From positions 24,862,001 through 24,926,000 of the forward strand of contig NC_135801.1 of the NCBI RefSeq assembly GCF_964213995.1: a DNA stretch of 64,000 bases. Reading direction: 5' to 3'. Positions 1-64,000 of this stretch are shown here, one piece after another; position 1 is the first letter of the stretch, and every line of letters begins with the position of its first letter. The notes under the pieces are model-generated. The model was not told where the DNA came from. It was given only the letters and a program-made list of their open reading frames with translations, and searched no databases. Source of the stretch: Mustelus asterias (Eukaryota). A program made the position numbers and the translations under genes.

Positions 1-586
1 AGTCCCATCTTTTAAAGTAATGACGGATGGCCATCTCAACTAGAGTGGCAAATAGGGAACAGGAGGTCAATTGAAAGATGAGACAGTGGGTCGATCATGC
101 AATTGGCCTGGAAGTGTGGATTTTTCCACCTCTGAGAAGAGAGAGTTTATTAATATTGGTGGTTGCAGCCACTGTTGGAACCATTAGTTGTTTTTGCTTG
201 GCAATTTTCAGAAATTGATATTCTGGAACATCCCTACCTAACACCAATGTGGAAGAACCACCTGTGTAAAGGCTTACAAGCAGCTGACAAGAATGACCGT
301 CACCATTTACTTCAGGCATCTAATAATGAGCAAAACGTGTGGCTTGCCAACGTCCTCTACTTCCAAAGACAAATAGGAAAAAGTAAGGAATTCAAAAGGA
401 TTTGACTGCCCTCAGTTGCTAACATTAGATATTTCACTGTGACCTGTCTACACTTGTATATCTTAAACAGTATTTTCCAAGGTTGTTTTAAGTGCATTAA
501 GGCTGTCTTAAGCAAACACTATTTGGATAATCTTGGTGGGATATCCTCGAGGAAACTACACTCTCCTCCCTCACACTATTGTTTAC

Positions 587-972
587 TTCATTCTCAGGAT
601 GTGGGTCACTGATGAGGCTGTTATTTATAGTCCATCACTAGTTGCCCTGAGGTAGCAATCTATTACGGCTGATTGACTTGCAAAGCCAAAGAAGAGGGCA
701 CTTAAAACTTAACCAGTTTGATATGAAATTGTATAAGCCAGCCATGGGAAGGAAAACAGATTTCTTTCTCCAAAGGACATTATTTAACCAGATGGATTTA
801 ACGTAATCTGACAGACCCATAGCCATTTTCTTTTACTAATTCCAGTTTTTATTTCCAGATTTTTTCTTTTAGCTGAATTCACATTCCCAAGCTGCCATGA
901 TGGGATTCAAACATAACATTACTTGCTTAATTAATCCTTGCCTCTGCATCACTCATCCAGTAATATAACCAC
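587..972 (-). mobile_element. Degraded tRNA-derived SINE (family B, same as 10500-10872)
   Basis: Shares blocks (ggatgtggg, aaggacatt..aaccagatgg, tgggattcaaac B-box remnant) with better copies at 10500, 24697 and 57010. Confidence 0.6.
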
Positions 973-1127
973 ATGACAATTGTACTCTGGTCCTTAATTG
1001 AATTCATCATGCCATTCTATTCATGGGGCCTTTTCAAATTTAGTTCAGTCTATAAACATTTATTATCCCCAACACTGTACATCCAAACAATCAATGTAGT
1101 TGAGGTGAACTTAACGAGGTGGTACCA

Positions 1128-1475
1128 AATCATAGAATCCCTACAGTGCAGAAAGAGGCCATTCGGCCCATCGAGTCTGCACCAACTCCCTGACAGAGCA
1201 TCTTACCCAGACCCTATCACCATAACCCCACATATTTACCTTGCTAATCCCCCTAACCTACACATCTTGAGACGCTAAGAGGCAATTTAGCATGGCCCAT
1301 CCACCTAACCTGCACATCTTTGGAGTGTGGAAGGAAACCGGAGCACTCGGAGGAAACCCATGCAGACACGGGGAGAATGTGAAGTCTCCACACAGACAGT
1401 CACCCAAGGCCAGAATTGAAACTGGGCCCCTGGAGCTGTGAGGCAGCAGTGCTAACCACTGTGCCTCCGTGTCAC
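1128..1475 (-). mobile_element. V-SINE (HE1-like), full length
   Basis: Reverse complement has tRNA-like head (cacagtggttagcactgctgcc), V-domain (tgtgtggag..cacattctccccgtgtctgc) and CR1-like tail ending gattctatgatt. Confidence 0.9.
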
Positions 1476-2751
1476 TCACGGTGAAAAGAAAAAGGTACAA
1501 TTTAATGAGGGTCGCTTGAGCAGGGCACGAAGCCTGTTTATGGTAAAATTGGATCAGGATTCTCTGTAGTGGAAGCCTGACACCAGGAAGTCGGGACCGC
1601 ATTCTGTTGACGGAGGGCAATGAGGCAGTGCATAGATCTCATTTACACACATCTGGCTGCGATTTAATGTCACATTTTGAATTAGGTATGCTGTTCAGAG
1701 TGATCATGGACAGTCAGATCACTGACCATTTAAAACTGGCTTCACCCAGGTGAAGCCTCATTTCCCAATGGAAGTCAGCAGTGGAGGTAGTATTGGAGCA
1801 GTAAGTGGAGGCAGCAGTGCTGCCCTTATATTTCAGGTTTCTTTTCAACAAGCATTTACTTTGATATTAAAATTAATCTGGCTAATTTCGCCAATTCACT
1901 TTAAAATTACCCATCTTGTTGATATTTATCACTTGTCCGTGCAAATCATTGCAATTGTTATAACATTACAAAAACAATACGATGGTGTTACCCCAAGTTA
2001 AGAGATCAAGAGCAGAACCCTGTGAAATTTCTTTCGTTACTGCTTTAGTCAGAGTACCGTTTCCATAATCATCATCTGCTTTCTATTGTCAAACTATGTA
2101 AACCTATTCATTAATTCACCATTAACTCAATTTTTCTGTGTGTATCCTTGAATTCCTTCAGAAAATCCAACTATGTTATGCGGTAGGTTTGACAAAACAA
2201 TGTTCCTTGTGCAGACCTTTCTGTGACACTAGTGCATATCAGGAATTTGTTTATAGATGTCAGCATGCCCTGTATGATTTTATTATTTTCTGTCCGTAAT
2301 GCACTCTTTAATATTAATACTGACAGCACCCATAAGTTGCATTGGAGTATTTTCTTCCCTACTAATGTTAAGATAACCATTTTATCCTAATAGGAGCCTT
2401 ACTTCCTTTTGGATTTCCCTGAACTTTCATCATTTTAGCCCCATACGTCCTGTAGAGATTTAATTCTTGGAGGGCTTTTTTCATCAACATTTAGCATTTA
2501 TATGTGTTAAAGCCGCTTCAACCAGGATATCTTAAGACTTCATTTGACAACAGAATTGCAAGCAATTTTGCTGATTCTTGATGCTCTATAATGTTTCCAT
2601 TCCTTTGTTTATTTGGCCTCAGGAGTCATTTATCAAACATTAATAGTCATCCACATTGTGCAGACTTAGCGTCACATGTGGGTCGAATTGTTCATTTACA
2701 TGAAGGAAGGTGACCCCTTTGAACCTTCATCACAATCCAACAGCATTCATG

Positions 2752-3050
2752 AAAGAAAAGAGAGACTTGTATTTATATAGTGCCTTTCCTGAACTCGGCA
2801 AATGCCAAAGTGTTTTAGAACCAATGAAGTATTTTCGGAGCATCGTCACTGATCCAATGTGGGAAACACAACAGGCAATTTGCACAAAGTAAGCTCCAAA
2901 AAAACCCGCAATAAATGAACAGGTAATCTGTTTTATTGATATCGAGAAAAAGATTGGCCAGGACACCGCGGAGAAGTCCCCTACTCTTCTTCAAATTACA
3001 CCGAGCTGAACTGGCAGACATAAGCCTCAGTTTAATGTTCCACTCAGGAG
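2752..3050 (-). mobile_element. Deu-domain SINE (SacSINE1/AmnSINE1-like), degraded
   Basis: Reverse complement contains gaagaagagtagggg..ggtgtcctggccaat, tacttcattgg and aaaggcactatataaatacaagtc, recognised as Deu-SINE core and tail. Confidence 0.7.
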
Positions 3051-4011
3051 ATGATTCATGGTTATCTTTTACTGGTACAAGCTCGTAAATTATCAGAATC
3101 TTTATTGTCAATTGCAAAGTTGCAGATGGTGGGATTTGAACTCATGACCCCTGAGTTGCTTTAACAGTATCATAACCCAGTACATTACCCCTTTTCACCC
3201 TTGCTGCTGTCTATAAGATGTATTTATGTGACCCTCTTTTAGTATAGAGTCACGTGCATGCAATTTTCTGATACATACTCCTGGCAGGCATGACTTCAGG
3301 ACAGACAGTTGAAAATTTGCCCTTATTGTGTTCAGAAACATTCACTATGAATTGTACACATTTAGACATGTCTATTACTCCTCTCCTCCATTGTATCTAC
3401 TTTACCCATGTGAGGTTGAAATAACATGGCCAATTTCCTGGGGGTGTTGTTATTTGTCAGTATAAATCTTTGGGTACCGACAGGTGTAGTTCCAAGTACA
3501 GAACTGTAGTATTTATGTTAATAGATTAGTTGGATTTTCAAACCATGAAAGGTTTCCAGATCTTTAAGAATAATCCAGCAAAATTGCAGAATATTCATCC
3601 CATCCAAGAACTCTTCAAATAAGTCTGCCTGTCTGTATTACCTTTTGTGAGTGATTTTCATCACATTCTGCACCTATTCCTGTAACCTGCTGCACGTATA
3701 TGGGTGTCATTATTATGTTGACTATTTAGGTATTTTAGAACAAAGTAGATCAATGTGAATCGACTGAATTAGGATTAATAACATTATTAACTCAGTCACT
3801 GACTTTCATAGGCAGCTGAAAAATCAGCATATTTTGGGTATTGGGCCTCTTTTAACATGTGGGGTCCCAGTCTATGCATTGCTGGTTATAATTTTAGAAA
3901 GAATTTTTTGGAGCATGCTCCATGCACTAATTTCACTGTCAATAGTGTTAGGATACCAGGTCAGAAATACTAAGGTATATAGATCCGAACAATTTACTAT
4001 TATGGCATCAG

Positions 4012-4635
4012 TGTGAGGATAAGATGAATCAATCCAGGTGCGATTCTACTGACAAAGTAAGGAACTTTTATCAAAACAAACTTTATTTCATTATAACAAA
4101 TGAATTAGTGTAGCTTTTAACAATTAAACAATACTTATACATCAAATTCAAGCAATATTCCTCTTATAGACTTGAACCCCTTCTTAAAATTAGTTCGCAA
4201 AATACAGGCATACTTTCTGTGACTTAAGTTACCAGTCTTGGAGCTTTCAGGCCACCTGTGGAGAGAGAGAGAGAGAGACACTGCTTTCTTCTGGTAGCCC
4301 AGGCAGCAACTGCTTGTACTTTAAAATGAAACTGAAACTCTTTCTTTCCTGCAAGTTTAGCTCCTCCCATTACCCACACGATCTGCCTCTGTCAATCAAC
4401 CTAATCAAAACTCATATGACTCTGCACACCGAGTCTAAAATCCCAGGAGAACCCAAATAAACAAAGTGTTTATTAACTCTACAAAGTAACACATTCCGAA
4501 CTAAAATCAGTCATTAACCTGCATTCTTAGCATCTGTTGCATGTTTACCAGATAAATCAACTCTTGTAACACTGCCTCTTAAAGCAACCTCAACCTTAAC
4601 CATAAAATATATCAAAGCAGTACAGTATCATCACA
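4012..4635 (-). mobile_element. Probable solo LTR
   Basis: Termini tgtgaggata / tatcatcaca (9 of 10 inverted match, TG..CA); AATAAA on minus strand near 4082; TSD not clean. Confidence 0.5.
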
Positions 4636-6429
4636 ATAGAACTGAACGCACCCTCGACAGGTAACTTCCAATTTGCAATTCAGAGCCAGCTGCCCGCGCT
4701 CTTTACCCACTTCCACCTCAGCTTCACCTCCTCCCAACCCCATTCCCAACATGCCAGCAACTGCAGGTGCCATTTGCATCCCAGCCAGCTGAAATTCCTC
4801 GTGGTCCAAAATCATTAAGCGCTCAATGGTACCAGTTTGGTAGCCACACCTCACCAAGCCTCAAAATCAAGAGGGCTTCTTCATCATCAGAACCATTGAC
4901 AATCACAGCATCCGGATAGCAAATCACATATTTAGTTTATTAATTATCTCCCCATGCATGGCTTCCACAGTTCTGGAATAACTAATGGTCATCACAAATT
5001 TTAAGCCAATTTAAGTCAAAGTTATATGATTATATGTCACCATTGTAATTTATTGTTCATTAGCTCCAGTTTTGCATTATGAGATAAGAATAGGAGTTTT
5101 AATCTTGACATTATCTTGAGGTTAAAAAAAAATCCATGCATTACTTTTCACAAATGGGGTTATTGTTTTCAGGTGAAAGTCTTGCATTTGCTCTTTTAAC
5201 AAAGTCATTAAAGTAAATGCAGAAAGGAATTTGCCTCAAACACCTTAACCAGTTAATTAAAAAAAGCACACAGAGGAATGTCTACCCTAAGGTGCCTAAA
5301 CAATCACTGTTGTGGTAAAACCTCATTACACATGTAGCTTTTCGTTAATTATCTTATAATTACACAGCACTTTCACCTTTCAGCTTGATGACCCCCTCAA
5401 GAAAGAACATAGACCAAAAAAAGAGAGGAAGACTGTCTCTCTCTCTATTGTACATTTGATGTATCTGAGAAGAACGCAAAATGAAAAATTCAGCAAACAG
5501 AAACTTCAGCTGAAGATTCGCAACTCAAGATAACATACATCCATATGTTCCTTGTGCAGATTCATGCTTAATGCTATCTTTGTACCTAAGTGTGTCTTGA
5601 AGATTTTTTTAATGAATCGCCATGAAATAAATCATTCTGGCTTTTAATGTAATGCCAGTATCTTCGATTTTCAAGTTGCTTTTTTCACCTTAACCATTAA
5701 TACTCTAAAACAGTTTGTTGTAATGCTGGGGAAAGAAACAAAGCACCCATTTGGAACCAAACAAAAATGCTATAAAACATTGCATTAAAATTTAAAAGCA
5801 TTATAAATAATATGAATTATACATAGACGCCTCATACAAATGGGTCTTGGTGATGTGATTGGCCATTAACTACAATTGATGCGAAGACAATAATTTGAAG
5901 CATTCCTCATCTTAATTGGTAAGAAAGCTTCTGCCTCTGAAATAATGATCTGTAAATTCAACTGTCTGTGTAGTGATTTAGAAATAATGATTTGTGACAA
6001 GATATCTGCAAGCATTTCTTCAAGCATTAGCGTAACACAGTATCAATGTCCCATCATACAGAAAGTAGCCAGTATGGTGATGGTACCTGATAATTGCAGT
6101 TAACATTTTGTAAACTCTTGTTTGTTTAGCTTAAGCTAACATTAGTAATATCAGATAACCAGTCTGTTTGACACTGTTTTAAGATGTATCTCTCTTCATT
6201 CATTGTAAAAGGAATACAGTCTTCAACTTGCAAAGGCTTAAGGCTCGCACAAAGATCACAAAAAGCTATTTAAGTAAAGTCTTGTTTGCGGATGACTGTG
6301 CTCTCATAGTACTCACACTCCAGAGGACATGTTAACTGCTTTGTCCAAGCCTCAGAATACTTCAGCCTTACAACAAGTCTAAAAAAGACAGATCTCTTGA
6401 ACCAACCTGCCCCTGGCCACAATCAATAA

Positions 6430-6740
6430 CAGTAAGAAGTTTAACAACACCAGGTTAAAGTCCAACAGGTTTATTTGGTTGCAAAAGCCACACAAGTTTT
6501 CGGAGCCTTAAGCCCCTTCTTCAGGTGAGTGGGAATTCTGTTCACAAACAGGGCATATAAAGACACAAACTCAATTTACATGAATAATGGTTGGAATGCG
6601 AATACTTACAGCTAATCAAGTCTTTAAGATACAAACAATGTGAGTGGAGAGAGCATCAAGACAGGCTAAAGAGATGTGTATTGTCTCCAGACAGGACAGC
6701 CAGTGAGACTCTGCAGGTCCAGGCAAGCTGTGGGGATAAT
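6430..6740 (-). mobile_element. Penelope-like element 3' UTR fragment
   Basis: Homologous to the 3' UTR following the GIY-YIG ORF at 38507-38807. Confidence 0.85.
6491..6527 (-). ncRNA. Minimal type I hammerhead ribozyme motif (variant)
   Basis: cac CTGAAGA a ggggc-ttaag-gctcc GAAA ac TT gtg on the minus strand. Confidence 0.6.
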
Positions 6741-6838
6741 ACATCCTTCAACTCACTTTGGAAGTTCTGCTCTGTTGGGACTATCCCTTCCACTCTTAAT
6801 AATAAAATTGTCCAGCGCCTGGCAAAAGCCAGCTCTAT

Positions 6839-7167
6839 GGGCGGCACGGTGGCACAGTGGTTAGCGCTGCTGTCTCACAGTGCCAAGAGCCCGGGTTTGA
6901 TTCCCGACTTGGGCTACTGTCTGTGTGGAGTTTGCACATTCTCCCCGTGTCTGTGTGGGTTTCCTCCGGGTGCTCCGGTTTCCTCCCACAGTCCAAAGAT
7001 GTGCGCGTTAAGTGGATTGGCCATGCTAAATTGCCCCTTAGTGTCAGGGGGATTAGCCAGGGTAAATGTGTGGGGTTATGAGGACAGGACCTGGGTGGGA
7101 TTGTGGTTGGTGCAGACTCGATGGGCCGAATGGCCTCCACCTGCTCTGTCGGATTCTATGATTCTAT
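6839..7167 (+). mobile_element. V-SINE (HE1-like), full length, inserted in RTE
   Basis: gggcggcacggtggcacagtggttag head, V-domain, gattctat tail. Confidence 0.92.
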
Positions 7168-7454
7168 ACATTCATACATACATTTGGATCAAAGTCTACC
7201 AGGCAAGGGTTTTCCCTTCACTTTTCTATGGCTGTGAGATCTGGTCAACTTACAGGCGTTACATTAAGCAATTCGTTACATTCCACCTTCCCTGCTTAAG
7301 ATCCATCTGCAACATCAAATGGCAGGACAAAATCCCGAACACAAAAGTTCTTGCAAATTGCCACATACCTGGTAACAAGAGCATAGTCACAGAGTTTAGC
7401 TTCGCTGGGTTGGCCATATAGAGGATTATTTGAGGAAAATAGAGTTGAGTCCTT

Positions 7455-7645
7455 AAGATAAAAGCAAAATACTGCAGATGCTGGAATCCGAAACAAAAAC
7501 AGAAAATGCTGGAAAATCTCAACAGGTCTGACAGCATCTGTGGGGAGAGAATTGAGCCAACGTTTCGAGTCCAGATGACCCTTCGTCCGAAAGGTCATCC
7601 AGACTCTAAACGTTGGCCCTATTCTCTCCCCAAGATGCTGTCAGA
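7455..7645. mobile_element. Short palindromic Penelope-type end fragment (second family)
   Basis: Inverted arms tctgacagcatct..gccaacgtttcgagtccagatgaccct / aggtcatccagactctaaacgttggc..agatgctgtcaga; hammerhead-like gacgaagggtc..gactcgaaacgtt on minus; related copies at 49261, 55495 and 57755. Confidence 0.65.
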
Positions 7646-8104
7646 GTTGAATACTTACAGGACAAGTGAGCACACCCCACAAAGGCTCACCTTCATCCAC
7701 CCCTATAACAATGACTTTGCATATTGGATCGACAAATCAAGGTTTAGTTTGACATCACATATGAGACAACACTAACCTAGATGGTAAACAATTGAACACT
7801 CATCCATCCAAGCGATGGGAGAATCCATCAACTTATGACAGTGTTTAAATGGTCAGAGAGGAAAAGTGGAAAAATGGAAAGTGGGAACTGCATTGGATCT
7901 GTAACTATCCTATCTGCAGCTGTTCATTCTAAAGAATACCCCACTTACCCATCCATGACAGATATCGATCTCTCGAAAGTGTATAGAAAAAAACTCGATG
8001 AACTTACGAACCTTCAGACTATATGTAGCAACTCAATAAGTTGGTGCAGTGCTTCCCTGCAGAAGGAAAATTATAGAACACATTTGGCTTTGAGCAGGGC
8101 TTAG

Positions 8105-8472
8105 CAGGTAGCATCATCACCTCTGAGTCAGAAGGCTATGTGTTTACACTCAGATTTGAGCTCTTTATCTTCTCATCCCTTCAGTGCTGAGGGCATGTTT
8201 GATTATGGGAAGTGCTGCCTTCAGCAGGTCTTAGACGATCTTGTGGCACTTTTTGAGGAAGCGCATGGGGTTTTAATTGTTGTCCTGAATAATATCCCTC
8301 CCTCAATCAACTCCATCCACAAAAAACAGGAGAATTCTGAAAACCTGTGTTGCACAAATTGTATTTGCCTGCATAAGGACAGTAATGTTATTCAAAAAAA
8401 ACAATCAGTTGTAAATTGTCTTGGGGTGTGCTGAGAATGCAGCAAGGTGTTATGCCAATGGCAGTTCTTTTA
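8105..8472 (+). mobile_element. Deu-domain SINE, degraded
   Basis: cacctctgagtcagaagg head, gtggcactttttgaggaag..tgtcctg..ccctcaatcaac core. Confidence 0.6.
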
Positions 8473-8745
8473 ACATTCATTCACATCACTAGAACCTGCT
8501 TGGATGCTTCTCTCAGCATTTGGCTGTAGTAAGGTGACAGTCTGCCACATTTAAATAAGTAATTGCATGTGGCACGGGGTACAGCTGAAGAGGCAGAGAA
8601 ATGAATTATGACAATGTAACATGAACATTGCATGCATTAATCCCATATTTACTCAGAGCTTTTCTGAGACAGCAAGCATAACTTTTGCCCCAATAAGGGG
8701 GCGAGCATAAAGGTGGGTGATCAGGAAAATACCTCAAAATACTTT

Positions 8746-10196
8746 AGAATTATAGAATCATATAGTGCAGAAGGAGGCCATTTGGCCCATCACGTTTTCA
8801 CCGACCACAATTCCACCCAGGCCCTATCCCCATAATCCCATGCATTTACCCTAGCTAGTCCCTCATGATAGGCTGGTGCAAAAGGTTGGATCTCATGGGA
8901 TAAAGGGAGAGGTGGCTAGATGGGTGGAGAACTGGCTTGGTCACAGAAGACAGAGGGTGGTAGTGGAAGGGTCTTTTTCCGGCTGGAGGCCTGTGACTAG
9001 TGGTGTTCCGCAGGGCTCTGTATTGGGACCTCTGCTGTTTGTGATTTATATAAACGATCTGGAAGAAGGTGTAACTGGGGTGATCAGTAAGTTTGCGGAC
9101 GACACAAAATTGGCAGGACTTGCAGATAGTGAGGAGCATTGTCAGAAGCTACAGAAGGATATAGATAGGCTGGAAATTTGGGCAAAGAAATGGCAGATGG
9201 AGTTCAATCCTGATAAATGCGAAGTGATGCATTTTGGTAGAAATAATGTAGGGAGGAGCTATACGATAAATGGCAGAACCATAAAGGGTGTAGATACGCA
9301 GAGGGACCTGGGTGTGCAAGTCCACAGATCCTTGAAGGTGACGTCCCAGGTGGACAAGGTGGTGAAGAAGGCATATGGCATGCTTGCCTTTATAGGACGG
9401 GGCATAGAGTATAAAAGTTGGGGTCTGATGTTGCAGATGTATAGAATGTTGGTTCGGCCGCATTTGGAATACTGCGTCCAGTTCTGGTCGCCACACTACC
9501 AGAAGGACGTGGAGGCTTTGGAGAGAGTACAGAGGAGGTTTACCAGGATGTTGCCTGGTATGGAGGGGCTTAGTTATGAGGAGAGATTGGGTAAACTGGG
9601 GTTGTTCTCCCTGGAAAGACGGAGGATGAGGGGAGACTTAATAGAGGTGTATAAAATTATGGAAGGCATAGATAGGGTGAACTGTGGGAAGCTTTTCCCC
9701 AGGTCGGTGGTGACGTTCACGAGGGGTCATAGGTTCAAGGTGAAGGGGGGGAGGTTTAACACAGATATCAGAAGGACATATTTTACACAGAGGGTGGTGG
9801 GGGCCTGGAATGCGCTGCCAGGCAAGGTGGTGGAGGCGGACACACTGGGAACGTTTAAGACTTATCTAGATAGCCATATGAACGGAGTGGGAATGGAGGG
9901 ATACAAAAGAATGGTCTAGTTGGACCAGGGAGCGGCACGGGCTTGGAGGGCCGAAGGGCCTGTTCCTGTGCTGTATTGTTCTTTGTTCTTTGTTCTCTGA
10001 CACCAAGGGGCAAGTGAGCATGTCCAATCAACCTAACCCGCACATCTTTGGAATGTGGGAAGAAACTGAAGCACCCGGAGGAAACCCACGCAGACACGGG
10101 GAGAAAGTGCAAACTCCACACAGACAGTAACCCAAGCCGGGAACTGAACCTGGGTCCCTGGTGCTGTGAGGCAGCAGTGCTAACCATTGTGCCGCC
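8746..10196 (-). mobile_element. V-SINE split into 8746-8860 and 9997-10196 by a CR1 insertion
   Basis: The halves rejoin as ctagctagtccc|ctgacaccaagggg. Confidence 0.85.
8859..9996 (+). mobile_element. CR1 LINE, 5'-truncated; open RT C-terminal frame 8876-9919
   Basis: GVPQGSVLGPLLF, KFADDTK, LVRPHLEYCVQFWSP; tail of ttctttg repeats. Confidence 0.95.
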
Positions 10197-10499
10197 AATT
10201 AAAGTAAATAAAAGGCCTCTTAAAACTAATTCCTATAGCTTCCCTGGGGCATTTGAAACCAGACCAGCTGCCTAATGATTGCGTACTGATGATAGACTTG
10301 AGGAGGGGCCAGTGCTCCAGGTAATCTCCCTGCCTGCATTGGTGACCTGGAAACTGTAGCCATCTTTTAAAGTTCTTACAATTGCTTATTCCCTTACCTG
10401 AAACAACAGGTTGCAGATCCATCCAATCTGGAGATTCTCTTACTGGCCCTCCAGCATCGAGAGTTCACCATTATCCTTAATTGGATGACAAGCATGCAT

Positions 10500-10872
10500 T
10501 TTTATTCTTCATTCATGGGATGTGGGCATTACTGGCTGAGCCAGCATTTATTGTCCATCCCTAACTGCCTTTGAACTGAGTGGCTCGCTGGGCCATTTCA
10601 GAAGACAATTAAGAGTCAACCAGCTGGCTGTGGCTCTGGAGTCACATGTAGGCCAGACAAGGTAAGGTGGGCAGATTTCCTTCCCTAAAGGACATTAGTG
10701 AACCAGGTAGATTTTTACAACAATCGACAGTTGTTTCACGGTCATTATTAGACTTTTAATTCCAGCTTTTATTTTATTGGATTCAAATTTCACCCATCTA
10801 CCATGGTGGGATTTGAACACCGGTCTGCAGAGCATTGCTCTGGGTTTCTGGATTACTAGTCCAGTGACAATC
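10500..10872 (-). mobile_element. tRNA-derived SINE family B
   Basis: B-box gttcaaatcc on minus, core ggttcactaatgtcctttagggaaggaaatctgcc, A-rich tail; repeated in window. Confidence 0.85.
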
Positions 10873-11199
10873 CAGTGGCCTTTTGACCATTAATTGGTCG
10901 ATTCAGGGAAGATCATTGCCAGGTGACTGATTCCCACACGGTGCAGGATCGTGACTCCCAGTTGATCCTCCTGACCCAAAATGCTGCCCTGTGGCTCACC
11001 AACCTGGCCTCACAAGTAAGGGGCAGTTTATTGGAGAGTTGCATTTCCATCTCCTGTGATTTAATCATAGGCAATGAAAATGTGATTTTAAGATGGCTGA
11101 CTTGGCATGGAATCTCAGAAAATTATGTCCACAAGGCATATTAAGCTGTTTATTTTTATCTGTGCATGCATAAATGTTCTCTTTTCATGATTCTATTTG

Positions 11200-11328
11200 T
11201 GTACAGTGTGTAGTTCCCCAGTTTACAACCGTAACTGTACTTCAAAAGTATTTAATTAACTGTAACGCCCTTTGAAATGCCCTGAGGTCAAAAAAGGCAC
11301 CAAATAAATGGAAATCTTTCTTTCCTTT
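11200..11328 (+). mobile_element. Deu-SINE 3' fragment
   Basis: acttcaaaagtatttaattaactgtaa..ctgaggtc..aaaggcacc..taaatggaaatctttc. Confidence 0.55.
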
Positions 11329-11874
11329 CAAACTGCACAAGATATTACATCACATCAGCTATCACAAGATAAACCTTGTGTCTTGTTTTTCATATATCGC
11401 GTAGATCCAAATATATTAGTTGAATTTAAAAAAACAAGCCTTCTTAACGTGACAGACTCTTTAGGAAGGTCCGACAATAAATATTTGTTGTATGCCCATA
11501 ACTGACATTTTTAACTGACATTCATTGAAACAAAACTTTGAAAATGCTCTTTAAATACCCAGTTATAAATTACACAAATGTGATACAACTGAATGTTGAT
11601 AGTGACTGCTCAATGTTGCCATTCTTCCCTACATGCAAAGTGAAGGGTAAAACAGTCAGGAAAATGTATACCCTTTAAGGTAACACATGATGTATTGCCT
11701 GCATTCGTTAATCTGATTTATATATCAGCAACTAAAGAGGCCTCCTTTTAACTCCAGAAAATTGAAATCAGAGGATGTCTTCAGAACCACTTATGCTGAT
11801 GAATGCCTTAGATGCATCAGGTCTGTGCATTGACTTTCCAATGCAGACATAGAAATCAATTGCTTGGTCCTCAA

Positions 11875-12170
11875 GCAGTCATGTGGCCCAACAACAGTGT
11901 TCCCTATCTCTGGGTCAGAAGCTCTATGTTGAAGTCTTGCTTCGTAGAAGGTGCGTTCATAATGTGGCCAAACAGGTTGACTATCAGCCTGTTAAATCCT
12001 TCCAACATGCCTGATGGCAGGTGGGAAGAGAGAGAGATTTTCCTGGTCAAACATCCTGCAAAAGGTAATGGCAAACCACACCTTGCCAAGCTTTATCATG
12101 GACCAATCCAATGACACTCCCCGGTTACCAATGCCCTTTTTACAGCATGGTACTTGAGGAGGAGGAGGTT
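11875..12170 (+). mobile_element. Old SINE-like repeat with RTE-type tail
   Basis: tRNA-like remnant ctctgggtcagaag..gttgaagtc, then ggtaatggcaaaccac and a (gag)n end. Confidence 0.35.
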
Positions 12171-12249
12171 CTCAAGCACAAGGAGCAGTTCTGATGAATG
12201 CTGTCTCATAGAATGACACAAGAAATTGTTCATAGCACGCCTTTAATGC

Positions 12250-12830
12250 AATAAAACAGATTTTGATAGTGAGCCACATTAGGAAAAATTATAAAAAGTT
12301 TGGTCAGAAAGGGAGGTATAACTGAGTATCTTAAAAAAGGGAGATAGGTGGAGAGGTTTGGGGAGGAATTCCGGAGCTTGGCAGTACAAGACACTGCCAC
12401 CAATGTTGGAAAATTAAAAATCGGGGATGCTCAAGAGGCCAGAATTAGAGGAGCGCAAATATCCTGCAGATTGTGAGGCTGAAAGAGATTACAGAGCTAG
12501 GGGTTGGTCATAGAGCGGTTTGAAAGTGAGGAAGAGGATTTTAAAAATGAGGCATTGCTTAACTAGGAGCCTGTGTATCCAGCAAGCCTAGGTGCAATGG
12601 CAAAACAGGACTCAGTGTATGTAAGGGCACAAGTAGCAACATTTTGGATGAAATAAAGTTTACAGAGGATAAATGTGTGAATGTGGGAACTGCCCAGAGT
12701 GCATTAGAGTGATCAAGTCTGGAGATAATATGAATAAAGCTTGAAGCTGCAAATCTGTTGAAGCTGGAGCTGAATTGGGCGATGTTTTCAGAGATGGACA
12801 TAATGGGTCTTAGTGATGGCATAGATAAGT
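12250..12830 (-). mobile_element. L2 LINE 3' fragment, decayed
   Basis: FIHIISRLDHSNALWA resembles L2 LIHAFVTSRLDYSNALLA. Confidence 0.7.
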
Positions 12831-13199
12831 GGTTGGAAGGAAACACATATATTTTAATTTATTGTTGCAGTGTTGTTTTCACTTAAAGACTCCAAATCAT
12901 AGGAATTTCTTGATTTCAAATATAGGTTTATGCATGCAACAACATAGACCAGGATTTCCGCCCCCCCACCCCCCCCCCCCACCCAACACCACCACCCCCG
13001 TCCCCCCGCCGCACCACCCCACAGAATATTTTCCAGCGGCAGAGACCATTGGCCATTGGCTAGATCTTCCAGTCCCATTGAGGCCGATGGTGTTCTGTTT
13101 GGCTCAACTGCCCCGCCACTCTTAAATAAATCTGTGTTGAGTTGGTTCAAAACCCACAGTGTGTGGCACCTGATCATCTTTTGTCTTGTTAGTACTACT

Positions 13200-13575
13200 G
13201 GCTAAAAGATCTAACACTATCCAACTAGCCACGCAACCCTGCTCTTTCCCCAACACTGTGAAGACATCTCCCCTTCAAGTATTTTTCCAATTCCCTTTTG
13301 AAAGTTACTATTAAAGCTACTTCCGCAAAGCAGTGCACAACAATTCACAGTGTATTAAAAAAATTTCTTCTTGTCACCTCTGATTCTTTTGTTAATCACC
13401 TTAAAACTCTGTCTTCTGGTGACCAAACTTTCTGCCATTGGAAACAGTTTCTCCTTACTTAAATTATCAAAAAGATTTTATGATGTTGAATACCTCAGTC
13501 AAGTCTCTTCTTATCCTTCTCTGCTCCAAGTAGAACAATTCCAGTATCTCAAGTCTTGCCATGTAAAGCCCTCCT
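13200..13575 (-). mobile_element. Old CR1 3' fragment
   Basis: Minus strand resembles the CR1 ORF2 end (aaactgtttccaatggcag, tttaaggtgatt). Confidence 0.6.
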
Positions 13576-13755
13576 AGAATCATAGAATCCCTACAGTGCA
13601 AAAGGAGGCCATTTGGCCCATCGGGTTCGCAGCGACTCTCTGACAGTGCATCCCACCCAGGTCCTATCCCCTTAACCCCAAGTATTTACCTCGCCAATCC
13701 CCCTAACCTACACATCTAAGGGGCATTTACCATGGCCAATCCACTTCACTTACAC
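13576..13755 (-). mobile_element. V-SINE 3' half
   Basis: tagaatcatagaatccctacagtgca..ggccatttggcccatcg. Confidence 0.85.
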
Positions 13756-13789
13756 TTAGGAGCAATTGCTCCGATAGTGGAGCAAGTAA

Positions 13790-14392
13790 AATAGGGACAC
13801 TCAAGGGCCAGAAATCTTGGGGAGTTGTGGGGCTAGAAAAGATTACAGAGATAGGCAGGGGCAAGACAATGGAGGGATTAGAAAACCAAATGAGACTTTT
13901 AAAATCATAGCTTGCTTCTCTGGAAGTCAATGTAGGTCAATGAGTACAGAGTGATGAGGGAACAGGACTTGAGGGGATCTTATGGAGACTTATAAGATAA
14001 TGCGGGGGCTGGATAGGGTGGAGGCAGAGAGATTCTTTCCACTTAGTAAGGAAGTTAAAACTAGAGGACACAGCCTCAAAATAAAGGGGGTTCGGTTTAA
14101 GACAGAGTTGAGGAGGAACTTCTTCTCCCAGAGGGTGGTGAATCTCTGGAATTCTCTGCCCACTGAGGTGGTGGAGGCTACCTCGCTGAATATGTTTAAA
14201 GCGCGGATGGATGGATTCCTGATCGGTAAGGGAATTAAGGGTTATGGGGATCAGGCGGGTAAGTGGTACTGATCCACGTCAGATCGGCCATGATCTTAAT
14301 GAATGCCGGGGCAGGCTCGAGGGGCTAGATGGCCTACTCCTGCTCCTATTTCTTATGTTCTTATGGTGTGAATAAGATTGGCAGCAGGGTAA
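13790..14392 (-). mobile_element. L2 fragment interrupted by CR1
   Basis: Homologous to 12425-12640; resumes at 14365 (ggtgtgaataag) after the CR1. Confidence 0.55.
13971..14364 (+). mobile_element. CR1 3' fragment
   Basis: ETYKIMRGLDRV..TRGHSLKI..RRNFFSQRVVNLWNSLP; ttcttatg tail. Confidence 0.92.
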
Positions 14393-15017
14393 AGCTGGGG
14401 TGAAAATTAGTGATTCTTCGCTAGATAAACTTTTGTTCTAATTTTTGAGCATTTCGATGGCTTGCGCCAAAGGCTAAAATGAAATATTATATTTTTGATC
14501 AGCTGACATCGTCCCCCAACACCACTTTTATGTCAGTCAATGTTGCCGCCACTACTTCCCCAACCGATTAATGTGTAGGTCAAGAAGTGCGGTTATAGCG
14601 CGCTATGAAGAGATCCTCAAATCCTTAAAACAAACAGCTTTAGAATTCATTTCCTCCTCAGTCTCTTGAGAATTTCAAACATGAAAGACTACGAGAAGTT
14701 AATTCACTTGCTGTTGTGTTTACTCGTTACATTTCCTTATCACCAATATCTGGTGCTCCATTTAACTCCTGACTTGTTTTCAGCCTTCCTCTTCGAAGAG
14801 TTGCTGCAGGCCCACATTCCCAAACGTCAAATTTTGAGTGCCAAAATTGGCAGCCCATCCACCATTTTGAAATCATTGATTGTTAAGCTATTGGGCTCCT
14901 TACCAATCCAATCATCTGCAATTCTTTGTTGCCCACTGCGTTCTTCAGGCATCAGACATGAAAATGTTCAGGAGTCTTTTATACCAGCGATGAGGCAGCA
15001 CAAGATGGACAGCACAA

Positions 15018-15190
15018 AATGTCCTTTAGGGAAAGAAATGTGCCGTCTTTACCTGGTCTGGCCTACATGTGACTCTAGAGCCACAGCAATGTGGTTGACT
15101 TTCAACTGCCCCCCAAGGGCAACTAGGGATGGGCAATAAATGGTGGCCAGCCAGCAATGCCCATTTCCCACAAATGGATAAATAAAAAAA
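15018..15190 (+). mobile_element. SINE family B 3' part
   Basis: aatgtcctttagggaaagaaatgtgccgtc..gggcaataaa..aaataaaaaaa. Confidence 0.8.
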
Positions 15191-15228
15191 TAGCAAGAAC
15201 TGAGGAAAATACCGGTTAACGAAACTTC

Positions 15229-16422
15229 GGGCCTGATATTACCATTTTCATTCTAAGTGCTGAATCTGAGCGTAATTCAGATCCGACTTGGAAATCTGCT
15301 TTCAGGTGCCCCCATACACACTCAACCTGAAAAAAAAATTGCGGGTCCCATTTGCGCTGTGGGCGGGGCTTAGTGGACCCAAAACAATCAGAGCTCTGAA
15401 CTGCGCGTGTGCAGTTAGAAAAAATTTTGAAAAAGCACATCCGTGTCAGATCGCTCCCGGGCCGCAGAAAGCGGAGAAAGCGGCCCAGGAATGAAAAGCA
15501 GGAGCGGTGGCCCCCACAGACATCACTGTCCCCCTTATCCACGCCCCCGCTACCCAGACCGATTGCGACTCCCTGCCCCCTTCCCCCCCCCCAACCGATT
15601 GCCCGCTGAGTGGCAGTGGACCCCCCTGCCCCCTCTCCAGCCCCCCACCAGAGATCCATCTGCCTCCCACCACCAGTGAACGATCGGGCCTCCCCCCCAA
15701 CCCCACCAGAGATATATCTTACCCGCCTCCTTCCTCCTCCCCCCCTCCACCCCTCCCACCCCCCCCCCCCCACCCAGAGAATGATCTGGCCTCACTCATC
15801 CCCCCGAGAGAATGGCCTGGCCTCCCTCACCACCCCCCCCCTCAGAGAACGATTTGGTCTCACTCCCCCCACGAGGAACATCTGACCCGCCTCCTCCTCT
15901 CTCTCCACCAGACAATGATCAGCCCTCCCCCACCCCTCCACCAGACAGCGATCGGCCCTCCCGGCCCCCGCCCCCAACAGACAACGATCGGGCCTCCCTC
16001 CGCCCCCCCTACCCGCCAGGGAATGATCTGACCCATCTCTCTCCTCCCCCCCACCACTGATCTGAGTCAGAGAACCATTGGAAGCTCTGAACGCGCCTTG
16101 TCAGCAGCTGGAGCACCCGATACAGACTTTTATTGAACAGGTTCATTTTGGCGTGATTCAGGATTGGCAAACGTGGTGGTAAAGAGGGAAATGCTGATAA
16201 AGCTGGGCCGGCAGTTTATTAATTCAATTGAAATACATGCAAATACATTTAAATTGCCGTTGCGCCTGTTTCGAGTGCGAATCGGATCGCGGCCATTCCC
16301 GGGTTTCGGTAAAGTGGCCATCTGCGCGTACGCGGGCGTGGATCGCCTTAATGGCCTCACACCCGACTTTACCACGTGTTTGCGCCCGAAAACAGGCACG
16401 ACGCAGTGGTAAAATAGGGCCC
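15229..16422. mobile_element. Non-autonomous DNA transposon (Harbinger-like termini) with C-rich internal minisatellite
   Basis: Imperfect 16-bp TIRs gggcctgatattacca / tggtaaaatagggccc; right flank TTA; CpG-rich compared with flanks. Confidence 0.7.
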
Positions 16423-17214
16423 TTAGTCGAATGCCAGCAGAATTTGTCGGGGAAAGTGGCAATATCTGAATGTTTTATTTCAGTCACTTCTCAGCTTTTT
16501 TTGCGATTTAAATAAAAAATAACACTGACTCTGAGAGCACAGTGCCTGTGCAATTCTAACCATGCCCAGCTTCCAGTTCATGACTTTAGCCCCTCTGTCA
16601 CATGCTCTTTCAACCCACAGTACTGATTGGCTTGGAGGCCACTACTGCTCCTCCAATTGGCTTCCTTCCTGCCTGATGGCCAGTAATTAGCCATCCAACT
16701 GTTGACTGAACAGGCAGAGATGATAGATGCAGGTGCAGGTATACCTTCCAGTTTCCATCCAGACACCTTCACCATGCCAAGGAATGTAAAATCCATCCCT
16801 CAGTTTGGAACTTTCTTGTCCCACCTGCTGGTGGAATCTTCCAGTCCCACCAAAATCAATGGACCTTTGGCTGGCTCACCGCATTTGCTGTGGTGCTCAC
16901 AGCAGCAGGGCTGGAAGATCCAGAACCCCCTTCCACAGCACCACCACTACCCTCCCTCCCAACCCCCCAGTGTCTGATCACCAGAACTTCCAGCCTCCCA
17001 AATGCTGAGTTTCCTGTAAAGGCGTAATTAGCCCTGGCAGCTCAATTTTTCTACTTAACTGAGGTCCAATCAGCAAACTAAATGGGACTCCTAACAATGT
17101 CATCGGATGGGCAGGACAGACACCCAACCACTGCCTGCCTCGTCTGCTGTGCAAACCAAAATCAATCTACTTATTTCTTGAAAAGTGTTCCCTCAGCTAA
17201 CCTTTTGAGATTTG

Positions 17215-17780
17215 GAGTTCTGGTCAATTTGGAGTATTTTGTGCAGCTCTGGTCACCACACTAGCAGAAGGACATGGAAGCTTTGGAGAGAGTGCAAAGA
17301 AAGTTCACGAGGATGTTGCCTGGTCTCGAGGGTGTTAGCTATGAAGAGAGGTTGAATAAACTAGGATTGTTTTCACTCGAAAAATGAAGGCTGAGGAGAG
17401 ACCTGATCAAGGTCTACAAAATTATGAGAGGTATAGACAGGGTAGATAGTCAGAAGCTGTTCCCTAGGAAGTGTCAATTACAAGGGGGCACAGGTTTAAA
17501 GTGAGAGGGGAAAAGTTTAAGGGAGATGTGTGAGGGAGGTTTTTCACACAGAGAGTAATGGGTGCCTGGAACACGCTGCCAGAGGAGGTGCTGGAAGCAG
17601 GCACATTAGCAGCATTTAAGAGGCATCTAGATAGAACCATGAATAGGGAGGGAATAGAGGGATATGGATTGAGTAAGGGCAGAAGATTTTCCTTTAGTTC
17701 AGGCATCATGATTAACACAGGTTTGGAGGGCCGAAGGACCTGCTCCTGTGTTGTACTTTTCTTTGATCTTTTGTTCTTTA
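17215..17780 (+). mobile_element. CR1 3' fragment with stops
   Basis: LEYFVQLWSPH, GAWNTLPEEVLEA, gggccgaaggacctg tail. Confidence 0.9.
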
Positions 17781-18322
17781 AGACAAGAATAGCCGAAAGA
17801 TTTTTCAGATTGCCATTACAGAGCAGATATTACTATTACCTGGATGCAGCACACAGAATGGGTGTTATTGCCACCAAAGTTCCATGGGCCCAAACCTTCT
17901 GGCTACCTGGTGTTCCAGCTGCTCTTTACAATCAGTGGACCTTCGTTATTTTTCTCACTGAGCAGCGATGTGAATCTCCTTGACCAGGATAGCACACATC
18001 CAGAAATAAGTCATGCTAAGCCAAATGGAACATGTAGAAATTGAAAATGTGTCAATTTTGTGTTTAATTCACAAAGAAACTGAATGATTTTTATTTGTGA
18101 TTGTTTGCAGATAAATTGGCCAACATGATACCCTTACCCATCCCCAGCTGTAAGTTGGCAGTTGTCATGGCAATGGGCAGGTAAGTGGCTTGATACCCAG
18201 AAAGTATTGATCATATTTTTCAAAATGTTTTCACATGACTATTTAGTGGGACATTCAATCAATGATCCTTTAGTTTGCATGGTACACAAATCTTAGTTCG
18301 TAACGCAGCAAATCTTCATTAA

Positions 18323-18838
18323 AACGGTGGCACAGTGGTTAGCACTATTGCCTCACAGTGCCAGGGATCCGGGTTCGATTCCAGCCTCGGGTGACTGTCT
18401 CTGTGGCATTTGTATGTTCTCCCCATGTCTGCACGGGTTTCCTTCGGGTGCTCCGATTTCCTTCCACAGTCCAAAGATAGGGCGGCACGGTAACACAATG
18501 GATAGCACTGCTGCTTCACAGCTCCAGGGACCTGGGTTCGATTCCCGGCTTGGGTCACTGTCTGTGTGGAGTTTGCATATTCTCCTCGTGTCTGCGTGGG
18601 TTTCCTCCGGGTGCTCCGGTTTCCTCCCACAGTCCAAAAATGTGCGGGTTACGTTGATTGACTATGCTAAAAATTGCCCCTTAGAGTCCTGAGATGCGTA
18701 GGTTAGAGGGATTAGTGGGTAAATATGTAGGGATATGGGGGTAGGGCCTGGATGGGATTGTGGTTGGTGCAGACTCGATGGGCCAAATGGCTTCTTTCTG
18801 CACTGTAGGGTTTCTATGATTTCTATGATTTCTATGAT
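18323..18838 (+). mobile_element. Tandem V-SINEs: 5' half (18323-18478) plus full copy (18480-18838)
   Basis: Two heads, one tail of tttctatga repeats. Confidence 0.9.
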
Positions 18839-18839
18839 C

Positions 18840-19098
18840 TGATTTGAACCTTGCCCCCCTTACCTTGAACTTGTGACCCCTTGTGTTTGTCATTTCTGAC
18901 CTGGGAAAAAGCTTCCAACTGTTCACCCTATCTATGCCCTTCATAATTTTATAAACTTCGATTAGGTCACCCCTCAACCTCTGTCTTTCCAGGGAGAACA
19001 ACCCTAGTTTACTCAATCTCTCCTCATGGCTAACACCCTCCATACCAGGCAACATCCTGGTAAACCTTTTCTGCACTCTCTCCAAAGCCTCCACATCC
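18840..19098 (-). mobile_element. CR1 internal fragment
   Basis: EALERVQKRFTRMLPG..TRGHKFKV. Confidence 0.9.
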
Positions 19099-21119
19099 TA
19101 GAAAATAGACATACCTACAATAAAAAAAGGAAAGATGAATATGGAAATAGGTGGGGAGGTATATTTGAGACCAGGGTGAGACCTACCATGATCTGATTGA
19201 ATGGCGGAGCAGGCTTGAATGGCTGAATTTGCCTACTTCTGCTCCTGATTCCTATGTTCCTACCAAACCATACAAATCAGGAAGAGCCTAAATTTATTCT
19301 TATTCTGTGCTGCATTGACAGATCTGGGCCAAGTCAGTAGTTGGGAATACATTTGGCATCAACAATTCTGGTCTAGCGAGGAGTGCAATCAACCATAAGT
19401 GGTACTCCCATTCACTATTGACTTAAAGGTGCACTGTGTGGGCATAGGGGTGACAATAGCTCAGGTTCCAGTCTCACTCCTACATTGTTGAGCTCCTGGC
19501 TGATGTTTTCCATGTTCATATATGAGGTTTGGCCACTTTTCTGGAGATACTGAATGACTACTGCCACCCATAACTTTGTAACTAAGCATGAGCCAGCACC
19601 TTCAGAACAAAAAGGGAGAAAGATTTTTTTTCTTCTACATCGCGTTCTATAGCCCTCTATTAGAGACTGTACAAAAGCATCCTGAATAACATTCTTCCAT
19701 CCACTTGAAAGAACAGTAAAGGTCATGAAATTATCGCAAATAAAATTCTATTGCAAGCTTAGAGCTTCTTCAAACTGGTTTAAAGAGTAAAAAGAAAACT
19801 GAGCGCAGAGGAAGGACAGTTTATGCCAATCTGAGTTTAATATTCAATGGCAGCAAAGAAACATTGCTATAACAGCATAATAAATAGGACTTTTACTCCG
19901 AGGACAGTTCTTTGTTGCTGGAGGTCTCTTGTGTAACACACTGCCCACTGAAGATTATATTCCTTCTATAATACTCTATTCAATCCACAAGTGCAGAAAC
20001 CGTGTATTCATTTATCAAGATTTCACCTTGAATTCTGAATGTCACCACATGCTCAAATTGTTAAATATTTATTCTAAAAATGTGTAAATGATCTCCCTCG
20101 ATGTAATTTTTTTTCCCTTGGAAACAAGGCTTGAGGTTTTATATTGAGGGAAGCACTGTATGCAGTATTCATACAAAGAAGCAGGAATCACTTCCTATTT
20201 CTATTATTTGTTGCGTATTAAAAATAGATTGTTAAGTCCGTACTTAGGCATTGCGTAAGATTTCTACCTATTAATTTCTATTCAGCCAATCAGTCAGCTG
20301 CAGACAATTAGCGTAGGGCTTTAAGGAGGCAAGGAAAGTTAAGGGATGAACAAAAGTCATACAGCATATTGAAGTGCATCCCACCAGTACATTAACCTTC
20401 CCAGCATGGGATTTAATTATATTTTGAATAATTCTAACATTTGTGCCTCAATTATTTTGTTGATGTATGATTCAAAATGTTTACCTTTCTTGGGGTAAAG
20501 ATTTTATTTTCCTAATGTTTGCTTTGAATTTGCTCCTCACTCAATTCTATTGTGAGTCCCGCTTCGTGCAGTTTGATGTCATCTGTTAATACTCTCCAGA
20601 GTTCCTTCAGTTTGATGACAAGACAGTTTAATTCTATATGCCAGTACAGATGTAGACTGATGAATATATGCAGAGCTGCACAATTAAATCACATCTATCA
20701 ACAAAAGGTTACTCTGCAACAAATAGGAAATAGTTCAAAATTTCATTTACTGTTCCTGTGCTTGACGTTGAAACCAGATAGATTTTTCCCACAAGCTGCA
20801 AAATGTTCCACGTATGGGAATAAAGAAGCCACTGGAATCCAGCCCAAGGTCTTTAGGGGTGGAATGTTCTGGTCCTACCAGTGGTGAGTTTTGTGGCAGG
20901 GTGGGAGTGGAAAATTTGGAGAGAGGTCAAAAATGGTCAAAGTGAAGCCCCAGCAACACCCAGAGCATAAGGAGGTTAGACACCTCCAATGAAGGCAACT
21001 CACGTAACCGAGGGTCTACTGCAGAAGACTTTGCGACCTGGAGAAGAACAAAAGACAATGTTGTGCACATCCGCACTTGGCAAGAAAAGCGGTGGGTCAT
21101 ATTTGCCCCATTCAGTGGG

Positions 21120-21318
21120 AGTCCAAAGATGTGTGGCTTAGGTTGAGTGGCCACACTAAATTGTCCCTTAGTGTCCTGGGATATGTAGATTAGGGGGGTA
21201 CAAATGCAGAATTACGAAGATAGGATCTGGGTAAAATGCTCTGTTGGAGAGTCAGCACAGGCTTGATGGGCCGAACGACCTCCTTCTGCACCGCAGGGAT
21301 TCGATGATTCTTCTATGA
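21120..21318 (+). mobile_element. V-SINE 3' half
   Basis: gtccaaagatgtg..gatgggccgaacgacctccttctgcac. Confidence 0.75.
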
Positions 21319-21559
21319 ATCTATCTTCTAGGATCTAAAGCCCCATGGACTGGGAGGACATCCCCTGCCAGTGCCATGTTTAATTGTTTGCCTGAGATCT
21401 TTCCAGAGATCCGCAGGGGATCTATGCGGGATCTCATAGTCTTTAACACATAACCGTATCAAGGAGATGACAGATGTCCTCTACAGTAGGGGCCATCACG
21501 ATGTAAGTTCACACTTGTTGAAGCTAGCCAGGCTGCCAGAATTCTGGGATCTGTAGTTA

Positions 21560-22655
21560 TCTTTAGCTTCCCTGGAGCACAGGGTGCAATCGAATGCACA
21601 CACATGGTTTTAAGAGTACCATGGCAGCAGCCCCAGATGTCCATTAACAGGAAAGGATTCCATCTCCTGGAGGTTCATCTGGTGTGTGATCATCAAAGTG
21701 CATGATACATGTTTGTGCCAGGTATCATGGGAGTTCCCATGATTCAAATATCCTGAATCACTTCCAAGTGCCTCACATATTCAAAGCAACTCAATGATTA
21801 CCGAGCTGGCTGCTTGGGGATTTGATTTGATTTATTATTGTCGCATGTATTGACATATAGTGAAAAGTATTGTTTCTTGCACGCTATACAGATAAGGCAT
21901 ACTGTTCATAGAGAAGGAAAGGAGAGAGTGCAGAATGTAGTGTTACAGTCTTGGTTAAGGTGCAGAGAAAGATCAACTTAGTGAGAGATAGGTCCACTCA
22001 AAAGTCTGATGGCAGTAGGAAAGAAGCTGTTCTTGAGTCGGTTGGTACGTGATCTCAAACTTTTGTATCTTTACCCCAACGGAAGAAGGTGGAAGAGAGT
22101 CTGTCTGGGGTGCATGGGGTCCTTAAATATGCTGGCTGCTTTGCTGAGGCATCAGGAAGTGCAGATAGTGTCAATGGATGGGAGATTGGTTTATGTGATG
22201 GACCGGGCTTCATTTTCGATTCTTTGTAGTTTATTGCGGTCTTGGGCAGTGCAGGAGCCATACCAAGCAGTGATACCACCAGAAAGAATGCCTTCTTTGG
22301 TGCATCTGTAAAAGTTGATGAGAGTTGTAGCGGACATGTCAAATTTCCTTAGTCTTCTGAGAAAGTAGAGGCATTCTTGGTATAGTGTTGGTGTGGGGGG
22401 ACCAGGACAGCTTGTTGGTGACCTGCACACCTAAAAACCTGAAGCTCTCGACCATTTGTATTTCATCCCTATTGATGTAAGGGTACTCAAATGATGGCTC
22501 ATGACACCTGAGTGTCATCCTCAGAGGAGAGATACAATGCAGTGCATAAGTCGACCTAATCCATCATTGAGCAGACCACTGGCATACTGAAGATGCCTTT
22601 CCGATAATTGGACTGTTCAGATGGATCTTTGCAGTACTCACCACAGGGTATCCCG
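21560..22655 (+). pseudogene. Harbinger/PIF DDE transposase remnant, split by a LINE
   Basis: FPGAQGAIECTH..NRKGFH..VCDH..ARYHGSSHDSNIL..WLLGD (to 21821) | KGY..WLMTP..RYNAVH..IIEQTTGILK..LQYSP (from 22479); stops and frameshifts. Confidence 0.85.
21822..22478 (-). mobile_element. Rex1/Babar-like LINE 3' fragment
   Basis: LYFLRRLRKFDMSATTLINFYRC..ITAWYGSCTAQDRNKLQR; aataaatcaaatc tail; splits the GD|KGY motif of the transposase. Confidence 0.8.
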
Positions 22656-23223
22656 GATCATCCCACCAATGCCTACCACAATTGAGTGCAAGGCCGAGTG
22701 CAAATCCAGCAAGGTCTGCTGAACCGAGATCTCCAATGTGGAAGCCACCCTTCCTACAGAGACCTCAAGGCACTCATATGTTGGAGCCACGACATCAGAC
22801 AGAACGCGGATGGACTCTTCCATCATTCACTCAAGCTGTTGACTGCCTCTTGCAACTTTACCTGATTTTCTGACACCTCCTATGCTATCTTCAACATGTT
22901 AAAGACAGCCGCCTGCTAAGGGTCATCATCTGATTTATATTCAGTGGGTACCTGTTATCCAGCAATCCTCCAGTTCCAGAACCTGGACTGTCACTGCTTC
23001 CAACTGCTGTGCAAACACATCAGTGAGGTGTTCTCCAGAATGTGACCCTGGCCCTAATCTAGATCCATGACCCACCAGGGTGTGCGTCTCTGCGCTAACG
23101 GAGGGTTCAGGTGAATGCTGTGACAGTTCTTCCTCTGATACATCCTCAGTATCCTCCCCTCGGCTGGTCTTGTGATTTCTCTGGTGGTCTGTCTGGTCCT
23201 GTTGGTACCTGTAAGAGAGAGCA

Positions 23224-23490
23224 TGATAGCGTGGCCCCTTTAAGGGGGCGATCCCTGAGGGCCATGTGATCGGGCTAGACCCTATGGAGAGGCAGCGTGG
23301 GAAGCCAAGCCAATCGGGTGCAAGGGCGCACGTCCTGAGTCGGGGAGCAACCTCAGTTGGAGCCAGTGAGGAGACGAGAGTAGACATGTATTACAGCTCT
23401 GTAGACCATCACCTGTACATATATAAACGTTGTTAATAATAAACCTTTCATAACATGAAGCCACAATGACTTGCCTTTGAATTTATTACA
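23224..23490 (+). mobile_element. Probable solo LTR
   Basis: TG..CA ends, GC-rich first half, aataaa near the 3' end; TSD imperfect. Confidence 0.45.
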
Positions 23491-23534
23491 GAGAGAAAAG
23501 TAGATTCGGTTCATGAGCTAGCAGAATGCATTAT

Positions 23535-23659
23535 GGGTGGAGCTTTACAGCCTCGCTCGACCCGAGACTGGAAATTCTTGCCCAAGGCCAACGGGCATTT
23601 CCATTCTCCATCCTTCGCCCACTCCAATTCCGTGGTGGGCAGGGCGGTAGAATTCCGGC
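23535..23659 (-). repeat. About 125-bp MITE-like repeat (copy 1 of 4)
   Basis: Reverse complement aligns with 32030, 33609 and 44870 copies. Confidence 0.7.
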
Positions 23660-23741
23660 ATATATGTCACTCACTGTGATTATCAGGATGTGAATGACTC
23701 ACGGAGGATTCATCTGCACTGGCTTTCTGGGAGAGGCCAAC

Positions 23742-24089
23742 CTTGCCTTCCCCACAAGAATGATCTCTGACCCCACTAGCCAACTTAGTGGCATCTTCCT
23801 CAAAATGGGTCATCTGCCATCCTTCCTTCATCTGGGATATCACCCTGTGGTTGTGGGTGGGCTTGGCCGACGTGAAGATAAATGGAAGGGAACATGATGA
23901 GAAAAAATTGAGAGGTTGGGAAGCATGGGTGCCTGCTGTGTGCTGAACCCACCTCAATAAGGGCTGAGATGGAGATTGTGCAGCATGGTAGATGAGTTGC
24001 TGGTGATGTGAGACAATCAGTGCTGATAACGTCCACAGTGTGAAATCCCTGAACAGTGTAACCTTTGAGTGCATGATGCCATTGAGAGA
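23742..24089 (+). repeat. Donor segment duplicated in inverted orientation at 25361-25708
   Basis: 348 bp, about 10 substitutions, no indels by manual alignment. Confidence 0.95.
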
Positions 24090-24696
24090 GTGTGAGATGG
24101 ATGTGAGCTGAAGGTTGACTTACCCTGGCAGAGCAGGTGAGATCATTCATCCTCTTCCCACACTGGATTGCGTTTCTCAGGGCTCAATGAGCTAACTTCT
24201 CTTGCAACCACCTCCCAGGCCAGCGAGATGAGGCTGGTGGATCACCTGGAGCCAATCCTTGATAGAGGACATCCTAGTAGACTCCTTGAACCTTTAATGG
24301 ATGAGGTATGTTTGGTTCTAACAAGTACCAACCTTGCAAATGGACATAGCTTTTGAAATTCGAAACCGACCTTATGTCAAATGAATTAGATGCTCTTGAT
24401 TTACATCCCCGAATCACATTGTAGCAATCAAACTCACAGTGTATTTGTGTTCCATAGGAAAATTGGCAGGCAAAGATGAAATATAAGCTTTTTGTATATT
24501 GATCTTCAGCTGTTGTTCCCAAGTGTTTGGGAACCAGTAGACAGACAAATATAAAACCGTTTGATTTTGTCAGACAAATTCCTGAAAAAACCCTTTTTTT
24601 GAGGAATTCCTTCCAATTCAATAAAAAGAGTGAGGTGGTTTCCTTACAGTTTGAACACAGTATCTATTGATATTATGGTATTGCCATCTGCTCATC

Positions 24697-25037
24697 TTTT
24701 TTAAAATTCATTCATGGGACATGGGCATCATTGGCAGGCCCAGCTGCCTGATAGCAGGTGAGAGTCAGTCACATTGCTGTGGCTCTGGAGTCACATGTCA
24801 GCCAGACCAAGCAAGATGGCAGATTTCCTTCCCGAAAGGACATTAGTGAACCAGATGGGTTTTTCTGACAATCAGCAATCATTTCATGGTCATCAGTAGA
24901 TTCTTAATTCCAAATATTTTTTCTTGAATTCAAATTCCACCATCTGCCGTGGTGGGATTTGAACCGGATCCCCAGAATATTAGTTGCGTTTCTGGATTAA
25001 TAGTCCAGCGATAATACCACTGGGCCATCGCCTCCCC
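24697..25037 (-). mobile_element. SINE family B, full length
   Basis: ggggaggcgatggcccagtggtattatc head, ggttcaaatcc B-box, conserved core. Confidence 0.88.
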
Positions 25038-25160
25038 TGTCTTATGAAACAGTTAAATAATAAGGCCACATTTTAAAAAGAAATTACTGGCAGAATCTTC
25101 CACAGTAAGAAGTCTCACAACACCAGGTTAAAGTCCAACAGGTTTATTTGGTAGCAAATA

Positions 25161-25197
25161 CCATAAGCTTTCGGAGCACAGCTCCTTCGTCAGATGG
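25161..25197 (-). ncRNA. Minimal type I hammerhead ribozyme motif
   Basis: ccat CTGACGA a ggagc-tgt-gctcc GAAA gc TT atgg. Confidence 0.75.
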
Positions 25198-25863
25198 AGT
25201 GGATATCTGTTCTCAAACAGTGCAAACAGACACAGAAATCAAATTACAGAATACTGATTAGAATGCAAATCTCTACGGCCAGCCAGGTCTTAAATGTACA
25301 GACAATGTGGGTGGAGGGAGCATTCAAAACAGGTAAAGAGATGTGTATTGTCTCCAATTGTCTCTCAATGGCATCATGCACTCAAAGGTTACACTGTTCA
25401 GGGATCTCACACTGGGGACGTTATCAGCACTGATTGTCTCACATCACCAGCATCTCATCTACCATGCTGCACAATCTCCATCTCAGCCCTTATTGAGATG
25501 GGTTCAGCACACAGCAGGCACCCATGCTTCCCAACCTCTCAATTTTTTCTCATCATGTTCCCTTCCATTTATCTTCACGTCGGCCAAGCCCGCCCACAAC
25601 CACAGGGTGATATCCCAGATGAAGGAAGGATGGCAGATGACCCACTTTGAGGACGATGCCACTAAATTGGCTGGTGGGGTCAGAGATCATTCCTGTGGGG
25701 AAGGCAAGACAATACACATCTCTTTAACCTGTGTTGAATGCTCCCTCCACCCACATTGTCTGTACATTTAAGACCTGGCTGGCTGTAGAGATTTGCATTC
25801 TAATCAGTATTCTGTAATTTGATTTCTGTGTCTGTTTGCACTGTTTGAGAACAGATATCCACT

Positions 25864-25900
25864 CCATCTGACGAAGGAGCTGTGCTCCGAAAGCTTATGG
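25864..25900 (+). ncRNA. Minimal type I hammerhead ribozyme motif
   Basis: ccat CTGACGA a ggagc-tgt-gctcc GAAA gc TT atgg; palindromic AAGCTT in place of stem III. Confidence 0.75.
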
Positions 25901-26083
25901 TATTTGCTACCAAATAAACCTGTTGGACTTTAACCTGGTGTTGTGAGACTTCTTACTGTGCTTACCCCAGTCCAACGCTGGCATCTCCACATCATGAGAA
26001 TCTTCCACCACAGCTGGGATGATCACAAGCCAATTAAAATGACTTTGGAAAAATTAGCCTTTCCTGCCTAATATAACTTCATT

Positions 26084-26413
26084 GGAGCAGCACGGTGACA
26101 CAATGGTTAGCACTGCTGTCTCACAGCGCCAGGGACCCGGGTTTATTTCCGGCCTTGGTCATTGCCTATGTGGAGTTTGTACATTCTCCCCGTTTCTGTG
26201 TGGGTTTCCTCTGGGTGCTCCAGTTTCCTCCCACAGTCCAAAGATGTTAGGTTGATTGGCCATGCTAAATTAACCCTAGTGTCATGGGGAATTAGCAGGG
26301 TAAATATGTGGGGTTACGGGAATAGGGCCTTGGTGGGATTGTGGTCGGTGCACGCTTGATGGGCTGAATGGCCTCCTTCTGCACTGTAGGGATTCTATGA
26401 TTCTATCTATGAT
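26084..26413 (+). mobile_element. V-SINE, full length
   Basis: Head, V-domain and gattctat tail. Confidence 0.9.
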
Positions 26414-27000
26414 TGGCAGTTTGTCATCACCACTCTGCCAATGTATGATTCTTGGAAGGTACTTTGCCACATATTCTGAGGGAGATCATTGGTGCAATAT
26501 AACCTAGCACAGGTTGTTCAGAGGTTACATTTCCCAAACTGCCTATTCAGTTTCTGGGATGCATAGGTCTGTCGCATGCTTCTCAATTCGCATATGACAG
26601 TCAGCGCACGACCTTTGGAACAATCAGAGGTTGGAATGGGAAAGGTTCATTGTGCTTGCCTTCCCTGTCTCAAAGTTTGGGCTCATTCACTGCGTCAACA
26701 TTCCAAATGTTGCCTCATCCGACTGTTAGTGAGTGATATAAGTCTGGCATGATTTTCCTTGGTACGACCACATTCCATCTGTTCCTTTCCTCAGCACTGA
26801 ATACATCTCCCACTGTGATAGACCAAGGACTTCCTGAGTTGGCACCATAAGAGTTCAGTGTGCTTGTAACTGGACCAAAATGGAGATGCTCAGGTCTTAC
26901 AGTCAGTTCCAAGGATAAGTGTACCATGGTTCAAGTGCATAGCCTTTGGCAGTGCTGTTGAGCCTCTTTACTTGCAACCTCTCTGACAGATTCTCTCATT

Positions 27001-28418
27001 ATGTGGAGATGCCGGCATTGGACTGGGATAAACACAGTAAGAGTTTTAACAACACCAGGTTAAAGTCCAACAGGTTTATTTGGTAGCAAATGCCATTAGC
27101 TTTTGGAGCACTGCTCCTTCGTCAGATGGAGTGGATATCCGCTCTCAAACAGGGCATACAGAGACACAAAATCAAGTCACAGAATACTGATTAGAATGCG
27201 AATCTCTACAGCCAACCAGGTCTTAAAGATACAGACAATGTGAGTGGAGGGAGCATTAAGCACAGGTTAAAGAGATGTGTATTGTCTCCAGACAGGACAG
27301 CCAGTGAGATTCTGCAAGTCCAGGAGGCAAGCTGTGGGGGTTACTGATAGTGTGACATAAATCCAACATCCCGGTTTAGGCCGTCCTCATGTGTGCGGAA
27401 CTTGGCTATCAGTTTCTGCTCAGCGACTCTGCGCTGTCGTGTGTCGTGAAGGCTGCCTTGGAGAATGCTTACCTGAAGATCAGAGGCTGAATGCCCGTGA
27501 CTGCTGAAGTGCTCCCCCACAGGAAGAGAACAGCCTTGCCTGGTGATTGTCGAGTGGTGTTCATTCATCCATTGTCGTAGCGTCTGCATGGTTTCCCCAA
27601 TGTACCATGCCTCGGGACATCCTTTCCTGCAGCATATCAGGTAGACAACGTTGGCCGAGTCGCAAGAGTAGGTACCGTGTACCGTGTTCTCACGTGAGAT
27701 GATGGCATCCATGTCGATGATCCGGCACGTCTTGCAAGGTTGCTGTGGCAGGATTGTGTGGTGTCGTGGTCACTGTTCTCCTGAAGGTTGGGTAGTTTGC
27801 TGCGGACAATGGTCTGTTTGAGGTTGTGCGGTTGTTTGAAGGCAAGAAGTGGGGGTGTGCGGATGGCCTTGGCGAGATGTTCGTCATCATCAATGACACG
27901 TTGAAGGCTTCGGAGGAGATGCCGTAGCTTCTCCACTCCGGGGAAGTATTGGACGACGAAGGGTACTCTGTCCACCGTGTCCCGTGTTTGTCTTCTGAGG
28001 CCTTCTTGACACACGACAGCGCAGAGTCGCAGAGCAGAAACTGACAGCCAAGTTCCGCACACATGAGGATGGCCTAAACCAGGATCTTGGATTTATGTCA
28101 CACTATCAGTAACCCCCACAGCTTTCCTCCTGGACTTGCAGAATCTCACTGGCTGTCCTGTCTGGAGACAATACACATCTCTTTAACCTGTGCTTAATGC
28201 TCCCTCCACTCACATTGTCTGTATCTTTCAGACCTGGTTGGCTGTAGAGATTTGCATTCTAATCAGTATTCTGTAACTTGATTTTGTGTCTCTGTATGCC
28301 CTGTTTGAGAGCAGATATTCACTCCATCTGATGAAGGAGCAACGCTCCGAAAGCTAATGGCATTTGCTACCAAATAAACCTGTTGGACTTTAACCTGGCA
28401 TTGTTAAAACTCTTACTG
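27001..28418 (-). mobile_element. Penelope-like element with inverted 5' arm (27001-28000 minus, GIY-YIG remnant; 28001-28418 plus)
   Basis: VVYLICCRKGCPEAWYIGET; about 415-bp inverted repeat; 13-bp TSD agattctctcatt at 26988-27000 and 28419-28431. Confidence 0.93.
28324..28360 (+). ncRNA. Minimal type I hammerhead ribozyme motif
   Basis: ccat CTGATGA a ggagc-aac-gctcc GAAA gc TA atgg; the opposite-arm copy (27093-27129) has GAAA changed to AAAA. Confidence 0.75.
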
Positions 28419-28739
28419 AGATTCTCTCATTTCCATTTACTCCATCCTTAAGTTCAAAAGTATTTTGTAAATTCCATTTTTCTTTTGACAATATTTTAAA
28501 TGTTTTCATGCTGTGATCTCAGGTTGGCTCGCCATGGTCAGCCCGGCCCGATAGGTTGTAGGAAACATAAGGATTGGAACAGTGCTGAATTCAACATTTA
28601 GAATACTGGGAAACTAAGGTGATTCTTCATAGGAGGTGAAATAATGTTCAAGTTGGAGTTAACAATTAGCAAAAGAACACAAAATAAGAGCGGAACTAGA
28701 CCATTCGACCCCTGGAACCCATTCTGACATTCAGATAGA

Positions 28740-28885
28740 CAGCTTTTTGGTCTTTCAGAGAATTAAGGGATATGGAGTGTCAATAAAATGGAGTTGAAGC
28801 CCTAGATCAACCGTGATTGTACTGAATGGCAAAGCAAGCTCGATGGGCCATATGGTCTACTCTGGCTCCTATGTCTTGTGTTCCT
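28740..28885 (+). mobile_element. CR1 3' tail fragment
   Basis: attaagggatatgg..gaatggcaaagcaagctcgatgggccatatggtctactc. Confidence 0.6.
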
Positions 28886-28986
28886 GTGTATTCAATAAGC
28901 TTATGGTTGATCTGATCATGGTCTCAACTCCTCTTTCCTGTCTGTCCCCCCCACCCCTTTGATTCTCTTCTCGCTCAAACATCAAA

Positions 28987-29745
28987 CAGTGGTTAGCACT
29001 GCTGCCTTGCAGTATCAGGGACCCAGGTTTGATTACTATCTGTGTGGAGTCTGCACGTTCTCCCTGTATCTGCGTGGGTTTCCTTTGGGTGCTCCCTGTT
29101 TCTCCCACAGTCCAAAGATGGTTATGTGCATTGGCCATGCTAAATTCTCCCTCAGTGTACACGAACAGGCACCGGAGTGTGGCGAGTGGGGTGGCACGGT
29201 AGCACAGTGGTTAGCACTGCTGCTTCACAGCTCCAGGGACCTGGGTTCGATTCCCAGCTTGGGTCACTGTCTGTGTGGAGTTTGCACATTCTTCCTGTGC
29301 CTGCGTGAGTTTCCTCTGAGTTTCCTCCCACAGTCCGAAGATGTGCGGGTTAGGTTAATTGGCTACGCTAAATTGCCCCTTAGTGTCCCGGGATGCATAG
29401 GTTAGAGGGATTAGCGGGTAAATGTGTGCGGATATGGGGATAGGGCCTGGGTGGGATTGTGGTCGGCGCGGACTCGATGGGCCGAATGGCCTCTTTCTGC
29501 ACTGTAGGGTTTCTATGATTCTTTGATTTCTATGATAAATTGACCCTCGTGTTAGTGGGATTAGCAGGGTAAATATGTGGGGTTACAGGGATGGGGCCTG
29601 GGTGGGAATTTGGTCGGGGCAGACATGATGGACCGAGCGGCCTCCTTCTGCACTGTGGGGATTCTATGACTAGGAAATTTTCACAGTAACTTCATTGCAG
29701 TGTTAATGTAAGCCTACTTGTGGCTAATAACTAAACTTTACTTTT
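28987..29745 (+). mobile_element. Alternative-tail V-SINE (28987-29187 and 29668-29745) interrupted by a full V-SINE (29189-29536) and a second 3' half (29537-29668)
   Basis: Outer halves rejoin as gtgtggcga|ctagg..ttttcacagtaacttcattgcag. Confidence 0.85.
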
Positions 29746-29831
29746 ATACCTGGGGTTTGATTTCCGCTCTTTACTTAAGTTAACTGGTCTTAGATAGGCT
29801 GGAATTGGAGAATCACAATTGACTTCAGAAA

Positions 29832-29972
29832 TGTTTGGTGCACTGGCCACGTTAAATTCTCCCTCAGTGTCCCCGAACAGGCACGGGAGTGTGGCGACTC
29901 GGGGATTTTCACAGTAACTTCATTGCAGTGTTAATGTAAGCCTACTTGTGACACGAATAAATAAACTTTAAA
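29832..29972 (+). mobile_element. Alternative-tail V-SINE 3' part
   Basis: taaattctccctcagtg..cacagtaacttcattgcagtgttaatgtaagcctacttgtgac. Confidence 0.8.
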
Positions 29973-29999
29973 AACTCAGCCTTGAATATATCCGACCCA

Positions 30000-30135
30000 G
30001 CCTCCACTCCTCTCTGGGGAAGAGAGTTCCACAGATCACTCCTCAGTTCCATCATAAATTAGAACGTCTTATGTTGAAACTGCACCCACTAGTTCGCGAA
30101 TCCCCCACAAGGGAAAACATCCTCTCAGCATCTAC
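30000..30135 (-). mobile_element. Old CR1 fragment
   Basis: ctctggggaagagagttccacag..gggaaaacatcctctcagcatctacc. Confidence 0.55.
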
Positions 30136-30314
30136 CGAGGCAAGCCCCCATACCAACCTCCCCCCGCACCCCATCCCCGCCCCAAACCTCCACAGACTCT
30201 TACATGTTTCAGTACGAATATGGCCCAGATTTTACATGGAGGTAGTGGACCTGTTTATAAGCTGGAAAGCCAGAAATTCATAATCTTCAATGACCAATTG
30301 CATTCTTCTGAAGT

Positions 30315-30438
30315 GTAGCAATGTGGTTGGACTCTGAAATGGCCTCGCAAGCCACTCAGTTTCAAGGGCAACTAGGGATGGGCAGTAAATGCTGGCCAGC
30401 CAGCGGTGCCCATGTCCCAAGAACGCATTAAAAAAAAG
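30315..30438 (+). mobile_element. SINE family B 3' part
   Basis: gcaatgtggttg..gcaagccactcagtttcaagggcaactagggatgggc. Confidence 0.75.
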
Positions 30439-32029
30439 TCACAGTTGGAGGTTGAAGAGCTCGGGAAATATTTACTTTGGGGAATTTTAAAGAATAGATT
30501 AATCGAATGGCGGTACGTTGGAGATTGACACAAAAGTCAAATCACAGATATCACAGAATCAAATTTAATGATCATTGGCGGCAAAGTAGTGGTTGTGAGG
30601 CTGAAATAGCAGCCAGAGGTCACAGTTCAAATTCTTATTGTGGAAGTTGTGAAATTGAACTCAATAAATCTGTCATTTGTGAAATAGCTGAAAGCTGACA
30701 GATTGTCATAAAAATCCAGCGTGCGGTGTGTGAGCTCAAAACAAGAAATTGATTCTCCCAAGGAGTTTTTACAAAATCCCTGGAGTGATGGAAGTTCAAA
30801 GGTTAAAAGACATTTAGTGCAATAATACCAATGGTCAGTTCCAATAAAATGTAACATCCTGTGCATTGTTAGCTTTGCAGGACAGCATGAATAGCCACAA
30901 AACAGAAGATACATGTTGGGTGGTTTATAGGAATTAAGCCACAAAGTGATGCAAACCGCATAACTTATGTGTATTGAAATAATCATCCCTCAAACAGTCT
31001 GAAGACAAGGAATAAAAGAAAAACATGGAAGTTACAGCCAGCGACACACAGATCATTATCTTGTACTTGTAAAAGTACCCCAAGCTCAGGGGCTGCTTCA
31101 AGAAGTGCTCCATATGGTAACCTTTGAGAAGGTCATTGCCATGGTCTAGAATCAATATGATAAATACAACAAGCTGTGTGTTTCAATTTTGTAAGACCTT
31201 ATAGACCCAGTATCATGTTACCGACACAGATTTATTAAAGGAATGCACAACTTTGTAGGCAAGTGGGTGCTGTTAACTGAGAAGTGGACCGCAATCTACT
31301 CCCCCCATTACGGGCTCAAGATTGTTGCCAATTTGTGAAGTTAGTTTTTGGCTTTTTCTTAAGATGCAAATCAGTGTCTTGGAGGAAGAGCACTCATTGA
31401 GTTTTTGACCTCTGACTATAAGGTTCATGGGTTACTCTTTGACTGCAGTCTGGATGTCTTGAATTGTACCCTGCTCTCATGCACAAACTGATTGATATTT
31501 CCTGGAATGCAAGCGCACATTATCACTCAGTAACCTGGAAGTGATTATGTTACAATTATCACTCCGACAAAAGGATGCCAAAAGATAGCAGCTGCAAGAA
31601 GCAAGTTGGCAGTTTTTTGTCTGTCAAAGTCACCGCCAATGGAAAAAAGCATTAAAATCAACAAACCCTTTTTTTCGTTAATTGATATTTGATCTTTTTA
31701 TAACTTGGGCCGAAACCTTATCACCATTCACGCTGGCAGGATTTTCCCATCCTGCTGCAGTGAATGGAGATTTGGCTGGCCGCCAAATTCTCCGACCTCG
31801 CTGCAGCGGGAGCAGTTGTGAATGGCCGGTAAGATCACACCCCTGATGGTTTGATCTTACAATTCATGACATCATTTGGCCTCATCAAAATACTGGGAAA
31901 ACTTTGGTCGACTTTCCAAATGCTATTGATTGCCTTCTTTCCTGGAGGTCACAAGTTGAGGAGTTCTCTGCCAAGCAGTGTCCCTCGGTCAAGATGTTAT
32001 CAGTCTGAAATCCTTAACAAGACTATATT

Positions 32030-32155
32030 GGCCAGAATTCTACCATCCCACCCACTACGGGAATTGGAGCAGGCGAGGGGCAGACCATGGAAAGGTCCGT
32101 TCACCTCAGGTGGGATTTTACAGTTTCGGGATGAGCGAGGCCGTAAAGTCCCAAC
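32030..32155 (+). repeat. About 125-bp MITE-like repeat (copy 2)
   Basis: ggccagaattc..gaccatggaaaggtcc..gggattttacag..gtaaagtccc. Confidence 0.7.
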
Positions 32156-33608
32156 TAGCAAAAGGCTCCTGGGTATCTCTGTTTACAAGAGATCTATTGG
32201 AATTAACATTATCATTTTGTTGAATTCACCGTGTATTACTGGCAACAAAGCAATTCAAACTGTCTGGAGATTCCATAGAATACAAGGAACAAATATGTAA
32301 ACACTTTTAACTGAGGTATAAGGACATGTTGAGTACATGTGGAGCATAACACCTGAGGCGAAGTTGGGGTTGTCGTTTGAACATCTAGGATGTGACTTCC
32401 CCAATGAAACAGAATGAAAAGAAGCTCCAGACATTGTGTTATATCTGCTGATTCTGGTTTCCCCAGCCACATGGAGCGAAATCTCCAGCAAAAAAATGCC
32501 AGCTATTCAGTAAATTTCAGAACCACAATCATGGCATGGCATCGCACACTTACTGACAGCCTCTTACAAAAATGATCTTGCTCCAAAACAAATAGAAATT
32601 ACTTTAAGGACACGTTGCCTCCAGTTTCCCTCAGCCTTCTGCTTGCGTTCCAGAACTGCTGCTTGATACTGTCCCCAGTTTAAGATTCTGTCGCTCTGTG
32701 GAATACACCATGAATGTAAATGTGCATTGGCATAATCTTAAACCGGGAACTGAATCGAATAGGACGGTCAAAACCCAAGGAAGCTCACGAAGACTCAAGG
32801 CAATGGCTGAAAATAATGTGGAATAATTTCTAGACAGTACTGCATACAGGAATCAAACAGCAACCTAAATTACCATGCATCACCCTTGGTGAACCAAGAC
32901 ACTTCATTTCAAAATATATAGATATTATGTGATGTGTAATTTGTGCATATTTATGGTTAGAGACTGGGAAAATGTAACTTTCATTGTACTTTTGTACTTT
33001 TGATCTACTATTAGCAAGTTTCTTACAGTGTTCCTCATTGTGAGTAAAAGAATGGGCTGTTTGAAAGTGTGGTTTAGGTCATAATATCAGGGTGAGTGAT
33101 TTATTTGAATAATCGTTGGCCTTGTATTTTTACGAGTGCTTTGATAATCAACTTTGACACCTCAGTCCAGTATTCTAAGAGTAACGGCAGCAGATGGAGA
33201 AAGGTTAGTGCCAGGTGGGGGAACTGGTCAGCCTCTGTGCGGGGAGCAGTGCCTGTGGCATGCAGGGAGGTGGACCCAGATGCCATGGGGCAAAGGGGAT
33301 AGCAGCAGCATGAGCAGGAGCTGTCATTCAGGATTTGTGAGTTACAGTGTGATAAGAGCCCAGGCCAAATATAGGGCAGCTCAAAGCCTCTGATGGTGGT
33401 CAGAGGACAAGAAAGGGACAGGGGAGTGGGCTCGCAATTGCTGGAGACCTAGATGGACTGCTGGGACAGTATTCCTGAGCCCGGGAAGCCCCAAGGAGAG
33501 GAATATTCCTTCTGTGCCTGGCAAAGGTAATCTGGTTCACATGGTTATGGGAAATTAACAAGAGGACCGCCTCCAAATTAATTCAGCTACAAGGCTGATC
33601 AGAGACCA

Positions 33609-33755
33609 GGGGCAGAATTTTCCTATCCCACCTGCCCCGGGAATCATAGTGGGCTGACATGGACCATGCAAGGTCCATAGAACTGGGGTCGGGGGGGGGG
33701 GGGGGGGGGGGGGGGATTTTCCAGTCTTTGGGCGAGCGCGGTTGGAAAATCCCTG
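33609..33755 (+). repeat. MITE-like repeat (copy 3) with expanded poly-G
   Basis: gggcagaattt..gaccatgcaaggtcc..gggattttccag..tggaaaatccc. Confidence 0.7.
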
Positions 33756-34050
33756 GAGTTTAGATTTCCATGGTCTGCAGGTGGTCTGGAATATCAGATG
33801 AGAATGTTCTCTGTAAATGTTTAACTTCTCTGGATTAAGCTTTTTCATTAATGCTTATAAATATTTGATGCACATGTAATAGAGGATCCCTGTTTTATAA
33901 CTTTCACGCAATCTGTGTGCTTGACTCCCACGTAACATCTTGGTGTTAGTCATGGGATTCCACAACACACACAGCGAGACATGGTGGACGAAACAGAATG
34001 GTTCCTGACTGAGATGGAGTGGATGCTGAAAGAATTGGAATTGGTTCTGT

Positions 34051-34527
34051 CACGATAGCACAGTGGTTAGCACTCCTATCTCACAGCGCCAGGGATCCGA
34101 GTTCTATTCCTGGCTTGGGTCACTGCCTGTGTGGAATCTGCACGTTCTCGTTGTGTCTGCATGGGTTTCTTCCCACAGTCAGAAAGACGTACTGGTTAGG
34201 TGCATTGCCCATGCTAAATTCTCCCTAATTGTACCTGAACAGGTGCCAGAGTGTAGCGACTCGGGGATTTTCACAGTAACATCATTGCAGTAAGAAGTCT
34301 CACAACACCAAGTTCAAGTCCAACAGGTTTATTTGGAATCAGGAGCTTTTGGAGCGCTGATCCTTCATCACCTGATGAAGCTCGTGATTCCAAATAAACC
34401 TGTTGGACTTTATCCTAGTGTTGTGAAACCTCTTACTGTGCCCACCCCTATCCAGTGCCAGCATCTCTACTTAATTGCAGTGTTAATGTAAGTCCAATTG
34501 TGACACTAATAAATAAATGAACTTTAA
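34051..34527 (+). mobile_element. Alternative-tail V-SINE interrupted by a mini Penelope palindrome
   Basis: Tail cacagtaacatcattgcag|tgttaatgtaag is split, with attgcagt duplicated. Confidence 0.85.
34289..34473. mobile_element. About 180-bp palindromic Penelope-end insertion
   Basis: Inverted PLE termini meeting at ttcatca-cc-tgatgaa; TSD attgcagt at 34284-34291 and 34474-34481. Confidence 0.85.
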
Positions 34528-34814
34528 AAATGTCTTTGAGGGAGATCAAGTAACTGCAACTCTCGCCGAGGTATTGAATTCACAGGCAGAAGTTGAGAGC
34601 CAAAGTAATGACTAGGAAGCAGCTTCTAGTGGGTCCGCCTTGAACTCAACAACAGAAGGATGGAACATCCCATCACGGATATTCTAGCTGCCATTCTAGC
34701 TTTCCCCCAAACTGTCCAGCTCTCTACTAGAATATTCCATCACTGATTTTCTAGTAGGGAACCGAACAGTCTGGCGGGGGGGGGGGGGGGGGGGGGGGGA
34801 TGGGAAATGTCCAA

Positions 34815-35300
34815 CAAAATGGAGGCTGTGGACTGGATCAAGGACACAAAGCTGGCCATGTCATCCAGGGGCCTCAATGAGAAGAAACAGGTGGCACTCG
34901 TAATGGAGAAGCTCGCTGGGAAATATTGGGAAGCAGTACGGACGTCAAAAGAAGCCTGCGGCAGAGCTTTGAGGTTCTGACAAGGGTGTTTGGGGATAAA
35001 GGTAGCCTGTCACAGCTGCAGCAGAACACTTATGAGTATAAGCAAGCCAAAGGAACGGACCTAGTGAAGTTATTCAACTGCAATATCCTTCTAGATTACC
35101 CTGTCAACCCAATCAGAGACACACAGCTGGCTAATTGCCTAGCTGAAGCAGTGAGGGATGAAAGCATCCGAACTGAGTTAAGGACACTTAACAGCGACAA
35201 ACCCCTACCGTCCTTCTTTGATGCATGTGATTCATCATTCAGATCATGGGGAAAGACCAGTCAACTAAGATCAGAAAGGAAGCCATTGTCAGGGAGGTGA
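34815..35300 (+). pseudogene. Gypsy-type gag (capsid) remnant
   Basis: DWIKDTKLAMSSRGLNEKKQVALVMEKLAG..FEVLTRVFGD..YEYKQ..LAEAVRDESIRTELR. Confidence 0.55.
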
Positions 35301-36176
35301 CTGCTGGTGCTGCTTCGGATATAAACCTCAGACTTGAGGAAGCAGGCGGAACAGATTTCTACATAGCAAGCGCAAATCCAACCCTTGCTGTCCTGTCTCC
35401 ACACCAAGTTTCGAGACTAAGCATTCTCAAGCAATAAACCACAGAGCTGCTGGAATGTAACTGGATTGAGCATTTCAAATGATACTGCTCTCAATAATAT
35501 CAGGCACGGTGACCCCATCCAATACAACTTCATTCCGCTTCCCTCATCAGAGAAGAAACAAGCCCAGCAAAGGAAATGCAAATGCTAAGGGTCTCAGCCA
35601 GTAGACTGACCAAGATTACAGCTAATACCATGCCCATGCTTCAGGCAAATGGGTAGCATTCACACTCCAGTGCCCTGAGGAATCTGGGCAAGGAGGCGCC
35701 AAAGTATCACCGATGTGCTATTGCGTGGTTGAGTCATTTATGTTTTCCCTTTTCCATTTACCTCAAAAGAGGACCTCAGCTAGCTTCAACTGGTTGACAA
35801 AGACTGTAGAGTAAAGGGTTAATATCAGAAGCACCGGATGCTGATGTAACTATGAACTAATGACACATGATCAAGTAAAGAGAACTGGAAGGAAGAGAAG
35901 TCCAAACTAGAGCAGAATTCCTAAGATGTAGATCCAGAGCTGTAAATAAATAATAACATTTTTTTCCAAACTACAACCTTGAGGAGCTTACTTAAGGAAA
36001 TTAAACAAATCTCAAAGGACCACACCTAGACTCTGAACACACAATGAAACATAGTGATAGTGGACATCCAGAAAAACTCCAGGTAAAGACTATGGAGTGG
36101 AAAGGCTCTAAATCCTTGAAAGAAAGATGGAAGGAGTGGACTGGAGACTCACCAAAAATGTCCGAGGATCGCAGGT

Positions 36177-37667
36177 GCAGCAGATTTATCCACCTTCAAC
36201 CCCATCAATTTCGACAAAACCATTTCTCTACTAATGCTGATTTCCTTCAGCTCCTTATTAAAACACATTTCTCTCAGCACTTCTGGTACATTATTCATGT
36301 CTTCCTTTGTGAAGACTGAAGCAAAGCACAAATTTAACTCCTTAGCCATTTCTTTATTCCCCGTTATGAATTCTCCCATTTCTGACATGGGGCCTACATT
36401 CGTTTTGTCAATCTTTTTCCCTTTACATATCTATAGAAACTTTTACAGTCAGCTTTTATGTTCCCCGCTATCTTACTTTCAAACTCTATTTTTCCCTTCT
36501 TAATCAATCCCTTGGTCCTCCTTTGCTGAATTTTAAACTGCTCCCAATCCTCAGGCCTATTGCTTTTTCTTGCCAATCTGTATGCTTCTTCCATGAATCT
36601 GATACTATCTCTAATCTCCCTTTAAAGCCAGAGTTTGGCCACAATTCTCTTACCACTCTTGCACCAAACAGGAAGAAACAACTTCTGGGAGTTTACCTAT
36701 TCATTCTTTAAATGCCTGCCATTGTCTGTCCACTGTCTTTCCTTTCAGTAATGTTTCCCAGTCCATCATGGCCAATTCATGCCTCATACCATCACAGTTA
36801 CCTTCATTGAGATTCAGGACCCTGGTCTCAGAATCAATTACATCATTATCCAGCTTGACAAAGAATTCTACCATATTATGGTCACTCGTCCCCAAGGTTC
36901 TCTCACAACTAGATTGCCAACTAATCCTTTCTCATTGCACAAGTCCCAGACGGCCTGCTCCCTTGTTGGTTCCTCAAAATATTGCTCCAGTAAACCATCC
37001 CGTACACACTCCAGAAATTCCTCCTCTATTGTACTGTGACTAATTTGACTTTCCCAATCAATATGCAGATTAAAGTCACTCATAATCATAGGCGTTCCTT
37101 TCGCACATGCATCTCTGATTTCCTGTCTAATGCTTTTCCCAACATTACCACTACAGTTTGGTGGTCTGTATACCACCCCCACCAATGTTTTTTGCCCCTT
37201 GTTGTTTCTTAACTCGATCCATACAGATTCCACATCATCTATGCTTATATATTTTCTCAATATCACATCAATATCATCTTTCATCAACAATGCAACTCCA
37301 CCACCTTTTCCTTTCTGTGTGTCCCTCCTAAACACTGAATAGTCTTCAATGTTTAGTTCCCATCCTTGATCACCTTGGAGCCACGTCTCCGTAATGCCAA
37401 CTATATCATACCCCTTTACATCTATCTGTGCAACTAATCAATCCATTTTGTTTCGAATGCTCTGAGCGTTCAGGTACAAAAGCTTAAGGTGGGTACTTTT
37501 AACATTCCTTTTCCCTTTCCAACTATTTTTTACTCAGTCCTTATCTGACTCTCGCCCTTGATTTCTCTGCCTATCACTTTGCTTATTCTCTTTACTATCT
37601 TTTCCTTTTGATTTTAATACCCCCTGCTCTGAATCCTTGCAAAGGTTCCCATCCCCCTGCCATATAC
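36177..37667 (-). mobile_element. CR1 ORF2 N-terminal (APE endonuclease) fragment, decayed
   Basis: FRRD..KGGGVALL, VVYRPPN, DFNLHIDW, GTSDHN; multiple frameshifts. Confidence 0.9.
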
Positions 37668-37861
37668 TCTCATGATGGAAAATTGAAAATTGGGGATGTA
37701 TAAGGGTCTGCTCGGATGAGGAGGATCGCAACAGACACCTCCAGACGCTGAAAGATGCCCTCATAAGAACAGGATATGGCGCTCGACTCATCGATCAACA
37801 GTTCCGACGCGCCACAGCGAAAAACCGCACCGACCTCCTCAGAAGACAAACACGGGACACG

Positions 37862-38506
37862 GTGGACAGAGTACCCTTCGTCGTCCAGTACTTCCCCAGA
37901 GCGGAGAAGCTACGGCATCTCCTCCGGAGCCTTCAACATGTCATTGATGAAGACGAACATCTCGCCAAGGCCATCCCCACACCCCCACTTCTTGCCTTCA
38001 AACAACCATGCAACCTCAAACAGACCATTGTCCGCAGCAAACTACCCAGCCTTCAGGAGAACAGTGACCACGACACCACACAACCCTGCCACAGCAACCT
38101 CTGCAAGACGTGCCGGATCATCGACACGGATGCCATCATCTCACGTGAGAACACCATCTACCAGGTACACGGTACCTACTCTTGCAACTCGGTCAACGTT
38201 GTCTACCTGATACGCTGCAAGAAAGGATGTCCTGAGGCATGGTACATTGGGGAAACTATGCAGACGCTACGACAACGGATGAAGGAACACCGCTCGACAA
38301 TCACCAGGCAAGACTGTTCTCTTCCTGTGGGGGAGCACTTCAGCAGTCACGGGCATTCAGCCTTGGATCTTCAGGTAAGCGTTCTCCAAGGCGGCCTTCA
38401 CGACACACGACAGCGCAGAGTCGCTGAGCAGAAACTGATAGCCAAGTTCCACACACATGAGGACGGCCTAAACCGGGATGTTGGATTTATGTCACATTAT
38501 CAGTAA
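37862..38506 (+). CDS. Partial PLE ORF: GIY-YIG endonuclease C-terminus (frame open from about 37709; no native start)
   Basis: NVVYLIRCKKGCPEAWYIGETMQTLRQRMKEH..VGEHF..RRVAEQKLI..GLN. Confidence 0.8.
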   Translation: MDRVPFVVQYFPRAEKLRHLLRSLQHVIDEDEHLAKAIPTPPLLAFKQPCNLKQTIVRSKLPSLQENSDHDTTQPCHSNLCKTCRIIDTDAIISRENTIYQVHGTYSCNSVNVVYLIRCKKGCPEAWYIGETMQTLRQRMKEHRSTITRQDCSLPVGEHFSSHGHSALDLQVSVLQGGLHDTRQRRVAEQKLIAKFHTHEDGLNRDVGFMSHYQ

Positions 38507-38714
38507 CCCCCACAGCTTGCCTCCTGGACTTGCAGAATTTCACAAGCTGTTCTGTCTGGAGACAATACACATCTCTTTAACCTGTGTTGAATGCTCCCTC
38601 CACCCACATTGTCTGTACATTTAAGACCTGGCTGGCTGTAGAGATTTGCATTCTAATCAGTATTCTGTAATTTGATTTCTGTGTCTGTGCCCTGTTTGAG
38701 AACAGATATCCACT

Positions 38715-38751
38715 CCATCTGATGAAGGAGCTGTGCTCTGAAAGCTTATGG
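38715..38751 (+). ncRNA. Minimal type I hammerhead ribozyme motif
   Basis: ccat CTGATGA a ggagc-tgt-gctct GAAA gc TT atgg. Confidence 0.7.
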
Positions 38752-38819
38752 TATTTGCTACCAAATAAGCCTGTTGGACTTTAACCTGGTGTTGTGAGAC
38801 TTCTTACGATGTATAAGGG

Positions 38820-39400
38820 ACCAGAATTAGAATGATCCTGTTGAGAGGTTCCAAAGGATTGGATGAAGATTTCAGTGGCAGATGAACTGATGCAAGGATG
38901 GAGATGGTCAAATTATGAAGATGGAGTTCAATGGTATCGGTGATGAGCAGCATATGAGATCGGAACCTCAGCTTGGTCTGAAATATGACATCATGATTTT
39001 CAATAGTATGGTGGGTTAACCTAACTCGCATATCTTTAGAGCGTGGGAGGAAACCAGAGCATCCGGAAGAAAACCACACAGACACGGGGAGAACACACAA
39101 ACTCCACATAGTTACCCAATGCCAGAATTGAACCCAGGTCTCTGGTGCTTTGAGACAGCAGTGCTAACCATTGTACGACCATGCCGCCTTCACTCAGGAA
39201 GGGAACTTAGCCAGCGAAAGGGATGGAGCCAACAGATGGAACAGAGTTGCGGTGGAGGACAAAAACAGCGACAATTATTCCCAGTACTTAATTTGATGAA
39301 ATGTATGTTTGTATCCTCTAAGCCATTTTTGGAAATGTCAAATCATCAGTGCCTTCGGCAATTTACACATCTCATTAGAAAGTGTTAGTGTGGTGTCATG
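38820..39400 (-). mobile_element. Old L2 fragment interrupted by a V-SINE 5' half (39013-39190, minus)
   Basis: Similar to 12700-12830; SINE part has a clear V-domain. Confidence 0.55.
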
Positions 39401-40759
39401 ACTGGGTGAATGTTGTGCCAACACTCAGTGCCACCTTGTGCATTTCTGCAAATGCTGTAAAAGCATTTGAGGTGCAGTGTAATCAGGTATAAAGCTGCCT
39501 AATATGCTGCCAGTGATGGATTTATGTTACTGCTCTTTATGGTCATGCGTGCTTAAAGTTAATATAAATTCAATAACTAAATCAATTACAATTAAATGCA
39601 ATTAAGTGTAAAGAGTTGGCACTTGGGCCATTTTTGTTGTAACATGATTGGTTTCATGGATGCTTGGCAGTTTAATGAAAGGTTCTTGTGATAGTTCACT
39701 CGGGGTGTATGCTGCCATGGAGTATGTAATTCTCACCAAGGTGACAGCAATTGAGCAGGAAATGGGTCATGACCCATTTTTGGATTTGTATCCACAACAG
39801 GTGCCCCAACTGGGAAGCCCAGTGCCAACCTGAAATCAATCCTTGGGCCCCTTCAAGCTGATTTCCTTGAACTACTGTGTCTGTCACACTTTCACAGGTA
39901 GCCTGAGTATTTTACTAAGGTGAAAATAGGGCTGCTTGCCCCATTCTAACTAACCCATATGTCCTGGGAGGTGGTTTGAGTGGTGGGTGGGGATAGGAAG
40001 GGGCATAGGCCAATTTGGGAATAAGATTGTGTGGGCTGTAGTGTTGGGATGCCTTGTCCTCTTTCCACAGGAACGCTTTTCCAACTCCTTTTTGTTAAAA
40101 AGCAAATGTAATGTTGTCAGCAATCCGATGTTTAAACCATAATGGCCACTTCACTCAGCAAAACAAAATTCCAAGTGAACCCTTCAACAGGCATTATCCT
40201 AAGCAAATAATCTAACACCAGTCTTAACAGCTACCCAGAGCATCTTAAAGATGAGCCGCGCCAATTTAGCAGTGGCACGAACCATTTGCAAAGGCAATGC
40301 GGTCTATCCCACTGCAAAATTGGATGGCTTTGCACCCAATTTGTACCCAAGAAGTAGGCACAATTGATGCCACATGCAATCAGGAAATCTAGCATCTGAT
40401 CACCTTTGAGGGGTAGGTTCTCCATGCCTATCCCAGAGACCACAATGTCTCTTCTTGGCTTCCTCTATATGGGATACTCATTGGCCTCCCAGCAAGGCAA
40501 GTCCCCTATCCGCCCACCATTGGTTGAATACCAGCAGCAGGGCAATGAGGCTCTTCAGTGGGCATTGATTGAGTTTCAATCGGCATCCAGTCAGGAAGGT
40601 TGCCCACAAGCCTTCTCAACCTGGGTTTAATCGGGGAGGTAGGGGGTGCGGAGATGGGAAAACAGAGAGGCTCCCACCTGGCACCATCCCACCCAATCAA
40701 ATGGACTTTTGCCTCAGAACTCACCTCTGGTTTGGCCATTAAATTCCACCCCATGTATT

Positions 40760-41033
40760 CAAAATCATTGCTAAAAGATCTGGAGGGGAGAGGAGGAAAA
40801 TCTTCTTCAATCAGAGCGTTGTCGGGATCTGGAAAGCTCTGTCTATAAAGGTGTTGGAAGCTGATTCCATAAATCATTTTAAATTGACAAGTACTTAAGG
40901 ATGAGGAACTTACAAAGTTAAAAATAACAAGTGAGGATATTTCACTAAGCACAATTGCTCTTTTGGAAAGCCAGTACAGAACACAACGGACAGGATGGCT
41001 TCCTTCCATGCTGTATATTTCTGTGATTTCTAT
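40760..41033 (+). mobile_element. Old CR1 3' end
   Basis: aggaaaatcttcttcaatcagagcgttgtcgggatctggaaagctctg (FFxQRVVxIW); tail remnant. Confidence 0.65.
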
Positions 41034-41955
41034 TAAGTAAATGAATGCCAACTTTTATGAGCAAAATGTTTAATTTGCCATCCCCCTTGCAATTGAAATG
41101 AGAAACATGAGCTCCGAATCTCCAGGGAGGTTCAACCGCCCTTCCTACCATAAATCCCGTAAAAGACCAGAAAGGCTTTGATGAACATTGGTAAAAACCC
41201 AGTAACAGTGAATCTCTGCCAATTGCGTGCGTTTTCTCAATGCCTTTTAATGGGCATAACTACCATCTACCATTTACAAGGCAAATGACAGGCAGTGGAT
41301 GGGGCTTAGTCTTTCTCAAACAGGACTTCCCTCTCCTGGGTCCCCGATGTTGAAATGGGACTCAGTACGACGAGTGAATGGAGGTCACCATGAGACTTGC
41401 AGTCTCTGCAAAAGCTAAAGCAGGCCCCACTGGTGGGGAACAGGCCGAGTGGCCTGAATCGCTAAGGAAGGCAAATTTATTTCTTCTTACAGAATCGTGC
41501 AGTTTGGGATTAACATTCAAGGGACCAAGAGAAATATTGACAGGCAGAGCCTGAGAAAACTAATCCTTACCCACCCCACTGATATACCAAAACTAAAATG
41601 TCCAGCAACATGGGGCAGGTGGGCATCAGATCCATGCCCAGTCTTGTGCTTTGAGCCCACCTTGCTCATATAAATGAGTTGCCATTCCACTGATACTGAA
41701 AACTCCAGCAGGGTCATTGCTAGAGGACTCCACCAAGCATGATCGACCCAAAGGATTTCAGGGTCATGGCTGGAATAACATCATCTCCGAGAAATATTGT
41801 TTGTGGTCTACAGTAAAAAATCGATAAGGGTCCAAGGTCAATGTCGGCTGTGGTTAGATAACAATACTTTATAAATTTTATACTGTTGTGGGTTAGTTGT
41901 GTCGAGCGAAACCCAATAGTCAGAATTTTGCTACAGCCAATGAAGATCGTAAATC

Positions 41956-42258
41956 AAAGTTTAAAGTTTATTTATTAGTCACAAGTAGGCTTGCACTAAC
42001 ACTGCAAATGAAGTTACTGTAGAAATTCCATACTCGGACGCCTGTTCGGATACACTGAGGGAAAATTTAGCATGGCCAATGCACCTAACCAGTATATCTT
42101 GCGGACAGTGTGAGGAAACCGGTGCACCCGGAGGAAACCCACGCAGACATGGGGAGAACGTGCAGACTCTGCATAGACAGCAACCCAAGCCTGGAATCAA
42201 ACCCAGGTTCCTGGCGCTGTGAGGCAGCAGTGCTAACCATTGTGCCACTGTGCTGCCC
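41956..42258 (-). mobile_element. Alternative-tail V-SINE, full length
   Basis: V-SINE head with acagtaacttcatttgcag..aataaataaacttt tail. Confidence 0.88.
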
Positions 42259-44227
42259 CAAAAGAAAACATGGAATAACTTCAGCAAAACACAAAAATAT
42301 AAATCTTTGTAACAACTATTTGAACGCAGAGATGGCCCTGAGGTTCTCAATGGGTTAAAGCTTTTATTTAAGTTTGAGCATGCAAAGCTGAGCTGAATAT
42401 GAGGCTTCATTCATAAGCTAAACCTATCTCTCTATCACGGATTTGTTAATACTTGCAATTAGTTACATTCCACCCTGCCCTCACTAATAGAAATAGTTAC
42501 CTAACTACTGTACTTATTCCTCCACCTATTTTAATTTGAGACTAAAACTGGCTACACTTAATTCTAAACAATGGGAAGGAGTCACCGACTGCTGTTGTGT
42601 TCTGATAGAAAGCAGGCAGTGCCACGTGATTCGCTTGGTCTCCGCAACCAGACACAAACCATAAAAACAGCAAGTGATTATTAACTGTGGTTTGTGGCTG
42701 GCATATGTTTTACAATGGTACTCAACTAGAAATGTAATCAAGTGGCATCAACATTTTTTAAGTGTTCAGCAAATCACGGACAGAATTACATGATATCAAA
42801 TTTTATCATTGAGCTCTCCTTTACAGAATAAAACTTGGGTGTGGAACAATGACCTCGTGGAAGACTAAATGGCCTCCATCTATTTTATAAGTTTGCATGA
42901 TTCTATGACCCAGAATGATTCTCTTTAGCACTTGAAGAACAACCCGATGGAAAATGGTGACCCAGTACCTCAGCTCTCCGCTACACAGTTCCGCCCTGGG
43001 AATTATGGAGCTTCACCCAATATAATGTAATTGGCCTTTATCATAATGTAGTTGGGTCTGGATTTGGTGCAGGTCCAGTGAAAGCATTATGGCAATGGGA
43101 ATTCCCAGTCTTCAGCTGCGCTTTGCTCTCTCCTGGTGCACCCAAATGGAGGCCACCTCAAAGAAAGGTGGCAGTGCTTAATGCCAGGGGCTTTCATGGA
43201 CTGAGAGGACTGCAAAAATCTTGAATTTGCATGAAGCTATCAGGGTTGAAACTTCTATTACCCCTCCCCTCAGGCCAATTCAGGCCCCAATGTCAACAGC
43301 CAGGTGCTCCCAGGCCTGGAGCAATGCTCCTGCGTCCATTTATGATTCCACTGCAAGGGTCTGCCAAAGGAGTCAACAGTACAAAGAGATTAAAAGTGCT
43401 CAGCAAATAATCCAACCCAGGAATGATGGAATGCACTGTTCCACTCACAGGTGCCACACACCAGTGTTGCTTTTTACTGGTTTAGTGCTCTGCAGGAATC
43501 CATCATCATGCATTTTAATGCAATTTATATTAGAAACATAATTTTGCTATACAGTTTCGATGAGGAGAATAATCCATTAAGTAGTTCAACAATCATGGAT
43601 CAACATTAAAATTACGGTGAGGCAATTGTCATTTCCTTGCAATAAAATAGTAATATGTTATGGAATGACGATACTGTTGTTTCTTCCAATTTTTGTCATG
43701 ATGTTAGCAATAGAAATCACACTCCTTTTAGATATATGTATATTTGACCTTGCTATATCATTGTTCCCATACAATCAGCCAGAATAATTTAGCCCTCTCC
43801 ATTTATATCACTACACAACTGCAGCCAATACTATTCTGCAAGGGCAGCACGATGAGGGTATAATTCAGAATCTCATTAAAGATACTTTCATTCACAGTAA
43901 TCTACGAGAGTTATATAGCATTGCTCATGTTAACTGCCTCAAAACAAAACATGGGTTTGCCAAGTTATAATTTGTACATCTGTTTCTTTGGATTATTTAT
44001 TTGACACCAAATAACCAGGAGTTTCTCACACTCTTAGAATATATATAAGAGACAACAAAGAGCAAGTGGGTACCCCACCCTGGTGTGCTGACCAAATTAT
44101 CCCTCACACTACATCACAAAATTTGACTAACTGGTCACTATTTCATTACTATTTCCTTCAGGTCCTCCGGTTTCCTATCACAGTCCAAAGATGTGCAGGT
44201 TAGGTGGATTGGCCATGCTAAGTTCTG

Positions 44228-44725
44228 GTCTGGTTCTGGTCGCCTCATTACAGAAAGGATGTGGGGAAGCCATAGAACGGGTGCAGAGGAGATTTACGAG
44301 GATGTTGCCCGGATTAAGTGGTTTGCCTTATGAGGATAGGTTGAGAGAGCTAGGTCTATTCTCCTTGGAGAGGTGAAGGATGAGAGGTGACCTGATAGAG
44401 GTGTATAAGATGTTGAGAGGTATTGATAGAGTGGATTCTCAGAGGCTTTTACCCAGGGCTGAAATGGTTATCATGAGAGGCCACAGGTTTAGGGTGCTGG
44501 GGAGTAAGTATAGAGGAGATGTTAGGGGTACGTTTTTCACTCAGAGGGTGGTGGGTGCGTGGAATCAGCTGCCGGTGGAAGTGGTGGTGGAAGATTGAGT
44601 CTTTTGAGAGACTTTTGGATAGGTTCATGGAGGTTAGTAAGATCGAGGGTTATAGATGAGCCTAGAAGGTAAGGAAATTGTTCGGCGCAACTTGTGGGCT
44701 GTAGCTTTTCTATCTTTCTATGTTT
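44228..44725 (+). mobile_element. CR1 3' fragment
   Basis: EAIERVQRRFTRMLPG..FFTQRVVGAWN; flanked by ctaagtt / ctaaatt. Confidence 0.9.
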
Positions 44726-44869
44726 CTAAATTGCCCCTTAATGTTAGGGGGGCTAGCTAGATAAATATGTGGGGTTACGGGGGGGGAACTCCTGGGTGGG
44801 ATTGCTTTTGGTGCAGGTTCGATGGGCCGAATGGCCTCCTTTTGCACTCTAGAGATTCTATGATTCTGT

Positions 44870-44996
44870 GGCCAGAACATTACTGTCCCGTCCACTACAG
44901 GAGTTGGAGCGGGTGAGGGGTGGACCATAGAAAGGTCTGTTGACCCTGGGCGGGATTTTCCAAGTTCGGGGCGAGTGAGGCTGGAAAATCCCTATC
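44870..44996 (+). repeat. MITE-like repeat (copy 4)
   Basis: ggccagaac..gaccatagaaaggtc..gggattttcca..tggaaaatccc. Confidence 0.7.
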
Positions 44997-45968
44997 TTTG
45001 ATTCTATTTGTAGGACTTTGCTCTGTGGAAAGTGACTGCTGTGTTTCCTGCATTATAGCAATGATCATACCTCAAAAGTATTTAATTGGCTGTAAAGCAC
45101 GTTGAGCTGCTCCTGTGATCATGAAAGGAGCTATGTAAATGCAAGTTCTTTCTTTTTAAAGCAACTACAAGAATGGCACAAACTCAAATCGCTGTGTATA
45201 AATCAGTACCGGGGACACAGTCAACACTATTTGAACTCTTGTCCATGAACAAGATTAAAACGGCGAGTCAGCGATTCCAAGATTTCTGCTGAACCAGTCC
45301 ATTGAAAAGATTAAAAGGAAGAAAAATCCCATTCACCAGAACTGGGATTTGCCAACAATTTTCCATTTTAACAGTAATAGTGATCATGTTTTAGGCAACC
45401 CTTTTCCATCGAAAGGGAAGGACTCTATTGCTGGAAGAAATGTTGGTAATTATGGATATGTACATTTCATTTACATAATGTAATTATGGATATGTACATA
45501 GGGGAATCTCACAGTAACTTCATTGCAGTGTCAATGTAAGCCTTACTTGTGACTAATAAATAAATAAACTTTTTCCATCATAATGTGAGCTGCAAGAACA
45601 CATTCTGATATAAATAGGCTTTTTGTAATACTATAATGATGCAGGTCGGGGCTAGTTCCCGAAAGCTGGTCCACCTTCTGCATTTTACATTCACTATTTC
45701 CAGTGGATTTCAGGGTGGATGTTTAAAGCTGCAAGTTCATAGATTTACGACTGTATTGTTCCAGAATTATTGTTTTATCTTTTACAGGCTGAGTGTTTGT
45801 TCGGCTCTGCAAATATTTACTCAACAAAACATCTCATGCAAGAACCTAACTTTCAGCGCAACATTCATTTACATGTGAAACCAAGAACATTTAGAAACAT
45901 CAAAAGGAGCTTGGCACCCAACAAATCCATTTTTTTAAAAAATGAATCAAGCCTACCTTCTCACAATT

Positions 45969-46306
45969 GGGCGGCAGGGTGGCACAAATGGACGGCACGG
46001 TGGCACAGTGGTTAGCACTGCTGCCTCATAGCACCAGGGACCCGGGTTCGGTTCCTGGCTTGGGTGACTGTCTGTGTGGAGTTTGCACATTCTCCCCATG
46101 TCTGTGTGGGTTTCCTCTGGGTGCTCCGGTTTCCTCCCATCGGCCAAAGATGTACTAGTTGGGTGGATTGGCCACGCTAAATCGACCCTTAATGTCAGGG
46201 GGACTAGCTAGGGTAATGCATGGGGATAAGGCCTGGGTGGGATTGTGGTCGGTGCAGACTCGATGGGCTGAAAGGCCCCCTTCTGCACTGTAGGGATTCT
46301 ATGATT
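45969..46306 (+). mobile_element. V-SINE with duplicated first 22 or so nt
   Basis: gggcggcagggtggcacaaat ggacggcacggtggcacagt. Confidence 0.9.
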
Positions 46307-46901
46307 GAGAGATTACGTTTAGCAGCCGTGCACCCCAAAAGGGCTCTTACATTACACCAGTATGCACATTACTGACACTGGCACCATCTGATCATTTTCA
46401 CATGCACACTCCACAACTGGATTATCCATCTTTCTGACAGCATTAAAGAATCATTTAAAGGATGCTACAGTTCCATTGCTGCATACAAAAATTTATCCTT
46501 CGGGATATTTCCCTTGGTTTTGGTACTGGCTCATTAATTATGAAGTAAAGCCTGGTCTTCCTCGATTTATGAAAAGAAGAATGGCCGACCCCTAGCCGGG
46601 GAATCAAAGAATGAAAAGCAGTGTAATTCCTGCACTCACAGCACTCCTTTAACTTTTCTAAATTCCTGACAAATTGCCTGTGTTTTGCATGCTACAAGTG
46701 CCATTAGGGAGCCACAATGGCATCCAAGGTGAGCATGCATACTTTGACGAGGATTGTGCCGGACAACATTTTGAAATAACTGTTAACATGTGGGTCATTA
46801 ATATCCACTGGAAACATGCAGTGCAGACAGACTTCGATGCCCGTCAGCTTTCAATGCTCATTTGATGCCAATGGTCCCATTTTAGAACTCAACGCTCCAA
46901 A

Positions 46902-47220
46902 GACGGCACAGTGGCACAGTGGTTAGCACTGCTGCCTCACCGCGCCAGGGGCCCAGGTTCAGTTCCGGCCTTGGGTGACTGGCTGTGTGGAGTTTGCACA
47001 TTTTCTCTGCATCTGCCTAGGTTTCCTTTCGGTGCTCCGGTTTCCTCCCACAGACCAAAGGCGTGCAGGTTAGTGAACTGGCCATGCTCAATTGCCCCTG
47101 AGTGTCAGGGAGATTAGCAGGATAAATATGTGGTTATGGGGATAGGGCTTGGGTGGGATTGTTGTCGGTGCAGCCTTGATGGACCGAATGGCCTCTTTGT
47201 GCACTGCAGGGATTCTAGAT
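46902..47220 (+). mobile_element. V-SINE, full length
   Basis: Head, V-domain, tail. Confidence 0.9.
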
Positions 47221-47699
47221 GACCTCCTTTAATCTCACACAGCTGACTATGAGTTAAACAGCATGAACAGCTTCCACTAACTCTATTTAAAGGGATCATC
47301 AACCACTGATATGTCAATTGATGATTCACTTATTTTGGCATTACAACTCCATGTATTTTTTATACCTGGTTTACATTTCAAAAGAGCATAGGGAGTGGTG
47401 TGGAAGGTGCTGCAGTAATTCTTATTGACTTTAAGCCTTCTGCACAAATTAATTGCACCCAGACATGAGTGAACTCTTGGCGACCTCTTGGAATCGAGCA
47501 TGGCTGGGAGAATGAGCAGGGGCCACCAGAGCAGGATGAGGAAGAGGGAGGAGGAGGAGAAGCAGGAGAAGGGCTCTGAACAGGGGACCATATCAGTATA
47601 GGGCATCCATAATTTCCAGTCCTGTGTAGCTTAAGGTGATCGCTAATCCTCTCTATTGAAAGAGATGCAACTCCATTTAATTTCTACTTGCCAGAGATA

Positions 47700-48380
47700 A
47701 GCAGGTGGAATGAGCAAGGATTTGGAAGGTTTACTGGTTTCCCCGTGGTGTGCCAATAAACCGCGTGCAGTTTGCATTGCAGATGCCGTATGTCAACTCT
47801 GCCATATATCAGAACCAAAAAGAGATTCCCACTTCCTCAGCAATGCTGTTGTGTACCATGGATGTGCATCATGCATATCAATGCCTGGTCTCCTGGCAAC
47901 TGTCAGGAGGCCTTCCTTTTACAGCAGCCTGCTGTGCCAGCTCAATTTCAACCACGGCTGCAAACCAAAGAGTGGCTACGGGCCGACAAGGACTATCCGC
48001 TGATAACATGGCTCCAGACTCCAGTTTGTAATGCACACACACGTACACAGCATGCATACAATGAGAGTCATGCTGTCACAAGTAATGTGACAGAGCTGAA
48101 ACAACAATTTCACTGCCCAAGCTGCTCTGCAACCTTGTGATACTCGGCTGAGTGGCTCTTACGATTTCTGGTGAAATGCTGTATTGCCATACGGAGCAAA
48201 CTGTGCCTTTCATTACCCATCAACTGAGAAACTGGAGAGGAACATAAAGAGGAGAATGTGAAAGAGGAGGAGGAGGAAGAGAAAGGTGGTGGGGGTGGAG
48301 GGGGCGGGGCGCTGTTGGTTGGTTTGGGACAACAACCTATGAAACCCTTTTTATCCCAGACTGTACACAGTGAAATAATT
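47700..48380 (+). pseudogene. Second Harbinger transposase remnant
   Basis: IMHINAWSPGNCQEAFLL..WLRADKDYPLITWLQTP..YNESHAVT..LKQQFHC, then an acidic tail. Confidence 0.75.
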
Positions 48381-48965
48381 CAATATGGTACCAGTAATCT
48401 CAATCAAACTCCCATTGATCAAAAGTTCCGCACTCCATACCGATATCACTGACCAAGACTTCATCCTCTTGGTCACAATGCAAAAATAAAAGCAACACAA
48501 TATAAATATTTAAATCAAACTAATCAATTAAATTATGCCATATCACATTCAAATTTAAACTAATCACTGCATTCACTCTATACCCATCTTCCATTGACAA
48601 ACGGTATTAACGGCAAGCTATAGACAGAATAAGTGATTCCAAAACCAGTGGATCAGATCTAAGCTCTGCAGTCCTGCCACGTCCAATTGTGAACAGTTGT
48701 GGACAATTAAACAACTGACTGCTAGAGGAGGCTCCACAAATATCCCCATCCTCAATGATGGGAGAGCCCAGCACATCGGGGCTTAAGATAAGACTGAAGC
48801 ATTTGCGATCATCTTCAGTCATGAGTGCCAAGTGGATGATCCATCCCAGCCTCGTCTGAAGGACCCTGTCATCCCAGATGCAAATTTCATTCACTCCACG
48901 TGATATAATTAAATGGCTTAAGTCACTGAATACTTCAAAGGATATGGGCCCTGACAACATTCCGG

Positions 48966-49247
48966 CGTGGTGGCACAGTGGTTAGCATTGCTGCCTCACA
49001 GCGCCAGGGACCCAGGTTCGATTCCCGGCTTGGGTCACTACCTGCATGGAGTTTGCATGTTCTCCTTGTGTCTGCGTGGGTTTCCTCCGGATGCTCCGGT
49101 TTCCTCCCACATTCTGAAAGACGTGCTGGTTAGGGGCATTGACCCGAGCAGGTGCTGGACTGTGGCGACTAGGGGAATTTCACAGTAACTTCATTGCAGT
49201 GTTAATGTAAGCCTTACTTGTGACTAATAAATTAACTTTAAAACTTT
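48966..49247 (+). mobile_element. Alternative-tail V-SINE
   Basis: Head, V-domain and cacagtaacttcattgcag tail. Confidence 0.88.
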
Positions 49248-49260
49248 AGTATTAAAGATT

Positions 49261-49395
49261 AAAGCAAATTACTGCGGATGCTGGAATCTGAAACCAAAAG
49301 AGAAAACGCTGGAAAATCTCAGCAGGTCTGGCAGCATCTGTAAGGAGGGAAAATAACTGACGTTTCAAATCCAGGTGACCCTTTGTCGCTTTGGG
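49261..49395 (-). mobile_element. Short Penelope-type end fragment (second family)
   Basis: Homologous to 7460-7590; 16-bp TSD tttagt(a/g)ttaaagatt at 49245-49260 and 49396-49411. Confidence 0.7.
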
Positions 49396-50962
49396 TTTAG
49401 TGTTAAAGATTTGTGCTCCAGAACTTACCGCACCCCCAGCCAAGCTGTTCCAGTGCAACAACACTGGCATTTACTCAGCAATGTATAAAATTGCCCAGAT
49501 GTGTCCTGTAAATAAAAAACAGGACAACTCCAGTCAATTATTGCTCCATTAATCTACTCTCTATTATCAGTAAAGTGATGGAAGGGTGTCATTAACCGTG
49601 CTATCGAGCGGCTTTTGCTTAGCAATAACCTACTCACTGACACTCAGTTTGGGTTCTGCCAGGACCACTCAGCTTCTAACCTAATTACAGTCTTGGTTTA
49701 AACATGAACAAAAGAGGTTAAATCCAGAGGTGAGGGGAGAGTGACTGCCAGGGACATCAAGACAGCATTTGACCAAGTGTGGCACCAAGGAACCCGAGAA
49801 AAACTGGAGTCAATGGGAATCAGGGGAAAACTCTCTGCTGGTTGGAGTGATACCTGGCACAAAGGAAGATGGCTGTACTTGTTAGAGGTCACTAATCCCA
49901 GATCCAGGATATCACTGCAAGTGTTCCTCGGGATAGTGCCCTAGGCCCAAGCGTCTTCAGCTGCTTCATCAATGACCTTCTCTCCATCACAAGGAAGGGG
50001 GAAAGACATAAATGGAACATTTTGAAAAATGTCAGCAACCATGACATTCCAGACGCCCAACTCAAATGCTCTGTTAGACCAGCTTGTCATCATCCTGATT
50101 CTGAAAAATGGAACTTCAATAGTACTGATTCTGAATCTGGGGCCAAACATTTTTCAGAATCAGGATGAAACAATTTCCTCTATTTTAAACACAGATGTCC
50201 ATCATGCAGTCGATAATAAAACCCAGAGGCTTGATGTAAGTGGATGTGGATGTCGTGTATCTGGATTTCCAGAAGGCATTTGACAAGGTGCCGCACCAAA
50301 GACTGCTACATAAGATAAAGGTGCTCAGTGTTACAGGTAATATATTAGCATGGATGGAGGATTGGTTAACTAACAGAAAGCAAAGAGTGGGGGTAAATGG
50401 GTGTTTTTCTGGTTGGCGATCAGTGACTAGTGGTGTGCCTCAGGGATCAGTATTGGGACCGCAATTGTTTATGATTTACATGGATGATTTGGAGTTGGGG
50501 ACAAAATGTGGTGTGTCAAAATTCACAGATGACACTAAAATGAGTGGCAGAGCAAAGTGTGCAGAGGACGCTGAAAGTCTGCAAAGGGATATAGATAGTC
50601 TAAGTGAGTGAGCGAGGGTTTCGCAGATGGAGTGACAATGTTGGTAAATGTGAGGTCATCCATTCTGGCAGGAATAACAGCAAAATGGACTATTATTTAA
50701 ATGGTAAAAAATTGCAGCATGCTGCTGTGCAGAGGGACCTGGGTGTCCTTGTGCAAGAATCACAAGGAATTGGTTTGCAGGTGCAGCAGATAATTAAAAA
50801 GGCAAATGGAATTTTGTCCTTCATTGCTAGAGGGATGGAGTTTAAAAAACAGCGAGGTTATGTTGCAGCTGTATAGAACATAGAACATAGAACATAGAAA
50901 GCCACAGCACAAACAGGCCCTTCGGCCCACAGGTTGCGCCGATCACATCCCCACCTCTAGGC

Positions 50963-53875
50963 CTATCTATAGCCCTCAATCCCATTAAATCCCATGTACT
51001 CATCCAGAAGTCTCTTAAAAGACCCCAACGAGTTTGCCTCCACCACCACCGACGTCAGCCGATTCCACTCACCCACCACCCTCTGAGTGAAAAACTTACC
51101 CCTGACATCTCCTCTGTACCTACCCCCCAGCACCTTAAACCTGTGTCCTCTCGTAGCAACCATTTCAGTCCTTGGAAATAGCCTCTGAGAGTCTACCCTA
51201 TCCAGACCTCTCAACATCTTGTAAACCTCTATCAGGTCACCTCTCATCCTTCGTCTCTCCAGGGAGAAGAGACCAAGCTCCCTCAACCTATCCTCATAAG
51301 GCATGCCCCCCAATCCAGGCAACATCCTTGTAAATCTCCTCTGCACCCTTTCAATGGCTTCAACATCTTTCCTGTAATGAGGTGACCAGAACTGCGCGCA
51401 GTACTCCAAGTGGGGTCTAACCAGGGTCCTATAAAGCTGCAGCATTATCTCCCGACTCCTAAACTCAATCCCTCGATTAATGAAGGCTAGTACGTCGTAC
51501 GCCTTCTTGACTGCATCCTCCACCTGCGAGGCCGATTTAAGAGTCCTATGGACCCGGACCCCAAGGTCCTTCTGATCCTCTACACTGCTAAGAATGGTAC
51601 CCTTCATATTATATTGCTGCTTCATCCCATTGGATCTGCCAAAATGGATCACCACACACTTATCCGGGTTGAAGTCCATCTGCCACTTCTCCGCCCAGTC
51701 TTGCATTCTATCTATGTCTCGCTGCAACTTCTGACATCCCTCCAAACTATCCACAACACCACCTACCTTGGTGTCGTCAGCAAACTTACCAACCCATCCC
51801 TCCACTTCCTCATCCAGGTCATTTATGAAAATGACAAACAGCAAGGGTCCCAGAACAGATCCCTGGGGCACTCCACTGGTCACTGACCGCCATGCAGAGA
51901 AAGACTCCTCCACAGCCACTCTCTGCCTTCTGCAGGCAAGCCAGTTCTGGATCCACAAGGCAACAGCCCCTTGGATCCTATGCCCTCTCACTTTCTCAAG
52001 AAGTCTTGCATGGGGGACCTTATCGAACGCCTTGCTGAAGTCCATATAGACCACATCCACCGCTCTTCCTTCGTCAATGTGTTTGGTCACATTTTCAAAG
52101 AACTCAACCAGGCTCGTAAGGCACGACCTGCCCTTGACAAAGCCGTGCTGACTACTTTTGATCATACTAAACTTCTCTAGATGATCATAAATCCTGTCTC
52201 TCAGGATCCTCTCCATCAACTTACCAACCACTGAGGTTAGACTCACCGGTCGGTAATTTCCCGGGCTGTCCCTGTTCCCTTTCTTGAATATAGGGACCAC
52301 ATCTGCAATCCTCCAATCCTCCGGAACCTCTCCCGTCTCCATCGACGATGCAAAGATCATCGCCAAAGGCTCCGCAATCTCCTCCCTCGCCTCCCACAGT
52401 AACCTGGGGTACATCCCATCCGGTCCCGGCGACTTACCAACCTTGATGCCATTCAATAGTTCCAACACATCCTCTTTCTTTATGTCCACATGCTCGATCC
52501 TTTCTGTCCACCGCAAACCAGCAGTACAACCACCCAGATCCCTTTCCACCGTGAATACCGAGGTAAAGTATTCATTAAGCAGCTCCGCCATTTCTAATGG
52601 TTCCGCACAAACTTTTCCCCCTTCACCTTTTAAGGGTCCTATGCCTTCACATCTCATCCTTTTACTCTTGACATATTTGTAGAAAGCCTTGGGGTTCTCC
52701 TTAATCTTACCCGCCAAGGCCTTCTCATGACCCCTTCTCGCTCTCCTAATTTCCTTCTTAAGCTCCTTCCTACATCCCGTATACTCCTCTAAATCCTTAA
52801 CACCTCCTAGCTCTCTGAACCTTCTGTACGCCTCTCTTTTCTTATTCACCAGGTTCATCACAACCTTCGTGCACCACGGTTCCCGTACCCTACCAACACC
52901 CCCCTGTCTCATCGGAACGTTGTCATGCAGAGCTCCAGACAAACATTCCTTGAAAATCCTCCACTTTCCTTCGGTACTTTTCCCCAAGAATGCCTCCTTC
53001 CAATTTACCCGTCTAATTTCCTCCCTGATGACACTGTATTTCCCTTTACTCCAGAGAAACACTTTCCTAGCCTGCCTGATCCTATCTCTTTCCAATGCTA
53101 TCATGAAGGAGATAGAATTATGATCGCTATCCCCAAGATGCTCACCCACCGAGAGATCCTCCACCTGTCCAGGTTCATTAGCCAGCACCAGATCAAGTAC
53201 AGCCTCTCCTCTAGTAGGCTTATCCACATACTGTGTCAGGAAACTCTCCTGGACACACCTAACAAACTCCTCTCCATCCAAACCCCTAGCCCTAGGGATA
53301 TTCCAATCTATGTTTGGGAAATTAAAATCTCCCATCACGACAACTCTGTTATTCCTACATCTCTCCAGGATCTGTTTCCCCATCTGCTCCTCAACATCTC
53401 TGTTACTATTGGGCGGCCTATAGAAAACACCCAGCAACGTTACCGACCCCTTCCTGTTCCTAACCTCCACCCACAGAGACTCCGTCGTCAATCCCTCCAC
53501 GGCGTCCACCTTCTCTACAGCCGTGACACTATCCCTGATCAACAGTGCCACTCCCCCCCCTCTCTTGCCTCCCTCCCTGTCCTTCCTGAAACATCTAAAA
53601 CCCGGCACCTGAAGCACCCAGTCCTGTCCCTGAGACATCCAAGTCTCCGTAATGGCCACCACATCACAATTCGAAGCAGCAATCCACGCTCTAAGCTCAT
53701 CCACTTTATTCACTACACTCCTGGCATTAAAATAGACACATCTCAGACCTTCAGCCTGAGCACTTCCCTTCTCCATCACTCGTCTAACCTCCCTCTTACC
53801 CTGTTTACATTCCTTATCTATTTGCGAGCTAACCTCCTCGCTCTCAGTCCCCTCATTTCGATTCCCTCCCCCCAA
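50963..53875 (-). CDS. CR1 ORF2: APE endonuclease plus reverse transcriptase, uninterrupted 970 codons
   Basis: YFNARS, AITETW, YRPP, GDFN, SDHN; NYRPVSLTS, QHGF, DFSKAFD, GVPQGS, FADD. Listed start is TTG, true start uncertain. Confidence 0.93.
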   Translation of the reverse strand: MGGGNRNEGTESEEVSSQIDKECKQGKREVRRVMEKGSAQAEGLRCVYFNARSVVNKVDELRAWIAASNCDVVAITETWMSQGQDWVLQVPGFRCFRKDREGGKRGGGVALLIRDSVTAVEKVDAVEGLTTESLWVEVRNRKGSVTLLGVFYRPPNSNRDVEEQMGKQILERCRNNRVVVMGDFNFPNIDWNIPRARGLDGEEFVRCVQESFLTQYVDKPTRGEAVLDLVLANEPGQVEDLSVGEHLGDSDHNSISFMIALERDRIRQARKVFLWSKGKYSVIREEIRRVNWKEAFLGKSTEGKWRIFKECLSGALHDNVPMRQGGVGRVREPWCTKVVMNLVNKKREAYRRFRELGGVKDLEEYTGCRKELKKEIRRARRGHEKALAGKIKENPKAFYKYVKSKRMRCEGIGPLKGEGGKVCAEPLEMAELLNEYFTSVFTVERDLGGCTAGLRWTERIEHVDIKKEDVLELLNGIKVGKSPGPDGMYPRLLWEAREEIAEPLAMIFASSMETGEVPEDWRIADVVPIFKKGNRDSPGNYRPVSLTSVVGKLMERILRDRIYDHLEKFSMIKSSQHGFVKGRSCLTSLVEFFENVTKHIDEGRAVDVVYMDFSKAFDKVPHARLLEKVRGHRIQGAVALWIQNWLACRRQRVAVEESFSAWRSVTSGVPQGSVLGPLLFVIFINDLDEEVEGWVGKFADDTKVGGVVDSLEGCQKLQRDIDRMQDWAEKWQMDFNPDKCVVIHFGRSNGMKQQYNMKGTILSSVEDQKDLGVRVHRTLKSASQVEDAVKKAYDVLAFINRGIEFRSREIMLQLYRTLVRPHLEYCAQFWSPHYRKDVEAIERVQRRFTRMLPGLGGMPYEDRLRELGLFSLERRRMRGDLIEVYKMLRGLDRVDSQRLFPRTEMVATRGHRFKVLGGRYRGDVRGKFFTQRVVGEWNRLTSVVVEANSLGSFKRLLDEYMGFNGIEGYR

Positions 53876-53880
53876 CCTTT

Positions 53881-54762
53881 CTAGTTTAAAGTCTCTCCAG
53901 TAGCCTTAGCCAACCTTCCCGCCAGGATATTGGTCCCCCTGGGATTCAAGTGCCACCCGTCTTTTTTAAACAGGTCACACCTGCCCCAAAAGACGTCCCA
54001 ATGATCCAAGTACCCAAATCCTTGTCCCTTGCTCCAGTCCCTCAGCCACGCATTCATTCTCCACCGATTCCTGTTGTCACTCTCCCGCGGCACAGGCAGC
54101 AATCCCGAGATTACTACCTTTGCATTCCTCTTTCTCAGCTGTCTACCTAACTCCCTATATTCTCTTTTCATGACCCCTTCCCTCTTCCTACCTATGTCAG
54201 CAGTACCTATATGCATCACGACCTTCGGCTCCTCTCCCTCCCCCTTCAGGATTTCTGGGACTCGACCAGAGACATCCCGGACCCCTGCACCAGGGAGGCA
54301 AACCACCATCCGAGAGTCCCGTCTTTGTCCGCAAAAACGCCTATCTGACCCACTCACCGTAGAGTCCCCAATTAGCACTACCCTCCTTTCCTTACCCTTT
54401 TGCACTACTGGGCCAGGCTCAGCTCCAGAGACACTGCCACCGCTGCTTCCCCCAGGTGGACTGTCCACCCCAGTAGTACTCAGACAGGAGTACTTATTAT
54501 TAAGGGGCACATCCACCGGGGTGCTCACCATCAACTGAGTTTTCTCCTTCCTCACTGTTACCCAGTTACCTTCCTCCCGTGGTCCCGGTGTGACCACCTG
54601 CCGATAGCTCCTGTCAATGACCTCCTCACTATCCCTAACCCGGCGAAGGTCCTCGAGCTGCAATTCCAGTTCCCTAACATGGTCCCTTAGGAACCGCAGC
54701 TCAACACACCCAGCACAGATATGGTCGTCCGGGAGGCTAGGAGCCTCCAGGACCTCCCACAT
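53881..54762 (-). CDS. CR1 ORF1 with SGNH/GDSL esterase-like domain, slightly N-truncated
   Basis: CSQCRMWEV..CAGC zinc motif, IGDS, CLPGA, HIGTAD, DGWHLN. Confidence 0.88.
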   Translation of the reverse strand: MWEVLEAPSLPDDHICAGCVELRFLRDHVRELELQLEDLRRVRDSEEVIDRSYRQVVTPGPREEGNWVTVRKEKTQLMVSTPVDVPLNNKYSCLSTTGVDSPPGGSSGGSVSGAEPGPVVQKGKERRVVLIGDSTVSGSDRRFCGQRRDSRMVVCLPGAGVRDVSGRVPEILKGEGEEPKVVMHIGTADIGRKREGVMKREYRELGRQLRKRNAKVVISGLLPVPRESDNRNRWRMNAWLRDWSKGQGFGYLDHWDVFWGRCDLFKKDGWHLNPRGTNILAGRLAKATGETLN

Positions 54763-55494
54763 CCTACATTGGGAACAACATAGGGTGCTGGTGAGGCCAC
54801 ACTTGGAGTATTGTGTACAGTTATAGTCTCCTTACTTGAGAAAGGATATACTGGCACTGGAGGAGGTACAGAGGAGATTCACTAGATTGATTCTGGAGTT
54901 GAAAGGGTTGGCTTATGAGGAGAGACTGAGTAGACTGGGGCGATACTCATTGGAATTCAGAAGAATGAGGGGCGATTTTATAGAAACATATAAGATTATG
55001 AAGGGAATAGATAAGATAGAAGCAGGGAAGTTGTTTCCACTTGCAGATGAAACTAGAACTAGGGGACATGGCCTCAAAATAAGGGGAAGCAGATTTAGGA
55101 CTGAGTTGAAGAGGAACTTCTTCACCCAAAGGGTTGTGAATCTGTGGAATTCCCTGCCCAGTGAAGCAGTTGAGGTTACCTCATTGAAAGTTTTTAAGGT
55201 AAGGGTAAATACATTTTTGAACAGTAAAGGAATTAAGGGTTATGGTGAGCGGGTGGGTAAGTGGAGCTGACTCGAAAAGATCAGCGATGATCTTATTGAA
55301 TGGTGGAGCAGGCTCGAGGGGCCAGATGGCCTGCTCCTGCTAGTTCTTTTGTTCTTATATTCTAAGTTGCAAGAAAAAACTATCCAAAGGTTGCCCATGT
55401 ACAAGTACATCCAGATCTCAGTGCCTACTCTAATTGCACTGTGGGGGGGGGGGGGGGGGGGGTGCTCAGACTTGATCCATAGGAGTCAGACCTG

Positions 55495-55600
55495 AATCTT
55501 TGTCAGAGCTTTGACGAAGTGTCATTGAAATGTTAGCTCTGTTCTCTCTCCACAGATGCTGTCAGACCTGTGGAGATTTTCCAGCATTTTCTGTTTGGGT
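55495..55600 (+). repeat. Penelope-type end fragment (second family), degraded
   Basis: ttgacgaagtgtcattgaaatgttag..cacagatgctgtcagacctg..ccagcattttctg. Confidence 0.6.
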
Positions 55601-57009
55601 ATTATTTGGGAGAGTTTGCTGTGGAATTTATTAATAATGATGATGGTTTTCTGCATGCATTGGATACTTTGCTGACCAAAACTTAATTTAATACTGAAAG
55701 AATGAAGGCAGTTAAGTCTAGGGACTGAAATGGAAATAACATGGATCATTTGCTGATCGCAAATAAAGATGTAATGGCAGAATGCTTCTGTCACTACTGA
55801 ATGGAACATATAATAGACCTTCTTGGGAAATGGTGCAGCCTAGGTGGACATGCTTTATGAGAAATGCTTGCCATTTCTAAATTGGAAACAGAGAAAGACA
55901 CTAAATTCTAAACTATGATCCCCAGCCCTGTAGTGAGGGACCTAGACTTGCCTTTCTATTGCCCAGAAACAGATGGTTCTGAGATGCTAATGTGAGGAAA
56001 TTTTCTGTAACTGATTTGACATTCAAAATTCTTACTTCTTGATTCAGGTATTGCACTGCTTATTAATAATTCTTCAGTCTGCTAGGTTGAAGAGCCACAC
56101 AGTTTCTTTGCCCTGTTCACAGTGCTCCCAGGTCCTTATAGACACAATACCATTTTGCTCTTTAATTTACATTAACATCCAATACAAAATACCATTGAAC
56201 ATCTGTGGGCGAGTGTAAATAATGAAAAGCTGGCCACCATTTGTTCACTTTGAGAAATCTGGCCCATTACTCCATACACATCAAAGCATGCGAATAAAAA
56301 CTGTAACTTGCAGAGAGAAACCTCAAAATGCTAACCTTAACCCGATGCTTCAGACGGTGTTGATGGATCAATTCAGCTTTACACATTTTTTGCATTTCCC
56401 TATTTAAGTTGCAGGCTTGCAAATAAACTCCTCGTGTGTCGTTCAATATTTAACCCTTTCTCCCGAAGAAATGCGTGCTCTGTTAGCGCAAGAAATGTTG
56501 TGACTCGCAGTTTTAAGGGTTTATGTTTGGACTTATTTCATATTCATTCTGGATACAGATGCAGCATAAGCACTGACTAATCTCGCAGATCTCCAGAAGC
56601 ACCGCTTCACTGGGTTAAAGGTCAATACTGACACTTCTCATATGCATGCTACATTTACAGTAAAGTGCCAGATATCCATTTCGTTTAAAGATGATGTCCA
56701 TGTCAAGCCTTGAACATATTGCCGCAGGTTAATACGAATAAATACCTCAATGTTAATTTTTAAAATCAAATTCATCAAACAAATATTTTACGAAAGCATT
56801 AAATCTGCTCATTAATATTCACCACATTAAAGCTGATTATATTTGCCAAACATTACATTATTAACCTGCAATGATGCAGATTGCTGCATGCAGTCTTCGC
56901 TGGCAGTGCCTCCTAAGATAGCAGGTTCAAATTCAAAAAGATCGCCAGTAAACCAAATTCAAATAGGATTAGAAATCAATCCTTTTTAAAATTTATTTAA
57001 ATTATTGAT

Positions 57010-57369
57010 TTTTTTAATTCATTCGTGGGACATGGGCATCTCTCACAGGCCAGCAATTATTGCCCATCTTTCGTTTCCCAAAGGCAGTTGAGAGTCAACC
57101 ACATTGCGGTGGGTCTGGAATCACATGTAGGCCAGATCGGGTAAGGACAGCAGATTTCCTTCCCTAAAGGGCATCAGTGAATCAGATAGGTTTTTCTGTC
57201 AATCAACAATGAATTCATGATGATCAGGAGGTTCCTAATTCCAGATTTTTGTTTTATTGAATTCAAATTCCACTATCTGCCGTGGTGGGATTTGAATCCA
57301 GGTCCCCAGAACATTAGTTGAGTTTCTGGATTAATAGTCTAGTGATAATATCACTAGGCCATCGCCTCC
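57010..57369 (-). mobile_element. SINE family B, full length
   Basis: Collinear with 24697-25037. Confidence 0.88.
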
Positions 57370-58014
57370 TTCATTGATTAAAGATGCAACCGAGGGCATG
57401 ACATAAATATGACGTTCCATGAGATGCATATGCATTGGTTAAGATTGTTGACTTGAGAAAATCAGTGATTCTTGAAGAAGTAGCGGGCTAAATTGGACAG
57501 TCCCTGAAAACGGGCATGGGGGCTCATGATGCGCGATCGCCCTGCACACATTCGATGTGATGCAGGCAGCACGCCAACTTCATATTGCCTGCTCAATGCC
57601 CATGACTGTTGTGTTTGTATGAACTGCATTGTTGAATGGTTGCATGTCTGAGCATGGGGCCCAAAATCATGGCAATTAGTGTTAGTTAAAGCTGGCCTGT
57701 ATTATTTAAAAGTGTTGTGGCCGGCGCAGTTTTTGGAAGCCCTTGCAGGAGACCATCTTTCTCTACAGATGCTGCCTGACCTGCTGAGTCCTTCCAGCAT
57801 TTTCTATTTTCATTTCAAATTTCCAGAATCTTCAGCGTTTTATTTTTGTGTAAGCACTTTCTACATGAATTGCTGTCAAAATGTATTGCATAAGAATAAC
57901 ACCTCTGCAGTGAATTTTTGCACACAGTCTTATTGCATCTTCTCAGCTTCTCAAAGAGATTAGGCTTAAACAACCAAAATTGGAGTGCCCAGTCACATCT
58001 TGTGGATGGACATT

Positions 58015-58380
58015 TGTGGTGAACCATCGTTGGTTCCCACCAGGTAGTACTGAGCCAGGGTCTGGCCAGTACTATGAGTCTGTATATATGTTGCTGTTGG
58101 GGTTAGGGTTGGGTTGTTCTACTTGTTACTGTTGGGGTTAGGGTTGGGTTGTTCTACTTGTTACTGTTGGGGTTAGGGTTGGGCTGTTCTACCTGTATTA
58201 TAGTTATTATGGTACATCCCAGTCGGGCTCCGCCTCCTGGGAGAGGTATAAAGGTCACTGCTCTGTCTGGGACCCCTCAGTCTGGGATCGTGTACTATAT
58301 ATGGTAGCTTCATTGTAATAGTAGATAAAAGCCTTTATTTCCTTGAGCATCTCTAGCCTCGTGAGTTATATCGCGCATCA
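58015..58380 (+). repeat. 5' LTR (366 bp)
   Basis: TG..CA; TATAAA at 58247, Inr-like tcagt at 58277; three 35-bp units. Confidence 0.95.
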
Positions 58381-58441
58381 ATTTTATTTACTATTAATTG
58401 AACTCTCGTCATTAAAAAAAAAGGAAAACGATACAGAGAGT

Positions 58442-59200
58442 ATGGAGCAAATGTTAAAACCCGAACGTCTTACACTGGACCCACGTGCGGCGGGCGCCTG
58501 TAACACCTTCGACCACTGGTTGAAATGTTTTCAGGACTACCTTGCAGCCTCCGCAACGGTCACCACAGACGACGACAGACTCCGGGTCCTCCACGCGAGG
58601 AGCGACGCTGTATATTTAGCGATCCGTGCGGCCACCGACTACAAAGGGGCCCTCGAGCTTCTTAAGAAGCGCTACATTAAACCGCCAAACGAGATGCATG
58701 CTCGATATCTTTTAGCCACTCGACGACGGCAGCCCAGCGAAACGACGGAACAGTACGCGTGCGAGCTTCTGCAGCTAGCCAGGGGCTGTAGCTGCAAAGC
58801 AGTGTCGGCAGACCAGAACATGAATGACTTCGCTCGAGATGCGTTTGTGGCGGGAATCGGATCATCTTATATCCGACTCCGACTGTTGGAGCAAGGTAAT
58901 CTCGATCTCACTAAGTCAATAGAACTAGCGGATACGTTGGAGACGGCCTCCAAAAGCCTAGCGTTGTATATCGAAGACCACGTGGAGACAGCGTGGCAGG
59001 AGCAGTCGCAGATCCCACCTCGTCCCTCGGGTCCGAAAAGCTGCGTGATGGTGTGCCCACACTCGGGCCTGACGACGGCAACAGCGGTGTTACTTCTGTG
59101 GGGGAGTGAAGCACACTCGGCAGCGATTCCCCGCTAAAGCGGTGTTGTGCTCCGCCTGCGGCAAGAATGGGCATTATTCGAAGGTATGTCGATCCAAACT
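58442..59200 (+). pseudogene. gag, frameshifted near 59090
   Basis: MEQMLKPERL..ARYLLATRRRQ..RDAFVAGI; out-of-frame CYFCG and CSACGKNGHYSKVC knuckles. Confidence 0.85.
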
Positions 59201-59249
59201 TACTTCCAGGAACAGCAGTGCGGCCTGAGACTCCCCGGAGCCGGGTTCC

Positions 59250-62200
59250 TTGTCGTCGGCATCGTCGAGGGTTTCTTCCACATGCGAGGCCAGGACGTCG
59301 CCATTACAGACGACGGAGTCGCAAGAGACGCGCGACCACCAGAGGTCGCTGATTTTGGCGCCATCGCCCACGTGCGACCTATGGGAGCAGCCATTTTGGT
59401 TGGCACCGACCGCGAACGACCAGCAGGGGTCATCTTCATCCATCTCAGCTGCCTGCAGTGGCGCTCACGAACCAACGGTGGCGTCGATCATCCTGGACCA
59501 GGCAAAGCCTCACAGACTCGACAAGTCCATGATGGACATACAGGTAAACAAACGCTTGATTTATTGTCTGTTTGACAGCGGGAGCACGGAGAGTTTTATT
59601 CACCCAGATGCTGTGAAGCGGTGTGGCCTCCAGATCCAACCTGTCAAGCAGACGATTTCGATGGCATCAAGGTCCCGGTCTGTCACCGTGCTAGGGAGTT
59701 GCGTGGTAAATTTAACGGTGCAGGGCACGGTTTACGAGAGCTTCAAGCTCCTGGTGTTACCGCACCTTTGCGCGCCAATACTCCTCGGACTAAATTTCAT
59801 GGTCCACTTGAAGAGTGTAACCCTACAGTACGGTGGGCCACTCCCTCCGCTTTCAGTGGGAGAACAGCAGCCTCCAAATTGCCCAACGCGTCCCGCCTGT
59901 AGCCTCACGACGCTGAAGATTACCACACCCTTCCTATTCCAGAATCTCGTGCCAGGCTGCAAGCCCATCGCGACTAAGAGTAGGCGTTACAGCGCTGAGG
60001 ATCGGATCTTCATTCGATCTGAGGTTCAGCGGCTCCTCAAGGAAGGGATCATACAATCTAGTGCTAGTCCTTGGAGAGCGCAGGTCATGGTGGTCAAGAG
60101 TGGGAACAAACCCCGGATGGTCATTGACTATAGTCAGACCATTAATAGATACACGCAGCTGGATGCGTATCCCCTCCCGCGCATATCTGACATGGTCAAT
60201 CAGATTGCACAGTACCGGGTGTTCTCCACCATCGACCTAAAGTCTGCCTACCACCAGCTCCCCATTCGCCCAGAGGACCGACAATACACGGCTTTTGAGG
60301 CGGATGGTCGCTTGTACCATTTTCTAAGGGTTCCTTTTGGTGTCACCAATGGGGTCTTGGTCTTCCAGCGTGCTATGGACCGAATGGTGGACCATAACGG
60401 ACTGCGGGCTACCTTCCCGTACCTGGATAACGTCACCATCTGCGGCCATGACCAGCAGGACCACGATACCAATCTCCTTAAATTCCTACGCACTGCATCT
60501 CGCCTGAATCTGACCTACAACAGGGAGAAGTGTGTATTTCGTACGCGCCGCCTAGCCATCCTCGGATACGTGGTGGAAAACGGGGTCATCGGCCCTGATC
60601 CAGACCGTATGCGTCCCCTCCTTGAACTTCCCCTGCCCACTAGCGCAAAAGCACTGAGAAGATGCTTAGGCTTCTTCTCTTACTACGCACAGTGGGTTCC
60701 CAATTACGCGGACAAAGCCCGTCCACTCATCAAGTCTACCTCTTTTCCCCTAGCACCAGAGGCTCGGTTGGCCTTTGATAAACTAAAAGCCGACATCGCG
60801 AAACCCACGATGCACGCTGTCGATGAGACCATCCCCTTTCAGGTGGAGAGCGATGCATCTGATTTCGCCCTGGCTGCCACACTTAATCAGGCGGGCAGGC
60901 CCGTCGCCTTTTTTTCTTGCACCCTCCAAGGCCCCGAAATTCAACATTCAGCGGTGGAAAAGGAGGCCCAGGCATTGGCGCCATTACTTGGCGGGAAAAC
61001 GGTTCACCCTGATCACGGACCAGCGGTCCGTGGCGTTCATGTTCAATAACACGTTACGGGGCAAGATCAAGAACGACAAGATCTTGAGGTGGAGAATTGA
61101 ACTCTCCACCTATAATTACGACATCATGTATCGTCCAGGGAAACTCAACGAGCCCTTGGACGCCCTGTCGCGTGGAACATGCGCCAGTATGCAGGAGGAC
61201 CGTTTGCAGGCTCTCCACAATGACCTCTGCCATCCAGGGGTCACTCGGCTCTACCACTTCGTAAAAGCCCGGAATCTACCCTACTCGGTGGAGGATATCA
61301 GGTCCATAACGAGAAGCTGCCGGGTATGCGCGGAATGCAAACCGCACTTTTACCGACCTGACAGGGCACAACTTGTCAAGGCCACTCGTTCCTTCGAAAG
61401 ACTGAGTGTGGACTTTAAGGGCCCCCTTCCCTCGACAGATCGGAATGTGTACTTCCTCATCATCATTGATGAGTACTCGAGATTCCCTTTTGTCATTCCC
61501 TGCTCTGATACGACCGCTGCCACGGTTATCAAGGCATTTCGTGATCTTTTCACCCTGTTCGGGTACCCCTGCTACATCCACAGCGATAGGGGCTCGTTGT
61601 TCATGAGCGATGACTTGAGGCAATACCTGCTCTCATACGGGATTGCCTCTAGTAGAACCACGAGCTACATCCCTAGGGGTAACGGACAGGTGGAACGTGA
61701 GAATGCTACAGTCTGGAAGGCTGTCTGGAAGGCTGTCTTACTGGCGTTGAAGTCAAAAAGCCTTCCAGTCTCCCATTGGCAAGAGGTGCTCCCTGATGCG
61801 CTCCACTCCATACGCTCACTCCTGTGTACGGCAACCAACGCTACTCCCCATGAGAGGCTGTTTTTATTCCCTGGAAGTCTTCCTCTGGGACCTCATTACC
61901 GTCTTGGTGCCCGTACTCAGGACCTGACCTCCTGCGGCGACATGTTAGGGCCCGCAAGTCCGACCCTTTGGTTGAACAGGTCCAACTCCTCCACGCCAAC
62001 CCCCAGTATGCCTATGTGGTATACCCTGACGGGCGAGAGGACACGGTCTCGATTCAAGACCTGGCGCCAGCAGGGGACTTGGAAACCCCTGTCGCTCCCA
62101 TACCTCCTGTTAGAGATCCCCCAACTATTGTTTCCCCTCCTGACATGGCGCGGGCAGCATCGGGACCATCACTTAACCCTTTTACTCCCATGTACAGCTT

Positions 62201-62411
62201 GCCTGAGTCCAGGAGATGGTCGCCACTTCAAGGCGTGTCTGAACTCAACAGATTTTCATCACCTCGGGGTCAACCGGCCCGTGAGACAGTGGAGGAACCG
62301 TTGGACATCGCCTTGGGGAGAACGCCACCGCGAGTGCCTACTCCGGTGTCATCGCCGGTGTTGAGGAGGTCACAACGACAGTGCGGTCCCCCTGACCGTC
62401 TGAACTTATAG
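59250..62411 (+). pseudogene. pol: protease, RT, RNase H, integrase (frameshifts near 60975 and 61870)
   Basis: LFDSGS; IDLKSAYHQ, PFG, YLDN; SDASD; H-x4-H..CRVC, VDFKGP, IDEYSRF, HSDRG, NGQVER. Confidence 0.92.
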
Positions 62412-62478
62412 ACTGATGACAAATTATTCTGTGTTTTTTTTGTACCCCGCCGGCCTTTTTCTTCAAAGGAGGGGTGAA

Positions 62479-62809
62479 TGTGGTGAACCATCGTTGGTTC
62501 CCACCAGGTAGTACTGAGCCAGGGTCTGGCCAGTACTATGAGTCTGTATATATGTTGCTGCTGGGGTTAGGGTTGGGTTGTTCTACTTGTTACGGTTGGG
62601 GTTAGGGTTGGGCTGTTTTACCTGTATTATAGTTATTATGGTACATCCCAGTCGGGCTCCGCCTCCTGGGAGAGGTATAAAGGTCACTGCTCTGTCTGGG
62701 ACCCCTCAGTCTGGGATCGTGTACTATATATGGTAGCTTCATTGTAATAGTAAATAAAAGCCTTTATTTCCTTGAGCATCTCTAGCCTCGTGAGTTATAT
62801 CGCGCATCG
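62479..62809 (+). repeat. 3' LTR (331 bp)
   Basis: Matches the 5' LTR apart from about 5 substitutions and one 35-bp unit; intact AATAAA; ends CG rather than CA. Confidence 0.95.
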
Positions 62810-63659
62810 ACATTACAAATAGCAAACAAACTTAAATGTTCTGAATGATTTGAATTATGATAAACTGTAAAAAGGGGATTGTTATCATTTGAGCGAAGAA
62901 CTGTGTCACTTTGTCACGATGACACCATGTACAAACAACTTGGTAATAAGTTTCATTGGGAACTGTGTACTTTGGGCTGTATTTCCTGCTAACACCCACC
63001 TCTGACTAAAAAGTCAGTCGGGATTCCACACATGAAAGAGCTGGCTGCCTCACAGCCATTTTATGCTCCGGGAGCATTTATTGGCTCAGGTTAGGACTTC
63101 CAGCCCCATTTGGGGATGAACCCCTGTCTTAAAGAGCTTCCAGCCAACCAGGTTGGCTCGCAGCTTTGTCATACCAGCAGTGCCATGTTCGATTGGTGGC
63201 CACTAGTTGGACTAGTCACCCATCACAAACAAGAGGAAGTTATGGAAGCTGGACTTCGGGAAAGTCCAGGATATCAACAGGAATTGGCTGGCAAGCCCCA
63301 ATGGCAGGGGTCAGGGGTTGGAAAGGATCATGTTTGAGAGAGTGGTGTGGGGGTAGGGTTAAATGGGGTTATGACCTGGTGGGGAGATGCCTCTAATGGA
63401 TACCAATACCCTGCCAAAGGAGATGCACTCCCCTTCTTGCCAGACACAGCTTGCCAAGTAAAACCTGTTGAGCTACCCTCTGCCTATACTGTGGTAAAAT
63501 AGTGGTGGGGCAGGAAGAGGTACTTAATTGGCTATTAATTGCGCACTGAAAGGCCTCAATAAACCCAAGGGTGAGCGGGCACCTCCACTGCCACCCTGTA
63601 AAACAGGTCAGAGATGGTTGGGAAGTTAGCAACCAGGCGCTGCATGTTACACCATCAAA

Positions 63660-64000
63660 AACACTGGCGGAAGGCTCTGTATCTGAATGCCCATAGCATT
63701 TGAAACAAAACAGATGAACTGATAGTGTAAATAGAAATAAATAAGCACAGTCTGAAAGCCATTACAGAGACCTGGCTGCAGGGTGACATAGATTGGGACT
63801 TGAATATTGAAGGGTATGTAATGTTTCGGAAGGACAGGATGTTCGGAAAAGGTGGAGGGGTGGCTCTGTTAATTAATGATGGTAGCAACACAATAGAACA
63901 GGATAGGCTAAGTTCAGCAAACCAGGATGTAAAAACGGTCTGGGTTGAGATGAGAAATGATAATGGCAAGCAGTCACCATGGGATTAGTGCATGTACAGG
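63660..64000 (+). mobile_element. CR1 APE endonuclease fragment running off the window
   Basis: LYLNAHSI, AITETWL, FRKDR..KGGGVALL, VWVEMRN. Confidence 0.85.

Follow-up and report, generated by a model that had tools for sequence, protein, structure and literature searches.

The window analyzed here is a stretch of 64,000 nucleotides of Mustelus asterias DNA (assembly GCF_964213995.1, contig NC_135801.1, positions 24,862,001 to 24,926,000 of the forward strand), in which positions 25092-26008 hold two copies of a Penelope-like element (PLE) 3ˊ end facing each other across a piece of non-element DNA. The whole is enclosed by a 12-bp target-site duplication (TSD), AGAATCTTCCAC, at 25092-25103 and 25997-26008 on the plus strand; the last three nucleotides of its left copy (CAC) are common to the start of the first arm, a 5ˊ-truncated Penelope 3ˊ end that lies on the minus strand and has no tail (25101-25356). 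This inverted arm is followed by an 8-nt slip re-copy of its own end, ATTGTCTC (25357-25364, plus strand), whose last four letters, TCTC, are a 4-nt microhomology to the donor and run into the filler, a 348-bp inverted copy of 23742-24089 (25361-25708, plus strand). The filler meets the main arm, again a 5ˊ-truncated Penelope 3ˊ end (25707-25960, plus strand), at an AG microhomology, and only this plus arm bears a tail, 36 nt long (25961-25996, plus strand), which ends at an ATG that is the ORF start in full-length copies. The original prediction had described a minus PLE 3ˊ end, a filler and a plus PLE 3ˊ end inside one 12-bp TSD, with an AG microhomology on the right, and this anatomy is borne out; the filler lies within a single TSD, and one insertion event is supported as well. 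The short attg that it had called a left filler is indeed there, as part of the 8-nt re-copy of the arm end.

The two arms are 98.8% alike (two substitutions and one indel). Five other copies in the genome match the tailed arm without a difference over 251-253 nt, the left arm is two substitutions away from its nearest family copies, and a 102-nt stretch of the arm has 713 exact genome matches; judged by these identities, both arms are of recent origin. At the near-palindrome TGTCT-GG-AGACA their ends coincide to within 3 nt, the left arm reaching 3 nt further than the right. The combination of an inverted, 5ˊ-truncated copy, a 30-40 nt tail at one end and a TSD is that of PLEs. The reverse transcriptase (RT) domain was recovered above cut-off (RVT_1, 39.4 bits) in a near full-length copy of the arm family, L099, and a window segment at 37676-38503, which is 96-98% alike to the arms where the two overlap, gave a GIY-YIG match (E 2.5e-4, 21.7 bits) just below the cut-off of 22.6. 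The focal locus is a single young insertion of a Penelope EN+ PLE, which on domain order and an anatomy like that of PAc is putatively of Poseidon type. The L099 copy (4986-7817) is a near full-length Penelope with a 944-codon open stretch that sits within a 25-bp-type satellite, and this satellite is also the source of a 15-nt filler at that copy.

Each arm carries a putative minimal hammerhead ribozyme motif (left, 25161-25197, minus strand, by eye and by fold of stems I and II; right, 25864-25900, plus strand). Judged against the hammerhead core and the available text of PMC4209133, the core and stems I and II are present both by eye and by fold (z -0.85) and a minimal dimer-type motif fits, a type reported there to be inactive as a monomer and dependent on dimerization; an Rfam search of the arms at gathering and E-value thresholds returned no hammerhead match. 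An intact hammerhead had been predicted to end each strand. The candidate minimal motif is seen in both arms, but it sits 60-120 nt inside each end of the insertion.

Other mobile elements are found in the same window. A second, older Penelope head-to-head insertion with a 13-bp TSD and no filler lies 1 kb downstream (26997-28430), and its target also holds AGAATCT in element orientation. Two ORFs of 980 and 316 aa on the minus strand at 50963-54831 resemble ORF2 and ORF1 of what we take to be a CR1/L2-type LINE, and Gag-, protease/RT- and integrase-like ORFs on the plus strand at 58325-62411 presumably belong to a Gypsy-type LTR retrotransposon.

The donor (23742-24089, minus strand) is part of an old dispersed repeat and lies upstream of the insertion, 1,003 bp away from the TSD. 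The filler differs from its reverse complement by exactly 10 mismatches in 348 positions and by no indel, as predicted. Also in line with the prediction, the best match of the filler in the 3.68-Gb genome after itself is this local copy (97%), the other 38 matches listed among the best 40 of 231 candidates being 69-79% identical, so the neighbouring copy is the source. For 26 of 28 donor paralogs the alignment begins at the filler start or upstream of it, and most of the 28 extend beyond both filler ends, so that the embedded copy is the donor and the filler an excerpt from it. Five of the ten differences fall on the donor side, two on the filler side and three are unclear. Error-prone copying of the filler was rejected, because just two of the ten are clearly filler-side; given this distribution the copying appears to have been accurate and the filler about as old as the arms, with two clear filler-side changes in 348 positions against three in about 509 arm bases. 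The divergence between filler and donor (10/348) exceeds that between the arms (3/254; Fisher p 0.26, Poisson p 0.01), the excess being on the donor side, where it is unexplained. The repeat around the donor had been taken for a decayed Harbinger. This is partly backed: a paralog, L023, has a Myb_DNA-bind_5 domain above the Pfam cut-off, with weaker matches in L020 and L024, which points to a Harbinger-like repeat with a Myb/SANT-like exon, but no Myb/SANT domain was found in the window piece tested and no transposase match in the 20 donor-family ORFs scanned. From a by-eye reading of splice-like sites, the donor is likely intronic.

The family was surveyed at 172 loci besides the focal one, out of at least 713 young copies, so that all frequencies are rough. 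Set 1 comprised 92 loci, obtained by taking 10 kb of sequence at each of the first 100 among the 713 matches. Six of them were excluded by hand from the pairs (L063, L066, L068, L080, L111 and L127, where the closest inverted arm was that of another insertion or was complex) and two more were left out where no TSD was called at the partner arm. Set 2 started from 90 loci, six of which were dropped as repeats of counted loci and four because the 5ˊ end fell outside the locus; in the 80 scored, donors are visible only within about 1.5 kb. TSD-bounded head-to-head pairs were present at 58 of the 92 set 1 loci, in agreement with the earlier view that inverted arms are normal for PLEs. The TSD is 12-13 bp in 38 of these 58 pairs, and the tail is on one arm only in 57. 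No spacer separates the arms in 30 pairs, and 15 have gaps of at least 10 nt, many of which are repeated micro-copies of arm ends. An independent insertion, L097, has the same ATTGTCTCCA slip scar as the focal copy. Three apparently tail-less solo copies (L090, L111 and L063) have an inverted piece of tail, 13-20 nt long, at the 5ˊ junction and are perhaps pairs whose second arm is tiny. Two loci, L241 and L242, show an identical insertion with identical junctions on two small contigs, either a duplication or an assembly duplicate.

The lengths of the two arms are coupled. They are equal within 12 nt in 22 of the 58 pairs, against a mean of 4.1 and a maximum of 12 in 10,000 permutations, and among the pairs with both arms longer than 150 nt they match in 12 of 41, against an expected mean of 2.5. 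The shared stop point noted in the original prediction is real, the ends lying within 3 nt, but it is a trait of the family, and its reading as a peculiarity of the focal copy was rejected. Of 23 matched junctions, counting the focal one, 10 have a self-complementary stem of at least 5, compared with 7.8% of background positions; the stem-bearing junctions lie mostly at two hot spots, one of which is the focal TGTCT-GG-AGACA. Arm-length matching, often at short palindromes, suggests either a single RNA copied by both RTs or pairing of the ends at palindromes. Copying of the second arm from the first cDNA is not favoured at the focal locus, where the left arm reaches 3 nt further than the right and its other end coincides exactly with the tail boundary; in 52 pairs, 11 private variants are common to both arms and 76 are unshared, a result that weighs neither way.

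Local-DNA fillers of at least 50 nt recur at four of the 172 other insertions, about 2 in 100. L110 is a head-to-head pair with a 12-bp TSD and a 128-nt filler in direct orientation, whose donor (100%, next match 85%) lies about 510 nt beyond the tailed end; it alone of the four shares the architecture of the focal copy. L075 is a solo arm with a 12-bp TSD and an inverted 54-nt filler between TSD and arm, its donor, at about 1.0 kb, being the only other match. L080 has an inverted filler of 496 nt with a donor of 94% and no TSD resolved, and L275 a direct filler of 278 nt within a 9-bp TSD, from a donor (97%, next match 94%) about 0.73 kb away. At all these loci no scored candidate in the genome (top 40 or fewer) matches the filler better than the local donor does. 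At L275 (positions 1040-1790; G000:C16 near 30185083) the filler breaks the Penelope at 2569|2570, and the element continues beyond it in exact register with none of its sequence lost, which, read from the junctions, is the best hint either of an RT that switched and returned or of a later patch. Among distinct TSD-bounded pairs the local filler is found in 1 of 84, and none of 28 further non-anchor pairs (23 with a TSD) has a long one. A control of random points gave one local match in 170 (59 nt, 93%), which is not clearly below 4 in 172; the raw count is therefore not decisive, and it is the position inside the TSD together with the best-in-genome donors that carries the case. Other fillers had other origins. 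Those at L118, L119 and L243 were copied from other parts of the element, and in the 70-nt filler between the arms of L062 (5793-5862) 56 nt are 96-98% matches to a dispersed repeat; the source is thus distant and not nearby, and this candidate was dropped. Also dropped were L238 and L195 (a SINE flank matching another SINE copy), L089 (the gap is a LINE 3ˊ end) and L092 (no source within 10 kb).

It is proposed that the filler is a one-off repair scar, formed during insertion by host end joining in which a folded-back end copied nearby single-stranded DNA; on balance we lean towards this reading. The first steps can be modelled on PAc, an anole element whose protein cuts and extends both strands in vitro, with reverse transcription starting at two internal sites that lie one tail-length apart and bound the tail (PMC11167929, available text), and these two start sites account for one tailed and one tail-less arm. 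At the focal locus, both strands would have primed reverse transcription both cDNAs would have stopped at TGTCT-GG-AGACA, and resection of the left end would have gone beyond 1.3 kb. Next, the top-strand 3ˊ end would have re-copied ATTGTCTC, paired via TCTC at 24086-24089, 1.27 kb back on its own strand, copied 348 nt leftwards, been released and joined the other cDNA via AG. Fold-back on the same side would give an inverted copy (the focal locus, L075 and L080) and pairing across the break a direct one (L110 and L275). Our preferred copier is a host end-joining polymerase, presumably polymerase theta-like, and the product is inferred to be a dead scar.

Host end joining is supported by a filler that lies inside one TSD, by a donor that is the best match in the genome and by the occurrence of the same class of event at L110, L075, L080 and L275. 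The gaps of at least 10 nt with repeated arm-end micro-copies may be analogous to the complex insertions seen in microhomology-mediated end joining of the synthesis-dependent type (SD-MMEJ; PMC2943611, available text), and the apparently equal age of filler and arms is compatible with its formation at the time of insertion. Against it, 348 nt copied from 1 kb away goes far beyond typical L1 templated insertions and SD-MMEJ patches in both length and distance, the exact register of L275 would fit an RT switch-and-return or later repair better, and the higher divergence of filler from donor than of arm from arm is left unexplained.

A wider model, which we advance tentatively and regard as doubtful, is that PLEs routinely insert through a two-ended break with two cDNA overhangs of coupled length, and that their own RT can leave its RNA, copy 50-500 nt of resected DNA 0.5-1 kb off and return in register, as L275 hints. 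If it were true, about 2% of insertions would duplicate local DNA; each genome would then hold hairpin cassettes by the hundred, and with them a fossil record through which the joining step of PLEs, still unsolved, could be tested. The narrower claim, that at the focal locus the Penelope RT jumped from its own RNA to nearby single-stranded DNA, copied it and then returned or was released, seems to us unlikely. It would explain why the element at L275 picks up again at the very next base once the 278-nt local copy ends, and the fillers from other element parts and the few filler-side changes agree with it, as does the idea, cited for L1, of a growing cDNA pairing with nearby DNA. The focal slip re-copy, repeated at L097, is on the other hand typical of iterative end-joining synthesis, and the available text of PMC11167929 reports no jump of PAc onto internal genomic DNA. 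As the switching agent the element's own RT is possible, favoured by L275, while the slip scar fits host end joining equally.

Somewhat less likely still is a sequence of events in which the insertion was at first a spacer-less 250-bp palindrome that later broke at its centre and was patched with local DNA by ordinary repair. Long perfect palindromes are fragile, the two arms end within 3 nt of the same near-palindromic point, as expected of a centre, 30 of the 58 pairs have no spacer, and L275 could be such a patch; the filler is, however, no younger than the arms, and at L075 it lies between the TSD and a solo arm, where there is no palindrome. We find it very improbable that the RT switched to a nascent transcript through the donor. 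The orientation is compatible with this for one of the two cDNA ends, but both orientations are compatible and orientation is therefore uninformative; the donor is a decayed repeat in a window whose ORFs of at least 150 aa resemble transposon ORFs or noise, and the donors, none further off than about 1 kb, lie to either side and in either orientation, which resection fits better.

The original prediction went further and saw a Pack-like unit that could be remobilized from either strand and would be transcribed as a hairpin with a stem of about 250 bp. The hairpin is upheld by the predicted fold of a read-through RNA, which has a stem of about 250 bp at -590 kcal/mol in which both hammerheads are paired off. 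To the cassette as a Pack-like non-autonomous element, mobilized or mobilizable as a unit, we give hardly any credence. Both ends have an RT start site and a hammerhead motif, and pLTR-flanked host DNA has been moved in trans in a rotifer, there between two direct pLTRs (PMC3846280, available text). There is, however, no second copy of the cassette among the best 40 of 231 candidates, nor of the cassettes at L110, L080, L075 and L275 (at most the top 40 scored). Each of the 78 tailed copies that were scored, the focal one among them, ends within 29-38 nt of the arm, which is about +120 when counted from hammerhead stem II, whereas PAc needs RNA to +172, about 55 nt past the RT start (PMC11167929); by analogy, the protein-binding RNA downstream of the tail would be missing from the cassette. 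The dimer-type hammerheads are buried with both arms in the predicted hairpin, and that of PAc cleaves only with protein present (PMC11167929). With no second copy among the candidates scored, the Pack-like reading is largely refuted in this assembly, although trans-mobilization is still not impossible given the rotifer case.

An assembly artefact is the least credible of all: none of the read contigs listed spans the arm-filler junctions, but the TSD is exact, the 10 differences are scattered, the scars are typical of the family, the donor depth is 1.26 (X1) and 1.32 (X2) times that of the flanks (one sample, maybe the assembly's own), against 1.26 expected if the filler is on both chromosomes, and an X1 contig bears the filler letters at 23952 and 23997, which a donor allele could also explain. 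The contigs of X3, another organism, show no excess of donor depth (0.95x) at a depth under 4, too weak to count, and no empty or filler-less allele was seen among the read contigs listed.

The later steps of PLE insertion are described as yet to be validated (PMC11167929, available text). The junctions surveyed here record this completion step, with one tail per pair (57/58) and matched arms (22/58 against about 4 expected), and the occasional copying from up to 1 kb away implies long single-stranded ends. If the seven TSD-bounded pairs of one 484-kb region are extrapolated, with long local fillers in about 1% of pairs, each genome may hold a few hundred cassettes of this kind. Taken singly the focal locus is ordinary; it is the pattern across the family that is mechanistically informative.

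Pack-type elements hold host DNA between inverted ends inside a TSD, and the focal insertion does the same; it differs in having no daughter copies, in ends that are RT products rather than transposase TIRs and in a cargo that is a decayed repeat rather than a gene. With canonical EN+ PLE insertions (Pen2a_Av, PMC3846280; PMC8557442; PAc, PMC11167929) it shares, as far as their available text goes, the TSD-bounded head-to-head arms, the single tail of 30-40 nt, the palindrome at the inverted junction (PMC3846280 for palindromes) and, putatively, the minimal hammerhead; it differs in the 348 bp of local genomic DNA that separate its arms. In PMC3846280 a few captured sequences of unrelated origin are described between solo pLTRs, inside TSDs, and the available text names no local source. 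The full-text literature available, with subscription journals mostly outside it, contained no report of local donors or of matched arm lengths for PLEs, and the local-filler event is real, recurrent and probably undescribed for Penelope elements.

The closest parallels come from other element classes and from repair, and are drawn here from the available text of each report. Like a templated insertion, the focal locus has non-element DNA inside its TSD with a local best match and TCTC and AG microhomologies at its junctions. For L1, 22 templated insertions were counted in about 3,600 insertions, typically shorter than 250 bp and from within 15 bp (bioRxiv 2024.08.27.596794), and inverted duplications are attributed to self-annealing of resected ends with 2-bp homology (bioRxiv 2024.12.14.628481). 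The nearby non-element DNA, the microhomologies and the inverted copy from a self-annealed end are common to both systems, but here 54-496 bp come from 0.5-1.0 kb away and, at the focal locus, lie between two cDNA arms. R2, with snap-back onto nearby rDNA (PMC11371274), and ZfL2, with extra 5ˊ nucleotides from the flanks (PMC4245944), resemble the event proposed here in that, ahead of joining, the 3ˊ end of a cDNA or of the target acts as primer for synthesis templated by its own DNA or by DNA nearby; they are other element classes, with a single arm and mostly short additions. SD-MMEJ by polymerase theta (PMC2943611) offers snap-back inverted repeats, multi-round micro-copies and primers of 2-4 nt, as seen here; the resemblance is one of sequence pattern only, and both the length of the tract and the distance to its donor are much larger in the shark PLE.

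Follow-up and report, generated by a model that had tools for sequence, protein, structure and literature searches.

A Ty3/Gypsy retrotransposon clade whose primer-binding site is complementary to a segment of its own LTR

A Gypsy element with a self-complementary primer-binding site

The window analysed here, a stretch of 64,000 nucleotides from the Mustelus asterias genome, carries an LTR retrotransposon in which the stretch at the primer-binding site (PBS) position is an exact reverse complement of a segment in the R region of its own LTR. This complementarity is real, extends across the clade to which the element belongs, and represents a variant of self-priming and not a new kind of priming. 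Some form of self-priming is very probably used by these elements. Judging from the sequence patterns described below, the likely route is that the PBS would pair with the element's own R segment, that the RNA would be cut after ..AATAAAA, and that the cut end would be extended as primer.

The element occupies positions 58015-62809 between two unstranded ACATT target-site duplications, the left one (58010-58014) being identical in all five bases to the right one (62810-62814). On the plus strand it comprises a 366-bp 5' LTR of the TG..CA form (58015-58380), a gag-pol region (58442-62411), a polypurine tract with its spacer (62465-62478) and a 331-bp 3' LTR of the TG..CG form (62479-62809). Pfam searches on the frames of gag-pol, which is split into several frames in this copy, recovered protease, reverse transcriptase (RT), RNase H and integrase in the Gypsy order. 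LTRs, target duplication, polypurine tract and domain order are thus all present, and the element is a Ty3/Gypsy LTR retrotransposon; the best solved relative is the Ty3 RT (E 7e-29). The two LTRs differ by 5 mismatches over 331 aligned bases. Additionally, a 35-nt tandem unit containing TTAGGG-like words is found in U3, with three copies in the 5' LTR (58089-58196) and two, one fewer, in the 3' LTR. A frame at the end of the window (63655-63988), with an ITETWL motif, resembles the N-terminus of a LINE endonuclease.

As the initial annotation had stated, there is no TGG one base past the 5' LTR; a single spacer A (A58381) is followed directly by the PBS (58382-58396, plus strand). The PBS is complementary at 15 of 15 nt (100%) to the R segment of the 3' LTR (62745-62759), in which AATAAA is intact at 62754-62759. 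The corresponding segment of the 5' LTR (58316-58330), predicted to form the 3' end of the self-primer, also covers the poly(A) hexamer and carries the A-to-G change reported earlier; this G, at 58324, is private to the window copy among 27 copies. These 27 are the copies with a recognisable anchor among the 30 best, which were picked by likeness to the window, and both arms were exact in 21 of them. The whole family amounts to 2103 candidates, with 311 exact ordinary LTR-PBS junctions in the genome.

Fortuitous pairing between A+T-rich stretches, or else an artefact of assembly, was considered as an explanation, A and T making up 13 of the 15 bases in the segment. It is refuted and retains practically no probability: none of 2000 block-shuffled LTRs reached a complementarity of 12 nt (maximum 11, against 15 observed), the junction recurs exactly 311 times, pairing covaries between families (see below), and contigs of independent sequencing runs carry the window family together with paired variants. 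Specifically, the paired changes 58318G with 58394C and 58323C with 58389G have the depth of the only contig from run X7 that reaches across both arms.

Comparison with host tRNAs, at both 3' ends and internal positions, gave matches of no more than 9 nt to the window PBS among 86 sequences representing only 7 amino-acid types. The 9-nt match was to two variant tRNA-Thr(AGT) copies, with the terminal A run lying outside the match. In a control, the PBS of another host Gypsy family matched tRNA-Thr over 15 nt. Because TGG is absent, priming by a tRNA 3' CCA end is excluded. A young host Gypsy family (L194-L199 and L210), with frames of up to about 2000 amino acids, has a PBS matching tRNA-Thr.

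Covariation of the LTR and the PBS across families

Scans of metagenome and genome contigs yielded 89 related loci, 51 of which were testable, retaining the start of gag together with 110 or more bases upstream of it. A perfect LTR/PBS stem of 11-19 bp was found in 41 of these 51 loci, six others had the same layout with substitutions, and four had no recognisable segment. One representative was then kept for each of 32 families; these representatives were selected for showing the stem, so that 41/51 is the unbiased count.

The alignment of related families for compensatory LTR/PBS changes that the initial annotation had proposed bears out the pairing, as the letters differ and the pairing is kept across the 32 representatives. 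Their own stems measured 11-19 nt (median 14), whereas 992 cross-family combinations of segment and PBS gave a median stem of 4 and a maximum of 12. About 30 distinct PBS sequences were present, each matching its own LTR only. The elements follow a fixed order, with a segment ending in TAAA, mostly GCC or ACC, U5, CA, one spacer A and the PBS. GCC or ACC stands right after the segment in 26 of 32 representatives, the spacer is a single A in 29, TGG at the PBS position was seen in none, and the helix begins 1-2 nt past the LTR end throughout. By comparison, 10 control loci of two other host Gypsy families had best stems of only 5-7, with TGG visible in 9.

The host genome alone contains at least five families with a self-complementary PBS. 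Within a family, a paired change was found between L056 and L052. In host family C, a C/G or T/A pair was concordant in 13 of 13 copies, although this concordance may be due to descent and count as one event. In two loci with a self-complementary PBS, L089 and L094, the spacer measures 2 nt and the segment is not followed by GCC, possibly a junction variant inside the clade. Relatives L111-L119 were located in contigs filed under bacterial metagenome-assembled genomes, which are most likely host DNA in bacterial bins.

Predicted start site, leader fold and poly(A) signal

The TATA box and start site proposed in the initial annotation were supported to the extent that both motifs are present: TATAAA (58247-58252) and a TCAGT initiator (58277-58282) lie 32 nt apart, with A58279 as the predicted start. 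The same TATA-to-initiator spacing of 32 nt is found in host families A (that of the window), B and C; the initiator pattern was not matched in host families D and E. From the predicted start to the segment end the distance is 52, 74 and 51 nt in families A, B and C, respectively. The segment is thus predicted to lie 36-59 nt inside R, unlike the first 11 nt used by Tf1.

An arrangement of the plain Tf1 type, in which the packaged transcript starts at about 58316, its first 15 nt act as primer and the TATA box and initiator serve another transcript, would correspond to Tf1's own mode (PMC7175516), and an alternative start could exist. We nevertheless regard it as distinctly unlikely. Three families share the 32-nt spacing but differ in how far away the segment end lies (52, 74 and 51 nt), and no TATA lies 30 nt upstream of 58316. 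The first base of two copies, L144 and L162, lies 2-4 nt upstream of the predicted start, which is a weak hint for that start; both are fused to one and the same host repeat, presumably Penelope-like by its appearance, and their ends may be deletions.

The 15-bp helix (58316-58330 with 58382-58396) was present when the leader was folded, in the minimum-energy structure and in the centroid structure alike, although the total folding energy was no better than that of shuffles (z -0.21). A second helix starting at GCC had a pairing probability above 0.5 in 23 of 32 families, but was weak in the window's family, at 0.41 and 0.26. The alternative fold of AATAAA with the adjacent TTTATTT (58334-58340), suggested earlier, appeared, weakly, only when the 3' R was folded. 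A search of Rfam with 57900-58600 gave no match at all, and so no known ribozyme or tRNA-like element.

The helix had also been proposed to mask the 5' poly(A) signal. This is plausible for the 21 of 32 families whose segment terminates in AATAAA or ATTAAA; in the other 11 the pairing is kept with no hexamer at the segment end, 3 of them having a strict hexamer downstream, outside the helix, and 5 a weaker poly(A) variant. Because these 11 families keep the pairing, masking is not the clade-wide reason for it and may be an incidental advantage in roughly two out of three families. A stronger version, in which hiding the 5' poly(A) signal is the main role of the helix and a host RNA (a tRNA fragment or another small RNA) or another route serves for priming, could draw on the 21 families with the hexamer and on the 9-nt tRNA-Thr(AGT) match, found in a tRNA set of 7 amino-acid types. 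It seems less probable still than a plain Tf1 arrangement, because the helix starts 1-2 nt past the LTR end, at the place where the end of a primer has to lie, the PBS sequences match only their own LTRs, the 9-nt tRNA match leaves out the terminal A run, and the hexamer-less families, including the 3 with a strict hexamer outside the helix, keep the pairing.

Aberrant insertions that break at the end of the segment

A primer derived from R would be expected to produce copying errors in which antisense R is attached to the LTR end. Searches of the host genome for exact junction patterns, five in all with one each for families A to E, returned 15 matches, with 6 in family A, 8 in family C, 1 in family E and none in families B and D. 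In family A these 6 extended junctions stand against 311 ordinary exact junctions. The family-A matches were initially expected to be merely longer PBSs, an expectation that was dropped when they proved to be palindromes instead.

Six complete palindromes were recovered, five from family A and the one match from family E (L150, L152-L155 and L214). Each consists of a whole LTR, an A and an inverted R-U3 that runs from the segment end, giving an insertion of about 600 bp with two U3 ends, and all six are flanked by 5-bp target duplications. Two further copies, L151 and L156, are of the same type with one end lost. The palindrome arms differ at 2-9 scattered sites, and both arms share private variants. 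Read as products of copying, the palindromes show that the match between segment and PBS was used in register, and by themselves they do not identify the priming RNA.

Of greater weight are five family-C LTRs, which carry 24 nt inserted exactly at AATAAAA^GCC, made up of a T and 23 nt of the copy's own U5 in inverted orientation. The inserts mirror the U5 variants of each copy, of which there are three types. The target duplications of these insertions are perfect in three cases and have a single mismatch in one, and one insertion is interrupted in U3. The breaks coincide with the predicted cut site of the window element (..AAAA^GCC, 58330/58331, plus strand), after which GCC or ACC follows in 26 of 32 families. 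These letters support, without proving, a reading in which ..AAAA-T would be the joint between primer and DNA and the return at GCC would mark the end of the strong-stop DNA, folded back on an imperfect hairpin. At their return point the fossil joints have a microhomology of 1-3 nt, and the family-C letters could instead come from a double template switch of the plus strand.

The same insertions bear on which RNA supplies the primer. Priming could be by the R copy at the 3' end, or by that of another packaged RNA, cut after AATAAAA, with the 5' R remaining intact. The 3' copy is identical in sequence and pairs equally well with the PBS, and a primer bearing U3 would directly yield palindromes running from the PBS into antisense R and U3. 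This source appears improbable, though less so than the other alternatives considered here. In the five family-C insertions the sense strand resumes exactly at GCC, as if the 5' template ended there; the private variants shared by palindrome arms fit copying within one molecule; and the cis helix is present in the minimum-energy and centroid folds. We accordingly retain the 5' R of the same RNA as the probable primer.

Two other matches are more complex (L158 and L162), L158 being a rearranged insertion with a target duplication. L156 and L158 each have arms that disagree at the segment's C/T site, and in these two cases it is the arm on the PBS side that fits the rest of the haplotype. No palindromic joint was listed among the contigs of four sequencing runs, contigs of a kind that cannot show transcript starts or ends.

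Proposed priming route

The earlier proposal of tRNA-independent self-priming from a segment inside R is backed by the clade-wide covariation, by the predicted start upstream of the segment and by the insertions that break at the segment end. In the route that we favour, transcription would begin at A58279, and the RNA would form the helix between 58316-58330 and 58382-58396, generally accompanied by another short helix that begins at GCC. By analogy with Tf1, the RNase H of the element would cleave between 58330 and 58331, and the capped upstream piece of the 5' R, about 52 nt long, would act as primer. The loop between the two arms (58331-58381, plus strand), comprising the end of R, U5 and the spacer A, is the predicted template of a minus strong-stop DNA of about 51 nt, which would jump via the short part of R that extends from the cut to the poly(A) site. 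The primer would also be copied into the plus strand, so that every cycle would regenerate the PBS out of the LTR.

Taken together, these observations suggest a combined reading that we put forward tentatively, at somewhat less than an even chance. In a widespread animal Gypsy clade without a chromodomain, self-priming would have evolved apart from the Tf1/sushi group; the RNA would be cut inside R right after the poly(A) hexamer, a capped fragment of 50-75 nt would prime, and the PBS would be rewritten each cycle. The same helix would hide the 5' poly(A) signal, and the RT would mostly have YLDN in place of YxDD. The joint between primer and DNA and the end of the strong-stop DNA would be kept as integrated fossils, making the cut site readable from DNA alone.

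If true, self-priming in a large animal clade from a site that is internal and linked to poly(A) would amount to a second Gypsy solution. Such a route may also provide an escape from tRNA competition and from silencing by tRNA 3' fragments, and would explain why PBS finders miss these elements. Moreover, the aberrant insertions lead to a prediction of the cut site and of the strong-stop length at the level of single bases.

Lineage and comparison with known systems

The absence of a chromodomain noted in the initial annotation was upheld, as no chromo match was found by Pfam in the window frames or in five long relatives, or in the precomputed domains of 120 relatives. In an RT tree of 50 rows, which included no Tf1, sushi, Mag or CsRn1 reference, the window element, 32 loci labelled self-complementary and 7 named proteins formed one clade (support 99/97). 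The labelled loci include L200 and L201, which belong to families B and C and are mutated, their stems being short. The clade stood apart from two other host Gypsy families; with three groups only, the sister relation cannot be read from this tree. The closest named RT relatives came from sharks and rays (71-82%), followed by those of corals, a damselfly and the nematode Trichuris (57-66%), a pattern that points to a cartilaginous fish as the probable host.

The RT catalytic motif of the window element is YLDN (60429-60440 region, in the frame 59229-61049). Among 120 relatives, Y[LMI]DN was found in 97 and DD in 20, with 3 unread; the other host Gypsy families mostly have YLDD. A literature search on the YLDN motif gave only unrelated papers, and two scans of viral contigs found no relatives.

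Experiments have demonstrated self-priming in Tf1, and the trait is regarded as characteristic of the Tf1/sushi chromoviruses and of a few predicted plant groups. In Tf1, the RNA's first 11 bases anneal to the PBS and are cleaved off (PMC7175516), RNase H cutting after the duplex (PMC7175516, PMC10085805, PMC4600332). Like the window element, Tf1 and Tf2 of Schizosaccharomyces pombe, Tj1, Tosmo1-3, Tcry1 and the Tf1/sushi chromoviruses are described as having no tRNA site, a PBS matching their own 5' LTR RNA and extra helices adjoining the primer duplex. However, the Tf1 primer is nt 1-11 of the RNA, whereas the predicted primer of the window clade ends 51-74 nt past the cap, either at the poly(A) signal or close to it. 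In the 'pretzel' described for these elements, sequence adjacent to the PBS pairs with the LTR, while the second helix of the window clade is mostly a local hairpin in the loop. The Tf1/sushi group is described as carrying a chromodomain and none was found in the window clade, whose RT motif, mostly YLDN, is also unlike that group. Although it would work like Tf1, the element should be kept out of the Tf1/sushi group.

Among plant elements, self-priming has been predicted for Tcn1 (Gypsy chromoviruses) and for TAR, Houba and Osr-1 (Copia), by a rule of at least 10 bp of complementarity starting 0-5 bp past the LTR (PMC6317226). The same rule describes the window element, which has no TGG and 15 bp of complementarity between the PBS and its own 5' LTR; Tcn1, TAR, Houba and Osr-1 belong to other lineages and hosts. 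The position of their primers relative to the start site is not discussed in the part of PMC6317226 consulted. Saci2/lennie and ta-TRIM, considered as possible relatives, were dropped, as tRNA sites are described for them. The comparison further drew on parts of PMC6238403, PMC2774666, PMC6934838, PMC5006619, PMC5443660, PMC12471100 and PMC4558846.

In the literature searched, which lay outside Repbase Reports and most subscription papers, no account was found of the priming of this clade or of palindromic or fold-back insertions. Repbase Reports reportedly contain entries on self-primed invertebrate Gypsy families, and the basic observation would already be recorded there if the clade is covered.

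The description of the element as 'Mag-like' is unproven. Its RT is only about 31-35% identical to that of the host's short-LTR family with a TGGCG PBS, which we take to be Mag-type by its motifs; that family has a TGG PBS and lies outside the window clade, which forms a long-branch clade of its own. An extra RT residue (DYSQTIN, compared with DY-RTLN in Ty3) is common to the window element and this host family. Short LTRs, a mostly 5-bp target duplication and a compact size are shared with the Mag lineage as tabulated for Culex (PMC3286476); in contrast, the Culex Mag elements have a PBS for tRNA-Leu, -Ser or -Arg (PMC3286476), and the window clade has none of these. Another point of likeness concerns the CsRn1 clade. 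Its members are tRNA-primed. The LTR start of the window element, TGTGGTG, fits the CsRN1 5' motif TGTGGYG (PMC3601003, Table 3), whereas many relatives in the window clade start with TGTTG or TGATG instead.
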